Assembly: GCA_040400605.1 (NCBI GenBank)
Contig: JBBAPZ010000002.1
Location: 97,576-161,575 of the forward strand
Reading direction: 5' to 3'
DNA length: 64,000 bases
Origin: Candidatus Sericytochromatia bacterium
GTDB lineage: Bacteria; Cyanobacteriota; Sericytochromatia; S15B-MN24; JAQBPE01
The translations under genes were made by a program, and so were the position numbers. Positions 1 through 64,000 of the stretch are shown piece by piece (positions within the stretch are counted from its first letter, which is position 1; each line of letters opens with the position of its first letter). The notes below the pieces were generated by a model. It did not search any database. It was given only the letters and a program-made list of their open reading frames with translations, and was not told the DNA's origin.

Positions 1-2
1 GG

Positions 3-2648
3 GTGCCCTTGCTCGCTGGCGGGGCATTTGTTGGTGGTGGCGCGACTGCGGTGGTCGCTCGTGCAACGCTTGATAATCAGTTTGATTTGAGCAGAGAAGG
101 TGCGAGCACTTTTGCGGTGGGCGGCGTCAGTGGTGTGGCGACGGCCTTGACGGGTGGCGCATCGCAGGCTTTGACGGCGGGGATCGGGACGCAGGCTGCT
201 CGGGTTGTTGGGCAACAGGCGGTACAGCGTGCCACCGGGCAAGCCGCGATCCGGGCGGGTGCCAGTGCGATTGTCGGTGGTGGTGTGGGTAGTGCGACCA
301 GTGGTGCGCAGGCGATCGCCAGTGGACAGGACGCCCAGGGTGTGGCCAAGACCATGGCCCTTGGCGCCCTCGGTGGTGCGGCAGGTAGTGCCGCGACGTC
401 AGGTGTCAGCGCAGCGCTTGGGCGTGGCGCGCGTGCCTTGCAGCAAGGCACGGCGGCAGGGAACGGGATGGTGTCCAGCACTGTGCGTGCGGCGACGCGA
501 GCCAGTGAAACTGCGTTGGGGCGTTCGGCAGGCGCACTGACACAAGGTGTGGTTTCGGGCGGCACCAGTGGTGGTGCGGCGGCACTGGCCAATCAATTGG
601 CTTCGGGTCAGCCGGTGGATTTTGCGGCGATGCGCCGGCAGATTCTGGCAGGCGCGATCCAAGGTGGGTTCTCAGTGGCAGCAGGGCGAGCCGCTGCTGG
701 ACTGCCCAAGCGGTCAGCCGTTCGTGCGCCCCTCTCGTCTGTCGATGCCCAAGCGCGAATCAATGCCTTGGCTCCCGAGGGCAATCGGGTGCTCAACCGC
801 GAGTTTCGGGAGCTGGGTGATCAATACCGTCAGGCCCAGGAAACGGCGCTTGCGCGAATGGCCGCCTTGCAGGCCAAACACCGTGGCCTGACGAGCGTAT
901 CGGATGCAGATGCACGCGCAACTGCACTCGCCGAGCCCGTTCGTGCCTATGGCGAGGCGATGGCCAAGCTAGATGGAACGCGGACACAGTTACTTGATTT
1001 TGCCCGCAACCATCTCGGACGTACTCAAACGCTGGAGTTGGCGCGCGCGGTGGGTGAACCAAATCTGGATGTGGCGTGGGATCGCCCGATGAACCCGGGG
1101 ACAGCGGGCAAACACAATGAAGCAGTGGCAGGCTTCGTGACACGATTTGCCGAATTGGGGCTTACCGACGTCGCGCAACCGGGCGTGAAGGGTCTGTCAT
1201 CACGTGCGCTCCAGAGCATTTCGGAGGCGTTGCACACCGAAGCCAGTTCGGCGGATGCCAAAGGCGCCGCAAATGTCGAGCATCTGGCGAGCGTTTTGAG
1301 GGGTAATCTGCTGACTGCGAGGCGGGAGAAGGGGGCGCCTTTGACACAGGCGGAGGTGGATACCCGTGCCGCAGTGACGGTGCTAACCGATGCGTGGATG
1401 AAGGGGGCTTCGCCGGAAGTGCTGGCCAGCGTTCGCACGGCGAGCACGAACTTGGGAGCGAATGGCAAAGTGATTTACGAGAATATGCTTGCCCGCGGGC
1501 TCAACATTGACAGTATGGATCAGGTGCCATCAGCCATCCGGCCGCAATTGACCGAATGGTTCACCAGATTCGGTCCGCCGCAGACCAGGGAAGCGGTGGC
1601 GAAGGCGTTGGGCGATAAGGGATTGTCGGCCGCGGATGTGGGGGTTTGGACCGATCGGATCATGGCGCGGGACAAGCAGGTGACGAATCCATTCTTGCTG
1701 GGCACGTGGTTGCACGGGATGCCACAATTTGACGCGGTGAATGGTGTCGTGAAAAGCATGGGCGGTGATCGCGCAATGGCGCAGAACTACTATGAAGAGG
1801 TGCTGGCGCACCATGCATCCGGTTTCGTGATGGATGGCTTTAGCCGAGCCAAGATGAACGTCAATTTTTACGAAATGGCGCGCGCGGGGCAACTCACGCC
1901 CGAGGCGGCACAGCGCCTGACCGGGTTGTATACCAGTTCTTCGGCGCTGGCGGGCAAGTGGCGTCCGGTGATTGATATGGCGACCAGTGGCAGGCCACTT
2001 AGTATGGAGCAGTATGGGCAGTTCCGTCAGGCGATAGGGTTGAAACCGCTCAGTGGGGCTGAGCGCTTGGCTTACCAGCAGTTGAATGGGGGGCAGGGGC
2101 GACCGCTCACGGCGCAAGAGTATCAGATGTTCCGGCAGCGTTACAGCGCGGATGCGGCGCCGATGCGGGCGGCGATCGCCCGCCTGATTCCGAACAGTCG
2201 GGCCCAGTTGCTTAATGATGACAGCCAGCAGTTCACGGTCATCGGGATGCCGAAATGGATAAACATGATGACTGCGATGGGGAAACCCGAGACCAACGGG
2301 GAACTGATCGACCTTGTCTATCGCAGCGCGGTTCAACCCTACGCGGAAGAAAGTTATGCACGGGGCGCGTCGGTTGGTAGCGATTTCGATCAATCAACCG
2401 CGCCAGTGGCCGAACGACTTGGCATGACCTTGGACCCACTGACGCGCACTTACCGTCCGGCAGCAGCAGGCGAGCAGGGTCAAAGTCTTCTATCCGCACG
2501 AATTCTTGCCAACGAGACCCTGCGCGCCCGTTTGAATGCTGGATCGCTGGATGCCACGAGCCCCGAGGCAGTGATCGACTGGTTCCGGAGGCAGGCCGTC
2601 GATCCCTCGCTCGTGACACAATTGGTTCAGTCAAACCCGACTCAATAG
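3..2648 (+). CDS. Large 5'-truncated protein: Gly/Ala-rich N-terminal region plus C-terminal HD-like domain (toxin/effector-like)
   Basis: 881-aa ORF running off the window start; GAxGG-rich first ~230 aa; spaced motifs KHNE, LTDAW, LHG, LAHH, NDD resembling the HD fold. Confidence 0.6.
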   Translation: MPLLAGGAFVGGGATAVVARATLDNQFDLSREGASTFAVGGVSGVATALTGGASQALTAGIGTQAARVVGQQAVQRATGQAAIRAGASAIVGGGVGSATSGAQAIASGQDAQGVAKTMALGALGGAAGSAATSGVSAALGRGARALQQGTAAGNGMVSSTVRAATRASETALGRSAGALTQGVVSGGTSGGAAALANQLASGQPVDFAAMRRQILAGAIQGGFSVAAGRAAAGLPKRSAVRAPLSSVDAQARINALAPEGNRVLNREFRELGDQYRQAQETALARMAALQAKHRGLTSVSDADARATALAEPVRAYGEAMAKLDGTRTQLLDFARNHLGRTQTLELARAVGEPNLDVAWDRPMNPGTAGKHNEAVAGFVTRFAELGLTDVAQPGVKGLSSRALQSISEALHTEASSADAKGAANVEHLASVLRGNLLTARREKGAPLTQAEVDTRAAVTVLTDAWMKGASPEVLASVRTASTNLGANGKVIYENMLARGLNIDSMDQVPSAIRPQLTEWFTRFGPPQTREAVAKALGDKGLSAADVGVWTDRIMARDKQVTNPFLLGTWLHGMPQFDAVNGVVKSMGGDRAMAQNYYEEVLAHHASGFVMDGFSRAKMNVNFYEMARAGQLTPEAAQRLTGLYTSSSALAGKWRPVIDMATSGRPLSMEQYGQFRQAIGLKPLSGAERLAYQQLNGGQGRPLTAQEYQMFRQRYSADAAPMRAAIARLIPNSRAQLLNDDSQQFTVIGMPKWINMMTAMGKPETNGELIDLVYRSAVQPYAEESYARGASVGSDFDQSTAPVAERLGMTLDPLTRTYRPAAAGEQGQSLLSARILANETLRARLNAGSLDATSPEAVIDWFRRQAVDPSLVTQLVQSNPTQ

Positions 2649-2967
2649 TAGGAACAGCAGCAAGCGCCACACACAGTTCGTGCTGTCAGCCCCTGCATCT
2701 GACAATGGCCTTGTGCCATCAGGAACAGGTGCTTGTCACGCGCGATACAGCGTAACGCTCAGGTTTCTGCTCATAAACTGATGTCGCAATTTAAAAACAG
2801 TAAAGACAATATCACCCACGCTCGCATTTCTGCATCGCGGATGCGCTTTGGTGTTCTGGACCAAGATTTGACGGGCTCATCAGTCAGCCAAAAAGTGCCA
2901 ATCAGTACTACGCTTGCGTAATGTACGTGCTGCCCGATTATGATCATTCCGCAAGCAGAGCCAGTTC

Positions 2968-2996
2968 AAAAAAAGAACGCCGCATTTGCGGCGCTC
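2968..2996 (-). terminator. Intrinsic terminator of rpsT
   Basis: Minus strand GAGCGCCGC-AAAT-GCGGCGTTC followed by T7. Confidence 0.85.
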
Positions 2997-3016
2997 TCGC
3001 AGAATTCGAAGAGGGG

Positions 3017-3283
3017 TCAGTGCGCGACTGCCGCGTTAACCCGCTTCATCAAACGTGACTTGAGACGCGCAGCCTTGTTGGGGTGAATGACACCCTTTCG
3101 CGCAGCCCGGTCGATCGCACTGATAGCCGTCACGGTCGCAGTTCCTTCCGCGTCAGCGCTTCCAAGGGCTGTCACCGCCTGCTTGATGCGGGTCTTCACT
3201 TCTGACTTGACCGCCACATTCCGGATGCGGTTACGCTCTGCGATTTCGACACGCTTGATGCCCGATTTGATACGCTTGGCCAT
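3017..3283 (-). CDS. rpsT: 30S ribosomal protein S20
   Basis: MAKRIKSGIKR..ERNRIRN..KSEVKT..IDRAARKGVIHPNKAARLKSRL; GGGAG RBS. Confidence 0.97.
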   Translation of the reverse strand: MAKRIKSGIKRVEIAERNRIRNVAVKSEVKTRIKQAVTALGSADAEGTATVTAISAIDRAARKGVIHPNKAARLKSRLMKRVNAAVAH

Positions 3284-3538
3284 TGATGCTGCTATCTCCC
3301 TACAAATACAAATGAACTGACTCGCTTCGCGATCCAAAGCTTTGGCAAGACGCCGACTGGCATACAAGCGAAGGTCAAGACGACAGAACCCATTATAGCC
3401 CTGTCGCATCAGACGCGCAACAGCAACAACAACAGACTTTGAACCAACCGCGCCATCGTGACTTTTTGTGCAAAAACGATGTGGCAAAATCAAAAGGATC
3501 AGACACTCACGCGCCCACCAAGCTGTACAAACGTTTAG

Positions 3539-4219
3539 CTAGTGGCGCCACAACAGGATGCCGCCATTGAATGCGCCGCGCATCTTGCCGTTTGGGTCTT
3601 TCCCGAGCGGCGTCCCCAAGGCGGCACGCAACGTCTCAGGCGACAGGCGCAACGGGCCACTTGCCAACGGATCACACAGTAGTGCCTCCGCGTCAGTGAG
3701 CCGAACCAACAGAGCAAAGTGACCGCCGTTGAACCGGTGGCGCAATAAGTGCGCGTAAGCGGGCGTTGGGTTGAGATTCAGAATCATTGCCCGCCCCGGT
3801 AACGCCATCGCCTCACGGAGAGGCTCCCATTCGCGCACCACGCTTGCCTCCAAGCCCGCACGCAACGCGCCATCTTGCACCTGCAAGGGGAATGTCCAAA
3901 TCAATTCATCGACCTCCCCCGTCATCAAATAGCGGGCGCGCCGGATTAAGGACTGCGCACGCTCAGGCACCGCCATCTCACGCGGGGCCACACCGAACAA
4001 GCGCATCGCCATGGCCAGTGATGTGGGACCGCAATTCGCGTTGTGCGCCACAGTCGGCCCGTGATTGAAACGACGGTCTTCAAACTGGGTGACAAAGAAA
4101 TCCTCCGGTTGAGCGAAGGCCACCCGCGCAACCAGGAAACCCTCGTGAGCGATCGCCCCCAAGGCACCACCCAAGAGCCCCAAAACCCCAAAAACCAACG
4201 TCAGCCGACCCCAACGCAT
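3539..4219 (-). CDS. Secreted C39-like cysteine peptidase
   Basis: N-terminal hydrophobic segment; NCGPTSLAM, GGHF and CDP (Cys-His-Asp triad). Confidence 0.75.
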   Translation of the reverse strand: MRWGRLTLVFGVLGLLGGALGAIAHEGFLVARVAFAQPEDFFVTQFEDRRFNHGPTVAHNANCGPTSLAMAMRLFGVAPREMAVPERAQSLIRRARYLMTGEVDELIWTFPLQVQDGALRAGLEASVVREWEPLREAMALPGRAMILNLNPTPAYAHLLRHRFNGGHFALLVRLTDAEALLCDPLASGPLRLSPETLRAALGTPLGKDPNGKMRGAFNGGILLWRH

Positions 4220-4243
4220 CCTGTACACCCCACGCGTCAAAAC

Positions 4244-4272
4244 TTGACAATTCTACTCCGAAATCAGACACT
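4244..4272 (+). promoter_or_regulatory. Sigma70-type promoter of the fur-feo operon
   Basis: TTGACA (4244-4249), 17-bp spacer, GACACT (4267-4272). Confidence 0.6.
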
Positions 4273-4280
4273 TCGTTATT

Positions 4281-4299
4281 GGGAATGATTATCAGTTTC
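4281..4299. promoter_or_regulatory. Fur box
   Basis: GGGAATGATTATCAGTTTC vs consensus GATAATGATAATCATTATC, just downstream of the promoter and upstream of fur/feoAB. Confidence 0.75.
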
Positions 4300-4328
4300 A
4301 GTTGTGCGGAGTGGGGGCGGTCAGGCGG

Positions 4329-4829
4329 ATGACGTGGGTGTCGAATGTGAAGGCGCGTCTCGATTTGACGACGATGCAAGCTGACCTCAGGCGTCGGGGT
4401 TATCGCGTGACGCCGCAGCGTGAGGCAATTTTGCGGGTGTTTGAGGGATTGCCGGAGGGAACTCATCTGAGTGCGGAGGCGTTGCATGAGCGCTTGCGTG
4501 AGAATGAGCATGGAATTGGTTTGGCAACGACTTATCGAACGCTGAGGTTGTTGGTGTCGATGGGCTTTTTGCGCGAGCTGAATTTGTCGGATGGCCAGCG
4601 GCATTATGAGATGAATGAGGCGCAGGGTTCGCCTCATCATCATTTGATTTGTGTGGCGTGCAATCGTGCGATCGAGTTTGATCGAGCGGATCTTCACGAA
4701 TTGGGTCGTGCGATCGCCGCCGAAAACGGCTTCGCGCTGCTCGACGTGCAGTACAAAATTTATGGCACTTGCGCCGCGTGCCAAGGACAACCCCACGCGC
4801 AGACAAAGCCATCAGGAGACTCTATATGA
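4329..4829 (+). CDS. fur: Fur family transcriptional regulator
   Basis: RVTPQREAIL, HLSAE, LATTYRTL, HHHLICVAC, GTCAAC; start uncertain. Confidence 0.92.
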   Translation: MTWVSNVKARLDLTTMQADLRRRGYRVTPQREAILRVFEGLPEGTHLSAEALHERLRENEHGIGLATTYRTLRLLVSMGFLRELNLSDGQRHYEMNEAQGSPHHHLICVACNRAIEFDRADLHELGRAIAAENGFALLDVQYKIYGTCAACQGQPHAQTKPSGDSI

Positions 4830-5047
4830 GCCGTTTAAGCGCTGCTAAACCCGGCGAACGTGTGCGCATCACGGATATTTCGCACTCGGATGTGCGTTTG
4901 CAATTGATGCGCTGGGGATTGATGACAGGCTCGTGGGTGACGTGCCAGGCGGTGTTGCCGGGCGGTCCGGTGGTGGTCCGTCGCCATCATCAGGAGATTG
5001 CCTTGGGACGCGATTTGGCGGAACGCATCGAAGTGGAGTTGTTATGA
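4826..5047 (+). CDS. feoA: Ferrous iron transport protein A
   Basis: 73 aa, LMRWGL..G..V..GGPVVV..IALGR..AERIEV; overlaps fur stop (ATGA). Confidence 0.88.
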   Translation: MSRLSAAKPGERVRITDISHSDVRLQLMRWGLMTGSWVTCQAVLPGGPVVVRRHHQEIALGRDLAERIEVELL

Positions 5048-6906
5048 ACGTCGTCGAGCATGGGTTTGAGCCACCAACTGCGCGTCTTGCCGAGGATACC
5101 CCGCGTGGGCGCCTCGTTTTGGCCGGCAATCCCAACGTGGGAAAGTCGGTGTTTTTTCATGCCTTGACAGGGATGTACGTGGATGTGTCGAACTACCCTG
5201 GAACGACGGTTGACGTCAGTACGGGGCAGCACGACGGGATGCTGGTGTCCGACACGCCCGGCGTGTATGGTGTGGGTTCTTACAACGATGAGGAGACGGT
5301 GGCGCGGGATATCATCCTGACGGCAGACGTCATCTTGAATGTGGTTTCAGCCAGCACCTTGGAGCGGGATCTGTTTTTGACGCAGCAGCTGCTTGATATG
5401 AGGAAACCGATGGTGGTGGCGCTCAATCAGTGTGATGAAGCGCGCACGCAAGGAATTGCGATTGATCACCAACTGTTGTCAGGGCGGCTTGGCGTGCCGG
5501 TCATCCCGTGCGTGGCCACGGCGGGCATCGGAATTCCTGAAGTCTTGGCCGCCCTCAAACAGCCGCATCCCGGGCATCGAATGCCAATGCTACTCGACCG
5601 GTTATCCGAATTGGGCAAGACGGGCGCCAGCGAAGCTGAGGCCTTGTTGCTTCTGGAGGATGATCCGGTGCTCAAGGCCCGCTTGGGTTATCGGGGCGTC
5701 AGCGAGCGAGAGGCCATTTACGCGCAGCGGCGAGCCTTTGTGGATGAGTTGGTTCAAGCAACCGTACAGGGGCTCGATACTCCGCCGCGGTTGAGTCTCA
5801 AACTGGGAGCGGCGTTGTTGAATCCCTGGTGGGGAACGCTGGTTGCTTTCGCCATCCTTGCGCTCATGTACGCAGTGATTGGCGATGGGGTTGCGCAACG
5901 TCTGGTGGAATTGACGGAAGAGCGTCTGATGCAGGCGTATTATGAGCCGTTTGTGCGACGTGTGGTCGAGGGTTGGGTGCCTTCAGCCACGCTGCAACTC
6001 GTTCTGGTGGGTGAGTTCGGTTTGCTGACGATGACGGTGACGTACATATTGGGTTTGATGTTGCCGCTGGTAGTCGCGTTTTATGCGTTTATGGCCATGC
6101 TGGAGGATACCGGTTATCTACCGCGATTGGCTGTCTTGGTGGATCGCGGATTATCGCGTCTGGGGTTGAATGGTCGCGCGGTAATCCCGCTGATTTTGGG
6201 TTTTGGCTGTGTGACGATGGCAACCATCACGACCCGCTTGCTTGGCACGCAGCGTGAGAAGACGATCGCCACGGCCATTTTGGGTCTCACGGTGCCGTGT
6301 TCAGCGCAACTCGGGGTTATCTTGGGGTTGTTGGGCCGGACAGGAAATTGGCAGTCGTGGGCAATTTATATCGGCACGATGGGCGCTGTGCTGGTGTTGA
6401 TTGGTACGGTCTTGAACCGGCTCTTGCCGGGGCAATCGTCTGCGTTGCTGATTGACCTGCCCCCTCTGCGGCTGCCGCAATGGCGTAACGTTGTGCGCAA
6501 GACCTGGAATAAATCGGTCGGGTTTTTGGCCGAGGCGACACCACTTTTCATGATCGCGAGCCTGCTTGTCAGCCTGTTGCAGTTAAGTGGTTGGTTGAAT
6601 GTGTTGATGAAAGGGCTCGCGCCCTTGGTGGTGGGGGTGTTGCATCTGCCGGAGGCTGCCGCAACGGCGTTTTTGATGGGGATGATACGTCGTGATTTCG
6701 GTGCTGCCGGTATGACGGATCTTGCCATGACACCTGCGCAGGTGGTGATCAGCCTCGTGGTCATCACGCTGTTCGTTCCTTGCATCGCAACCGTGGTGGT
6801 TTTGTACAAGGAGCGCGGTGTGAAAGAAGCCAGCACGCTGTGGCTGGGGTCGTGGGTTTTGGCATTCAGTATCGGTGGGTTGCTGGCAGCCCTGATGGTG
6901 CCTTGA
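5044..6906 (+). CDS. feoB: Ferrous iron transporter B
   Basis: GNPNVGKS, NYPGTT, DTPG G-domain; EDTGYLPR, GFGC, VPCSAQ membrane domain. Confidence 0.95.
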   Translation: MNVVEHGFEPPTARLAEDTPRGRLVLAGNPNVGKSVFFHALTGMYVDVSNYPGTTVDVSTGQHDGMLVSDTPGVYGVGSYNDEETVARDIILTADVILNVVSASTLERDLFLTQQLLDMRKPMVVALNQCDEARTQGIAIDHQLLSGRLGVPVIPCVATAGIGIPEVLAALKQPHPGHRMPMLLDRLSELGKTGASEAEALLLLEDDPVLKARLGYRGVSEREAIYAQRRAFVDELVQATVQGLDTPPRLSLKLGAALLNPWWGTLVAFAILALMYAVIGDGVAQRLVELTEERLMQAYYEPFVRRVVEGWVPSATLQLVLVGEFGLLTMTVTYILGLMLPLVVAFYAFMAMLEDTGYLPRLAVLVDRGLSRLGLNGRAVIPLILGFGCVTMATITTRLLGTQREKTIATAILGLTVPCSAQLGVILGLLGRTGNWQSWAIYIGTMGAVLVLIGTVLNRLLPGQSSALLIDLPPLRLPQWRNVVRKTWNKSVGFLAEATPLFMIASLLVSLLQLSGWLNVLMKGLAPLVVGVLHLPEAAATAFLMGMIRRDFGAAGMTDLAMTPAQVVISLVVITLFVPCIATVVVLYKERGVKEASTLWLGSWVLAFSIGGLLAALMVP

Positions 6907-7121
6907 TGATGCGTTGGCCTTTTCAGCGAAAGGGTGTGGAAGCTTTGTTGCAGGGGGCAGATACGGGGGTCTGTCCGACTGTGCCGTGTCCGACTTGTCG
7001 GGCACCGTTGCCGATTGTGGGTTATGATCAGCGCTGTCCGCGTTGCCGGAGTGTGCTTACCGCACAATCACGCTGTCCGGGCGGCTGCTCGGGGTGCGCG
7101 ATGGGGGATGCGCGTGATTGA
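6906..7121 (+). CDS. Small Cys-rich FeoB-associated (FeoC-like) protein
   Basis: ATG overlaps feoB TGA; CPTC, CPRC, CPGGCSGC. Confidence 0.65.
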   Translation: MMRWPFQRKGVEALLQGADTGVCPTVPCPTCRAPLPIVGYDQRCPRCRSVLTAQSRCPGGCSGCAMGDARD

Positions 7122-7299
7122 AGATGGGATTGTTCAGTTTCAGGTGCGCGTGATGCGTCCGCCTGGGCGGTATGTGGAGACTGTGCGTGCCGCCTTGGAA
7201 GAGGCCGGCTTTGATGCCTTGCGATGGGCAGTGGTTGCGACGGAGGATGACTGTTGGGTGATCGAGGGGGCAGGGTGGCGTTTGACGCGATTCACCTGA
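7108..7299 (+). CDS. Small hypothetical protein of the type found upstream of DUF3326 in cyanobacteria
   Basis: 63 aa with LRWAVV..IEG motif; overlaps both neighbours. Confidence 0.55.
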   Translation: MRVIEDGIVQFQVRVMRPPGRYVETVRAALEEAGFDALRWAVVATEDDCWVIEGAGWRLTRFT

Positions 7300-8372
7300 T
7301 ACCGACTGGCGTGGGTGCCAGCATCGGTGGTTTTGCTGGCGATGGTGCGCCGGTTACGGCGCTGTTGGCCGGAGCCGTTGATTCCCTGTTAACCCACCCC
7401 AATGCCGTGAATGCAGCCACGTTGTTTGCCTTGCCCGCCAATGCGCATTACGTGGAAGGCTGGGCGCTCGAACGTTGGATGGCGGGTGAGATTGCCTTGC
7501 GGCCACGGGTGGGCAATCGGGTGGGGTTGTTGCTGGATGCTGCCATTGAGCAGATGCCGGTTGAGACCTTGACGGGTATCTTGAATGCTGCGCACGCCGT
7601 GCAGGCGGTTTTTGGGGTTGAGTGCGTGGGGTATTGGCTGACGGATGAGCCGGTTGGGGCGCGTCTGGGGCGCGATGGCCGGGGGCGATCGTCAACCGGC
7701 AGCCTGAGCAATCCGGGCACTTTGCTTGCCGGAGCACGCGAACTGCTCGCGCGCGGCGCCGAGGCGATCGCGGTGATGGTGTACCTCGGTGACGGCACGC
7801 CGGACGAAGAATGGGCCTATCAGACCGGTCAGGGTGTGGATCCCATCGGTGGGCTAGAAGCGATCATTTCTCACCTGTTGGTGTCAGAACTACGGGTGCC
7901 CGCCGCGCATGCGCCCCTGTATCCCTTCTCGGCGATGGGGCCCGGCCTGGTGGACCCGCGCGCGGCTGCCGAATACATCGGCCAGAATTATCTGCCTTGT
8001 ATCCTGCAAGGTTTAGCCCGTCATCCGCGTTTGATTGCGCCCGCCACCCACAGCCCAGGTGACCTGAACCCAAGGGATCTGGGGGCTGTGGTGGTCCCGG
8101 CCACCTGTGTCGGGGGGGCGATCGTTTTGCAGGCACTAGAAAATCGCATCCCCGTCATCACGGTGGCGGACAACGAGACGGCGTTGGATGTGACCATCGA
8201 TGCGCTGGGGGTGAGCGGACAGATACTCACGGCCAAGAATTACCTGGAAGCGTGTGGGTTGCTGACCGCGCTACGGCTGGGGCTGGCTCCGGGCAGTGTG
8301 CAAAGACCACTTGCGCCTATTCGGAACTGGTCCTTGGCAAGCCGCAAAGCGCGTGGGTGCACCGACGAATGA
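7275..8372 (+). CDS. DUF3326 family protein
   Basis: IPTGVGASIGGFAGD, THPNAVN, YVEG, GVDPIGGLEAIISH, AAHAP, DPRAAAE. Confidence 0.88.
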   Translation: MAFDAIHLIPTGVGASIGGFAGDGAPVTALLAGAVDSLLTHPNAVNAATLFALPANAHYVEGWALERWMAGEIALRPRVGNRVGLLLDAAIEQMPVETLTGILNAAHAVQAVFGVECVGYWLTDEPVGARLGRDGRGRSSTGSLSNPGTLLAGARELLARGAEAIAVMVYLGDGTPDEEWAYQTGQGVDPIGGLEAIISHLLVSELRVPAAHAPLYPFSAMGPGLVDPRAAAEYIGQNYLPCILQGLARHPRLIAPATHSPGDLNPRDLGAVVVPATCVGGAIVLQALENRIPVITVADNETALDVTIDALGVSGQILTAKNYLEACGLLTALRLGLAPGSVQRPLAPIRNWSLASRKARGCTDE

Positions 8373-8454
8373 GGCAAAAATCACAAACAGGTTGTTCAGA
8401 TGGTACGCGCGATGCGGTGAGCAATTTGTTATGCTGGTGGTTGGAGTACGCCAG

Positions 8455-8970
8455 ATGAACCATGCCTTGCTGATCGATGACTTGCCTGTGAACCGTCAGT
8501 TGCGGTTCACGGTGGCTGGCCACACACTGCACCTCATCCGAACGAAAGGTGAAAGCGTGGAGGCATTTTATCTGCGCTTGCTGGCCTATCGGCTGTATGC
8601 CGAAAGACCGGGACTTGAGCAGCACCTCGACTGGCATGGTAAGTTCGCGCCAGATTGGGCTTGCGTCGATCTCAAAGGCAACATCACCTTTTACTTGCGT
8701 ACTCGGCCGCTCGCCTGGGATGAATTGCTGTACGTCTTGCGCCACCACGGCTCAGCCGAAGTTGCGCTCGTCAAGATTTTGGCATGTGATTGGGAAGATG
8801 ATGCGCTCGATGAATTGCTGAATCATGAGATTCGGCAATTCAAGCGGCAGATTCATTATCGTTACCTCAATGGTCGCTTGGGTGTCACGTTTCTTCGTCC
8901 CTTGGGTGAATGGTTTGACCCCCAGCAACTGACTGTTCCGGAAGACGTCTGCCGTACGATTCGTTTTTGA
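8455..8970 (+). CDS. YaeQ-like protein
   Basis: ES..F.LRLLAY, PDW..DL.G.I pattern. Confidence 0.55.
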   Translation: MNHALLIDDLPVNRQLRFTVAGHTLHLIRTKGESVEAFYLRLLAYRLYAERPGLEQHLDWHGKFAPDWACVDLKGNITFYLRTRPLAWDELLYVLRHHGSAEVALVKILACDWEDDALDELLNHEIRQFKRQIHYRYLNGRLGVTFLRPLGEWFDPQQLTVPEDVCRTIRF

Positions 8971-9075
8971 GGATGCGATGTGGGGTACAAGCCACTCAAG
9001 GTTGGCCGTAGCGCGCCAAGAACCGATGCGTCTTACCTTGGATGCTTGTTGGTGGGTTTTTGAAGGAGTCTCCCG

Positions 9076-10593
9076 TTGACACTCGACCAGATCCGGAAAG
9101 ATGCTGAAGCCCGCAACCAGGCGATTGGCCGGGAATATTATCCGCACGGCGCGGGATTGCGTGATTCGCTGGATCTGGCATCCGTGATGAACCAATTTGC
9201 CGCATTGAATGAGCGCGCGACGATTGACACCATTTTGCAGGCACTGCGGGCGGAGCAAGACCCGCTTGAGGCTCGGCGTCTGGCCAATTTGCTCGGAGAT
9301 TGCCTGGAGGGCTATCTCAATACCGAGATTGCACACTTTGAGGATCTCGTTGCGACGACCGAATCACGTAGCAAAGTTGAGGTGAACGGTCAGGCGGTTC
9401 CTTATCGGCAGGCTGTGTCGGTGATCAGCAACACGCATGATCGTCTGGAACGTCTGGCCATCGAAAAATCCCGTTGGGACGTGGCAAAACGAGTGAACCT
9501 GCATCGACGGGCCGCGCTTGAGAAGGTCCGGAACCTGATCCGGCAGGAACTCGGCTATGAGGACTACATCAGCTTTTACCAGACACTCAAAGGCGTTGAT
9601 TTTTACGCACTTGACACGTTGATGGGGCAGTTTTTGGCGGATACCGACGCACTGTATCACGCGCGTCTGGCGATCTGGTTGCGTGAAGAACTTCAAGCCA
9701 ACCCCGATGAATGTTATCGGCACGACATCAGCTACATCATGCGCGCTGCCGGATTCGACCCGTACTTTCCGGAAGACAAGCTGCTTGAAACCCTTCAAAA
9801 TACCTTGAAAAATTTGGGCATCGACATGATGCAGCAAACAAACATCACGTGGGATATCGAAAAACGGCCCACGAAAGCACCGCGAGCGTTTGTTGTCGCA
9901 ACGGCCGTGCCACAGGAGGTCTTCCTCGTCGTTCAACCCAAAGGGGGACGCGACGATTACGCCGCGTTGTTGCATGAAAGCGGCCATGCCGAGCATTTTG
10001 GCAATACGGATCCCGAGTTGCCATATGAGTTTCGATTCCTCGGTGATTATGCCGTCACGGAGTGTTTTGCCTTCACGATGGAGTTGTTGACGCTCGATGC
10101 CAATTGGTTGAAGCAGAATCTTGATATGCCTGAGTCGGTGATCAAGCCCTATCAAGAATACATGTCTACGGTGTTGCTCTATTTGGTACGACGTTTTGCA
10201 TCCAAGCTGAGATACGAACTGGCGTTGCATGACAACCAGGATCTCGACGGTAAGGAGCACCTGTATTCGCAGATTATGGAAGCGCATTTGGTGGTGAAAC
10301 ACGATCCCACGCTGTATCTGTCGGACGTTGATCCCGGTTTCTATTGCGCCAATTATCTGCGAGCGTGGATTATGTGGGCGCAGTTGCGCCGTTATCTGGT
10401 TCAGAATTTCGGGGCCGCTTGGTTTAACTGCAAGGATGCGGGGACCTTCTTGATGGAACTGTGGCGCACGGGTCAGAGCTTGACCGGCGAAGAACTGGTG
10501 CAGCGCTTGGGCTACGATGGGTTGGATATCGGTCCGCTCAAGGAAGAGCTCTTCAGTGTGTTCGGGATGACAGCGATGGTGAATGGTGGGTGA
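9076..10593 (+). CDS. M3-like zinc metallopeptidase (oligoendopeptidase)
   Basis: LLHESGHAEH plus downstream AVTE; AAGGAG RBS before TTG. Confidence 0.75.
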   Translation: MTLDQIRKDAEARNQAIGREYYPHGAGLRDSLDLASVMNQFAALNERATIDTILQALRAEQDPLEARRLANLLGDCLEGYLNTEIAHFEDLVATTESRSKVEVNGQAVPYRQAVSVISNTHDRLERLAIEKSRWDVAKRVNLHRRAALEKVRNLIRQELGYEDYISFYQTLKGVDFYALDTLMGQFLADTDALYHARLAIWLREELQANPDECYRHDISYIMRAAGFDPYFPEDKLLETLQNTLKNLGIDMMQQTNITWDIEKRPTKAPRAFVVATAVPQEVFLVVQPKGGRDDYAALLHESGHAEHFGNTDPELPYEFRFLGDYAVTECFAFTMELLTLDANWLKQNLDMPESVIKPYQEYMSTVLLYLVRRFASKLRYELALHDNQDLDGKEHLYSQIMEAHLVVKHDPTLYLSDVDPGFYCANYLRAWIMWAQLRRYLVQNFGAAWFNCKDAGTFLMELWRTGQSLTGEELVQRLGYDGLDIGPLKEELFSVFGMTAMVNGG

Positions 10594-11713
10594 TGCAGCC
10601 GTGCGTGTGGTGATGGTGTGTGGCAAGGGTGGCGTTGGCAAAAGCACGCTGGCGGCTGCGATGGCCCTGCGCGCCTCGCAGGCGGGAATCCGGACGCATT
10701 TGCTGTCAGCCGATCCGGCGCACAGTTTGTCAATTTTGCTTCAAAATCCGCATCAGGCGATGAGTTGGCAGGTAAACCCGTGTTTGCAAGTTCAGGAACT
10801 GGCCGGTTATCGGGCTTTTCGTGAGGATTTTCCGGAAACGATTGCGTGGGCACAGGGTATCCTGAGTCAGGAAGGCACCAGTCACGCCTTCGGCGCAGAG
10901 TTGTCGTTGTTGCCGGGCGTGGAGGAGCTGTGGATGTTGCGGCAGCTTCAGCGCCGAATTGAATCCGCGGATGCGCAATTGGTCATCGTTGATCAAGCGC
11001 CCACAGCATTTGCCCTGCGGATCTTGAGTCTGCCGGTGTTTGGCGCCTGGTACGCCAAGCACGCCTCACGGGCGCAGGACCGCTTGACGAGTCAGTTGAT
11101 GGTGCTGATGCCGATGCTGTTGGCTCAGGGTGCGCAACTGCCGGGTGCTGTCCTTGCGGAATTGCGGCTGGCCATTGAAGCGATGAAACGCTTGCCCGAA
11201 TGGTTGATTAACCCTGCCGTCACGACCACAACCCTCGTTACGACGCCGGATCCCCTTGCAGAGGCCGAGGCGCGGCTGCTGTTCAGCACACTGAGCCTTT
11301 ATGGCATCACCTGCGAACGCCTCGTGCTGAACCAGGTGTCAGAAGCCACGGAGGCGCAAGCGTGGCAAGCGCGCTTTGCCCCGTTGGCTTTCCACACGCT
11401 GGCCCGGATGACCCAAACGCCTTGGGAAAAAGCCGCTTTGACGGCTTTGGGGGAACAGATACCGCTGGCGTGGTTCGAGGCGTATCAAGGCGATGGGGCT
11501 TTCAGTGTCCGTGCTGAAGGTGCTTGTTTCACCGTGTCGCAGCAAATGCCGTTTGTGAAACCCCAAGAGGTTGAACTGGCCAAAATGGGGAATGAATTGT
11601 ACATTACATGGGGCGAGCATCGCCGCACAGTGTTGCTTCCTGATGAAGCAGCTAGTTTGCAGACCAAACGCGCCAAATTTTCGGAAGGGAGACTCACGGT
11701 CTCATTGGCTTGA
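10583..11713 (+). CDS. ArsA/Get3-family ATPase with C-terminal HSP20-like domain
   Basis: GKGGVGKST, SADPAHSL, LPGVEE, DQAPT; tail MPFV..ELYI..G..RR..LP..AKF..G.L.V. Confidence 0.85.
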   Translation: MVGDAAVRVVMVCGKGGVGKSTLAAAMALRASQAGIRTHLLSADPAHSLSILLQNPHQAMSWQVNPCLQVQELAGYRAFREDFPETIAWAQGILSQEGTSHAFGAELSLLPGVEELWMLRQLQRRIESADAQLVIVDQAPTAFALRILSLPVFGAWYAKHASRAQDRLTSQLMVLMPMLLAQGAQLPGAVLAELRLAIEAMKRLPEWLINPAVTTTTLVTTPDPLAEAEARLLFSTLSLYGITCERLVLNQVSEATEAQAWQARFAPLAFHTLARMTQTPWEKAALTALGEQIPLAWFEAYQGDGAFSVRAEGACFTVSQQMPFVKPQEVELAKMGNELYITWGEHRRTVLLPDEAASLQTKRAKFSEGRLTVSLA

Positions 11714-12345
11714 ACCGGACCGTGATCCAGGTCATGTTGCATTGCTTCACTGTCGGTGCTTTTCAGGAAAATTGCTATGTCTGGCATGAGGCCGGCGAGA
11801 TCGTGATCGTCGATCCTGGAGCGGAAGCGTCGCGGCTAATCAAAGCCATTGACAACTTACCTGGGAAGCCCGTTTGTATTTTGTTGACTCACGCGCATCT
11901 GGATCACGTGGGCGCGGTCGGCGTGCTCAAGGAGCGGTACCAGATACCGGTTCACGGCGCGTTTGAGGAGCAGGCCTTGTTGGAACAACTGCCTATGCAG
12001 TGTCAGTTGTTTGGTTTGCCACCTGTTGCGGCACCGGGTCTGGATCATGATGTGGTGGATGGGGCGGTGATTACGTGTGGGGGCTTCTCCATCGAGGCGA
12101 TTGCCACGCCGGGCCATTCACCTGGTGGACGTTGTTACCGCATCGGCGATGACGTGTTTGTCGGCGACACGATTTTCGCTGGCAGCGTCGGGCGTACGGA
12201 TCTGTGGGGCGGTTCGTGGGACGTTTTACAGCAAAGCATTCGTACGCGTATTTTTACGTTGCCGGCGCACGTCCGCCTGCACCCCGGTCATGGGCCATCC
12301 ACGACGGTTGAACAAGAGAAGCTGACCAATCCATTTTTTCAATAG
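11710..12345 (+). CDS. MBL-fold hydrolase (glyoxalase II-like)
   Basis: THAHLDH, TPGHSPG, GDTIF, GRTDL, PGHG; start uncertain. Confidence 0.92.
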   Translation: MNRTVIQVMLHCFTVGAFQENCYVWHEAGEIVIVDPGAEASRLIKAIDNLPGKPVCILLTHAHLDHVGAVGVLKERYQIPVHGAFEEQALLEQLPMQCQLFGLPPVAAPGLDHDVVDGAVITCGGFSIEAIATPGHSPGGRCYRIGDDVFVGDTIFAGSVGRTDLWGGSWDVLQQSIRTRIFTLPAHVRLHPGHGPSTTVEQEKLTNPFFQ

Positions 12346-12384
12346 ATGAGTCCCTGTTAGGCGATGCCACGATGAGGTAGGTTT

Positions 12385-13905
12385 ATGAACATTGAAGTCC
12401 GTTCGGGTGCTCTGGGTGATCACCCGTGTGAAGCTGTTGTTTTGGGATTTTACGAGGGTGAGCGATCGCTTGGTTCCCAGGCGTTGGCACTCGATGTTGC
12501 ATCGCAGGGCCTGTTGAGTGGGGTATTGGCCCAAGGTGATTTCAAGGGCAAGCTCCACCAAACCTTGCTGGTTCACACGCCGCAAAGCCCTTGCAAGCGC
12601 TTGATGCTGACGGGATTGGGCAAGCCCGGTGAGTTGAACCTGGATACGCTGCGGCAGGCGGCTGGCAAGGCTGCGGGCGCATTGCGGGAAGTGGGCGTCA
12701 AGTCGTTCACGGTGGCGCTTGCGGACAGCCTCGGCGAGGCGGTGAGTCGGAACTTTGAAACCGCGGATGTGGCGCAGGCGTTGACTGAAGGCACCTTGCT
12801 GTCGTTGTATCAGATGCAGGATTATTTTACGCGCGACCGGGATGAACTCAAGAAAGTGGCGGCGGTCTGTTTTTGGTCGGGTTCACAGATGTTGCCGGAG
12901 GCCTTTGAGGCGGGGATTGGTGTCGGTCAAACCCTGGCAGAGGTGATTCATCACGTTCGTGACCTCGTGGCGCGGCCCGGCAATGTCGTGACCGCGACCC
13001 GTTTGGCCGAGGAGGCAAAAACTGCGGGTGGGGCTGCGGGTTTGGAGGTGACGGTTCTCGATAAGTCCCAGATTGCTGAATTGGGGATGGGTGGCTTGTT
13101 AGGGGTCAATCAAGGCAGCGTGGAGCCCCCTCAATTCATCCTGATGGCGTGGCAAGGCGGGAAGAGCGAACAAGCACCGATTGCGATCATTGGCAAGGGC
13201 GTAACCTTCGATACCGGTGGGATTTCGATCAAACCGGGCGAGGGCATGGATAAAATGAAATACGACATGGCCGGCGCCGCGGCGACGATTGGCATTTTGT
13301 GCGCGGTTGCACGCCTGAAGCTGCCCCTCAATGTCATCGGGTTGATACCGGCGACCGACAACATGCCAAGTGGCTCTGCGTTGAAGCCGGGTGACGTGTT
13401 GACGACTTACAGCGGTCAGACCGTTGAGGTGCTCAATACGGATGCGGAGGGGCGGTTGATTCTTTGTGACGCCATCACCTACGCGGTGCGTGACAAAAAG
13501 GCGCAGGCCATCATTGATATGGCGACGTTGACGGGGGCTTGCGTCATTGCGCTCGGCACGGAAGGAATGGCGGTTTTGGGCAATCAGCAGGTGTTGGTGG
13601 ATCGTGTGCTGGCAGCCGGTCAGAAGACAGGCGATCGCGGTTGGCAGTTGCCCCTGTGGAAGGAATACAACGAATTGCTGCGCTCCGACATCGCCGATAT
13701 GAAAAACATCGGTGGGCGAGAGGCTGGAACCATCACTGCGGCTTGTTTTCTGCAGCGTTTTACCGAAGGGACGCCGTGGTGCCATCTGGATATCGCGGGG
13801 ACTGCCTGGACCGAGAAGGACAAGCCCTATCGTCCCAAAGGACCTACGGGTTATCCGGTGCGCGCGGTCGTTGAGGTACTGCGAAACTGGCAACCGCTTG
13901 TTTGA
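12385..13905 (+). CDS. pepA: Leucyl aminopeptidase (M17)
   Basis: GKGVTFDTGG, MKYDMAG, NTDAEGRL, ATLTGA, HLDIAG. Confidence 0.96.
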   Translation: MNIEVRSGALGDHPCEAVVLGFYEGERSLGSQALALDVASQGLLSGVLAQGDFKGKLHQTLLVHTPQSPCKRLMLTGLGKPGELNLDTLRQAAGKAAGALREVGVKSFTVALADSLGEAVSRNFETADVAQALTEGTLLSLYQMQDYFTRDRDELKKVAAVCFWSGSQMLPEAFEAGIGVGQTLAEVIHHVRDLVARPGNVVTATRLAEEAKTAGGAAGLEVTVLDKSQIAELGMGGLLGVNQGSVEPPQFILMAWQGGKSEQAPIAIIGKGVTFDTGGISIKPGEGMDKMKYDMAGAAATIGILCAVARLKLPLNVIGLIPATDNMPSGSALKPGDVLTTYSGQTVEVLNTDAEGRLILCDAITYAVRDKKAQAIIDMATLTGACVIALGTEGMAVLGNQQVLVDRVLAAGQKTGDRGWQLPLWKEYNELLRSDIADMKNIGGREAGTITAACFLQRFTEGTPWCHLDIAGTAWTEKDKPYRPKGPTGYPVRAVVEVLRNWQPLV

Positions 13906-13965
13906 GCGGTGGCTGTGGTTTCACCGGGTTGATTCCGGTCTTGGCGGGGTTGCTGGAGCGCTCTT

Positions 13966-15060
13966 ATGACGATGAGCAAGTTGGATCGCCTTCAGCGCTT
14001 GGACCTTCTGGGCGTGAGTGCGCCTTGCGCGGAGGCGGCCCCAGGCGCCATTGCCATGGATGGCGATGAGTCGCCTTGGGGCTGGTCGTCGCAATTGCAG
14101 GCGGCGATGCTTGAGGCGTGGCGCGGGGCTGCGTGGCATCGACGGCCGGGCTCAGAGCTTGCCGTGCGCCGCTTGATTGCCAGTGCGAGTGATCTGGATG
14201 CCGATTGGATCACCTTGGGCGCTGGGCATCATGTGTTGTTGGCAGATGTGCTGAAAGCGTGGGCCATTCGCGGAACGGTACTGTATCCGACGCCGACGGA
14301 TCCCATGTATGGCATCGTCGCGCACGGCCTGGGCATCACGGCCGTCGGTGTTTTGTCGGAGGCCGATTTCACGCTCGACGCCGCGCAAATGGTGCTGAGC
14401 TGTGCGAGGCATCAGGCGTGCGCCGTGATTCTCGGCCATCCGAATAACCCGACCGGCCACGCGCCATCCCCGAACGAGTTGTTGCAGGTTGTGGAGGCGT
14501 GCGACGCCTTGGTGATCGTTGATGAGACCCATTTGTTGGATCAACGCCGGTCCATGGTCTCGGTGGTTGCACAGTACGATAATTTGGTGGTTTTCAAGAA
14601 TGCCTCACCGTCTTGTCCCATGGCAGCATGGCCATTGGCTTGGGCGATTGGCCATCCACGGGTCATGGCTGAAGTCGCCAAGGTGCAGGTTCCGCATACG
14701 ATTGCGGAGGGCACGCTCTCGTGCGCGCGTTACTGGTTTGAACAGAACCAGCCGGACGATGCGGTCGTGATGGCGATCGCCACCGAACGACAACGTGTTT
14801 GCCAGGCCATGACGGGCATTCGCGGAATGGTTACCTGGCCCTCGGTGGCACCTTTCATTCTCGTTGGAACCACGTGGTCGGGCGAGGAATTGGCGTCTCG
14901 CCTGCTCGAGTTTGGCATCAAGGTGCGTGCCTTCTCCCGTTCACCCCTCATGAACTGCATTCGGGTCACGATTGGTCAACCATCAGAAAATGATGCGTTA
15001 TTGGCGGCGTTGGAAAAGCTGTTTGGTTTGGTGACACCGAACGATCCGTTATTTCCGTGA
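13966..15060 (+). CDS. HisC-like class I/II aminotransferase fold lacking the PLP lysine
   Basis: PNNPTG and RVTIG..EN retained; RTFSK motif reads KNASP, DEAY reads DETH. Confidence 0.8.
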   Translation: MTMSKLDRLQRLDLLGVSAPCAEAAPGAIAMDGDESPWGWSSQLQAAMLEAWRGAAWHRRPGSELAVRRLIASASDLDADWITLGAGHHVLLADVLKAWAIRGTVLYPTPTDPMYGIVAHGLGITAVGVLSEADFTLDAAQMVLSCARHQACAVILGHPNNPTGHAPSPNELLQVVEACDALVIVDETHLLDQRRSMVSVVAQYDNLVVFKNASPSCPMAAWPLAWAIGHPRVMAEVAKVQVPHTIAEGTLSCARYWFEQNQPDDAVVMAIATERQRVCQAMTGIRGMVTWPSVAPFILVGTTWSGEELASRLLEFGIKVRAFSRSPLMNCIRVTIGQPSENDALLAALEKLFGLVTPNDPLFP

Positions 15061-15136
15061 TGCGCCGGTCCAAGACGGTCCGAAGATTTTTTTGATCATG
15101 GTTGCGTGGGGGACAGTGGATGGCTTGGGGTGATGG

Positions 15137-16387
15137 ATGATCAAGGTGACCGGGTGGCGTGCGCACGATCTTTTGCAGGCGAGTCAGGCGCGAGCGGATG
15201 CGGTGCTTGATTTGGTGCGGGCTTTTTTGGCGCGGCCTGGGGTGGTGGACCAAGGTGATGCTTTTGGGCGTTTGTTGCTTGAAACAATGCGTGGCTGTGG
15301 GTTTGTGGATGTGGCCCGTGATGGTATGGGCAATTGCTTGGGGCGTATACGCGGGCGGGGGTTGGGCCCATCGATCCTGGTTATGTGTCCGTTGGATTCG
15401 CCTGCCGGGCCGGTTACGGGTGGGGTGAGCGAAGCGTCCGGTGAGTGTGTCTTTGATGGGGTTTATGTTCGCGGTTGGGGGGCTTGTGCCAACAAGGGTG
15501 CGCTGGCTTCCGTGTTGCAGGCGGGGGCTTTGCTGGTTGAAGCGGGGCTTGAGATTCCGGGTGACTTGATTGTGGTGGGTGTGGTTCAGAGTGAGGCGCG
15601 TGCGGAGATTGGGGTGCGTCATGTGCTGGAGCAGACATTGTTGCAGAGGGGGTGGCACGCCGATCTCGTGGTTTTGGCACATCCGACCGGATTGGGTATT
15701 GTGTTGGGGCAACGGGGTTGTTTGTCGCTTGAGTTGACGCTTGCGGGGCGGGCAATGCAGGCGGAATGGGGTCATTTGGCGCCAGCCCTGGTGAATCGCC
15801 TGCCGGATGTTTTGGCGCGGATTGCGTCGCTTGCAACGCAGATGCCGCGGCATTCCTTTTTGGAGCCGGCGAGTATTGGCGTGACAAGTGTGCGGACTGT
15901 TGCTGCGAGGCGCGGAATGTTGCCGGATCGCTTGGTTGTGGGTTTGGAGCGTCGCTGGTTGCCGCAGGAAGATGTTGATGGGGTAATTTGGCAGATACAC
16001 GAGGGTTTGAGTCCGTTGTGGGCGCAGTCGGATGATTGTTGGGGCAGTCTTGCGGTGGCGACGGTTTCTGTCGTGCGGGGTGAAGGGGGGGTGGCGGTCC
16101 CGCGTGTGCAGCAGGCGTTTTTGACGGATCGGCGGCACGGTCTGGTGGTTGATGCCTTGCAGGCCCTGCGCATGGTGGGACAGAACCCGGAAGTGGGTAA
16201 GTGGGTCTCAAGTTATGATGGTGGGTACCCGGCGGCGCTAAAAAAAATCACGACCATCGGTTATGGACCGGGCCATCCGGCGTTGGTCTACACGTTGGAT
16301 GAGCGTGTCGCGCTCAAGGAATTGGTGGCGGCGACGGCGGGTTATGCGGCGATCGCTGTCGGATTGACCGGGGTTCTGAACCGTTAG
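15137..16387 (+). CDS. M20/YgeY-like hydrolase fold lacking metal ligands
   Basis: D.MGN.LG, VRGWGA, GQRG, IGYGPG retained; HxD reads PLD, GAxD reads GACA, EE reads SE, final His reads Tyr. Confidence 0.75.
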   Translation: MIKVTGWRAHDLLQASQARADAVLDLVRAFLARPGVVDQGDAFGRLLLETMRGCGFVDVARDGMGNCLGRIRGRGLGPSILVMCPLDSPAGPVTGGVSEASGECVFDGVYVRGWGACANKGALASVLQAGALLVEAGLEIPGDLIVVGVVQSEARAEIGVRHVLEQTLLQRGWHADLVVLAHPTGLGIVLGQRGCLSLELTLAGRAMQAEWGHLAPALVNRLPDVLARIASLATQMPRHSFLEPASIGVTSVRTVAARRGMLPDRLVVGLERRWLPQEDVDGVIWQIHEGLSPLWAQSDDCWGSLAVATVSVVRGEGGVAVPRVQQAFLTDRRHGLVVDALQALRMVGQNPEVGKWVSSYDGGYPAALKKITTIGYGPGHPALVYTLDERVALKELVAATAGYAAIAVGLTGVLNR

Positions 16388-16399
16388 AGGGAGAATAAG

Positions 16400-17449
16400 G
16401 TGACATCCAAAGAGGAATTTACGCTCAAGCCCAAGTTGCACGATGGCTTGCTTGTGTTGGATCGCGAGGGCCAGGTGGTGGCTTACAACCGCGCGGCGGT
16501 GCAGGTGTTGTCGGATTGGCCGCACGAGAATGGTGACGGGCGTATCCAGTTTCTGCTTGCTGAAGCGGCGGTTCAAGGTTTCATTGCAGCGGCGTGGCAG
16601 GGTGAGAGCGGCAGTATCGAGTTGGATGATCTTGACTGGTATCCGCAACGGACGCTGGCGCTGAGTGCTTTTTCGATGGCGGATCGGCTCATTGTGTCAC
16701 TGCATGATTGGACCAGCGTTTACAAACTTGGCAGCATGCAGCAGGACTTTGTGGCGAATGTCAGCCATGAGCTGCGGACGCCCTTGACATCGATACGGAT
16801 GGCAGCTGAGTCGTTGCAGATGGGGGCGATGCGGGATGATCGCATGCGTGCCAAGTTTTTGAATAATATCCAGGGTGAGGCGGATCGGCTCACCCGATTG
16901 GTCAACGAATTGTTAACGGTTGCGAACTTAATGGGTCGTCCGGTGATTCATTTGTCGCACTTTGAAATCCAGCGTTTGGCGGAGGAAGTGCAAGGCACCT
17001 TGGAGCATCATGCGAAGCTGGCGAATGTGGTGTTGGTGGTGCAATGTGCGGCGGAGGTGCCGCCGATCGAGGCGGATCGCGATCGCTTGCAGCAGGTGTT
17101 GATCAACCTCGTGGACAATGCGATCAAGTTTACCCCGGCGGGTGGTCAAGTGACCCTTGATATCACGCTCAACCCAACAGGGCAGTCCATTGCGTGCCGT
17201 GTCATCGATTCCGGGATTGGGATCCCACCGATCGATCTACCCCGCATCTTTGAGCGTTTTTATCGGGTGGACAAAGCCAGATCGCGCGTGACGGGCGGCG
17301 TTGGACTGGGGCTTTCCATCGTGAAGGACATCATTGAAGCCCATCACGGTCAGATTATCGTCACAAGCGAAGTGAACCATGGTACCACTTTCACCATCAC
17401 GCTGCCGGTTTCGCAACCGCAGGCAACCACCCATGCGTTGCAGGCCTGA
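16400..17449 (+). CDS. Cytoplasmic PAS/HisKA sensor histidine kinase (PhoR-like)
   Basis: FVANVSHELRTPLT, NLVDNAIK, DSGIGI, FERFYRVD, GLGLSIV; no TM segment. Confidence 0.92.
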   Translation: MTSKEEFTLKPKLHDGLLVLDREGQVVAYNRAAVQVLSDWPHENGDGRIQFLLAEAAVQGFIAAAWQGESGSIELDDLDWYPQRTLALSAFSMADRLIVSLHDWTSVYKLGSMQQDFVANVSHELRTPLTSIRMAAESLQMGAMRDDRMRAKFLNNIQGEADRLTRLVNELLTVANLMGRPVIHLSHFEIQRLAEEVQGTLEHHAKLANVVLVVQCAAEVPPIEADRDRLQQVLINLVDNAIKFTPAGGQVTLDITLNPTGQSIACRVIDSGIGIPPIDLPRIFERFYRVDKARSRVTGGVGLGLSIVKDIIEAHHGQIIVTSEVNHGTTFTITLPVSQPQATTHALQA

Positions 17450-17593
17450 GCAAGCAAGGCATCCGGTCGAGGACAATTTGACTAAAAAAAAGTTCTTCGG
17501 TATGGTAGTTACTCGCATATCTTAAACTTTTGAAACTGTGCATCCCCCGTCTGCGCGTGATCGCCCTCAATAATCAAGGAGATTGGGTCTAAC

Positions 17594-19981
17594 ATGAACG
17601 TGATTCAAACCTCGGCGGCAGGCCGCCATCTGAGCTGGTTCACTGCCCTGAGCGTGGGCCTCGCCGTCATGGCCTGTCAACCGGCTGCCAACACCGTGAC
17701 GCCCTCCCAAGTAACCCCCGTGGCGAGCCCATCAGCGGTTCCAACCAGTCAGTTGACCGGTAATGTGTCCTTGAATGGTGCGCCCATCGCCAATGCGACC
17801 ATCAGGGTGTTGGATGCACTGACCGGTGCACCGCTCGTCGCGCAAGGTGGGGCGAATCTTGTTGCACAAGGCGGTGCAAATCTCGTTGCCCAAGGTGGTG
17901 CGAATCTGGTGGCGCAAGGCGGTGCCAACTTGGTCACAGACGCGCAGGGTAACTTCAGCCTGTCGGTGGCCAATCTGGCGCCGGGGGCGGTGGCACGAGT
18001 CGTTGCGACGGGTGGCGGGCAGTCTTTGAGCGCGTTGGTGAGTGGAAATGGTTTGACGGCGGGTGCGCCGGGGCAATACCGCATCCAGCAGACCTCGCGG
18101 ACGATCCGGGTCGCGCTGACGGCGAGCAGCACCGCGATCGCCAACGTGTTGGTCGCAGCTTTGAAAGTGGCGGCGCAATTGGATGACAGCAGTCAGTTGC
18201 GTGCTTTTGAGCGGATTTTCAATGAGGCCACGACGGCAGTGAATGCGCTGAATACTTTCTTCGCGACCAATCCGGCCGCCGCGCAGAACGTGGCGCAGAA
18301 TACGGCAGAAAATGGACAGACCAGTGAGCAGAGCCTGAAGAGCGTGGTAGCAGATTCTGGTGCACAAACCCAATTGCAGAATATCGTGGTACAGGCTGCC
18401 GAAGCGGTGAAAGAATTTGTTGCTGCCGGCGCGACGGTTGATTCCCAGCGTTTGGCGCAAGATTTGACGGTACCGGGGGTTGACATTGTGATCAAGGTGG
18501 ATGCAGCGAATTTGACGATTACCAGCCCGACCGGTGCGGTGATTTTTGAGTCTACGTTGCCGCCCGTGACCGCTCCGACCAGTGCCCCGACGAACGCGCC
18601 GACCACGGGTCCGACTTCGGCTCCGACCAGTGCGCCAACGTCGGCTCCGACCAGTGCGCCGGCGCCTGCCGGCGGAGGTGGCGGTAGCACGTTCAATCCC
18701 ACCCCGGAACCGACTGGTGTTCCGACGCCGACGAATGCGTCGCTTTTCGCCCCGCGGATCGATTCTTTCAGTGTGACGCCCACGAGCAGTGCCGATGGTA
18801 GCGGTCGCTTGAGTCTGACCATCTCGCAGGCGGCGAATACCGAGGACATCAAGACAGTGGTGGTGCGCATTCCGAGCAAGAGTGGCGGGGTCACATTGGC
18901 CGAGTTGCAGGATGCTCTGAATTCCCAGCGATTGTTTAAGTCAACCGTCAGTATCCCCAGCTCGGCAGACCCTGTTGCCTATGAGGCACGTCAGGTCGAC
19001 GAAAAGCTGAATAACACCGTTACGCTGCCTGCACGCTTTGGTGCTCTGCAGTTGCAGGGTCAGAATGCTTTGTGGACAGGTGAGTTTGTCCAGTCGTCGT
19101 TTTCTGGGTATCGTGTGCTTGGCCAAAGCCAGGGTCTCAAGGTAGCCGACGTGCAGGTATTTAAGGCTGGGGACTTTTATTACCTGACGCTTAGTTATGC
19201 ACTGAATGGTGGTGTCGTTTCGAACCGGGGGCACGTCACGACCATCGATACTGACCCTGAAATCTGGAAGACACTTTCTGGTGGCATCAAGCCCCAGATC
19301 TACTTTGAGTCGCGTGGAAACAACTCGGCGCATTACGATTACAATGTAGAGGTGACGCCGATTGCGATCGCGAGTCCGGAACCTTCAAATGGTTTCAGTC
19401 CTTCGGTTAGTTCCCTGAGCATCACGCCCAGACTCAGTTCGCCAGCATCGGGTGGTGAGTTGAAGCTGACTGTGACGCAAGGGTCGGATCAGGAGGACAT
19501 CGGCACCTTTATGGTTCGGCTGGCCAAGAAGGATAGCGCTGGCAATGTCGTCGCACAGTTGAACAGTGCTGAGTTGGCGAAGAGCGATTTGTCATTGTTC
19601 ACGTCGACTGTCAGGATTCCCCAGAATGCCAGCGAGGTGGAATTCTTAGGCGCGCCTTCGGCGGAGTTGAACGGCCAAATCACGTTGCCGACGGCATTTG
19701 GTTCGGGTTCGTTGAACAGTCAGGACGCCCTTTGGACGGGTGTGTATCGCAGTAAGTCCTCTAACCCTTCGGTCAAGGTTGCCGATGTGCAAATCTTCGA
19801 AGACTCCACGCATTATTATCTGGTGCTGCGATATGCGATCGATAGCGGTACGGATTTCAACAGGGGTCATGTGACTACCGTCGCGATGAATGGTGCGATC
19901 TGGTCGACCCTGTCTGGCGCAGTGAAGCCGGAGATCGTCTTTGCGTCACGGGGCAGCAAAGTAGTCAACCTTACTTTCTAA
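17594..19981 (+). CDS. Large lipoprotein with LVAQGGAN repeats, PTSA linker and duplicated C-terminal domain
   Basis: Lipobox VMAC; AAGGAG RBS; repeats visible in translation. Confidence 0.8.
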   Translation: MNVIQTSAAGRHLSWFTALSVGLAVMACQPAANTVTPSQVTPVASPSAVPTSQLTGNVSLNGAPIANATIRVLDALTGAPLVAQGGANLVAQGGANLVAQGGANLVAQGGANLVTDAQGNFSLSVANLAPGAVARVVATGGGQSLSALVSGNGLTAGAPGQYRIQQTSRTIRVALTASSTAIANVLVAALKVAAQLDDSSQLRAFERIFNEATTAVNALNTFFATNPAAAQNVAQNTAENGQTSEQSLKSVVADSGAQTQLQNIVVQAAEAVKEFVAAGATVDSQRLAQDLTVPGVDIVIKVDAANLTITSPTGAVIFESTLPPVTAPTSAPTNAPTTGPTSAPTSAPTSAPTSAPAPAGGGGGSTFNPTPEPTGVPTPTNASLFAPRIDSFSVTPTSSADGSGRLSLTISQAANTEDIKTVVVRIPSKSGGVTLAELQDALNSQRLFKSTVSIPSSADPVAYEARQVDEKLNNTVTLPARFGALQLQGQNALWTGEFVQSSFSGYRVLGQSQGLKVADVQVFKAGDFYYLTLSYALNGGVVSNRGHVTTIDTDPEIWKTLSGGIKPQIYFESRGNNSAHYDYNVEVTPIAIASPEPSNGFSPSVSSLSITPRLSSPASGGELKLTVTQGSDQEDIGTFMVRLAKKDSAGNVVAQLNSAELAKSDLSLFTSTVRIPQNASEVEFLGAPSAELNGQITLPTAFGSGSLNSQDALWTGVYRSKSSNPSVKVADVQIFEDSTHYYLVLRYAIDSGTDFNRGHVTTVAMNGAIWSTLSGAVKPEIVFASRGSKVVNLTF
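17834..17929 (+). repeat. 4 x 24-bp coding repeat (LVAQGGAN)
   Basis: Identical peptide units with synonymous codon differences. Confidence 0.95.
18571..18660 (+). repeat. 12-bp coding repeats (APTS/PTSA linker)
   Basis: APTSAPTNAPTTGPTSAPTSAPTSAPTSAP. Confidence 0.85.
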
Positions 19982-20101
19982 CGTTGGGTTGAACTTAGGT
20001 CTGATATCGGTTCTTTTCTGGCCGCACCTTGGAAGTGGGTGCGGTCAGTTTCCTTGTACGGCAATTGTTGACACGTGGGAATTGAGATGCAAGGATTGGT
20101 G

Positions 20102-21079
20102 ATGGCTGATACTGTTAATCGTATAGTGAGTCGTCGATGCTTCGGACGTTTGGGGGCGATCGCCTGGCTTGCCTTCGCTGCTGGAATTGGCGCCTGCAAC
20201 CCAGTGTCGCTGCTCGTTCCCTCGCTCAAGGAGGCGCCCGCGGCGGGTGACGCCGATTTTAACGATGAATTTTTACCTGGTGCACCGTCGCGGACCGCCT
20301 CGCCACAGCCTGCGCCATCCAGCCTGTCGACCCCGGCTGCCGGGACGCCGTCGCCAGCAAGTAGCGACTCATCGGGTCCGGCGCAAAGTGTTGTCCCAAA
20401 ACCCGGCGGCGGTCCTGCTAGCGGTGGTGGTGTGGCGGCGCCAGCGGCCCCGTCTGCTGCGGTTGGTGATCCCTTTGTGACGCCTGATTTTGTCGATATT
20501 AGCACGGTGAGCGCTTTTAAACCGGCTTTTTCCTTTGCGCTTCTGGCTGATCTTAGCCCTGGCACCTCGCCCGCACTCGAAACATCGATTTATCAGACAG
20601 CCCAAGAGGTCGAGCTACGCGAAGCGCGGCTGTTACTTGAAGATTGTCAGTTGCGTTATGACCGGTTTTCCAGAGGCCAGACGATTGGAACGGTCGTTCT
20701 GGATGTCGGAACGCCACCAAAGGCGACGCTTAGCGGCGCGCTGCGTGTTGTCGACGCTGGTGCAAACTATGTGACAGTTGAGGCGAAGGCCAGTAGCGCT
20801 GTTGCCAGCGCGTACATCGCTGACATTCGCTTTCGGCAGGTTGAGGGGCATCTATCGGTGGTTAGCATTGCAAACTTCTCCAGGGGCAACGACGCACAGG
20901 GCATCCACTTGACCGAACGTTCAGCACGGGTTACCCAACGGCTGGATCCAGGATTTTTGGTTTTGCCGCAGCGCCCCGGGCCGTTTAGAACCCGTGCGTT
21001 GCTCTACGGAGAAAATGACCCGCGTGGCGGCGGTACCCCACTTAAGGTGCTGCGCAATACGTTTACTGTAAGCGAGTGA
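20102..21079 (+). CDS. Putative Tat lipoprotein with Pro/Ser linker and beta-rich C-terminal domain
   Basis: SRRCF twin-arginine-like signal, IGAC lipobox; start uncertain. Confidence 0.7.
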   Translation: MADTVNRIVSRRCFGRLGAIAWLAFAAGIGACNPVSLLVPSLKEAPAAGDADFNDEFLPGAPSRTASPQPAPSSLSTPAAGTPSPASSDSSGPAQSVVPKPGGGPASGGGVAAPAAPSAAVGDPFVTPDFVDISTVSAFKPAFSFALLADLSPGTSPALETSIYQTAQEVELREARLLLEDCQLRYDRFSRGQTIGTVVLDVGTPPKATLSGALRVVDAGANYVTVEAKASSAVASAYIADIRFRQVEGHLSVVSIANFSRGNDAQGIHLTERSARVTQRLDPGFLVLPQRPGPFRTRALLYGENDPRGGGTPLKVLRNTFTVSE

Positions 21080-21251
21080 CACACCGTTTATTGAAGAGGT
21101 TCTCGCCACTAACGCATGGACACGGCAGCACATTCTGACTGTTTTCAGTATCAGGACGTGCTGTCTTCGTTTGTTTGGACTGTAATTGGGTACGGTATAC
21201 AGGCGATCGTTGCAGCGAATTCGTTTGGCGTATGATGCGATGGAGGCCTTG

Positions 21252-22838
21252 ATGCGTACTTTCCCCAAGCGCTACCGGGTTGGTGCCGGGTTCTTTGCCT
21301 GTGTCCTTTTGGTCGCGTGTCAGCCGGCTGGCTGCCAAAATTCTCCGAGTCAGAGTTCGCTTAAGGTCACCTTGGTTAAAGGGTCGGTGCCCCCTTCGGC
21401 TAATGGACAGATGATGATACGGGGTCAGGTGACCGTGCGCGATAAAACACTGGTCGGTGCCACGATTACCGCTTATGACGCGTTGTCGGATCAATCGCTT
21501 GGAGTGACCGGGAGTCCCGAGAGCGTGACGGACAGTCAAGGACGGTTTGCGGTCCCGGTTCGCAGTCTTGCACCGGACACCGTGGTGAAGGTTGTGGCGC
21601 GTCTTCGTTCCGGGAACCTCAGTGCGCTGGTTTTGGGTAACGGCCTTGGGTTGGCTGAACCCGCTGCCTATCGCCTTCAACAGACACCGGCGCTCAGCGT
21701 GTCGGTAACGGCTGGCACCACACTGCTGGCGCGGGTGTTGGTGCCAACCTTGCGTATGGCAAGTCAGATTGAATCCAAGTTGCAACTGACTGCGTTTGAA
21801 ACGATTATGCGCGAGGCGACGGCTGTACTCACGCAACTCAATCAGGAACTGGCCAAAAAGCCGGAGCTCTTCGATACAGTAGTTGCTAAAACCACAACCG
21901 CTGGTGATCTCGAAGAAGGTTCCCTGAGTCAGTTGGTGGAAACTGCAGGGATTCGATCCGGATTGCAGGCGATCGTCAACAACGCCGCCGAAGTATTGAA
22001 GCAACAGTTGGCTGCGGGTGGCACGATTGATGCACCGATCACCGTCGTGTTAGCGATCCCGGGTATTGACCGTACGGTTGAGGCGACTGCAACAGGCATC
22101 GTGATCAAGTCCGCAGATGGTAATGTGGTGTTTTCAACCGGCTTTAACCAGGGCTCCCCCTCACCCTCCGAGGCACCGTCGCCATCTGCCAGTGGTGCTG
22201 CCGGTGGCGGCGGCGGTGGTGGCGGTGCCACTGCACCAGGTGGGTTGCCAACGCCAAGCAACGCGACCAAGTTCTTGCCCGTGGTCGATCGCCTGACGCT
22301 GTCAGGCGATCGCCTCCGCTTCACCGTTACACAGCCAGACGGTCAAGAAGACATCAAACACGTCGTGATTCGGCTTAAGCGCGTCAATGCGGGGAATCAA
22401 TCAATGGCAGACTTTAATGACAGTTTTGCCGGTAACCTGAATGCACCGGGTGAACTGAGTGTACGAGTTCCGGCTGGTGACCCTGCTTTCGATTGCACCA
22501 TTGCCCCAGTCAACAAGTTACCCAATACCTTTAGCTTGCCCGCGCAGTTTGGCGCCGGTCAGTTAACCGGCACAAGTGCCATCTACACCGGGATGTTGAA
22601 GCGCACAAGCGACAGTTTCGCGATTGCCAATGTACAGGTTTTTGAGAACGTGAGTTTTGTTTACGTGGTGATGTCTTATGCCGCCAACGGCTTTGAACTG
22701 AACCGGGGACACATCACCGCCATGAGCGTTCCACGCGATCGCTGGACCACCCTCACCGCAGAAACCAAACCCGAGATTTATGTCGAATCTCGGTTGGGCA
22801 ATACCGTTCACTTGGAGAAAGCCATTCAGGCGCTGTGA
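21252..22838 (+). CDS. Lipoprotein, paralog of 17594..19981 with a single C-terminal domain
   Basis: LVAC lipobox; shared DAL..VTD.QG.F, LSALV.GNGL, NRGH.T, KP.IY.ESR; GGAGG RBS. Confidence 0.8.
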   Translation: MRTFPKRYRVGAGFFACVLLVACQPAGCQNSPSQSSLKVTLVKGSVPPSANGQMMIRGQVTVRDKTLVGATITAYDALSDQSLGVTGSPESVTDSQGRFAVPVRSLAPDTVVKVVARLRSGNLSALVLGNGLGLAEPAAYRLQQTPALSVSVTAGTTLLARVLVPTLRMASQIESKLQLTAFETIMREATAVLTQLNQELAKKPELFDTVVAKTTTAGDLEEGSLSQLVETAGIRSGLQAIVNNAAEVLKQQLAAGGTIDAPITVVLAIPGIDRTVEATATGIVIKSADGNVVFSTGFNQGSPSPSEAPSPSASGAAGGGGGGGGATAPGGLPTPSNATKFLPVVDRLTLSGDRLRFTVTQPDGQEDIKHVVIRLKRVNAGNQSMADFNDSFAGNLNAPGELSVRVPAGDPAFDCTIAPVNKLPNTFSLPAQFGAGQLTGTSAIYTGMLKRTSDSFAIANVQVFENVSFVYVVMSYAANGFELNRGHITAMSVPRDRWTTLTAETKPEIYVESRLGNTVHLEKAIQAL

Positions 22839-22905
22839 CTCTCGGTGTCGCCCCGCCGCGTGGTTTGAAGCGACGGGTAAGCGTATAAAGTTAAACGACT
22901 TGCGT

Positions 22906-22930
22906 TGCCCTGCCTACGACAGGCAGGGCG
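22906..22930 (+). terminator. Hairpin after the lipoprotein cluster
   Basis: TGCCCTGCCT-ACGAC-AGGCAGGGCG; no clear U-tract. Confidence 0.5.
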
Positions 22931-23456
22931 AATCTGTGGTTGGAATTTTGGGTCGTTTGCGCGCTGGTTGTGCTCACTGTGCCGCGCTTGCACCGATTCT
23001 GTAAACTAGAGTCCGGTCGCGATCAGGTCATCGTCCTTGGCGATGCTCGTCCGGCACGCCACACAACGGGTGGTTTGCGTTGGCGTACCCAGCACTGTCA
23101 ATCAGGCATTCGACAGTTTGACGCGGAATTCCCCGGAACAAGTCATCGCGTGTCTATCTGGCATTTTTTGCAGTACAAGAAGATTGCGATCATTTCGCGG
23201 TCATGTTGCCTTGAAACAATCATCCAATGCGCGTTCTAAGCACGTTGTGAAAGCCCTGAACCGTTGAATAAACGTAAACCATCCATCCGAACGACTTTTT
23301 CCAGCACCATTTCGCTCGATGCTGGTCGAGGAAAAAGGGTGAAACATGCCCAGCGTGACGGTGCGGTCTATGGCGCAATCGGCTAGGTTGGTTCGCGGAA
23401 TTGGGTAACAGCTCATAATATACGCTGTGCAACAGTTTTACGTCAGAGGTAGGTTT

Positions 23457-23667
23457 CATGTTAAAACAGTTGCATGGTAAAACGAGGCATTTTTGATGCA
23501 TGTTTAAACATTAGTTGGTGATCGCGTCCGTTTCTGCTAGGCCTTCTTTTCATGTGTAATCATGAAGTTTCTTAAACCGTTACATTGCTTGACGTTGGCC
23601 ACATGTTTTAACATACTTTAGGTGTATTGCTTGAATGTAGTTATGGAATTGAGATTTGTTTGACATG
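23457..23667. repeat. Phased array 1: five 14-bp CATGTTTAAACATG-like palindromes
   Basis: Sites start at 23457, 23499, 23551, 23602, 23654 (spacings 42, 52, 51, 52). Confidence 0.8.
23589..23617 (+). promoter_or_regulatory. Sigma70 promoter of the XRE gene, overlapped by array site 4
   Basis: TTGACG-17 bp-CATACT. Confidence 0.65.
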
Positions 23668-24072
23668 CAAGAAGAGAATAATGCTGATTCGCAGAATCGT
23701 TTGCGCCTGTATATTGCTGCACGGCGTCAAGAATTGCGGTTGACCCAGAGGGTGTTGGCGACGTTGTGTGAGTTGCCGTTGGGGACTTTGTCTGGGATTG
23801 AGTCTGGGCGGGAGGTGCGGGCGCCGCGGGCGCATACCTTGGAGAAGTTGGCCGTTGGGTTGCAGACGACGTATGAGCATTTGGATGCGTTGGTGCGCGG
23901 TCTGGTGGTTGATGGGGTTTCTGAGGTGAGTCCGTGGGAGGGTGATTATCGGTATCGGTTGTTTGATGCGTTGATGCAGGCCCCATCGGTGCCGGAGACT
24001 GAGCGATTGATGTTGATTGCCAAGATGCGCACTTTGTGGGAGATGCATGGGACTGGTGCGATCGCTGATTGA
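23665..24072 (+). CDS. XRE/Cro-C1 family HTH regulator
   Basis: RRQELRLTQRVLA...GTLSGIESG...P...TLEKLA.GL. Confidence 0.88.
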   Translation: MQEENNADSQNRLRLYIAARRQELRLTQRVLATLCELPLGTLSGIESGREVRAPRAHTLEKLAVGLQTTYEHLDALVRGLVVDGVSEVSPWEGDYRYRLFDALMQAPSVPETERLMLIAKMRTLWEMHGTGAIAD

Positions 24073-24600
24073 CCACGCTGTGAGTCGTTGTTCAAGCGTC
24101 ACTTGTTCACTGGTCTTTGCGCATATGATGGCGTACGGGCTTTTTGTCCAAGCCATTTTTGATTTGGGAGGGGTTTGGAGCGTTCGCTTCTCGCCAGCTT
24201 GATGGCGATAAGTTGCATGAGTCTTGTTCAAAAGCCTGCGTGATAACTTCATGAATGCCAGGCACTTACGTAATGTAATCGGGCAGCACCGAGCGTATGG
24301 TCACCAGTCAACAGAGATTGAGCAGTTTGCGGCAAAAAGTCCACAATGCGACGTGAGGGGCTGATCGATAAAGTGTATTCGTTCCAAATAGCGTTCTGAA
24401 AGCATTTTTCAGGCAAGGTGTACGCAAACAGGCATTCAGCGGAATTCTCAGACACTGGCTGTCTTGATGAAGTGACAAGTAGGCGGTCAACCCGTGTCTG
24501 TGTCGCGAACGACCCCCGCATAACGAATTAACCATCCTTGGTGTTTGCCGCAATTTTTCGCGTCACCACGCGAATTTTAGCCGTTTTTTTGCTTTCCTTA

Positions 24601-24852
24601 CATGTTGAAACAGTTGAGCGATATGAACAGGCTGCGCTCTGCATGTTAAAGCAGTTTAACGGCTCGGCTTCGGATAGACCAGATTCGTGATTTACATGTT
24701 TAAACAATTTGTTTTTGTGACGAAAATTTTTGTAAATGTTTTGACATGTTTACGAAGTTTGAAATTGGGTTCGGTCTGGTTGATTAGTTGGCAAAACATG
24801 TGTTTGTCGTGATGGTTTGAAGGGTTGTCCTGGTTTTGATTTGTTTGACATG
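24601..24852. repeat. Phased array 2: six sites of the same palindrome
   Basis: Sites start at 24601, 24642, 24695, 24735, 24787, 24839 (spacings 41, 53, 40, 52, 52); site 5 is mainly a half-site. Confidence 0.78.
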
Positions 24853-24995
24853 TAGGTAAGGAATGTCAATTTTTTTAGCGTAGTGCAATAGTTTTGGGGT
24901 TTGTTCGGGCTTGTGCACAGCCGTGTGGAAAGTTTGCTACACTGTTTGGTTGTCGGTGCTTGGATACAGTTGTGAAGTCTTGGGAGAATGTGAAC

Positions 24996-25403
24996 ATGGC
25001 AAAGACGCCGCGGGTGCTCATTGGGAAGCCTGGCCTGGATGGTCACGACCGGGGCGCGAAGATTGTGGCGCGGGCTTTGCGTGATGCCGGGATGGAGGTC
25101 ATTTATACGGGGTTGCACATGACGCCTGGGGAGATTGTACAGGCAGCATTGCAGGAGGATGTTGATGTTGTTGGGTTGAGTCTTTTGTCGGGTGCGCATG
25201 GCACGTTGGTGCCGGCGGTTTGCGCGTTGTTGCGTGCGTCCGGTGCGGAGGATGTGTTGGTGTTTGTGGGAGGCATTATTCCTGAGGCCGATGTTCCGGC
25301 TTTGGAGGCGGCGGGTGTGCTTGGGGTTTATGGGCCGGGGACGCCAACGGCAGCGATTGTCGATGCCATCAACGGTGCTGTTGCCGCGCGACACGTTGAA
25401 TAG
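24996..25403 (+). CDS. Cobalamin-binding small subunit of an acyl-CoA mutase (MCM/IcmB-like)
   Basis: [33 protein letters not shown]. Confidence 0.93.
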
Positions 25404-25970
25404 GCGTCTTTGGGCTGTAGCCGCTCCACTTCGCCGTTAAGCGATAGGTCCGATCGCCGTCGCGTCAGAAAGCGACGAGCATGTGCTTGCCTCATGCCTG
25501 CAAGGCATATGCTCGAGCGTCACCGGTGTTTCAGGTGGTGTCGGCTGTGTGGTGGCGCTTGTGTTACTGGTCAAAAGTTGTGTGGCAGATTCAACAAAAT
25601 AGGGCATCCGCGCTGTTAGTGAATAACTGTCAAGGTTTGCTCGTCAATCAACGTGTTGATGTATAACAGCAGAGTTTGGCTACCGTTGAACACTGCTCGC
25701 CTCAAGCTAATTCTGTGGTTGTGTCGAAGTCGCCAACGCCGCTCAGCCTCGCCGGTAGTTGAGCATTCTTTTCCATCCAACCGGTTGACTGATTGTTCAA
25801 TAAAAAATTGTGGCAGCGCTAGCGCTTGCAGCACCCGGAATCTGCCTTGTTACTCTTGTATCTGGAACTGGCGGGTGTTAGGTGGTCAGCGAAACTGATG
25901 GATCCCGTTCTTGGCGTCGGTTAGATGTGACAGGAGTCCGGGTACGCTTGCCAATGGCGATAGTGAAAGG

Positions 25971-27056
25971 ATGATGATGACCGTCGTGCGCTTGAAACCC
26001 GGTGATCCCCCACCGTTTTGGAATGGGGTTTGGCAATCTCTTGGTCAGAGTCAAGGCGCGGTACTTGTCCGGGATGGGGTCATCGTCGGGCCGTCGGATG
26101 CCAATGCATCACCAATCGCATTGCCTTCGATCACTGCCTCGGAGCATCCCGGCGCCAAAACCCTTGGGGGCCACGAGGAGATTACCACTCCCGGAGCACC
26201 CCAGCCACAGGCTTCCGTGGCCGCGACGGGAGTGTCCCAAGGCTCAGAGACTGCAGCTACCGGAGCCTCCCAGCGTCCGGAGAGCGCGTCTGTCAAGGGC
26301 GCTGCGACTGGCCCACATCAAGCGGATACCGCCCGTTCGTGGGTCGCGCAACTCGTTTCGCGCTCAGTGTTGAGCAGGCCCACTGCCGCCCCAGTCAATC
26401 GTGACGTCCAGCAAGGGGCCGCTTTGGTGCAGCAAGCGCGGGCGCATCTGGCACAACGGCAATGGGTAAATGCGCTAAAGTGTCTGCAGGCTTCGCTCGA
26501 TTACGCCCCGGCCCAAAGTGATACCTATCTGTTAATGGCGCAGTGCCTGCAGGCGTCCCGCGCGAGCGGGGATGCGCTGCACCACGCGGTGGTGGCGGTG
26601 ATGCTGAGTCCAAGGGAAGTCAGTGTGCAGCGTCTCGCCATGCATTACGCGTGGGTAGCGGGCTACGTGGGGTGGGCGTTTCATTGGGCGCAGTCGCTTT
26701 ACAGGCAAGCCCCTGCTGCGGACGTTGCCGATCTTGGCCGCATCGCACGGGCTTGGCTCACCTTGCAGTCTCAGGCCAACACCGCGTTTTGCATGCCGTG
26801 CCGTAAGCCGCAGTTGGTGGACGCCCGCTCACGATGTGATGCGTGTCAGGCACCATTAGTCGGGGCCCCGGCTAACGCCCAATCGCTGAAAGGGTTGTTG
26901 CTGCTTCAGCACGGGGCGCCGCATGGGCGACTTTTTGTTGGTGCCCCCTGCGCCCGGTGTCAAAGGGACACGGCGCTCATTCTTGCTTCAGGCGGCGCGC
27001 GCTGCGCCCATTGTCACGATTTTGCTCTTCATGCATCCCCCACTGTGCAGGCCTGA
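25971..27056 (+). CDS. TPR-like protein with C-terminal Cys-rich zinc ribbons
   Basis: TPR-like helices; CMPC, CDAC, CARC, CAHC. Confidence 0.65.
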   Translation: MMMTVVRLKPGDPPPFWNGVWQSLGQSQGAVLVRDGVIVGPSDANASPIALPSITASEHPGAKTLGGHEEITTPGAPQPQASVAATGVSQGSETAATGASQRPESASVKGAATGPHQADTARSWVAQLVSRSVLSRPTAAPVNRDVQQGAALVQQARAHLAQRQWVNALKCLQASLDYAPAQSDTYLLMAQCLQASRASGDALHHAVVAVMLSPREVSVQRLAMHYAWVAGYVGWAFHWAQSLYRQAPAADVADLGRIARAWLTLQSQANTAFCMPCRKPQLVDARSRCDACQAPLVGAPANAQSLKGLLLLQHGAPHGRLFVGAPCARCQRDTALILASGGARCAHCHDFALHASPTVQA

Positions 27057-27203
27057 AGTGGCCTGATTTCGTCGCCAATGCGAACTAAACCCAACAAGGG
27101 GTGCTGAGGAATTTGGTCGCCGGCACCGTGGAGCCGGTACGGGCTCAGTGTTAGGATACCCGAGCGTCCAAGGGCCGTCGCCCTTTCAGCTCAGGAGGTG
27201 CCT

Positions 27204-27425
27204 ATGCGCAATCGAACATCCCGTCAGCCCATTCGATGGGAGGCCGCCAACCTGGAACAGAATCGCTTCGGGCGGGTGCTGTTGGAAGCGTCCGAGCGTA
27301 AGAAGCTGTTGACACCCTTGAGCCGGCCATCGTTTGCCGCTGAGTTTTTTCGGGATAACCCGATGCCGTGGTTGCTTGATAGCGATCCGGCAATCGCGAT
27401 CGACGACGGCGTCGATTGCGTGTAA
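27204..27425 (+). CDS. Small hypothetical protein
   Basis: 73 aa; strong AGGAGG RBS. Confidence 0.6.
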   Translation: MRNRTSRQPIRWEAANLEQNRFGRVLLEASERKKLLTPLSRPSFAAEFFRDNPMPWLLDSDPAIAIDDGVDCV

Positions 27426-27528
27426 CAAGGCGATAGGTAGGGCTCGTTGGCGTATGCACCGTTTGTGCTGTAATCTGACTGCAAGGTTGGTTTGTAGTAG
27501 ACGATACGGACAGGGAGCATTGACAGAA

Positions 27529-27999
27529 ATGAAGAAGTTTTGCATGCGTTCACGGGGTGATACGAAGTTTTTGATGGGCACTTTGCTCATTGCATCGACG
27601 TTTTTGGGTGGGTGCATGGCAACTCACATGAAGGCGATGGATGCAGAGTACCCGATTTCGTTGTCTTCTAAGCCGCGAGGCACTTATGTCAAACCGTTTA
27701 AGGTCGAACTGAAATCGCATCATTTCATTTTCGGGTTGTTTAACCTTGCTGGTGACCCCAATGTCACCAAAGCCATTGACACGGAGGTCAAGCGTGCAGG
27801 CGGCAGAGGCGTCATGAATCTCCGCATGACAACGGTCAATACCTTTGGTGATATGATTCTACCTGGTTTGGTGGTTGCTGGGGGCTCCTTTGTTCTGAAC
27901 GCATCAGACGCGACGAGACCCTTTATCGGGGTTTTAGGGTTACTACCGGCTATATGGTCGCAGAACTCGTTGATCGTTGAAGGTGACATCATCAAGTAA
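27529..27999 (+). CDS. Small lipoprotein (Bor/TRL-like)
   Basis: LGGC lipobox; HFIFGL, GG.GV.NL, VEGDII. Confidence 0.65.
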   Translation: MKKFCMRSRGDTKFLMGTLLIASTFLGGCMATHMKAMDAEYPISLSSKPRGTYVKPFKVELKSHHFIFGLFNLAGDPNVTKAIDTEVKRAGGRGVMNLRMTTVNTFGDMILPGLVVAGGSFVLNASDATRPFIGVLGLLPAIWSQNSLIVEGDIIK

Positions 28000-28029
28000 C
28001 GGATGAAGTGGGTTTTAAAACCCAAACGG

Positions 28030-28063
28030 GTCGCTGCGACGGGTTGTTCGCGGCGGCTTTTTT
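28030..28063 (+). terminator. Intrinsic terminator
   Basis: GTCGCTGCGA...TCGCGGCGGC followed by T6. Confidence 0.7.
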
Positions 28064-28159
28064 GTTTTGAACTTGGTAAATGTGGTATCAAGGTAGCGTG
28101 CGAGCTCTGTAATGGGGACGCAGGCGCGTCTCGCGTTTTTCAAGAGAAAGGCTTTAAAC

Positions 28160-29239
28160 ATGATCAATCTGGAAAAACGGACGGTTGATTGGGTCGAGGA
28201 ATTGCTTGGTGCTGATGCTGAGGCCTTGTTGAACCATCGTTCGACCCATATTGCCAAGGAGCATTTGCACTTACCAGGGCCTGATTTCGTGGAGCGGATC
28301 TTTCTTCACTCTGATCGCCCACAACCGGTGGTGAACAATCTGCAACGCCTGTTTAATACCGGCCGCCTGTCAGGAACGGGCTACCTCTCGATTTTTCCTG
28401 TAGACCAAGGCATCGAGCACAGTGCCGGGGCGTCTTTTGCAAAGAACCCGATTTATTTCGACCCGGAAAACATTATTCGTCTGGCGATCGAAGGGGGTTG
28501 TAACGGGGTGGCATCGACCTTTGGGGTCCTGTCGGGCCTCGCGCGCAAGTATGCGCACCGGATTCCGTTTGTGGTGAAGCTTAATCACAACGAGTTTTTG
28601 AGTTATCCCAACACCTATGATCAGGTCATGTTCGGCACGGTCGAGGATGCTTATCAGATGGGGGCGGCGGCTGTGGGGGCGACGATTTACTTTGGTTCAC
28701 CCGAGTCACGTCGGCAAATCGTGGAAGTGGCTGAGGCTTTCGCGCGGGCACACGAGTTGGGGATGGCCACCATTTTGTGGTGTTACACCCGTAACAATGC
28801 GTTCAAGCAGGGCGACAAGGATTATCATACGGCGATGGATTTGTCTTCGCAGGCGTGTCATCTGGGGAGCACGATCAAGGCGGATATCATCAAGCAGAAG
28901 TTACCCGAGGTGCATGCGTCGGGTTATGACGCAGTGAAGTTTGGCAAGACGGATAAGCGGGTGTATAGCGAGTTGTCGAGTGCGCATCCGATTGATATGA
29001 CGCGGTATCAGGTGGCGAACTGTTATATGGGGCGGGCGGGGCTGATTAATTCCGGCGGCGCGTCGAGTGGGGAGTCGGATTTGGCCGAGTCCGTGCGCAC
29101 GGCGATCATCAACAAGCGCGCGGGCGGGATGGGTCTGATTCTGGGGCGCCGCGCGTTCCAGCGCCCGTTTGAAGAAGGCGTGCAGTTGTTGCAGGCGGTG
29201 CAGGATGTGTACCTGTCTGAGGCGATCACGATCGCATAG
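28160..29239 (+). CDS. fbaB: Class I fructose-bisphosphate aldolase
   Basis: [41 protein letters not shown]. Confidence 0.95.
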
Positions 29240-29256
29240 TCCTGGTAGACAAAATG

Positions 29257-29297
29257 CAGGGCGTGTGTCGTTGATTCGCACACGCCCTGTTTTTTTG
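29257..29297 (+). terminator. Intrinsic terminator
   Basis: CAGGGCGTGTG...CACACGCCCTG followed by T8. Confidence 0.9.
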
Positions 29298-29336
29298 AGC
29301 GTCTAACTTCAGCCCAATGATTGAGTCGGTCAGAGC

Positions 29337-30815
29337 CTATTCGCGGACGATTTTGCCATTTTTCCAGTTGTGCTTCATGGTGATGGTTTTGACGGTGCCA
29401 TCTGGCTGTTCAATCTGGCGCAATACGGCGCCTTTGACCGCTGCGGTGTAGCGCAGGTCCGGCAGATTCTTCACGTCAACCAGGATCGCCCCGCTCAAGT
29501 CTGCCCCACTGACATCAGCGCCGGCCATGTCAGAGTTCACGAAACTGGTGCGACGGGTCAGGGCGCCTCTGAAATCGGTGTTACGAAGATCGTTATTCAC
29601 AAGTCGGGCATTATCCGCCCGGGCTGCTCTGAACGATGCCCCCCGAAGGTCCGAACCCATGATCCTTGCCTCTGTGATATCGGCGCCCTCAAATTTTGCG
29701 TCGCGCAGTCGACTGCTCACGACCAATGCTTTTCGCAAACTCGCCTCGGAAAAGTCCACGCCCCGTCCTCGGACGTCAACGAAAGAGGCACGTTTGTATT
29801 TTGCACGATGGAAGCTGGCGCCGCCCATACGAGTTCCCTTAAAAGAGGGTTTTTCGCCTGTCGAGCGCTTGAGACTCGCCCCGCCGAGTTTAGCATAATC
29901 GAATGTGGTTTCGTCGAGTGTCGTGTTGTAGAACTTAGCTTTAGGCGCGTGGATACCTGAGAGATCAGCGTGGGAGAGATTACTGTAATCGAAACCGGCT
30001 TCCGTTGCCTTCGCCTTCCTCAGAGTCGCTCGGGTCCAATCGTTACCCCCCGTGGACAAATTATCGAGCTTGGCCCCGTTGAAGTTTGCCCCACTAAAAC
30101 TGCCGCTGGCGCTGGTTTTGGACAGATCAGCATTAACAAACTGCGCGCGATTGAAGTTCCCTTGGATTTCGGCAATGGACATGTCACTGCCATTGAAGAC
30201 GGCTCCCGAATATTCCCCGCGATCGATCCTCAGGTAACGCAAATCGGCTTTGTCAAAATTGACACCTTTCGCCTGCGCGTTCTCGATTTTAATGGATCGT
30301 GCTTTTGCTCCGGTAAATATCGCACCATCAAGTTTGGGATCGACTAGCAGTGCGTTTGCCAGTGAGACACGCTCAAGGCGTGTTGCCCTTCTACCTGCCT
30401 CTCGAGGAAGGGGTGAAAAATCTGGACTGTGAGCCCGAATCTTGTCCAAGTTGGCGCCGGTGAAGTCTGCTCCACGCGCACTGAACTCATCTAAATTTGA
30501 ACCACTAAAATCACTCAAGTTAAATGCAGCACCATCCGCAACGGCACCACCCAGACGACTTTTAGGCGCCTCCGCACCGATTACTTGTGCGCCCCGTAGG
30601 TTAAACTTTTCCAGGTCCCAGTTGGGACGCTGCAACCCTGGCCTGACGGCGGCCCCCTTTAACGGGCTTGGCGAGATCCCGAACGTATCCCGAGCAAATC
30701 GCCCAGCGTTGAGGTCTGCTTCGGTAATGCGACGGTTGAACAACTGTCCCGGCCGCTCGGCTACCACCTGCTTTGATGCCTTCATGATTGCGCCTGCAAC
30801 CTGATTGATCCCCAT
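29337..30815 (-). CDS. Pentapeptide repeat protein
   Basis: Long A(D/N)(L/F)xx arrays; GGAGG RBS. Confidence 0.9.
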   Translation of the reverse strand: MGINQVAGAIMKASKQVVAERPGQLFNRRITEADLNAGRFARDTFGISPSPLKGAAVRPGLQRPNWDLEKFNLRGAQVIGAEAPKSRLGGAVADGAAFNLSDFSGSNLDEFSARGADFTGANLDKIRAHSPDFSPLPREAGRRATRLERVSLANALLVDPKLDGAIFTGAKARSIKIENAQAKGVNFDKADLRYLRIDRGEYSGAVFNGSDMSIAEIQGNFNRAQFVNADLSKTSASGSFSGANFNGAKLDNLSTGGNDWTRATLRKAKATEAGFDYSNLSHADLSGIHAPKAKFYNTTLDETTFDYAKLGGASLKRSTGEKPSFKGTRMGGASFHRAKYKRASFVDVRGRGVDFSEASLRKALVVSSRLRDAKFEGADITEARIMGSDLRGASFRAARADNARLVNNDLRNTDFRGALTRRTSFVNSDMAGADVSGADLSGAILVDVKNLPDLRYTAAVKGAVLRQIEQPDGTVKTITMKHNWKNGKIVRE

Positions 30816-31090
30816 CTTTGCCTCCAACGCCTGCTAAACACATTCCTTACACTTTGTTAATAGGCTATTGGGGTTACAAATGAGTTCCAAAACTGCGTAG
30901 GTAACATTGTGATCCAGCTAATGTCTCATTAATATTTGGGAGTGCGGTCACAGTCAGCGTGGAGCAACTGGCATCAACCTGCGGGTTTACTGCCTGAGTG
31001 TTGCATCATCTCTATATTATCGTCACTGGCAAATGGTTAGTGATGTTTCCTTGTATGCACTGTTCGCGTGTCATCGTCAAAGACGGCAAT

Positions 31091-31121
31091 AAAAAAACCT
31101 GGGGTGCCATGCACCCCAGGT
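31091..31121 (-). terminator. Intrinsic terminator of the ATP-grasp gene
   Basis: ACCTGGGGTGC-loop-GCACCCCAGGT with T-tract on the minus strand. Confidence 0.9.
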
Positions 31122-31148
31122 AAATGCGAAAGGAACCAGCGAGACTTA

Positions 31149-32336
31149 TCAGGCCTTGGCCGGTACGTGAACGGTGAAGTCATGCGCGAAACGTTGGGCG
31201 TACTGAGTTAACAGTTCCTCTACGCGTGCTTGGTCAGGCGATCGCACGATGAGACCCGCATGCCACTTGCGCGCTTGACGGTAAACAATCTCCGAATCAG
31301 TGTAAGCGGAGAGGTCAGGGTTCTCCGAATTCGCAAGCGTGATGATGACACCCGCGTACTCATCACGAACTGGGTCCATTTGGGCCGGCCCTTGGGCAAT
31401 CTCAATGCGTGCCCATTCGTGCCACAAACAGATGCCCTGACCATGCCAGATGACATCGGGGATGCGAGCCGCACCCACGCGCGCCCCGGCTTCAAGGAAG
31501 TAGAACTTGCCGTCTTCGCGGCTCTTGATGTATTCGATATGGGTTACGCCGCGACGCAGACCTAGCGACTTGACGACATCCCGGTTAAGTGACTGTAAAG
31601 CAATTTCGTCATCGCTGCCACGTTGGATCAATCGCGTGGTGTAAATGCCGCCGCCTTTGTTGAGGTCCAACATCGGGGTGCCATAACGCGAACATGCCGC
31701 AAATTTAACCTCGTGCTCCTGAACGACGGAGTCCACGTGATAGACATCACCCGGCGTAAACTTCTCCAACAGATTCAGTGACATCTTGTCCCCCAGCTTG
31801 TGTAGCAAGGGCCAAAGCTCATCGCGGTTGTTCACCTTGGTGATGCCCATGGAGGCCGCTTCTTGACGTGGCTTGAGGATCCAGGGGGCGGGCACGCGAT
31901 CCAGATACTCGTGAATCTCACGCCAGTTAAACAAAGGCGTGAAATCCGGGACAGGCACGCCGTCTTCACGGGCCTTCATGCGCATGGCGAGCTTGTCGCG
32001 GAAGTAACGCATCGTGGTTTCGCCCATACCCGGGGAGCGGAAGTGTTCACGCAGGAAGGACGCCACTTCCATCTCCCAGTCGCCCATTGGAACAATGCGG
32101 TCAAACTTGATGTCCCGTGAAATGAAGCTGACAGCGTTACGGACCTGCGTCTCGTTGAACAAGTCCGGCATCGCGAACACGTCGGTGATCACATCACGCG
32201 GCCAAGGCTCACTCAAGCGTTTTTCAGAAGTCAGGACATAGATGTTGTGTCCAAGCCGCTTCGCTTCCATCATAAATGGCCGCCCCATCAAAGTCGCGGC
32301 AATACACAGAATGTTCAGTGGTTTTGTGTCGGACAA
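31149..32336 (-). CDS. ATP-grasp domain protein
   Basis: FRDKLAMR, ILKP, LLEKF, YHVDS, HIEY, YFLE..AR; GGAAGG RBS before TTG. Confidence 0.88.
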   Translation of the reverse strand: MSDTKPLNILCIAATLMGRPFMMEAKRLGHNIYVLTSEKRLSEPWPRDVITDVFAMPDLFNETQVRNAVSFISRDIKFDRIVPMGDWEMEVASFLREHFRSPGMGETTMRYFRDKLAMRMKAREDGVPVPDFTPLFNWREIHEYLDRVPAPWILKPRQEAASMGITKVNNRDELWPLLHKLGDKMSLNLLEKFTPGDVYHVDSVVQEHEVKFAACSRYGTPMLDLNKGGGIYTTRLIQRGSDDEIALQSLNRDVVKSLGLRRGVTHIEYIKSREDGKFYFLEAGARVGAARIPDVIWHGQGICLWHEWARIEIAQGPAQMDPVRDEYAGVIITLANSENPDLSAYTDSEIVYRQARKWHAGLIVRSPDQARVEELLTQYAQRFAHDFTVHVPAKA

Positions 32337-32340
32337 GGTC

Positions 32341-32904
32341 TTATCCTTCCTCTCGTGGCTCAGGAGATGGTCGTGATTCAGCCAGGCGCCCAAGTGTTGC
32401 AGCCAAGCCGTTCACGCCCATTGTAGCGGGTATGCTTGCCTCACCGCTACCGTTCGGCCCGAAAGGCGGCGGGGCAGGCGCGATATCCAGGCGATCGAGT
32501 TTGCGCGCATTGCAAGACTGACACGCAGGCACCAGGTTTGAGATATCGTTACTGCCGCCTGCACTCAAGGGAATGACGTGCTCCTTGACCAAGGCGCGGT
32601 CACTGCGTCCGCAATACGCGCAACGGGCGCCGTAAGCCTGTAACCGCGCCTGCCATTCCGCCTCGGTGTGCCCCCCGGGCGCCCGCTTGCGCCGTTTTAC
32701 ATACGCCTCGCGCATCGCCAACGCGCGTCGGTGACGCTCAGGCGTGCTGTGTGCCCAGCGAACGCGTTGCAGGTTGCAACAAATCCGACACTCAGTTCTG
32801 CGTCCACCCTTGCCGTCGGATTGAAAGTCCTCAATGAACTTTTCCTCCCGACAGATCCGACACAGTTGCATATCCGGCTCATCATCCCAGTCCAAGCGCT
32901 GCAA
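32341..32904 (-). CDS. Free-standing HNH endonuclease with N-terminal Zn finger
   Basis: CRIC..CRIC; CAYCG..EHVIPLSAGGSN..NLVPAC..CN..K; GGGAGG RBS. Confidence 0.88.
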   Translation of the reverse strand: MQRLDWDDEPDMQLCRICREEKFIEDFQSDGKGGRRTECRICCNLQRVRWAHSTPERHRRALAMREAYVKRRKRAPGGHTEAEWQARLQAYGARCAYCGRSDRALVKEHVIPLSAGGSNDISNLVPACQSCNARKLDRLDIAPAPPPFGPNGSGEASIPATMGVNGLAATLGRLAESRPSPEPREEG

Positions 32905-33027
32905 CCCTCCCCACAGAAAGATTTTGACAGGTGTGCGCTCTTTTTGACAACGTGATGGCCGTCGTCTTGTGGTTGCCTGCTCCGGTACACCTCTTTATGA
33001 TGTTTTGGATTGCTGCACGATACAGAA

Positions 33028-33185
33028 AAGTGTTGATTGGTGATCGCATTCTGGCTGTCGCTGAACAACAGGGTGTGAGTGTCCGTTTTTTGAGCCTGGC
33101 ACTCACGCTCTGAACACATGTTCGTCGGTCATTGTATGGGATGCGACCACGTGTGAACACTTAAAAAAACCGTTTTCGGGTTTTT
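33028..33185 (+). ncRNA. Candidate rod-shaped structured RNA (or degenerate inverted repeat) followed by a terminator-like hairpin
   Basis: Five nested helices with G-U pairs on the + strand (see findings). Confidence 0.45.
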
Positions 33186-33361
33186 CCAAACAATCAACCT
33201 TGAGCAAATCCCGGTAACCCGCATACGGAAAATGTCAGCCAACGATGAAACATGGGGTTTTTTGTGCACGAGTTACTTATGTAGACACGCTTGGGGACAC
33301 GACCTTGCATGGTTTTGAACACAAAACCACGCGTCACTATGTAACGGATCCTGAAGCAAAT

Positions 33362-33393
33362 GAGGGGCGGAGACATCTGTGCCTCCGCCCCTC
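33362..33393 (-). terminator. Hairpin downstream of the esterase
   Basis: GAGGGGCGGAG...CTCCGCCCCTC 11-bp stem. Confidence 0.7.
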
Positions 33394-33433
33394 GGATACT
33401 GCGAGCGGATTACCCGCACGCCCTTCGTTGTGC

Positions 33434-34165
33434 CTAGAAAGCGTTTGCCAGGTACATCGGCAACATGCGCCGCCAGGTTGGCCAGTCGTGACGCATGTCA
33501 GAGCCCCAGACGTCGAGATTGGCCGGAATGCCCTTGGCCCAGAGATCACGCGCCATCCGGGCGGAATGCTCCGGCACTTCGTAGTCACCCGAACCCGTCA
33601 AGATGTGAATGTGGCGCTTGGCGCGCAGTTGGTCAAGATACCAGGAATCGTGCAAATTGGGCATGTAATACGTCGGCGAATTGAAATAGACGTTCTCATC
33701 ACAGTAATCGCCAATAAATTGACGCATGTTATAGGTTCCGCTCATTGCGATGGTGCCATCGAAAAGATCCGGGTGCCGCAACAACACGTTCATCGCGTGA
33801 TAGGCGCCCATGCTCGCACCCGTCGTGATGATGCCACTCCGCCTTCCCTGATGGTTCCAGATGAACGGCACGACTTCCTTGGCCACATACGCGTCAAAAT
33901 ACCCATGCTTGCGGGCACGCTCAGCGGGATGCAAACGATTGTTCATCCACGTGTGCTGATTGACACTGTTAATCGAGTAAACCTTGACCTTGCCTTCGTC
34001 AATCAACGGCTTGATGACCGACAGCAGGTGAAAGCGCTCGTACTCTTCAAAGTCAGCCGCAGCCGTCGGGAACATAAGCAGCGGAAAACCATAATGACCG
34101 TACACCGCAATGGGCATTTCGCCACCGATTCGCGGACTGTACCACCTGTGAACCTCTTTACGCAT
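33434..34165 (-). CDS. Alpha/beta-fold esterase family protein
   Basis: YGHYG.PLLMFPT, GASMGAYHA, HDWPTW. Confidence 0.9.
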   Translation of the reverse strand: MRKEVHRWYSPRIGGEMPIAVYGHYGFPLLMFPTAAADFEEYERFHLLSVIKPLIDEGKVKVYSINSVNQHTWMNNRLHPAERARKHGYFDAYVAKEVVPFIWNHQGRRSGIITTGASMGAYHAMNVLLRHPDLFDGTIAMSGTYNMRQFIGDYCDENVYFNSPTYYMPNLHDSWYLDQLRAKRHIHILTGSGDYEVPEHSARMARDLWAKGIPANLDVWGSDMRHDWPTWRRMLPMYLANAF

Positions 34166-34389
34166 AAACCCTCATCGCTAGCCAGATGCCCACCGCCACA
34201 CTGACCTCAAGCCGATCGTGACGCCCTGACATCATTGTAAACCTTTCGTCAGCGACCCGTTGTCTTCACGCGGCGGATTTTGAAAAATTTAACCTTTTAT
34301 TTAGGCATTTTTCACGTATTATTCTGTTTGCGGCAATTGTTTGGTGGGCGTTGGCGTCGGTTTGGCGCGTTTGAAGGGGTGGCAGGCAC

Positions 34390-35520
34390 GTGGGAGTCAA
34401 GTTCATTGAACATACAGGGTTGACTTATGATGATGTGCTGATTGTACCGAAACGTTCGTCGGTGCGTTCGCGTCGGGAGGTCAGTTTAAGCACGCGCCTG
34501 GTGGGTGACTTGACGCTGGAGCTGCCCATTATCAGTGCCAACATGGATACTGTCACGGAGCTGCGGATGGCGCAGGCTATGAACGCGGCCGGTGGCTTGG
34601 GTGTGATTCATCGGTTTATTCCGGATGCCGGCCTGCATTCGCAATGGGTGTCTGAGACGCCGGGAATCCGGATTCTGGCTGTGGGGGTCAAGGCATCGGA
34701 TTTGGCGCGTATTCCTATGGTGAGCGGTTTGCATGGGGTTTTGATCGATGTTGCCCATGGTCACAGTGATCGCGTATTGGAGACGATCGCAGTTATACGG
34801 GATCGCCACCCCGACTTGTGGGTGATTGGGGGTAACGTCGCCACGGCGGAAGGGGCTTGGGATTTGCTTGAGGCTGGCGCTCACGCGGTCAAGGTGGGCG
34901 TTGGGCCCGGTGCGGTTTGCACCACGCGCATCGTGACGGGTTGCGGTGTGCCGCAGTTAAGCGCGGTGATCAAGGTGAAGGCTGCGATCAGCCGCTGGTG
35001 GGATGTCGAACGTCGCAAGGCGAACCCACGGTTGCAACAGCGTCCGACTGTGATTGCAGACGGTGGCATCCGGCATTCAGGCGACATCGTCAAGGCGCTG
35101 GTTGCGGGTGCCGACACGGTGATGATTGGCAGCCTGTTTGCAGGCACCGATGAGGCACCGGGTGAGGTGATCGAACGCGACGGCGAACGGGTCAAACTGT
35201 ATCGCGGGATGGCCTCCGAAGGCGCCATGCGCGTGGTTGGCGCTGAACGCACACCGGAAGGGGTCTCAACGTACCTGCCCTACAAAGGATCGATGGCAGG
35301 CTTGCTCGCATCGCTCGAGGGTGGTATCCGTTCTGGGCTCAGCTACTGCAATTCGAGCAGTATTGTTGATCTCCACGAACAAACCATCGAAATGGTCCGC
35401 ATCACGCAAGCGTCACTGCGCGAAAGTCATCCTCACGCCACCTCACGGCAACCGGCAGAAACTCGCATCGAGCCTGCTGGTGCGGAACCATCCGAAGCCG
35501 CACCCAACCCCTGTTTTTGA
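34390..35520 (+). CDS. guaB: IMP dehydrogenase/GMP reductase family, CBS-less
   Basis: [41 protein letters not shown] reductase not excluded. Confidence 0.8.
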
Positions 35521-35616
35521 AACGAAAAACTGCATGGCAAGTGGCGTCGTGTAATCAAGGGGTAAACAAGACAAAAGTTGTCATGTTTGTGTTATACTCA
35601 CCAGACAAGGAGGGTG

Positions 35617-36159
35617 ATGACCGTGAAAGTGATGAGTTTTGAGCCCACGCCAAACCCGAACGCCATGAAGTTCAATGTGAGTGAACGTCTGATTGAGGGG
35701 GGCTCGCGTTCGTTCGAGACCCCGTCGGCCGCTTCGGATGATGTGTTGGCGAGTCATTTGTTTGCTTTGGGCAAGGTGACGAGTGTATTTTACATGCCAG
35801 GATTTGTGACGGTGACGCGCACGCCCGATGCCGATTGGTCCAGTTTGGCGCCGATGGTGGCGCGCACCATTGAGACTGTCAGCCTGCCGGTTGCGCAAGA
35901 AGCCATCGCGGGTGATGACCCGGCGGATGGCAATGAGACGATGCGACGGATACACCGCGTGTTGAATGAGCAGATTCTGCCTGCACTCGCCGGCGATGGT
36001 GGCGGGCTTGAGGTGGTTGGTTTGGAAGGGCACACGCTCACAATTCGTTATCAGGGAGCTTGCGGCAGTTGTCCGAGTTCGATCGCAGGCACCTTGAATG
36101 CGATTCAAAACCTGCTGCAAGCCGAAGTGGATGAGAAACTGACGGTTGTCGCCGCCTGA
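35617..36159 (+). CDS. Nfu/NifU-like Fe-S carrier
   Basis: EPTPNPNAMKF N-terminal domain; DGG..YQGACGSCPSS. Confidence 0.9.
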   Translation: MTVKVMSFEPTPNPNAMKFNVSERLIEGGSRSFETPSAASDDVLASHLFALGKVTSVFYMPGFVTVTRTPDADWSSLAPMVARTIETVSLPVAQEAIAGDDPADGNETMRRIHRVLNEQILPALAGDGGGLEVVGLEGHTLTIRYQGACGSCPSSIAGTLNAIQNLLQAEVDEKLTVVAA

Positions 36160-36549
36160 TGGGCCAAGTGGCCCCAAGAGACTTCTTTGGGGCCTTTAAA
36201 CGCTTGTTCGACACTTCAACAAATCGAGGCCCTCTGCCACTCAGCGTCTTGTCACTTGTTCGCGTATGGTGGTTGGCCAATGACGCGGAAACCTTTATGG
36301 CGCCATAAAATCACGTGGCGGCTTATGATCAGAACTCGATTTGATAGAACCGCGTTGCTTGATAATCGCGTTTTTGGCAAGCGTTGATTATCGGTTGATG
36401 GTTGCTTGGACTTTTTGTAATGACAGCACATGTTCGAACGAAAACCGATGGGTTTCTGTTGAATCATTGCATTTTTGGATGATGTTTTTTCACCGACAGA
36501 GCCGTTACGGGATGGTCAGGCTCTGGTGAAATGAAAGGTTGAGTGGCCT

Positions 36550-36936
36550 TCAAACGGAGCGGGCAAGCTGTTGCCCGAGTAAAATGGCGCCGATGCCCCC
36601 GGCACTGCTGCCAAGCCAATAAAGCACCGCTGCGGCTTGGTGTCCGGTGTTCCATAAGGTGACCAATTCCAGACTGAAGGTGGAGAATGTGGTGAAGGCG
36701 CCGCAAAAACCCGCGGCTAGCCCGATGCGCCAGTTTGGCGTGGGCCACGTGTGGGACTGGGCACTCAGATAGCCCAGCAGCAGGGCTCCGCCCAAATTGA
36801 CCAGTAAGGTCGCGCCAAGGAGCGCCCATGGACCGCCCGGTTGCAACGCGAGTAAACGCGGTGTGAGTGAGACGCTGACGGCGAAGCGTGCCAAGGTGCC
36901 GCTGGCACCCCCGAGAACCAAAAAGAGCAGTTTCAC
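36550..36936 (-). CDS. crcB: Fluoride efflux channel Fluc
   Basis: GGASGTLAR, TLLVNL.G, GFCGAFTTFSTF. Confidence 0.93.
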   Translation of the reverse strand: MKLLFLVLGGASGTLARFAVSVSLTPRLLALQPGGPWALLGATLLVNLGGALLLGYLSAQSHTWPTPNWRIGLAAGFCGAFTTFSTFSLELVTLWNTGHQAAAVLYWLGSSAGGIGAILLGQQLARSV

Positions 36937-37206
36937 GCTACCCCTTTCACGCCGCAATCCCATCGAGCCGGGCGATCGCCCCCAAGCCCTGTCGAGCAAC
37001 CGTACTCAGGCCTGCCATCGAATGTGGCTCGGTTATCATAACATTCTAAAAAAAAGGATGACAGGTCGCGAACACTTTGCTATAGTTTTAACAATCTTGA
37101 CTTTAGATTCTCTTAACCTCTTACGGAAGGTCTGACAGGTCTCTGAAACGATGCTGACGGTGTTGTCAGTGCGCTTGGGTTGGAGGAATCGGTGGGCACT
37201 CACGGA

Positions 37207-38055
37207 ATGAAGACCTGTGGTGGGGTGCTCCGGGCCGTTTGGCTGGGGTTGAGTGTCTTGGCGCTTGGTGCGTGTGGGCAGTCGCAGGGTGCGATTCTGG
37301 TTGGCGATTCAGTGCTTCGTGCGGATGCCAAAGCGTCGCTTGAGACTCATTATCGTGTGGTGAAGCAGGAAACAGGCGCTGAGTTGTTGGCCGTGCTGCA
37401 TACGCTGAGTGCCAAGGGGCAGCGGGTGGTCAGTTATGACCAGGCCCGGGATTGGTTGTTTGGAAGCATTGATGATCCGACGAATCAAAATCGGATCAAG
37501 GATGTGTATTTGGGGCGGCTAGGTTTTGCTATCACGGATTCGCGGGATGCCTTTCATCGTGGTTTCAACGCTGAACACACGTGGCCCCAAAGTTTGGGTG
37601 CTGAACAGGAGCCGGTTCGCAGTGACTTGCATCATCTCTTTCCGGTTGATGCAGGGGCCAATACGCAGCGCAATCGGCATCCGCTGGGTGTTCCCGAACG
37701 GTCCATTGAGGTTTTGCCTGATTATGACAAGTCTGAGCTGCACAGTCGGATAGGTCTTCGAGCGGATTCTCGAATTGTATTTGAGCCACGGGCTGATCAC
37801 CGAGGCGACGCAGCCCGCGCCCTATTCTATGTCTATACGCGTTACGCACTGGATCGACGCTTGGGATCAAAAATGTCCCTCAACAATTTTAAAGAGGAGC
37901 ACGCGACGTTGCTCCGCTGGCATGCGAACGACCCAGTATCTGAGAACGAGCGTGCACGTCATGATCGCATCGTCAAAAAACAGGGCAATCGCAATCCGTT
38001 TATCGATCACCCGGAATATGTTACCCGCGTTGGTGACTTCTTGCGGAGACGTTGA
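37207..38055 (+). CDS. Secreted endonuclease I family lipoprotein
   Basis: LGAC lipobox; NAEHTWPQS, DLHHLFP, RGDAARA, QGNRNPFIDHP. Confidence 0.9.
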   Translation: MKTCGGVLRAVWLGLSVLALGACGQSQGAILVGDSVLRADAKASLETHYRVVKQETGAELLAVLHTLSAKGQRVVSYDQARDWLFGSIDDPTNQNRIKDVYLGRLGFAITDSRDAFHRGFNAEHTWPQSLGAEQEPVRSDLHHLFPVDAGANTQRNRHPLGVPERSIEVLPDYDKSELHSRIGLRADSRIVFEPRADHRGDAARALFYVYTRYALDRRLGSKMSLNNFKEEHATLLRWHANDPVSENERARHDRIVKKQGNRNPFIDHPEYVTRVGDFLRRR

Positions 38056-38223
38056 TCCACAACGATACCGTGACACACCTTTTTTTTGTTCAAGGCTTGT
38101 CTGGCGAAGTCAAAAACCGCAGGTCTTCACGTCCTGTTACTCAACAACACCAACAACTTGATCAACCATCAATGCTTTTCCGTATCATCCCTCGGTCACC
38201 GTCAAGTTCGTCCCGTTTAGGGG

Positions 38224-38436
38224 TCAAGCGTCTTGAACCGGGCGACACGCGTCAAGCGACCAATGCTCCTCAATGCCACGTGCCTGTGCGCGATCCCAAC
38301 GCCGCGAACGGGCACCCCCCGATTCAGCCATCACATGCAGACCCAAGCCACACGGGTCGCAAACCCAGGGGTAATCACCCTGTCCATGTTCGTAATGTTC
38401 CAGTGGGCCTCGACAAATGGGGCAATGCCACGTCAT
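38224..38436 (-). CDS. Small zinc-ribbon protein
   Basis: CPIC..CDPC; GGAG RBS. Confidence 0.55.
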   Translation of the reverse strand: MTWHCPICRGPLEHYEHGQGDYPWVCDPCGLGLHVMAESGGARSRRWDRAQARGIEEHWSLDACRPVQDA

Positions 38437-38703
38437 GCTTGTCACCTTCTCCACGCGATGCGACCTCAAGATGCTCTGCCTTGGCAGTGTCAGAGCCGTC
38501 TGTTATAGTAATGGCGTTGAGGGAAAAAAGCCAGATTGGGGCGCGCGAGGCGTTAGCTCGTGGAAGTTTGGCTCTGAAGCGGTTGGAATCGTTTTTGCCC
38601 TGATACCAAAGCCTCTTCCAGCGTCGCCTTGTGGGTTTGTTTGGCTGGCGGGCTTGGCGGCGTCCGGGCATTTGTTTACAGACATTGAGACAGGCGGGCA
38701 TGG

Positions 38704-39963
38704 ATGCGGTATATCGACCGCGAAGAAGATTTGCGACAGTTTGCTGTGGAGTTGGCCGATGAGCGTTGGCTGGCCCTTGATACGGAATTTATTCGCGAAC
38801 AGAGTTATCAGCCCAAGGTTGAACTGGTTCAGGTTGCAACGCAGGACGGGCGAATTGCGCTGATTGATTATGGTCGAATCGGGTGTTTGGCAGCTGATCC
38901 TCTCAGTTCGTTGTTGCAGGATTCGGCAGTTTTGAAGATTTTTCATGCAGCCGAGCAGGATCTTGAAATGTTTCATCAGTTGATGGGCTGCGTGCCGGAA
39001 CCGATTTGGGACACCCAATTGGTGATGGGTCTGATGGGGCATCGCGGGCGTAATGGGTATGCGGCGGTCGTGGAGGCGGTATTGGGTGTCAAACCGACCA
39101 AAGGTGAGACGTTGACGGATTGGTCCAGACGTCCGCTCAGTGTTGAGCAATTGAATTATGCCATGGAGGATGTTCGACATCTGATCCCTTTGTATCAGCG
39201 ACAAGTCGAGGTTTTGCAATCGTTGGAGCGTTTGCGTTGGGCGCATGAGGAGTGCCATCGCGCGCGTCTTGCGGTTACCCGCGCTCTGGCGCTTCGTTCC
39301 AATCCGGCCACCTTGTACCGAAAGGTTCGTGGTGCGTCAAGTTTGGATCCGCGTGGATTGGCCGTAGTGCGGGAGTTGAGCGTGTGGCGTGAGCAAGAGG
39401 CCAAGCGGCGTGATCGCCCGCGGGGTTCGGTGTTGAAAGATGACATGCTGGTTGAAATCGCGCGCCGTGCGCCGACTCACCCAAGGGCGCTCAACAGTTT
39501 GAGGGGCTTGTCCGCGCGCGATCTTGAGCGTCACGCTTTCGATTGGGTGGCTTGTGTTCAACGCGTCAATCAAATGAATGTTGCGCAGTATCCTGCGGTG
39601 GAGGCGTCGGGGCCGGTGTTGAGTGACGCTGAACAGGCATTGGCAGCACTGCTTCAGGCGGTTTTGCATCACATCGCAGAGCGTGAACGTTTGCAGCCTG
39701 GATTGATTGCGACAACGGCCGATCTCCACCGTTTGATTGAGGGGCACCGCACGGACGATTTGGATCATCCTGTGTTGTCAGGCTGGCGGTACCATGTTGT
39801 GGGCAGTGTCTTGAAAGCAGTCATGAACGGCCAGTACCACGTGCATTGGGAGCCGAGTCAGGCACGACTCGCCATGGAGCCGCGCACCGTCGCTGCTGGC
39901 GGCCAGGACGATGTTCGCTCAGTGCGTGCAACAACAGGGCATGGTGATCATCCCACGTCTTGA
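38704..39963 (+). CDS. rnd: Ribonuclease D
   Basis: LDTEF, FHAAEQD, DTQ, DWSRRPLS..YA..DV; HRDC domain. Confidence 0.93.
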   Translation: MRYIDREEDLRQFAVELADERWLALDTEFIREQSYQPKVELVQVATQDGRIALIDYGRIGCLAADPLSSLLQDSAVLKIFHAAEQDLEMFHQLMGCVPEPIWDTQLVMGLMGHRGRNGYAAVVEAVLGVKPTKGETLTDWSRRPLSVEQLNYAMEDVRHLIPLYQRQVEVLQSLERLRWAHEECHRARLAVTRALALRSNPATLYRKVRGASSLDPRGLAVVRELSVWREQEAKRRDRPRGSVLKDDMLVEIARRAPTHPRALNSLRGLSARDLERHAFDWVACVQRVNQMNVAQYPAVEASGPVLSDAEQALAALLQAVLHHIAERERLQPGLIATTADLHRLIEGHRTDDLDHPVLSGWRYHVVGSVLKAVMNGQYHVHWEPSQARLAMEPRTVAAGGQDDVRSVRATTGHGDHPTS

Positions 39964-40130
39964 GTGTTATGCCATCAAGCATCGATTGGTGATCAAATTT
40001 TCGCTGTTTCTGAATGACGGGACGTGAGTGCCTTAATTATTGGACTTTGGTTCAGAAATTTTGAACGCACGGCCAAAGGTCAAGGTATCGTGCCCATCCG
40101 GCAGGTTTTGAGACGTGAAACTGGAAATGC

Positions 40131-41009
40131 CTAGGCAATCCCTTGCCACTCAAGACCACACGCGCGAGCGTACGCCTCACACGTGTTGTTTAATAACCAC
40201 GCAATGGTCATGGGCCCAACACCGCCCGGAACCGGAGTGATGGCAGCCGCCACCTTGACGACCTCACTGAAGGCCACGTCACCCGTAAGGCGACCATCAG
40301 GCAAACGGTTAATTCCGACGTCAATCACCACGGCGCCCGGCTTGACCATCTCACCTGTCACCAACTCCGGACGCCCGACCGCCGCAATCAAGACATCCGC
40401 ATCTCGGGTGTAACGCGCCAAATTGCGCGTTTGTGAATGACACACCGTCACCGTCGCATGCGCGTTCAACAACAGCGCGGACAACGGTTTGCCGACAATC
40501 GCACTGCGGCCCAATACCACGGCATGCAAACCTGCCAAGTTGATCGCGGCATGATCCAACAGATGCATCACGCCTGCCGGCGTGCACGGACGCGGCGCCG
40601 GCTGCCCCAGTACCGTGCAACCCAGGTTGTAAGGATGAAAACCATCCACATCCTTGCTCGGAATAATCGATGCAATCACCCGTTCAGCACGAATGTGCCC
40701 GGGCAACGGCATTTGAACCAGGATACCATCGACAGAACCATCCTGGTTCAACGCCTCAACAACCCCCAATAAACTTTGCTCCGAAGTATCCGCGGCAAGA
40801 TGCATCACCTGCGAGACCATGCCAATCTCTGCACACGCGCGTTGCTTGTGTCGGACATAAATGGATGAGGCTGGATCATTGCCAACCTGAATAACAGCCA
40901 AGGACGGCCGACGAAGCTCTGACGGCAAGCCTTGGATCCAACTCGCCATCCTCTGACGAGATGCCCCCGCCAAAGCCTTGCCATCCAACAATCGCGCTGC
41001 TACAGCCAT
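40131..41009 (-). CDS. folD: Methylenetetrahydrofolate dehydrogenase/cyclohydrolase
   Basis: KDVDGFHP, PCTP, GRS.IVGKP, TPVPGGVGPMT. Confidence 0.96.
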   Translation of the reverse strand: MAVAARLLDGKALAGASRQRMASWIQGLPSELRRPSLAVIQVGNDPASSIYVRHKQRACAEIGMVSQVMHLAADTSEQSLLGVVEALNQDGSVDGILVQMPLPGHIRAERVIASIIPSKDVDGFHPYNLGCTVLGQPAPRPCTPAGVMHLLDHAAINLAGLHAVVLGRSAIVGKPLSALLLNAHATVTVCHSQTRNLARYTRDADVLIAAVGRPELVTGEMVKPGAVVIDVGINRLPDGRLTGDVAFSEVVKVAAAITPVPGGVGPMTIAWLLNNTCEAYARACGLEWQGIA

Positions 41010-41099
41010 CACACGCCTCCAATCAACGGCTTGCCCATACTAAACACCGTCAGAGCAAGCGTCAACATCACCGCCGACAACCGCAACGCATCAAAGTCA

Positions 41100-42485
41100 C
41101 TAGAGGAAATTTGACGGATTGACCGCTCGGCCTTGAATCCGCACCTCAAAATGCAAGTGCGGCCCCGTTGAACGCCCCGTGTTGCCCATTTTGGCGATGA
41201 CCTGCCCACCCGATACGTGATCCCCGGTTGCCACCAACAAACTGGAACAATGCGCGTAACGCGTCACAACACCAGGACCGTGCTCAATGTCCACTGCATA
41301 CCCGTAAGCACCCATCCAACCTGCGCCGATCACAGTACCACCTTTGGCTGCTCGAATCGCCGTTCCAACTTCATTCGAAATATCAATACCGGGATGGAAG
41401 GCAAATCCACGTATGCCAAATGGAGACGAGAATTGACCACCCGCCGGCCACGACAATGCGCCTACCCGATTGCCGAACTGACCGACCAGACTGCGGGATA
41501 CCCTCAACCGGCCAGCCCACGGTCCCCGACTCTCTTCCCGATAGCCCCGCTCAATTTTTGGTGCGGATTGCTCAAGCAACATCTTCGCACCAGGGACAAA
41601 CACTCGTTCACCTGCTTTGAGCATTGATGGCAGTCCGTCATTGTAGTCTCGTAATTTTTCAACCGAGACGCGATAACGTTTTGCCAATTTGTCTGAAGCA
41701 ATTGGCTCCGACACTTTGTGCACCAAACCATCGACCGGTGGAATCAAGAGGCGCTGCCCGATGCGCAAACGATAGCCTCGTGGCAACCCATTATAAACAC
41801 GAATACTGCGTGCCCCTATGGCAAATCGCTGTCCCACTGCCGCAAATGAGTCGCCAGAAACCACCACGTACGCCACGACACCCCGGCGTTCTCCCTGTTC
41901 AATCGGCGTTTGCGTCCGACTCAACGCTGTTGCCTTTAGCATGAGATTTTGTGCCATAAGCTGCTGCATTGCCGGGGGACTCGCTTGAGGCACCTGTGAA
42001 ACAAGCGGTCTGCTTGGTAATCGATCAGCGTAAACGAACGGCGCAAGCAACAATCCGATCAAGCCGATCCACACGAGTGATCGCGCGCCCAAAGTGGATC
42101 GCAAGCGCCCAGGCTGCATCAACCCGGCAACTGACGCGCGCGGTATCACGGAATAGCGCAGTTCACCGACACGGTCCTCAGCCGGACGGAACCCGTCGGC
42201 CTCAATACCCGCCTGCCCCGTCCACAAACGCCAAAACGGCACAGGTTGCTGGTATAAACCCACAAACGCACTTCGTGACAAGCGTGGCGCCCGATAACGT
42301 GACCCACGGGTAACAGGCGGACGAATCACATATGCCTTGATTTCAGGTTCATCGACAGTTGTTGGTTCGCTGGCAAAAGATTCGAGCAAAAACCAGTCCT
42401 CCCGAGACGATGGTTTGAAGCCCAAAATGACGTTGCGCCGTAGGAACCATCGTTGACTCACAAAGCCTGCACAAGCTTGTGCCAA
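41100..42485 (-). CDS. LysM plus M23 peptidase
   Basis: TM segment, two LysM-like domains, HPGID, YAH, STGPHLHFE; start uncertain. Confidence 0.88.
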   Translation of the reverse strand: MAQACAGFVSQRWFLRRNVILGFKPSSREDWFLLESFASEPTTVDEPEIKAYVIRPPVTRGSRYRAPRLSRSAFVGLYQQPVPFWRLWTGQAGIEADGFRPAEDRVGELRYSVIPRASVAGLMQPGRLRSTLGARSLVWIGLIGLLLAPFVYADRLPSRPLVSQVPQASPPAMQQLMAQNLMLKATALSRTQTPIEQGERRGVVAYVVVSGDSFAAVGQRFAIGARSIRVYNGLPRGYRLRIGQRLLIPPVDGLVHKVSEPIASDKLAKRYRVSVEKLRDYNDGLPSMLKAGERVFVPGAKMLLEQSAPKIERGYREESRGPWAGRLRVSRSLVGQFGNRVGALSWPAGGQFSSPFGIRGFAFHPGIDISNEVGTAIRAAKGGTVIGAGWMGAYGYAVDIEHGPGVVTRYAHCSSLLVATGDHVSGGQVIAKMGNTGRSTGPHLHFEVRIQGRAVNPSNFL

Positions 42486-42566
42486 TGTCTGTGATAGAAA
42501 TCATAATAACCAAGCAAAATCGTAACATTTGCTTGGTTGAACGTCAAACGAGTCGGAGTGCTTTGA

Positions 42567-43223
42567 TTAAACGGACAGGTGCGTCTGCGCAGAGCGCCAA
42601 TCCGCTAAAAACTTCTCGATGCCAATATCGGTCAATGGGTGCTGGAACATTTGCTGGAGCACCTTGAAGGGCATTGTCGCAACGTGCGCGCCGAGCATCG
42701 CGGCCTGCGTGACATGGAGTGGATGGCGTACGCTCGCAACCAAAACTTCCGTCGTGAGATCATAGTGGCGATAGATCGTCAGGATCTCGCGGATCAATTC
42801 CATGCCATCGAGCCCCACGTCATCCAATCGTCCAACAAACGGGCTGACGTAGGTGGCACCCGCACGCGCAGCCAAAAGCGCCTGGTTTGCCGAAAAAACC
42901 AGCGTGACGTTGGTCTTGATTCCTTCACGACTCAACGCCCGGGTCACCTGTAATCCCGCTTCAGTCATCGGTAACTTGATCACGACGTTCGGAGCCCACG
43001 TGCAGTAGTCGTGCGCCTCGCTCAACATTCCCGCTGCATCGGTCGCCAGAACCTCCACGCTCAAAGGACCGGAAACCAGTTCGGCGATCGCCCCGATCAC
43101 AGGCTTGAGGGCCCGACCTTCGCGCGCAATCAAACTCGGATTGGTTGTTACCCCATCCACTTGACCCCATGCCACCGCCGCACGGATTTCATCCAGGTTC
43201 GCCGTATCGAGAAAAAACTTCAC
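42567..43223 (-). CDS. tal: Transaldolase (short Fsa/TalC type)
   Basis: [34 protein letters not shown]. Confidence 0.92.
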
Positions 43224-43500
43224 AACTCTTATCCTTTCCGAAAACCGGTCCCCAAGGCCGTCTTGTCCCAAATCGGCGCAACAGGACTTGATTGTAAGCG
43301 ACAAGGCGTCGGTACCACAAGCGCTCTAACCCGCATTTAACGAAAAAAATTGCTGCGTTATGTGTGATGCGTCACACCGCCCGGCGCACGGCAGGCATTA
43401 ACATAACCGCATTAAGTTGGTTCCCACGGTATTCAAGGACTGAATCAACCGGGGCGGTTCCCCTTTGCGATAACTGAACAGATTGATGGAGCACGAATCT

Positions 43501-43953
43501 ATGACAACCAAAAAGAAATCCAACCAAGCCACGGCAAAAAGCAAGAATGCCCAAAAGCGTCAGGAAACCACGCGTTCGACGCGTGGACGCAAGAGCGCCA
43601 CAGCGACCGCTGACTCAAGCCCTGTTACCCCCAACATCATCGCAGTGACCATCGTGCCGCCCGACTTGACGGAGCCGGTCAAAACGGTTGTGCCAAGCCT
43701 TTCCCCCAGCCCTGTGGCCTCGGCCACACCCAACGTCGGGTCCGCCATGACACCCCAAACAACCCGTCAACCCCTGACGATCGGGATGTTCCAGAAACGT
43801 CTCTACGAACTCGGGTTCTATGGTGGCCATTGGGATGGCGTCTACGGTCCCCTCACGCGTGATGCCGTTTGTCGCTTTCAGACACGCGAAGGCTTGCCGG
43901 TCGATGGGGATGCGACACCCGACACCCTCACCCGTATGGGCTTAACCCTTTAG
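43501..43953 (+). CDS. Peptidoglycan-binding domain protein with basic disordered N-terminus
   Basis: QKRL..LGF..DGVYG..T..AV..FQ..GL..DG. Confidence 0.8.
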   Translation: MTTKKKSNQATAKSKNAQKRQETTRSTRGRKSATATADSSPVTPNIIAVTIVPPDLTEPVKTVVPSLSPSPVASATPNVGSAMTPQTTRQPLTIGMFQKRLYELGFYGGHWDGVYGPLTRDAVCRFQTREGLPVDGDATPDTLTRMGLTL

Positions 43954-44004
43954 GCTGTTGGTGAAACGGTCCAGGAAACGCCAGCATTTCCATTAGCTTG
44001 TGCC

Positions 44005-44045
44005 ACGTGGCAGACCTTGCGCGCAAAGGTCTGCCACGTTTTTTT
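44005..44045 (+). terminator. Intrinsic terminator between convergent genes
   Basis: ACGTGGCAGACCTT...AAGGTCTGCCACGT plus T-tract. Confidence 0.88.
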
Positions 44046-44757
44046 AACGCGAGAGCATGCTGGCCGTCTGTTCAATCAGCGCGTCACCCACTTGGAGGCG
44101 AAAGCCTTTGATCACTTCTTCCGCTTCGGCCCGTGCGGCAAAAGGCGTGACACCAACCACCCGCAAGGTGCCAATGCGTTGCGGAGCGATGTTGGTCATA
44201 TGGCGATAAACGGTGAAACGACTGTCGGTTTTGATGCCATCACTTTCGCCCAAATCCAGCAGGATTGTGTCTTCTTCAAGTCCTTTGATCAGACAGCGCA
44301 AGGGCAACGCCTGTCTGACGAATAACGCCAGTTGGTCCGCCAATGTCGCTTGACCACTCACCTCACCAAGCAAACTTAACTCCCGCGAAAACTCACCGCT
44401 GCGCAAATCATACAGACGTGCACGAACACTAACCGAACCGGTATTTGGGCTGGCACGACACACCAACAAGAGATCCGTCTTGCCAACGCCTGCAATTTTG
44501 GCACAATCCTTCAAGGAAAGCGGCACATCGAAATCAATCCGCGAGCCTTTCAACGACTGCAACAAAGCGGGACGCTCCACCCAGTCGAAGCGCCGCGTCT
44601 CATCCAGTTGTTTCCTCAAACGCTCAACGAAATCCCCCGCAGACCCTTCCAGCACCATGGCCAAACGCGGGCGCGATTCGACCGTTTCCGCATGCGCAAA
44701 CGCGACAAGACACAGCCAAGTCATCACACCCAGTCGCACAGCCCTGCCAACGCCCAT
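44044..44757 (-). CDS. Secreted protein with CsgG/FlgT-like architecture
   Basis: Signal peptide AHA; LDLG..DGI..F.VYR..GD C-terminal domain. Confidence 0.6.
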   Translation of the reverse strand: MGVGRAVRLGVMTWLCLVAFAHAETVESRPRLAMVLEGSAGDFVERLRKQLDETRRFDWVERPALLQSLKGSRIDFDVPLSLKDCAKIAGVGKTDLLLVCRASPNTGSVSVRARLYDLRSGEFSRELSLLGEVSGQATLADQLALFVRQALPLRCLIKGLEEDTILLDLGESDGIKTDSRFTVYRHMTNIAPQRIGTLRVVGVTPFAARAEAEEVIKGFRLQVGDALIEQTASMLSR

Positions 44758-45111
44758 TTTGCACCCCTCGCTGCATCACGTCCCCGTCGTCCCCACGCAT
44801 CGCGTTGCCGCCTGCGTCATTCTAACACCATTGCACTAACCCTTCTGCCGATTTCATTAACGTGCACTTCCCCATGCCAGTGACCAACACCCACCGCCTG
44901 CTACCGTGACTTCTCGTCACGCAATTCCGTCCAATCATCGCACCTGTCGGTTTTGGGCCGGCACGCCGTGCCAGCTGCCAGTGCTTGGTGCGTCTTTTCG
45001 CATTGAACATTAAGAAAAATATAATTTTGGTTTAAACGTTTTGTCTGGCAACAAGGTGACAGGGCAAAACGGGATAACGATTCCCATGGCTGGTGGATAC
45101 AGGAGGTTGGG

Positions 45112-46935
45112 ATGAGCGGCAGGCGGCGGATACGGGGCTTCGGTGTCGGGCTGTGTTTGCCGTTGCTGGTTGCGTGTCAGAGTGTGCCTTTGGCTTCGCT
45201 GCAGGTGAGGGATGTGGGGGCTTCTGTGTCGGCTCGTGTGGGGGAGCCTGTGCGATCGCCGATCATCACGACGCAATCACAGGCGTTTGACTGGCAGAGT
45301 GTGGATGAAATGGTGGTGCGTTTTCGTTCAGGGGGACGCACCTTGCCAGGAGCGACGCTCAAGGGCTCCCTGGCGCTGAAAAACACGTATGTCTATCGCT
45401 TGAACAGTCGTGGTTACGCCCTTGCGGCGGTGGAAGACTGGTCGATGCAAGAAGATATCGATTATGTCGAGCCAAATTATGTGTATCAGGCGGTGGGTGA
45501 GCCGAATGATCCCGGTTGGGATGATGCGTGGGGTATTGGCAAGATTGGGGCGCACGAGGTCTGGGCGTCCGGGCGTGGTGCGGGAATCAAGGTTGCTGTG
45601 TTGGATACCGGGGTTGCGGCGTCTCATGTTGACTTGAACGGGCAGGTCTTACGGGGTTGGGATTTTGTCAACGATGATGATGACGCAGGCGACGATCACG
45701 GGCACGGGACGCACGTGGCCGGCACGATTGCTGCGTTGGCAAACAATGGTGTCGGTGTCGCGGGGGTTGCGCCCGGATGCCGGATTATCCCCATCAAGGT
45801 GCTGGATGCGTCCGGTTCGGGGCGCAACAGCCAGATTGCCGCCGGGATTTTGAAGGCGGCTGAGTTGGGCGCACGTGTGATCAATTTGAGTCTTGGTGGG
45901 CCATCTGAGTCTGAGACCTTGCGACGTGCGATTGCGACCGTTGCGGCACAGGGTGTGACAGTGGTCGCCGCTGCGGGAAATGATGGGGTCTCCACACCTT
46001 TTTACCCGGCGGCCACTGCTGATGTGATCGCGGTTGCCGCAGTTGACAGTGCTTTGAATAAAGCAGGCTTCAGCAATTTTGGCGATTATGTGGACATTGC
46101 AGCACCTGGCGTACGCATCGCCTCGACGGGTAGAGCCGGAGATGTGGTGAAAATGAGCGGGACCAGTATGGCTGCACCACACGTCGCGGGTGCGGTCGCT
46201 TTGTTGGCCAGTGCGTTTCCTGATCTCAAAAGCAATCATTTCGGCAAGGCGATGCAACGCGGTGGGCTCGCCACAACGGGGTTTAAGGGTGAAAGCGTCT
46301 TGCCATCTTTGCATTTGCCCGGTGCATTCACAGCTGTACCAACCTTGGATTTGACGCCGCCTGGCAGGGTTTCGGGCGTGAATGCCAAGCCGGAGGGCCC
46401 CGGTGAGGTGGCACTCTCGTGGGCTGCATCAACAGATAACCTCAGTGCCGTCCGTTATCGCGTCAATCGCGACGGGGAGATGGTTGGAACCACGTCCGAC
46501 ACCACCTATCTGGACCGCGGGGTGTCGCAATCCGCGCAATACACGATTGTGGCCGAGGATGCCGACGGCAACCTCGCGGATGCCAGTTCGGCGATTACTG
46601 GCACTGCAGGGTTGGCGTCACCGCTGATTCAAAACCTGAAGGTGACGCGGCGGGACAGTTCATCGTTGACCATCGCGTGGCAGACCACCGTGCCGATGCG
46701 TTGCGTGTTGCAATGGGGTGACACGGATCGGCTTGGGTCGGTGGCCAGTGCAGGGAGTACGGCATCGTCGAATCACAAAGTCGAATTGAAAGATCGCCCG
46801 CGATTCAAGCTGCATCACTATCGGGTGCTTGGCACGACGGACGCAGGCGAGGCGCATTACTCAAGTACGCAAAAAGTCCGTACCAAACTGTTCTGGCTGT
46901 TTCAGGCACCCGGTTCGGCAGCATCACAGGATTGA
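45112..46935 (+). CDS. S8 subtilisin-like lipoprotein with Fn3-like domains
   Basis: LVAC; VLDTG, HGTHVAG, AAGN, GTSMAAP; W.ASTDN..Y. Confidence 0.93.
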   Translation: MSGRRRIRGFGVGLCLPLLVACQSVPLASLQVRDVGASVSARVGEPVRSPIITTQSQAFDWQSVDEMVVRFRSGGRTLPGATLKGSLALKNTYVYRLNSRGYALAAVEDWSMQEDIDYVEPNYVYQAVGEPNDPGWDDAWGIGKIGAHEVWASGRGAGIKVAVLDTGVAASHVDLNGQVLRGWDFVNDDDDAGDDHGHGTHVAGTIAALANNGVGVAGVAPGCRIIPIKVLDASGSGRNSQIAAGILKAAELGARVINLSLGGPSESETLRRAIATVAAQGVTVVAAAGNDGVSTPFYPAATADVIAVAAVDSALNKAGFSNFGDYVDIAAPGVRIASTGRAGDVVKMSGTSMAAPHVAGAVALLASAFPDLKSNHFGKAMQRGGLATTGFKGESVLPSLHLPGAFTAVPTLDLTPPGRVSGVNAKPEGPGEVALSWAASTDNLSAVRYRVNRDGEMVGTTSDTTYLDRGVSQSAQYTIVAEDADGNLADASSAITGTAGLASPLIQNLKVTRRDSSSLTIAWQTTVPMRCVLQWGDTDRLGSVASAGSTASSNHKVELKDRPRFKLHHYRVLGTTDAGEAHYSSTQKVRTKLFWLFQAPGSAASQD

Positions 46936-47239
46936 TGGGTTCATCCATCCGATGCGCGGATTGTCCGTTATACAGAAACGCGTTGTTGTTGATTGAATTT
47001 TGGCTGTGATTCAGTTTTTTTGTTGAACAGAAACCTATGCGTTGCTGCATCGATTCCCGTTACTGATTGACAGGATGTAGCGGCCCGAATCGGTCTCGCT
47101 ACCCTTGCGTCTTGGGCAGGTGGTTGTCTTCTGGCGAATCTGACGCTTCCTTGATGCGTGCGAGTGATGCGTCGGGTGGCTGAGCGGGTATGATGGGAGG
47201 GCTTCGCAACGATGCGTCCCGATTCAGGAGGAACAGTCA

Positions 47240-48577
47240 GTGAGTACGCCATCCATTTACCAAGCCCGTCGTGCTTCTTTGATGCAGTGGATGAATGGTG
47301 GCGCGGCGCTGGTTGGTACGGCGCCCGTTCGCATCCGCTCGCGAGACACCGATTACCGCTATCGTCCCGACAGTGATTTTTATTACCTGACCGGCTTTCG
47401 CGAGCCCCACGCCTGGCTGCTTTTGTTACCGGATCACCCCACCCACCAAAGCGTACTGTTTTTACAGGCCCGCGATCCTTTGGCCGAGACCTGGCACGGA
47501 CGCCGTCTTGGGGTTGAAAGGGCACGGTCAGTGCTCGGTGTCGATGCCGCCTATCCCATCGATGAACTGGATCAGGTATTGCCGAATCTTTTGCGGGGCC
47601 ATTCACGGCTCTATTATCATTTTGGGCAATATCCGGAGGCGGATCAAAGGGTCCTGAAATGGTTACCCAATTTGGCCAATCGGGTGACAGTCGCGCCAGG
47701 TGAAATCATATCGCCTCAAATTCATCTGCATGAAATGCGTTTGCACAAAGAATCCGTCGAACTTGACGCCATGCGCCAGGCGTCGGCCATCACTGCCAAG
47801 GGCTATGAGGCCGCGCTCAAAGCGATTGGGCCTGGTGCGCATGAATATGAGGTTGAAGCCGCACTGACTGGCACCTATCGCCGTCTCGGCGCCGAGGGAC
47901 ATGCGTATCAACCCATTGTCGCGAGTGGCGATAACGCCGTCATTTTGCACTATAACGACAATGAGCGACAAATGCGGGCGGGGGATTTAATTTTGATTGA
48001 TTCCGGTGCGGAGTACGGTTACTACGCCTGTGACATTTCACGAACATACCCTGTCAGCGGGCGCTTCAGTGCGGCGCAGAAAGCGGTTTATCAATTGGTG
48101 CTCAACGCGCAGAAGGCAGCCATCGATAAAATGCGCCTCGGCGAGCACGTCAAAGGCTATCATGAAGAAGCTGTGCGCGTCTTGACGTATGGGATGGTGG
48201 AATTGGGTCTATTGAAAGGTGATCCGGAGTCTTTGATCCAAAACGATGCCTACAAGGCCTTCTACATGCACGGCACCGGTCACTACTTGGGTCTGGATAC
48301 TCACGATGTGGGGCATTATCGCCTTGTTGATGCGCGAGGGCAGCAAACTGCCGACTGGCGGCCGATGCGTGAAGGCATGGTTTTAACCTGCGAACCGGGT
48401 CTTTATATTCCTTTGGGTACCGAAGGCGTGGATCCCGCCTTTCACGGCGTTGGTGTCCGCATTGAAGATGACATTTTGATCACGGCTGAGGGCCCTGTCA
48501 ATCTGACAGCGGACGTCCCCAAGGAGATCGATGACATCGAACGCTTGATGGCGACGCGTGCCGAGTATGTTACATAA
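47240..48577 (+). CDS. pepP: Xaa-Pro aminopeptidase
   Basis: DSDFYYLTG, LHY, DSGAE..DISRT, HGTGH.LGLD.HD, EPG, RIEDD. Confidence 0.94.
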   Translation: MSTPSIYQARRASLMQWMNGGAALVGTAPVRIRSRDTDYRYRPDSDFYYLTGFREPHAWLLLLPDHPTHQSVLFLQARDPLAETWHGRRLGVERARSVLGVDAAYPIDELDQVLPNLLRGHSRLYYHFGQYPEADQRVLKWLPNLANRVTVAPGEIISPQIHLHEMRLHKESVELDAMRQASAITAKGYEAALKAIGPGAHEYEVEAALTGTYRRLGAEGHAYQPIVASGDNAVILHYNDNERQMRAGDLILIDSGAEYGYYACDISRTYPVSGRFSAAQKAVYQLVLNAQKAAIDKMRLGEHVKGYHEEAVRVLTYGMVELGLLKGDPESLIQNDAYKAFYMHGTGHYLGLDTHDVGHYRLVDARGQQTADWRPMREGMVLTCEPGLYIPLGTEGVDPAFHGVGVRIEDDILITAEGPVNLTADVPKEIDDIERLMATRAEYVT

Positions 48578-48731
48578 ATTTACAACTGTCTAAAAGCTTT
48601 CTCCACAGCGCGTTTCCGGATGTTTGCACGCTATCGGTTGCAGGTAGCCGGGGCTTTGGGTGCGTTTCGAATGCGGGTACATCGTTTGCGAAGGTGGTTG
48701 TGTCCATTGGCTCGCAACGAAGGGATCGGCA

Positions 48732-49706
48732 TTGAATCGACGTCATTTTTTGGCTAGTTTGGGTTTGTGTGGGTTGTCGGGTCCATTGATGGGGGCCTTG
48801 GCTGAACCGGCGCGTGGGGAAAATCTGCTTCGGTTTGCTCACATCACGGATTTGCACATGACCAGTCGGGAGCAGGGGCGGTATCCGGGAGCTCACCGTC
48901 ATGTGGCCTTGCTGGTTGATCAATTGAATGAGGAGGCTTTGGATTTTGTTCTGTTCACGGGGGATATGATTCACTTCGTGTCGGATCTCGATACGGAACT
49001 GGGTGCATTGCGCGCTGCGCTTGGTCGTTTGAAGCATCCTTACTATTGTGCATTTGGCAATCACGATGTCGAAGGTCCGTCCTTGAAGGCGCGCAAACGT
49101 TGGTGGATGGAGCGATTGGGCGATTCGGGTCTTGCCTTGGGCGATGCCAGCTATAGCATTGCGCTGCCCGGGGGGGTGCGTTTGGTTGTGTTGGATACCA
49201 CGGATGTGGATGGCAACGCTTACCATACTTGGCAGGGTTGTCTTGGCGATCGCCAACTGGCCTGGTTGAAACAGTGTTTGCGCTCGGCGCGGGATGAAAC
49301 GATTTTTCTCGCGTTGCATCATCCGCCGACCGTTCCGTGGCCCGGAATGGATGCTTTGGCGATGGAGACGCGATCCGCGCAGGCTTTGGCCGGCATTCTC
49401 CGGGAGCACGCCACGGTGCAGGTGATCCTGGGCGGACATTATCACATCGGTCTAAGCCGCGAGTGGTGCTCTGCGACTTTATTGTGCGGTCCTTCACTCG
49501 TTGAGCATCCGCACGCCTGGCGCTTGCTCACCGTTGAACGACTCGGTGCCAGAGCGGGGTTGGTGCGCCATGAATGGCGTTACCTGCCCATGGACCCCGA
49601 CCATCACCTCGCGTGCGCCATCGGCCCTGCCGGCTGGCGGGGATGGGGCCTGCACGCACTGTCTCAGGTGGCAGAAAGCCATTGTTTTATCACTTTGCCA
49701 AACTGA
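48732..49706 (+). CDS. Tat-exported metallophosphoesterase
   Basis: NRRHFL signal; TDLH, TGD, GNHD, HHP, GHYH. Confidence 0.88.
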   Translation: MNRRHFLASLGLCGLSGPLMGALAEPARGENLLRFAHITDLHMTSREQGRYPGAHRHVALLVDQLNEEALDFVLFTGDMIHFVSDLDTELGALRAALGRLKHPYYCAFGNHDVEGPSLKARKRWWMERLGDSGLALGDASYSIALPGGVRLVVLDTTDVDGNAYHTWQGCLGDRQLAWLKQCLRSARDETIFLALHHPPTVPWPGMDALAMETRSAQALAGILREHATVQVILGGHYHIGLSREWCSATLLCGPSLVEHPHAWRLLTVERLGARAGLVRHEWRYLPMDPDHHLACAIGPAGWRGWGLHALSQVAESHCFITLPN

Positions 49707-49784
49707 GCGCTTCTCCATCACCGAAAAGCCGATATCGGCTGACAAGTGGTATAAGCGTAGGTGGAGGAGTCGTGTGTGCAAAGT

Positions 49785-51257
49785 ATGGAACACAGCTTGA
49801 CCGTATCCGCCTCAAGCGCTGAGGTGGCTGCCTGGTGGCAGGAAGTCCCCAATTGGTCCGTGGCATTGCCCATGTTGGGTGACGTGTCACATTCGGCCGC
49901 GACGGGATGGCATTGTCGTTCGGCCCAGGTTTTGCTTCATGATGAACCGGGTGATTGGCAGCCTTTGCAGGTCACGTTGGGCGTTTACAGTGTCCAGTTC
50001 GAGTGGCGGCAACGGCAGGAAACGTGTTCGGTGAGGGCACACTGGCAGCCATTGGATGAGGCGCATACCCGGGTAACAGTTAAGTGGTGTTTGCCGAATT
50101 CGGTTTCGAATCCAGGCTTGGCATCCTTGTGGGAGCAGGGCATGTGGCAGATGCGTGACCAGTTGGTAGGCAAGCGTGGTCCGCAGCCTTATGTCGACCT
50201 GTTTTACCGGTCGATGGCTGCAACGGCCGGTGTTGCGGTAACGCTGGGTCTTGTGTGGAGTTTGGTTGCGTTGATCGAGGTGTGGGTCATTGCTGTCGGC
50301 GCATTGATGGTTGGCGCGACGCTATCGCCGACGGTTACGTGGTTGGAGCGGCACGGAATTCGGAAGGTTTGGGCGGTCAGCGCCATTGTGACAGGGGTGC
50401 TGCTGGTCGGCGCTGCGCTTGGAACCTTGCTGTTGCCGACCATTTTGTTGCAAGGCCAGGAGTTTGCGGCAGCGCTGCCGTCTTACATCGATAACCTCTC
50501 GCCATTGCTGGAACGTCTGCACAAGCGTTATCCGATGCTGCCGAATGGTGCCAAATTGATGGAGACCTTGGCAAGTCAGGTGTCGCCGCTGTTCACGAAC
50601 CTTTTTTCGATGACGGGGCGTTTGGTTTGGTATTTGGTGGTTGGCCTATCCATTCTTTTTTTGGGCTTTTTTGCATTGATTGATGGCCATCGCATCAAGG
50701 CGACCATGGTGCGGGTGAGCCCATATCGTGCGCGGGGCGCGATGTTGACCTGGCTTGACATGCTGGAGTGGCGTGTCGGACGTTACATGGCCGGTTTGGT
50801 TGGCATTTGTGGGTTGGCGGGCACGTTGACTTGGGCGACCATGTGGGGACTGGGCGTTCCGGACGCATTATTGATTGGCGCCGTCACTGCTTTGCTGCAG
50901 GGGATTCCACTGGTTGGACCGTTGATTGCGGCTGCATTGGCCGGATTGTTGGCGCTCTCGGTGTCGACTAAACTGGCCTTGTGGGCACTGTTTGGTTTTG
51001 CGGTGATTCAGCAGTTGATCGGCCAATGGTTGTTCCCGTGGCTGATGGGCAGAAGCATCGGGATGCATCCTGCTTGGGTCGCGTTGGTGCTTTTGGTTGG
51101 TGCAACCCTGTATGGACTGACCGGTGCGTTTTTGGCGATTCCGGTTGCGATTGCGTTGTCGAGTGTCGTGGAGTGTTTTGAGATTCCGTGGACCCGCGGA
51201 TGGCATGGGTCCAATCGAGAGACCAAGGCCGTTCAGGAACAACTGCCGACTGCTTGA
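49785..51257 (+). CDS. AI-2E family transporter with N-terminal SRPBCC-like domain
   Basis: PerM-type TM pattern (IPLVGP, MGRSIGMHP, GAFLAIP); soluble ~130-aa N-terminus. Confidence 0.8.
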   Translation: MEHSLTVSASSAEVAAWWQEVPNWSVALPMLGDVSHSAATGWHCRSAQVLLHDEPGDWQPLQVTLGVYSVQFEWRQRQETCSVRAHWQPLDEAHTRVTVKWCLPNSVSNPGLASLWEQGMWQMRDQLVGKRGPQPYVDLFYRSMAATAGVAVTLGLVWSLVALIEVWVIAVGALMVGATLSPTVTWLERHGIRKVWAVSAIVTGVLLVGAALGTLLLPTILLQGQEFAAALPSYIDNLSPLLERLHKRYPMLPNGAKLMETLASQVSPLFTNLFSMTGRLVWYLVVGLSILFLGFFALIDGHRIKATMVRVSPYRARGAMLTWLDMLEWRVGRYMAGLVGICGLAGTLTWATMWGLGVPDALLIGAVTALLQGIPLVGPLIAAALAGLLALSVSTKLALWALFGFAVIQQLIGQWLFPWLMGRSIGMHPAWVALVLLVGATLYGLTGAFLAIPVAIALSSVVECFEIPWTRGWHGSNRETKAVQEQLPTA

Positions 51258-53587
51258 TCCTGTCTCGTCGTTGCTTGGGCATCGACGTGTGGAACAATTT
51301 GGGGCCACCAGTTCCAGCGACCCAGCAGGGCCATGAAGCTTGGAACCATAATGAGCCGAATGACGAGTGCATCAAGAAAAACCGCCACCGCCAGACCAAA
51401 GCCGATCATCTTGGTCAATACCCCGTCTGCCGCGACAAACGCCCCAAACACCAGCAACATGATCAAAGCGGCGTTGGTGATGATGCCTCCTGTGACGGCC
51501 AAGCCACGTGCCACCGCCTGTTTTGTGTCACCACAGCGGTAATACTCTTCCTGGATGCGCGACAGCAGAAACACTTCATAATCCATGGACAGACCAAAGA
51601 CGCAGCAAAAAACAATCATGGGGACGAACACCTGGATGATACCGGGGGCTTCGCTGAATCCAATCCACGAGGCGAAGTAGCCATGTTGAAAAACCAAAAT
51701 CAGCATGCCAAAGCTCGCGGTGACTGACAGTGCGTTCATGAGTAATGCCTTGATGGGTAAAACGAGTGATCGGAAAGACAAGAACAAGACGATTGCAGTC
51801 ACGCTGAAAACCAACCCGACGACTTTGGCAATGTTGGATAGGATGGCGTGCTCAAAGTCGTTGTTGACGGGTAACGGACCGCCGATTTCAACGGTCAGAT
51901 TTTGAAAGCCGGCTCGTTGCGACCAGTCACGGCTTTGCAACTCGCGGATGTAGGCCTTGATTGCCACGAAATCCGACTCGGTATGCGGAATCGCCTGAAC
52001 GACTGTACTTTTTCCATCTTCGCTGATTAATAAACTGGCTGACTCGGGAAACCGTGCGCGTAAACGGCTGACATCTCCCCGGAAAAACAGGTTGTTCAAT
52101 AAAATCAGACGTGGGGCATTTTCGACGATGGAATGCACTTCAGCAATGCGCGGCGATGCTTTTAACTCACCGACCAAACCGGCCAAGGCTTTTAGACTCT
52201 CCGGCGCGATGATCAATTGGCCATCCTGCCTTTTGATAACAAGGTTGATCGGATAAAGGCGACCCGCTTGACGCATGTTTTCCAGCTCAAGCAGACCCAA
52301 ACCGCTTGGCATGCCTGTTGGCAAGAATCGGCTTGAAAACTGACCGAACTGCACCGTGGCGACCGGAAGTGACATGGCTAGCATCAAAAGCGTGCCAGCA
52401 CTCAAAAATACAACCGGACGACGCATCACCACTTGGGTCCATCGAAACCACAAGGCGGCGGATGGAATGCGATCCACCCAGCGCGAAACGCCACTTGGCC
52501 AATCTACGCGAGACCCGATGACAGCCAGTACCGCCGGTAAAAACGTCAAAGTCAATAAAACGGTCGCCAAAACCGTCAGCGAACCGGCCATCGCCAAGGA
52601 CGTCGTGTCAATCAAACCTGGGAAAAACAGTGCCAGAAAACTGATCATAACCGTCAAGCCGGAATAGACCACCGCCTGTCCCGAGGTGGACACCGTCTCC
52701 GCCACCGCATCCGCCACGGCCACGCCGCGCTTGAGAGCCTCCCTGAAACGGCTGACCATAATCAACGCATAGTCGATGCCGATGCCGAGTCCCACCATGG
52801 ACGAAATGTTCTGCGCCATCACGGATAGGTTCATCACGTGGCCAAAACAATAAAGCAAGGCGAGGGTCGTCAATGACGCGAAGGCACCAACCAATACAGG
52901 AATGCCCGCCGCTGCCAATGCCCCGAACGCTACCAGCAAGAAAAGCAACGCAACGGGCAAAATGCGCCTTTCCGCAATCGCCGTATCACGCGCGATTGAC
53001 CGGGTTGCATCAAAGCCAATCGCAATCTCACCCGTCACAAAGACCCGCAGGTCGGGTATCTGCTTTTGCGCCGCATCAATCACCGGTTGCAAGGACTGAC
53101 GCAGCCGTGGCACCATTTGTTCCGCATCACGGTTGTTCCTGGCGTCCAAACCGACAACGAAAAACGTGCGGTGGCCGTCCGCTGCGAGCAACGCCGGATT
53201 GGGAACATCCAGATATGAGAATGATCGATTGACGTACGGCGTTGCCACAGCCGCCGCCTGCAACCGTTTCAATGTCTCCTGGTACTGCCCGTCCGAAAAA
53301 CGATGCTGATCGCTTGCCATCGTGACAAGTAAATTGAACTGGTAAGGATTGCTGAATTCCGTTCGCAGCATCTGCGCGGCCCGTTCGGAAGAGCTTGCGG
53401 GAATGTCCGCTGCGCCGCCTTTTAATACGCGTGGTGCGCGGGCCGCAAGAAAAATGACCCCGACCATGACCACTGCCCAGACAAGAAGCACCGCCAACCG
53501 ATGCTTCACAATCCAATAACCGAATGCACGGAACCGCAAAGTGGACTGAGTCAATTCACACATCCCGCGAAAGCCGGGCTTTCGCAA
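51233..53587 (-). CDS. MMPL (RND) family transporter
   Basis: GIGIDYAL..SRFRE, FGLSMDYEVFLLSRI.E, LG.WNWW. Confidence 0.93.
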   Translation of the reverse strand: MRKPGFRGMCELTQSTLRFRAFGYWIVKHRLAVLLVWAVVMVGVIFLAARAPRVLKGGAADIPASSSERAAQMLRTEFSNPYQFNLLVTMASDQHRFSDGQYQETLKRLQAAAVATPYVNRSFSYLDVPNPALLAADGHRTFFVVGLDARNNRDAEQMVPRLRQSLQPVIDAAQKQIPDLRVFVTGEIAIGFDATRSIARDTAIAERRILPVALLFLLVAFGALAAAGIPVLVGAFASLTTLALLYCFGHVMNLSVMAQNISSMVGLGIGIDYALIMVSRFREALKRGVAVADAVAETVSTSGQAVVYSGLTVMISFLALFFPGLIDTTSLAMAGSLTVLATVLLTLTFLPAVLAVIGSRVDWPSGVSRWVDRIPSAALWFRWTQVVMRRPVVFLSAGTLLMLAMSLPVATVQFGQFSSRFLPTGMPSGLGLLELENMRQAGRLYPINLVIKRQDGQLIIAPESLKALAGLVGELKASPRIAEVHSIVENAPRLILLNNLFFRGDVSRLRARFPESASLLISEDGKSTVVQAIPHTESDFVAIKAYIRELQSRDWSQRAGFQNLTVEIGGPLPVNNDFEHAILSNIAKVVGLVFSVTAIVLFLSFRSLVLPIKALLMNALSVTASFGMLILVFQHGYFASWIGFSEAPGIIQVFVPMIVFCCVFGLSMDYEVFLLSRIQEEYYRCGDTKQAVARGLAVTGGIITNAALIMLLVFGAFVAADGVLTKMIGFGLAVAVFLDALVIRLIMVPSFMALLGRWNWWPQIVPHVDAQATTRQDQAVGSCS

Positions 53588-53748
53588 TCCTCGTTGGTCT
53601 GCGATAAAAGAAACACCATGCTACCATAACAGTTCGCAAATCGACCCCAAGATTGGTCTGAATGGCGAGCGCAAAGTACGAAACCGCCTCTCGGTTCCCG
53701 CGACGACGATGGCACCGTGGTGTCGTTTCGCTCATCAAGCGCGTGGCG

Positions 53749-54471
53749 TCACGGTTCTGAATCCGCTCCCAACACGCGCGCCACGTAGTGCCGCGTCTCG
53801 GCAAATGGCGGGATGCCCCCATAGTGCGACACCTGGCTCGGACCCGCATTATAAGCCGCGACAGCCAGCGGCAGATCACCATCGAAGCGCGCCAACATCT
53901 GCTTCAGGTACCGCGCTCCCCCTGCCAGGTTTTGAGCCGGGTCAAAGGCATCGACCACGCCCAATTCACGTGCGGTTGCGGGCATGAGCTGCATAAGGCC
54001 CAAAGCGCCTGCCGGGGAGCGTGCGAAGGGGTTGCCGCCGGATTCTTGCGCCACGACGCGCTCAAGCAAATGGGCATCCACACCGTGTTGGGCACTCACC
54101 TCGTTGATCAGCGATCGCCAGCGTGCAACACCTTGAACGGCATCATCTGATGACGGTGCCGCCAGAACACTTTGCGCCGGTTGCTCGGCACCCGCGGTCC
54201 GTTCAACGGCATCAACGGGCGTGGGATTGGGTATGCGCAGACCCCATACAGGCCCTATCGCCCCATATTGGGCGGGCAGCGCCGCTTGGGACACACCCAC
54301 TGAATCCGCGCCTGGTGGCTTGCCCATCGCTTGTCTCAACGCATCCTCGAAGCGCTGCGTCATCTGCCCGGCCACTGCGTCGAACGCGTCTGAGACCGCT
54401 TCAAGTTCACGCGACACCTGGTCGAGGCGAGGCGCCTGCAGCGACTTCTGAGGGATCAAATACGGATTCAT
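53749..54471 (-). CDS. Lytic transglycosylase (SLT domain)
   Basis: QESGGNP, GLMQLMP.TA, AAYNAGP, ETR.YV. Confidence 0.92.
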   Translation of the reverse strand: MNPYLIPQKSLQAPRLDQVSRELEAVSDAFDAVAGQMTQRFEDALRQAMGKPPGADSVGVSQAALPAQYGAIGPVWGLRIPNPTPVDAVERTAGAEQPAQSVLAAPSSDDAVQGVARWRSLINEVSAQHGVDAHLLERVVAQESGGNPFARSPAGALGLMQLMPATARELGVVDAFDPAQNLAGGARYLKQMLARFDGDLPLAVAAYNAGPSQVSHYGGIPPFAETRHYVARVLGADSEP

Positions 54472-54592
54472 CCAAGCCTCCACACCCGCCATCATACACT
54501 GTGACCGGGAACCCGCACAGTCTCGATGGAATCCTGACTTGAGCCCCAGCATCCACAGAACTGGTGGTTGGCACTGGTGATGCCATTTTGCC

Positions 54593-55249
54593 TCACTTCA
54601 GCAAGTCGTCCACCGATTCGTACAGACTGACGGAACGTTGCAAGGATGCCAACGCGCGGTCCTTGTATCCCTGGGCGAGATAGGTGCGCGCAAGCATCGC
54701 ATGCCCTTGGGGTGTGTCTGCACCCTGTAAATGCTTCAAACAATAATCCACGGAACGGTCGTACCAGCGCATCGCATACGTGGCCTGCGCCAAATCATAG
54801 TACACACCATTGAGCGCCCGACCCGTGTTCATCCGGATGACCCCCTCCAACACCCAAATGGCTTCTGCATGCCTTCCCTGCCGCAAGAGCGCGTGGCCCC
54901 ACAGAATGTTTACATCCGGATTGCGTGGATCCAACCGCGCCGCCTTCTCCGCCGTCTGGGCCGCCTGCGCCCAGCGCCTCAAGCGCTGATACAACTGCGC
55001 CAGCCGATAATGGGGTTCGACCTGACCCGGGTCAGACTGAATCAACATCTGGTATTCGGCGATCGCCGACTCCCACTGCGCCTCATTGACCAACTGTGCC
55101 GCCCGCTCAAACCGGTCCAACGCCTTCGGCACCGTCCGAGACCCACGCGGGGGTTCCACCCACTCCTCGGCCCACACCCGCAACGAGCCACACACACCCA
55201 ACCAAAAACAAAGCCCCATTGCGACCAATGAATACAAGCGTCTCATCAT
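54593..55249 (-). CDS. Secreted TPR protein
   Basis: Signal peptide; tandem TPR helices. Confidence 0.8.
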   Translation of the reverse strand: MMRRLYSLVAMGLCFWLGVCGSLRVWAEEWVEPPRGSRTVPKALDRFERAAQLVNEAQWESAIAEYQMLIQSDPGQVEPHYRLAQLYQRLRRWAQAAQTAEKAARLDPRNPDVNILWGHALLRQGRHAEAIWVLEGVIRMNTGRALNGVYYDLAQATYAMRWYDRSVDYCLKHLQGADTPQGHAMLARTYLAQGYKDRALASLQRSVSLYESVDDLLK

Positions 55250-55526
55250 GACCCCACACAAACATACGTCACACAACACTGTCAGGCATGCATGTCACAT
55301 TCCCCAACGGCGCCGAGTAAGCCGACAGCACCAGGCTTCACGCACCACATGCCGACAGCAGGCGTCAACGATTTAACGCTGAACGGTCGGCGCGCTGATC
55401 CGAATTCTGCGCTTACTGCTCCAATCTTAAAAAGCTGAGATTACCGAAACTTAAGTGATTATTATTGATTAATTAAGAACAAAATGCCGTTTGGATCACG
55501 ATAACCAAACCGAGATGGGGACGACG

Positions 55527-56618
55527 ATGTCAACGATACGCAGGGATAAGCCGACGCCACCAACGGCTAGACAGGCTCAGCCTAAGGCGGGTACGCCCGA
55601 AATGGGAGAGGCGGCTGCCGATTGGCTGGTTTCGCGCATTGCTGCCGATCCCGGTACCGGTGGGACCGTCGTGAATGTAGCGGGCGCCATCGGCAGTGTC
55701 AAGGCCGGGGATGCCTACGGCACGGCTTTGGCGGCCAGGGATGTGATGACCAGGGTTGCGCCGACACTTTCCAAAACGGTTGTGGGGGTGGGCTTGGATG
55801 CTGTTGTCTTGACCAGCGGTGTCCGTCGTTTAGGGCAGAAGCAGGCCAACGTTGAAAAGGGTCTTCAACAGTTGGCCAAGCCATCCCAAAACCGTTGGCA
55901 AGGCTTGTATACGATTAGTTTGGCAGGTCAGCAGTGGGCGTTGATGGGGCGGGCGTTGGTCAATGCGCTTGTGCGACTTACTACGTGGATGCTGAAGGGA
56001 TTGAGCGGCTTGCCTTGGGTGGGGCCGTTTGCGCTGGTAGGGTTGCAACAGATTGCGCGGGTTTCGGGTTCGCCGGTCGGGCAGGTGCTGAAGCAGCTCA
56101 ACCGGTGGATTCCGCTGTTGAATGTGGCGTTTGTGGTGCTGGCGGCTCGTACGGCAGTGCAGGTGTGCCGCGATCCGAATAGTTCGGCTGGCACGAAGGC
56201 GCTTGCAATCGCCAGTGTGGGCATGGGTGTCGGGGTGGTCGCAGGCGGCTTTTTATTGACTGGTTGGAAACTGATCGGTCTGATTGTCGCGAGTTTGGTC
56301 TTTGACGCGTTTCTGGCCAATGGTCGCGCACAGGACCGTCGGCGCGCGGACGCCGAGGCATCGACAAAGAACAGTTTGATGGATCCCCCTCAGGGCTTTA
56401 AGGTGGCGAAACAATTGGCTGTTGCAACAACGAACCACGTTCAGGAGAATGTACAAGAGGCGGTTACCAAACTCTTGGACAAAGATGCCGCAACGCCTGC
56501 TGCCAAGCCTGCACCTGGCGTCAAGACGGCTGGTGGGCAGCCTGCGCAAGCGCCTGAGCCATCCAGGAATTCACGACGGCCTGACGCGGCTAGGCCCCGC
56601 GCTCAATCGACCAGGTAG
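55527..56618 (+). CDS. Hypothetical membrane protein
   Basis: Long ORF with hydrophobic helices; 3' end overlaps era. Confidence 0.65.
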   Translation: MSTIRRDKPTPPTARQAQPKAGTPEMGEAAADWLVSRIAADPGTGGTVVNVAGAIGSVKAGDAYGTALAARDVMTRVAPTLSKTVVGVGLDAVVLTSGVRRLGQKQANVEKGLQQLAKPSQNRWQGLYTISLAGQQWALMGRALVNALVRLTTWMLKGLSGLPWVGPFALVGLQQIARVSGSPVGQVLKQLNRWIPLLNVAFVVLAARTAVQVCRDPNSSAGTKALAIASVGMGVGVVAGGFLLTGWKLIGLIVASLVFDAFLANGRAQDRRRADAEASTKNSLMDPPQGFKVAKQLAVATTNHVQENVQEAVTKLLDKDAATPAAKPAPGVKTAGGQPAQAPEPSRNSRRPDAARPRAQSTR

Positions 56619-57501
56619 CCCAGTCTTTTGAGACTGTTTTTGTCCTTGCGCCAGTTTTTGAGCACTTTGACCCACAACTCGAGGAAAACCGGTGCCTGAA
56701 GTTGTTGTTCAATCTGCAGGCGTGCGCCCTGACCAACCGCTTTGAGGCGGCTGCCACCTTCGCCGATGACGATGCCTTTTTGGCTGTCGCGTTCCACGAA
56801 AATGGTGGCTTGAATGTGCACGGGGCTGCGGGATTCATCGAAGGTGTCGATACGCACCGCAACGGCATGGGGAATCTCATCGCTGGTGGTGCGCAGGATC
56901 TGTTCGCGAATCAATTCCCCGGCGATGCTGCGCAGGCTTTGGTCGGTCGGGACGTCTTCATCGTAGTAGTGCGGGCCTGGTGGTAAAAGGTCCGTGATTT
57001 TTTTCAACAAGGTAGCGGTGTTGCGGCCGGTGCGCGCCGAGAGTGGCACGACTGCTGCAAAGGGCGCAAGGGCGCGATAACTGGCAAATATCGCTTCGGG
57101 CACCTGTTTGAGGCGATCGACTTTGTTGAGCACCAAAATGGTGGGTTTTGGGCTTTGGTTGAGCAAATCGGCGACAAATTGATCACCGCGACCGGCTGGT
57201 TCCTGACAGTCGACCAGCAAAATCCGGACATCGACGTGAGCCAGGCTATCGACGGCCGCTTTGACAATCTGCTCGCCGAGCAAATGATGGGGCTTGTGAA
57301 TGCCGGGGGTGTCCACGAACACCATTTGCACGTCAGGACGAGTGATGACGCCTTGCAATGTGTGGCGGGTGGTTTGCGGTTTGTCACTCACAATCGCGAT
57401 TTTTTGACCGACGAGGCGATTAAGGAGGGTGGATTTACCGACATTTGGGCGTCCGACGATCGCAACGAAGCCGGAACGAAAGGGCTCCTGTTTTGCCTTG
57501 C

Positions 57502-57505
<4 letters not shown>
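56603..57505 (-). CDS. era: GTPase Era
   Basis: GRPNVGKS, PQTTR, DTPG, NKVD, KH domain QKGIVIG. Confidence 0.97.
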
Positions 57506-59597
<2,092 letters not shown>

Positions 59598-59699
59598 TTA
59601 CCGACGAGACACTCATACCACGAATTGCCCGGCTTTGCACCGAGTCAACGCAAGACTTGCGACGCGACAACAACGTTTTGACGATCGCTTCCGCCTCGA

Positions 59700-61025
59700 T
59701 TACGCCTGAGCGCCATCGTTCAGACTGGGAGCCAGTTCCGGGTTCAACGGGGCCGTGTTGCGCCGCCAAATGCGAATGCGGGCCGCGTGACGGTTATCCA
59801 CCCGTTCGATGCGCAAGCGTACCCCATCATGCGTCACTTCCTCCCCCATCACCGGCGCGCGGCCCAACAAGCCAACCACAAATCCACCAATGGTATCGAA
59901 ATCGGTCTGCGGGAGTTTCACGCCCAACGCATTGAAGACATCATCCATATTTGCCACACCATCCACCACGAGTGTCCCGTCTGGCTGCGCCTCGATTTCA
60001 AGCTCTTCTTCCGCATCGTATTCGTCGTGAATCTCACCCACGATTTCTTCAAGGATATCTTCGATCGTCACCAGTCCCGCCGTGCCTCCGAACTCGTCCA
60101 ACACAATGGCGAGGTGCACCTTGGCGGAACGCATTTCCTTGAGCATTTCATCCACTTTCTTCGTCTCGGGCACGTGATATGCCGGTCGAATGAGGTCAGA
60201 TGGAATCCGCTCGGGACGATAATTACCCTGTAAAATTCCCAGCATGTCCTTGACGTACACCAGGCCTACGATGTTATCGCTTGAATCCTGATAAACAGGA
60301 ATCCGTGAGTGGCCCTCCACAATCGCGATGCGCACCGCTTCATCAAACGAAGCTTCAACTGGCAAACAAACCATTCGGATGCGCGGCACCATCACTTCAC
60401 GCGCCAAGGTCTCTCCCAAGCCGATGACGGACTGAATCATCTCCGTCTCAGACTGCTCCAACTGATTCGTAAAGCCCATGTCAGCCAACGCCTGCGTGAG
60501 CGCCGGATCAGGCACCACAGGCAGACGCATTTCTAAATCACCTTTCAGCCAAACTGCACGCATCAGCATACGGCCGACTCCCAACAACACTGATACCGGC
60601 CAGGACAACCCCGTCATTAACACCCGCAACATCCAAGACATCCGGTACAGCGTCGCCTCAGGCGCCAGCGCTGCCCAAGCGGTCGGCAAAATCCGCACCA
60701 ACAGTGCCAGCCCCACGACCGCCAAAACAGCCAAGACAAGCGCCAGCCAATGGGTCGTCACCCCCGGCCCACTCTCGTACCACCAAGCAGCGACCACTTG
60801 GCTTAACACGACCCACGCGCTCATCTCCGTCAGCCAGAGACTGACCGCCAGTTTTTCACGCTGTTCCACCAGTGAGCGCACGAGGCGCGCTGCGGATAGT
60901 CCCCCTTCTGCCGAAGCTTGAAGCTGCGCCTGATTAACCGCGACCAGCGCCGCCTTGGTGGCGGCAAGCGCCGCCAGAACAATCAAACAGACTACCATCA
61001 CCATGAAACAGGTACCGCCATCCAT
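59700..61025 (-). CDS. HlyC/CorC (CNNM-CBS) family protein
   Basis: TM domain, EVMVPR, HSRIPV, DEFGGT.GLVT.ED..EEIVGEI.DE. Confidence 0.92.
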   Translation of the reverse strand: MDGGTCFMVMVVCLIVLAALAATKAALVAVNQAQLQASAEGGLSAARLVRSLVEQREKLAVSLWLTEMSAWVVLSQVVAAWWYESGPGVTTHWLALVLAVLAVVGLALLVRILPTAWAALAPEATLYRMSWMLRVLMTGLSWPVSVLLGVGRMLMRAVWLKGDLEMRLPVVPDPALTQALADMGFTNQLEQSETEMIQSVIGLGETLAREVMVPRIRMVCLPVEASFDEAVRIAIVEGHSRIPVYQDSSDNIVGLVYVKDMLGILQGNYRPERIPSDLIRPAYHVPETKKVDEMLKEMRSAKVHLAIVLDEFGGTAGLVTIEDILEEIVGEIHDEYDAEEELEIEAQPDGTLVVDGVANMDDVFNALGVKLPQTDFDTIGGFVVGLLGRAPVMGEEVTHDGVRLRIERVDNRHAARIRIWRRNTAPLNPELAPSLNDGAQA

Positions 61026-61878
61026 CGAATTGACGGCCTCACTGGCAGGGTCAGGAATGACAGTCTCCTTTCGCACGCGCGCAACACGCTACGCGCCAAC
61101 TCAATAAACATTGTCGTTATTATACCACACGCATTCAGCAGATAAGGGGGTGATCGCGGAAACCCTTCGATTGACCGCTCAGACTGACTGATTCCGACAC
61201 CATCACAACGCCAAAAGACCACGCAATGGTGGCACCGAACGCAGAATATTAAAAAGATCCATTAAACAATCAGTGATGCTGATGCTTGGGTGATCGCGCG
61301 TGCAGGAGAGCCTCGTGGCACTGTTTGAGAATAACCCCGACAATCTGTTGCCTGAAGGCACGTGATATCTCTGTCTTGATCTTAGTGTCAGGTATCCGCC
61401 AGTCACGTTTTACCATCGGGGCGAACAGCAATGGGCATTGTGCGAACGCACGGTTGATGGCGATCGTGATCTGAACACGTCTGTCCTGATAAACACGAGA
61501 GGCATACCCGGAAACTCACGATTTGCGGTGCGGCTGCACGTTCCGTGTTTCCCAATCGTTCACCGCAACCCGATTGGCCCCTCAGCCAAAACACCGGGGA
61601 GCCTGTCACACGGTTGCCATTATTCGTTTCGTCGAGTCACGAATCCACTCTGCCTGACAGCTGCCAATGTCGTGAATCGCTATCAGAGCGAAAGATTTGG
61701 CGTGGCGCCCTGTGGATGGTCGCGTTAACTACCCTTTTTTAATGTTTATTTAAATATTTTTAACGCAAGATGTACGACTTGATGACGTATATAAAGCTCG
61801 TCAAGGTTGGGTACACGGTCTTTCGGTTGGCGAGTAACCCGTAGGACCCGTGATTCAGAGAGAATAAGGAGAAACCTC

Positions 61879-62268
61879 ATGGGTGTAGCGAGTTTGTTGA
61901 AGTTTGTTGCTGCGGATCCTCGTTTGCAGGCAATGGTTCCCGAGGATTGGGCTGCAAAGGTTCGGTCCGGCAAAGCGAAGATTAACCTGCAGCCTGGAAG
62001 TTCCTTGGGGGGTGGAACTGAATTGGTATATACGACTGATGCATGGAGGTCCACCCGTGTTGCCCAGTTCCGGGAAGATAGCATCAACCCGGCAAGATCT
62101 GGCTTTGTGCTGCAAGACGTTAAGCCTGGCACCCGAATTGAGGGTGCGATTCATGCTGATCTTGTACTCACTGACCCATCAAGTCGCTATAGCTTAGCCC
62201 GGATGAATCCCTGGATAAAGGACGGTCCGAATAACTTCTTTGACACGGCCGCGGCATTTCCAGAGTAA
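61879..62268 (+). CDS. Small hypothetical protein, possible carbohydrate-binding-module-like fold
   Basis: AAGGAG RBS; YTTDAW..T and W...G.NNF patterns. Confidence 0.55.
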   Translation: MGVASLLKFVAADPRLQAMVPEDWAAKVRSGKAKINLQPGSSLGGGTELVYTTDAWRSTRVAQFREDSINPARSGFVLQDVKPGTRIEGAIHADLVLTDPSSRYSLARMNPWIKDGPNNFFDTAAAFPE

Positions 62269-62661
62269 CTGATCCTGAGGCGGTTTGCGTGATGATTTTG
62301 GAACGTCAAAATCTTGTCCTTGCTTGACCGCCGGAAACATTTATGTTGTCGATAATGGGCGTTCGGCGTTATACGGCCTGAACGCCCATTGCCTCGCCAA
62401 AGGGTCTCAGATAGTAAAATGCCTGAAATGTTCGGCGCAACGGCATCAAACATGCTGCTTTAGAACCCGCAGTTGCAGAAACTATCAGCGACATACGATT
62501 TTGCGGGGGCGAATGTGTTTGTCGCGCACGCGACAGACAGCTTGCCACGATGACTTAGAAGCTGATGGCAGACTGCCTTGCATAAAATGAATATCAACCT
62601 TTGGGTTCCTGTGCGGCGATTCTCGCACAGTGTACGTTTCTGGGCGTTGGTCGGCGTGGGA

Positions 62662-63102
62662 TTACACCGACGCCCGCACGGGCAAAAGGGAGGAGTGCGC
62701 ATCGGGGTTGGCACGCAACGCCATGATTTCGTTGTCGTAGGCATCCACGTGGTTGGCGAGGGTAGTGAGTGCGACGTGAAATTCGCTGTAATCGAGATCC
62801 GCTGTCGGTAGATCCACCATGGCAAAGACTGAGCCATCTTCCATCTGACAGAATTTTGTCAATGGAATGAGGCCATTCAAGCGGAGCAGGTGTTCCTGCA
62901 AGGCACGTTCGCAGCCGGCTCGGGGGGCTTGGCACACCACGCTGCGGAAGGTGATCCAGTTTTCCTCGTCGTGTGAAATGAAAACTTCGTGGACTTGAAT
63001 GTCGCCTGGGAAGCGGGTCACCCACAAGTGGTTATCGATGCGTTCAAAGGGCCATTCCATCTGGATGAAAAAATTATCGATACGGTCCGCGATCGAAGCC
63101 AT
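62662..63102 (-). CDS. YbjN / type III chaperone-like protein
   Basis: Small acidic protein; LLRLN...KF....G pattern; AGGAGG RBS. Confidence 0.7.
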   Translation of the reverse strand: MASIADRIDNFFIQMEWPFERIDNHLWVTRFPGDIQVHEVFISHDEENWITFRSVVCQAPRAGCERALQEHLLRLNGLIPLTKFCQMEDGSVFAMVDLPTADLDYSEFHVALTTLANHVDAYDNEIMALRANPDAHSSLLPVRASV

Positions 63103-63499
63103 GTCCATCTCCTCCTAGCACCTTGCCTTGGCGTTGTGTCCTTCACTATAGCCAAACTTGCCCTGGCTAACAAGTTACGCGCTTGGTGCCCCTGTGACTT
63201 TTAAAGGAATTCTTCCTGACCGCTTGATTGGATGAATCCTGTCACAAGCGCTCTGTTCGGTTCCTCGCACGAGACAGGCGAAAGGGCACTTGCCTTGTGA
63301 CGCTCATACCGCGTTCATGGCGATCGATGCTGGGCGTCTGGAAGGCTTTTGATCGCTTATACGGAAACACGTTGATGTGTTGATCAAATATTGACTATTG
63401 TTCAAAAACAGCGAGTCAGTTTCTGATGTGTTTGAATTGGCCACATAAGTTTTGAACAGAAACCGATGCGTCATTGTATCGTGCTTCAATGCCAGCCAT

Positions 63500-64000
63500 T
63501 CACAGACGCGCCGACTGAAACTGGCGCAGACCCAGTGATTGCAGGCACGCTCCCGCCGCGCCCACCGCTCCCGCCGTTTCGCCCAGGCTCGCGAGACGGA
63601 CGCAATCTGCAGCCATGGGGCGATCGCCCGTCACCTCCCGCATGCGCAGCGCTTCTTGCACCAACGGCAAATACAGCGGCTGCGTCATCACCCCACCACC
63701 CAACAACACCCGGTCGGGGTCCACCACACTGCAAACACTGACAATGCCGCACGCCAAATATCGCGCAGCCCTTTGCAAGATAGCCAATGCCCAGGCCTCC
63801 CCGGCTTTCGCGCAAGCAAAGATATCAGGCGTCGCGCCTGACCAATCAGGCCGCGCCTCGCGCGCGAGGCGGGCGATCGCCGTCCCGCTTGCATAGGCTT
63901 CCAAACATCCCCGCTGGCCACAATTGCACATGACCCCGGACGCCTCAATAATGAGGTGCCCCAACTCCCCACCCCGAAAACGACCACCCCGCAGCAACTG
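63500..64000 (-). CDS. ROK family kinase (5'-truncated)
   Basis: GELGH, CNCG..GCLE..ASG, LGGG, AG.VGAA. Confidence 0.92.
   Translation of the reverse strand, partial: QLLRGGRFRGGELGHLIIEASGVMCNCGQRGCLEAYASGTAIARLAREARPDWSGATPDIFACAKAGEAWALAILQRAARYLACGIVSVCSVVDPDRVLLGGGVMTQPLYLPLVQEALRMREVTGDRPMAADCVRLASLGETAGAVGAAGACLQSLGLRQFQSARL

Follow-up and report, generated by a model that had tools for sequence, protein, structure and literature searches.

Helically phased palindrome arrays bracket a conserved XRE regulator gene in one Sericytochromatia family

What is built on eleven palindromes that lie on both sides of a single regulator gene, all turned toward the same face of the helix? This question is raised by a locus in the window, the 64,000-nucleotide stretch of a Sericytochromatia genome, in which two groups of sites enclose the gene of a Cro/C1-type (XRE) protein:

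23455..23669, no strand assigned: upstream array, five 18-bp palindromic sites starting at 23455, 23497, 23549, 23600 and 23652
23665..24072, + strand: single-copy gene for an XRE/Cro-C1 regulator of 135 aa, with an N-terminal HTH_3 domain and a conserved C-terminal helical hairpin
24599..24854, no strand assigned: downstream array, six 18-bp palindromic sites starting at 24599, 24640, 24693, 24733, 24785 and 24837

The eleven palindromes, with their positions and spacings, had been described in a sequence-only reading of this DNA, and all of them are present. The upstream spacings of 42, 52, 51 and 52 bp correspond to 4, 5, 5 and 5 helical turns, the downstream spacings of 41, 53, 40, 52 and 52 bp to 4, 5, 4, 5 and 5 turns, and upstream site 5 covers the ATG start codon of the XRE gene. 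On a matrix derived only from orthologous loci, the upstream sites score 10.2–16.0 bits. The 14-bp motif of the sequence-only reading is indeed a palindrome, but its CATG-rich 14-mer is the variant of the window genome, the family motif being 18 bp long. Nine of the 11 sites lie within five mismatches of that 14-mer; the end sites at 23654 and 24839 exceed this number and score 12.0 and 12.5 bits on the matrix trained without the window. That the first sites of the two arrays are identical at 15 of 16 positions, and the last sites over 15 bp, is real. The shared polarity read from these matches holds in the window genome but is peculiar to it, since four of the six orthologous loci show only 10–12-bp matches and two show none. 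In an independent run (X3), a single contig spans the entire stretch, differing at 10 positions and by 1 gap, so the arrays are no assembly artefact. The last downstream site has ATG-TAG at its end, where its identical upstream counterpart supplies the start codon of XRE. The downstream copy continues (window 24847–24870) into an inverted repeat, TTGACAT-N11-ATGTCAA, whose right arm is missing from a diverged strain.

The locus is assembled in seven genomes of one Sericytochromatia family, including the window genome (G000) and spanning six genera. The family comprises non-photosynthetic relatives of cyanobacteria, and its seven genomes are kin, not independent samples. De novo EM analysis of the six orthologous loci, with the window excluded, yielded an 18-bp palindrome, YGCWTGY-N4-RCAWGCR, with log-likelihoods of 297–334 against 26–37 in shuffles (334 versus 26–37 at width 16). 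The resulting matrix recovers all 11 window sites, although individual sites are degenerate, with about 14–15 bits each and a free 4-bp centre. In all seven genomes, the single-copy XRE gene is preceded by 4–6 sites and followed by 6, counts that include seven weak sites added by hand because they were in phase. For this reason, the unbiased test of phasing is the scan at a 6-bit threshold. There, 55 of 55 adjacent ortholog spacings fell within 3 bp of a multiple of 10.5 bp, 51 of them measuring 40–44, 50–55, 60–65 or 74 bp. The phase score was 0.74, whereas none of the 2000 permutations exceeded 0.30 (p = 5e-4, the lowest value that this number of permutations can give), and the best-fitting site period was 10.485.

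Between genomes, the spacers vary only by whole helical turns (4–7). Upstream turn patterns are conserved position by position (4,6,5,5 versus 4,7,5,5 versus 4,5,5,5 among them), and a downstream pattern of 5/6,4,5,5,4 is found in four of the seven genomes. Orthologous spacers of equal length are 30% identical (n = 32) compared with 56% for the sites (n = 176). Similarly, in the downstream array of a diverged strain, 3 of 56 site bases have changed versus 28 of 134 spacer bases (p = 0.005), a count resting on the 31 differences listed out of 41. Genome-specific variants of the motif are common to both arrays (11.4 matches within versus 10.7 between, p = 5e-4). Phasing conserved in this way is, as read from the sequence, a signature of proteins interacting on one DNA face. 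Because whole-turn spacing persists in all seven genomes while spacer sequence and length change, the earlier proposal of a higher-order nucleoprotein complex on one face of the DNA is well supported.

Whether the motif also occurs at similar density, or in other arrays, elsewhere was addressed by a scan of the window genome with the ortholog-trained matrix, which revealed neither a second array nor an excess of the motif. The two arrays are the only clusters of at least four sites in the 3.71-Mb assembly, and are therefore not attributable to chance; two further clusters of three sites are both unphased. At 12 bits, 187 matches were observed against a Markov expectation of 198–236, and at or above 14 bits the matches fall slightly short of simulation (34 versus 49–76). 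Site pairs of the window genome lying outside the arrays showed no clear phase bias, the largest tilt being 6 versus 1. A three-site pattern detected three of the eight family genomes and matched only the XRE locus there.

Isolated perfect sites elsewhere in the relatives are either at an IS end or scattered. One perfect copy is located close to the terminus of a repeat that carries a transposase and is present at two contig ends (L029 and L030, on contigs C8 and C9 of G002). In G004, three strong copies at 21-bp spacing (L143, contig C371, 5531–5590) form a perfect hairpin in the gap between a Sel1 gene and a nucleotidyltransferase gene that are convergent; this triple site is missing from G001 and G003, the two other genomes with that gene. 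A looser two-site pattern proved noisy in G027, G001, G005 and G007, where none of eight matches examined was an array. Viral contigs matched the three-site pattern at a chance-like level, and two of 120 loci with at least four matrix matches were CATG-rich low-complexity repeats. Scans with the XRE protein returned one distant locus from metagenomes, where a single XRE protein served as query, and five distant XREs from viruses. At distant XRE loci, the de novo motif search was dominated by codon periodicity, and a motif-free array detector is uninformative on distant homologs since it recovers two of eight known arrays. No published description of the locus was found in the literature searched, which misses most subscription journals.

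Full-length orthologs of the XRE protein, of 125–128 aa and with 54–63% identity, are encoded in six of the seven other family genomes; in the exception, an assembly of 730 contigs, the mutase gene next door is missing as well, so that the XRE locus probably went unassembled. Outside the family, only HTH-level matches were obtained among 301 phylum genomes, and the named homologs come from Candidatus Sericytochromatia. Two more distant full-length homologs (P0051 and P0068) were seen, one of them sharing the recognition helix, and a 128-aa, Melainabacteria-rich Atlas cluster also figures among the distant homologs. The N-terminal Cro/C1 HTH domain was confirmed (PF01381, 32.8 bits versus a cut-off of 23). 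Its recognition helix (P38–R49) is invariant or nearly so in 49 homologs, and residues W91, Y97, F100, K120, R122 and W125 of the C-terminal part are invariant.

In the predicted structure (mean pLDDT 79.6), the HTH spans residues 6–78 and a two-helix C-terminal hairpin residues 95–128. Against XRE folds the model scores Z 9–11, and the HTH resembles C proteins, SinR, P22 c2 and DdrO to a similar degree (Z 8.7–10.8), with a Z of 10.3 and an rmsd of 1.6 over 66 residues for C.AhdI, and the modelled fold is that of a dimeric-repressor HTH. For the hairpin, no specific fold match was obtained, only generic helical ones (best Z 6.9), and the Atlas search gave leads all below 0.9. Prediction of a homotetramer gave no clear signal, with a score of 0.44 compared with 0.34 for one control. 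The sole natural PDB sequence match of the protein is 8bny, annotated 'Immunity repressor protein' (E 0.0045), which we take to be Rco.

XRE is the likely binder of the palindromes, with one dimer predicted on each. Orthologs devoid of flanking arrays would have spoken against the association, but the arrays bracket the gene in all seven genomes with an assembled locus. Conversely, none of the 21 mutase loci scanned outside the family (all but L078–L079) has an array upstream of the mutase gene, and these 21 loci also lack this XRE, in agreement with the expected co-occurrence of arrays and XRE clade. None of the distant XRE loci scanned (16 of 20), with their other recognition helices, carries an array. 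This co-occurrence does not single out XRE, because three orphan ParB paralogs share its distribution within the order. In the window genome, they are encoded at:

C5:191567, C12:23161 and C17:22164: ParB-family genes of the window genome (G000)

The surroundings of the arrays provide candidate promoters, a further short motif and a conserved downstream gene:

23589..23617, + strand: sigma70-like promoter candidate TTGACG-17-CATACT, the predicted XRE promoter, with its -10 inside site 4
24564..24571, + strand: motif B (CACCACGC), left of the downstream array and found in 6/7 genomes
24938..24943, + strand: -10-like hexamer TACACT of the mutase gene, TACAAT in four relatives
24996..25403, + strand: gene of a B12-binding protein, 3' of the downstream array in 7/7 genomes

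The XRE promoter candidate is weak when taken alone (9 of 12 matches; three such candidates found versus 1.8 in shuffles). A -10-like TAnnnT hexamer is nevertheless present within the last upstream site in five of the seven genomes, compared with 4 of 70 other sites, the window genome and G004 being the two in which that site lacks it. Judged on sequence alone, the locus thus comprises two multi-site arrays, one of them overlapping the predicted XRE promoter. By this overlap, the cooperative switch listed among the options of the sequence-only reading gains support.

The B12-binding protein is presumably of the methylmalonyl-CoA mutase small-subunit type. The neighbourhood is core chromosome, with M20 peptidase, histidine kinase, lipoprotein-like genes, yihY/BrkB, XRE, the B12-binding mutase subunit, LysM and folD; yihY was not found at the locus in the window genome or in G007. 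About 620 bp of non-coding DNA occupy the place in the window where relatives carry yihY. Three large lipoprotein-like genes lie at window 17594–22838, the first with tandem AQGGANLV repeats and the third weakly Ig-like. Motif B lies 22–86 bp left of the first scored downstream site, roughly in phase with it (R = 0.87, n = 6), and in the window it sits within a small inverted repeat. By eye it fits neither sigma70, sigma54, dif nor a coding frame, and it shows no enrichment over its control in the relatives.

We favor, with somewhat better than even confidence, a cooperative looped autorepression by XRE, of the lambda CI/Rco kind, unusual in its wide spacing and with no visible regulon. An XRE dimer would occupy each of the 11 palindromes, the likely operators, and neighbouring dimers would join across 4–7 turns of bare DNA, possibly through contacts of the conserved C-terminal hairpin, to form a looped or wrapped complex repressing XRE's own promoter. 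The downstream array has no fixed relation to the mutase promoter; its simplest role, we propose, would be to pair with the upstream array across the gene, as OL does with OR in lambda. The sequence itself does not speak for such looping across the gene, since one array is not significantly phased with the other (p = 0.44–0.54 with a free period, 0.04 at a fixed 10.5 bp). The likely outcome would be a steeply cooperative, self-limiting switch or homeostat. No regulon was seen in the window genome, which leaves the 11 conserved sites without an obvious output; the output may reach the mutase operon or scattered weak sites, or run through a partner protein.

In lambda, OR and OL flank the CI gene. 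Natural cooperative operators usually lie two to three turns apart, and Hochschild and Ptashne reportedly described cooperative binding across integral turns in 1986. The likeness to lambda CI lies in a Cro/C1-type repressor, homologous multi-site operators and, as predicted for XRE, autoregulation, and CI octamers loop over 2.3 kb between OR and OL (PMC3708714). Lambda has 3 + 3 adjacent sites, whereas the XRE locus has 5 + 6 sites spaced by 4–7 turns. Unlike CI, XRE is encoded by a chromosomal, vertically inherited gene, has no peptidase domain and shows no visible outward lytic promoters. The pLS20 repressor Rco (PMC4207663) is an autoregulated XRE-family tetramer acting on two multi-site operators (7 + 4 motifs), one overlapping promoters, whose phasing was probed with a +5-bp insert. 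It differs by its 8-bp non-palindromic motifs, by operators that are 75 bp apart and both upstream, by its clear target operon and by being plasmid-borne. The CI wheel of phage 186 likewise engages many operators on one DNA face, with wrapping and looping to distal sites, but those operators lie two turns apart on a rigid 14-mer (PMC3675496). The XRE gaps of 4–7 turns tolerate whole-turn indels, so flexible mini-loops would fit better than a fixed wheel.

By analogy, the system likely works as a looping, autoregulated Cro/C1 switch. It is set apart from the known switches by about 11 palindromes spaced 4–7 turns apart, whole-turn indels, chromosomal vertical inheritance and the lack of a visible target. 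Over six genera, selection kept about 11 sites on one face while the gaps moved between 4 and 7 turns. In effect, nature has here run an experiment on helical twist, and the arrays offer a system in which repressor complexes with several loops could readily be tested. For a single-copy regulator that is conserved, has so elaborate a site and controls no visible regulon, either an unusual kind of switch or a structural role is suggested.

The structural role would mean that XRE binds the arrays but that the product is a structure or a sink, such as an anchor for the chromosome or a device for titration or pairing, autorepression only tuning the protein level. Iteron arrays that flank plasmid rep genes are devices of the latter sort, a comparison for which the literature searched yielded only an account of oriC. 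A site number fixed at about 5 + 6 with positionally conserved turn patterns, the absence of a regulon among our findings and the invariant C-terminal residues of XRE are compatible with this view; we still hold it to be distinctly unlikely, the promoter overlap being explained more simply by plain autoregulation. Decidedly improbable, in our estimation, is a pair of separate operators without any loop, the upstream one serving autoregulation and the downstream one acting on the mutase and LysM genes or on some transcript near motif B that went unseen. The non-significant inter-array phase and an XRE-mutase link kept in 7/7 genomes, though yihY on the upstream side was not found in two, argue for it. 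The mutase gene, however, has its own -10 hexamer at a variable distance, about 90–290 bp, past the last downstream site, and the XRE-mutase interval contains no conserved small ORF or Rfam family. A replication origin, terminus or bipartite oriC, an option of the sequence-only reading that found no support, is very improbable. For H. pylori, a bipartite oriC that forms a loop has reportedly been described (PMC3479198), the locus is AT-richer than the genome, and full-length dnaA was not found in the 94.6% complete assembly of the window genome (best E 6.6e-8), where it is probably unassembled. Against an origin, full-length dnaA lies on other contigs in 4/4 relatives, beside DnaA-box clusters (9 and 8 boxes) in two of them while XRE loci hold 0–1 boxes, and in G000, G006 and G007 no change of sign in GC skew is seen at the locus. 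Repeat-spacer RNA, or an array of RNA hairpins, had already been rated less likely by the sequence-only reading and is now hardly credible. It would accommodate palindromic repeats with unique spacers, but it is unsupported because the palindrome arms do not covary. Arm pairing exceeds shuffled values at one of nine positions only (p = 0.018 uncorrected; 70 sites), complementarity is 34–63% at variable positions, spacer length jumps in 10–11-bp steps and there is no Rfam match.

The rival ranked second, a serious one though we think it unlikely, leaves XRE as a bystander or a clamp-locking partner and makes the arrays a sopC-like centromere, with loading sites for one of the three orphan ParB paralogs. 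Each of the eight family genomes has exactly three strong ParB_N genes, whereas 19 other genomes from the order have none at E ≤ 1e-20, and the HTH helices of the three paralogs are presumably non-canonical. Canonical parS was not found in the window genome (one 2-mismatch match) nor in four of five relatives, and the array is a single locus per genome, its motif being slightly depleted elsewhere. As in a centromere, the palindromes thus occupy a single locus on one helical face; in F sopC, bound by SopB, the 16-bp palindromes recur every 43 bp, 'almost exactly four helical turns', likewise on one face at a single locus (PMC3177203). sopC is nonetheless a tandem 43–45-bp repeat with conserved spacers beside sopAB, reported on plasmids only, whereas the XRE arrays have degenerate sites, unrelated spacers of variable length and no adjacent parAB. 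No ParA-like Walker box was detected within 1.5 kb at ten family parB loci, and the best AAA_31 matches are weak (E about 1e-21 to 1e-23, in 5/8 genomes). Nor would a centromere account for the overlap with the -10 hexamer or for arrays that strictly flank the XRE gene on both sides. G027, from outside the order, encodes four ParBs yet showed no array in the eight stretches examined, a weak test since its ParB helices differ. We rank a centromere behind looped autorepression by XRE because the sites are degenerate and the spacers not conserved, because an array overlaps the predicted promoter and because no ParA lies adjacent. Should a ParB bind instead, the arrays would define a new type of parS, in a group that is sister to cyanobacteria and has been little studied. 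A broader conception, speculative and in our judgment rather unlikely, treats the arrays as a novel landmark of the chromosome, an 11-site whole-turn scaffold on which XRE, or orphan ParB clamps held by XRE, would build one looped body per chromosome, serving as centromere, anchor or copy-counting device.

Another palindrome, TAATCCCRTGGGATTA, recurs in the window genome in ten copies over 12 kb of early-type genes (G000 C24:26047–37660), possibly as phage promoters or operators. This recurring 16-bp palindrome was rejected as a parS, because the contig is phage-like and the palindrome is not common to the relatives. Finally, extra 19-bp variants of the array motif, with a 5-bp centre, were observed at two loci, L004 (+503 and +662, counted from the XRE match) and L006 (+646, counted likewise). 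Of these, the variants at +662 and +646 sit 21 bp from a regular site, which suggests that occupancy at two turns may be possible.
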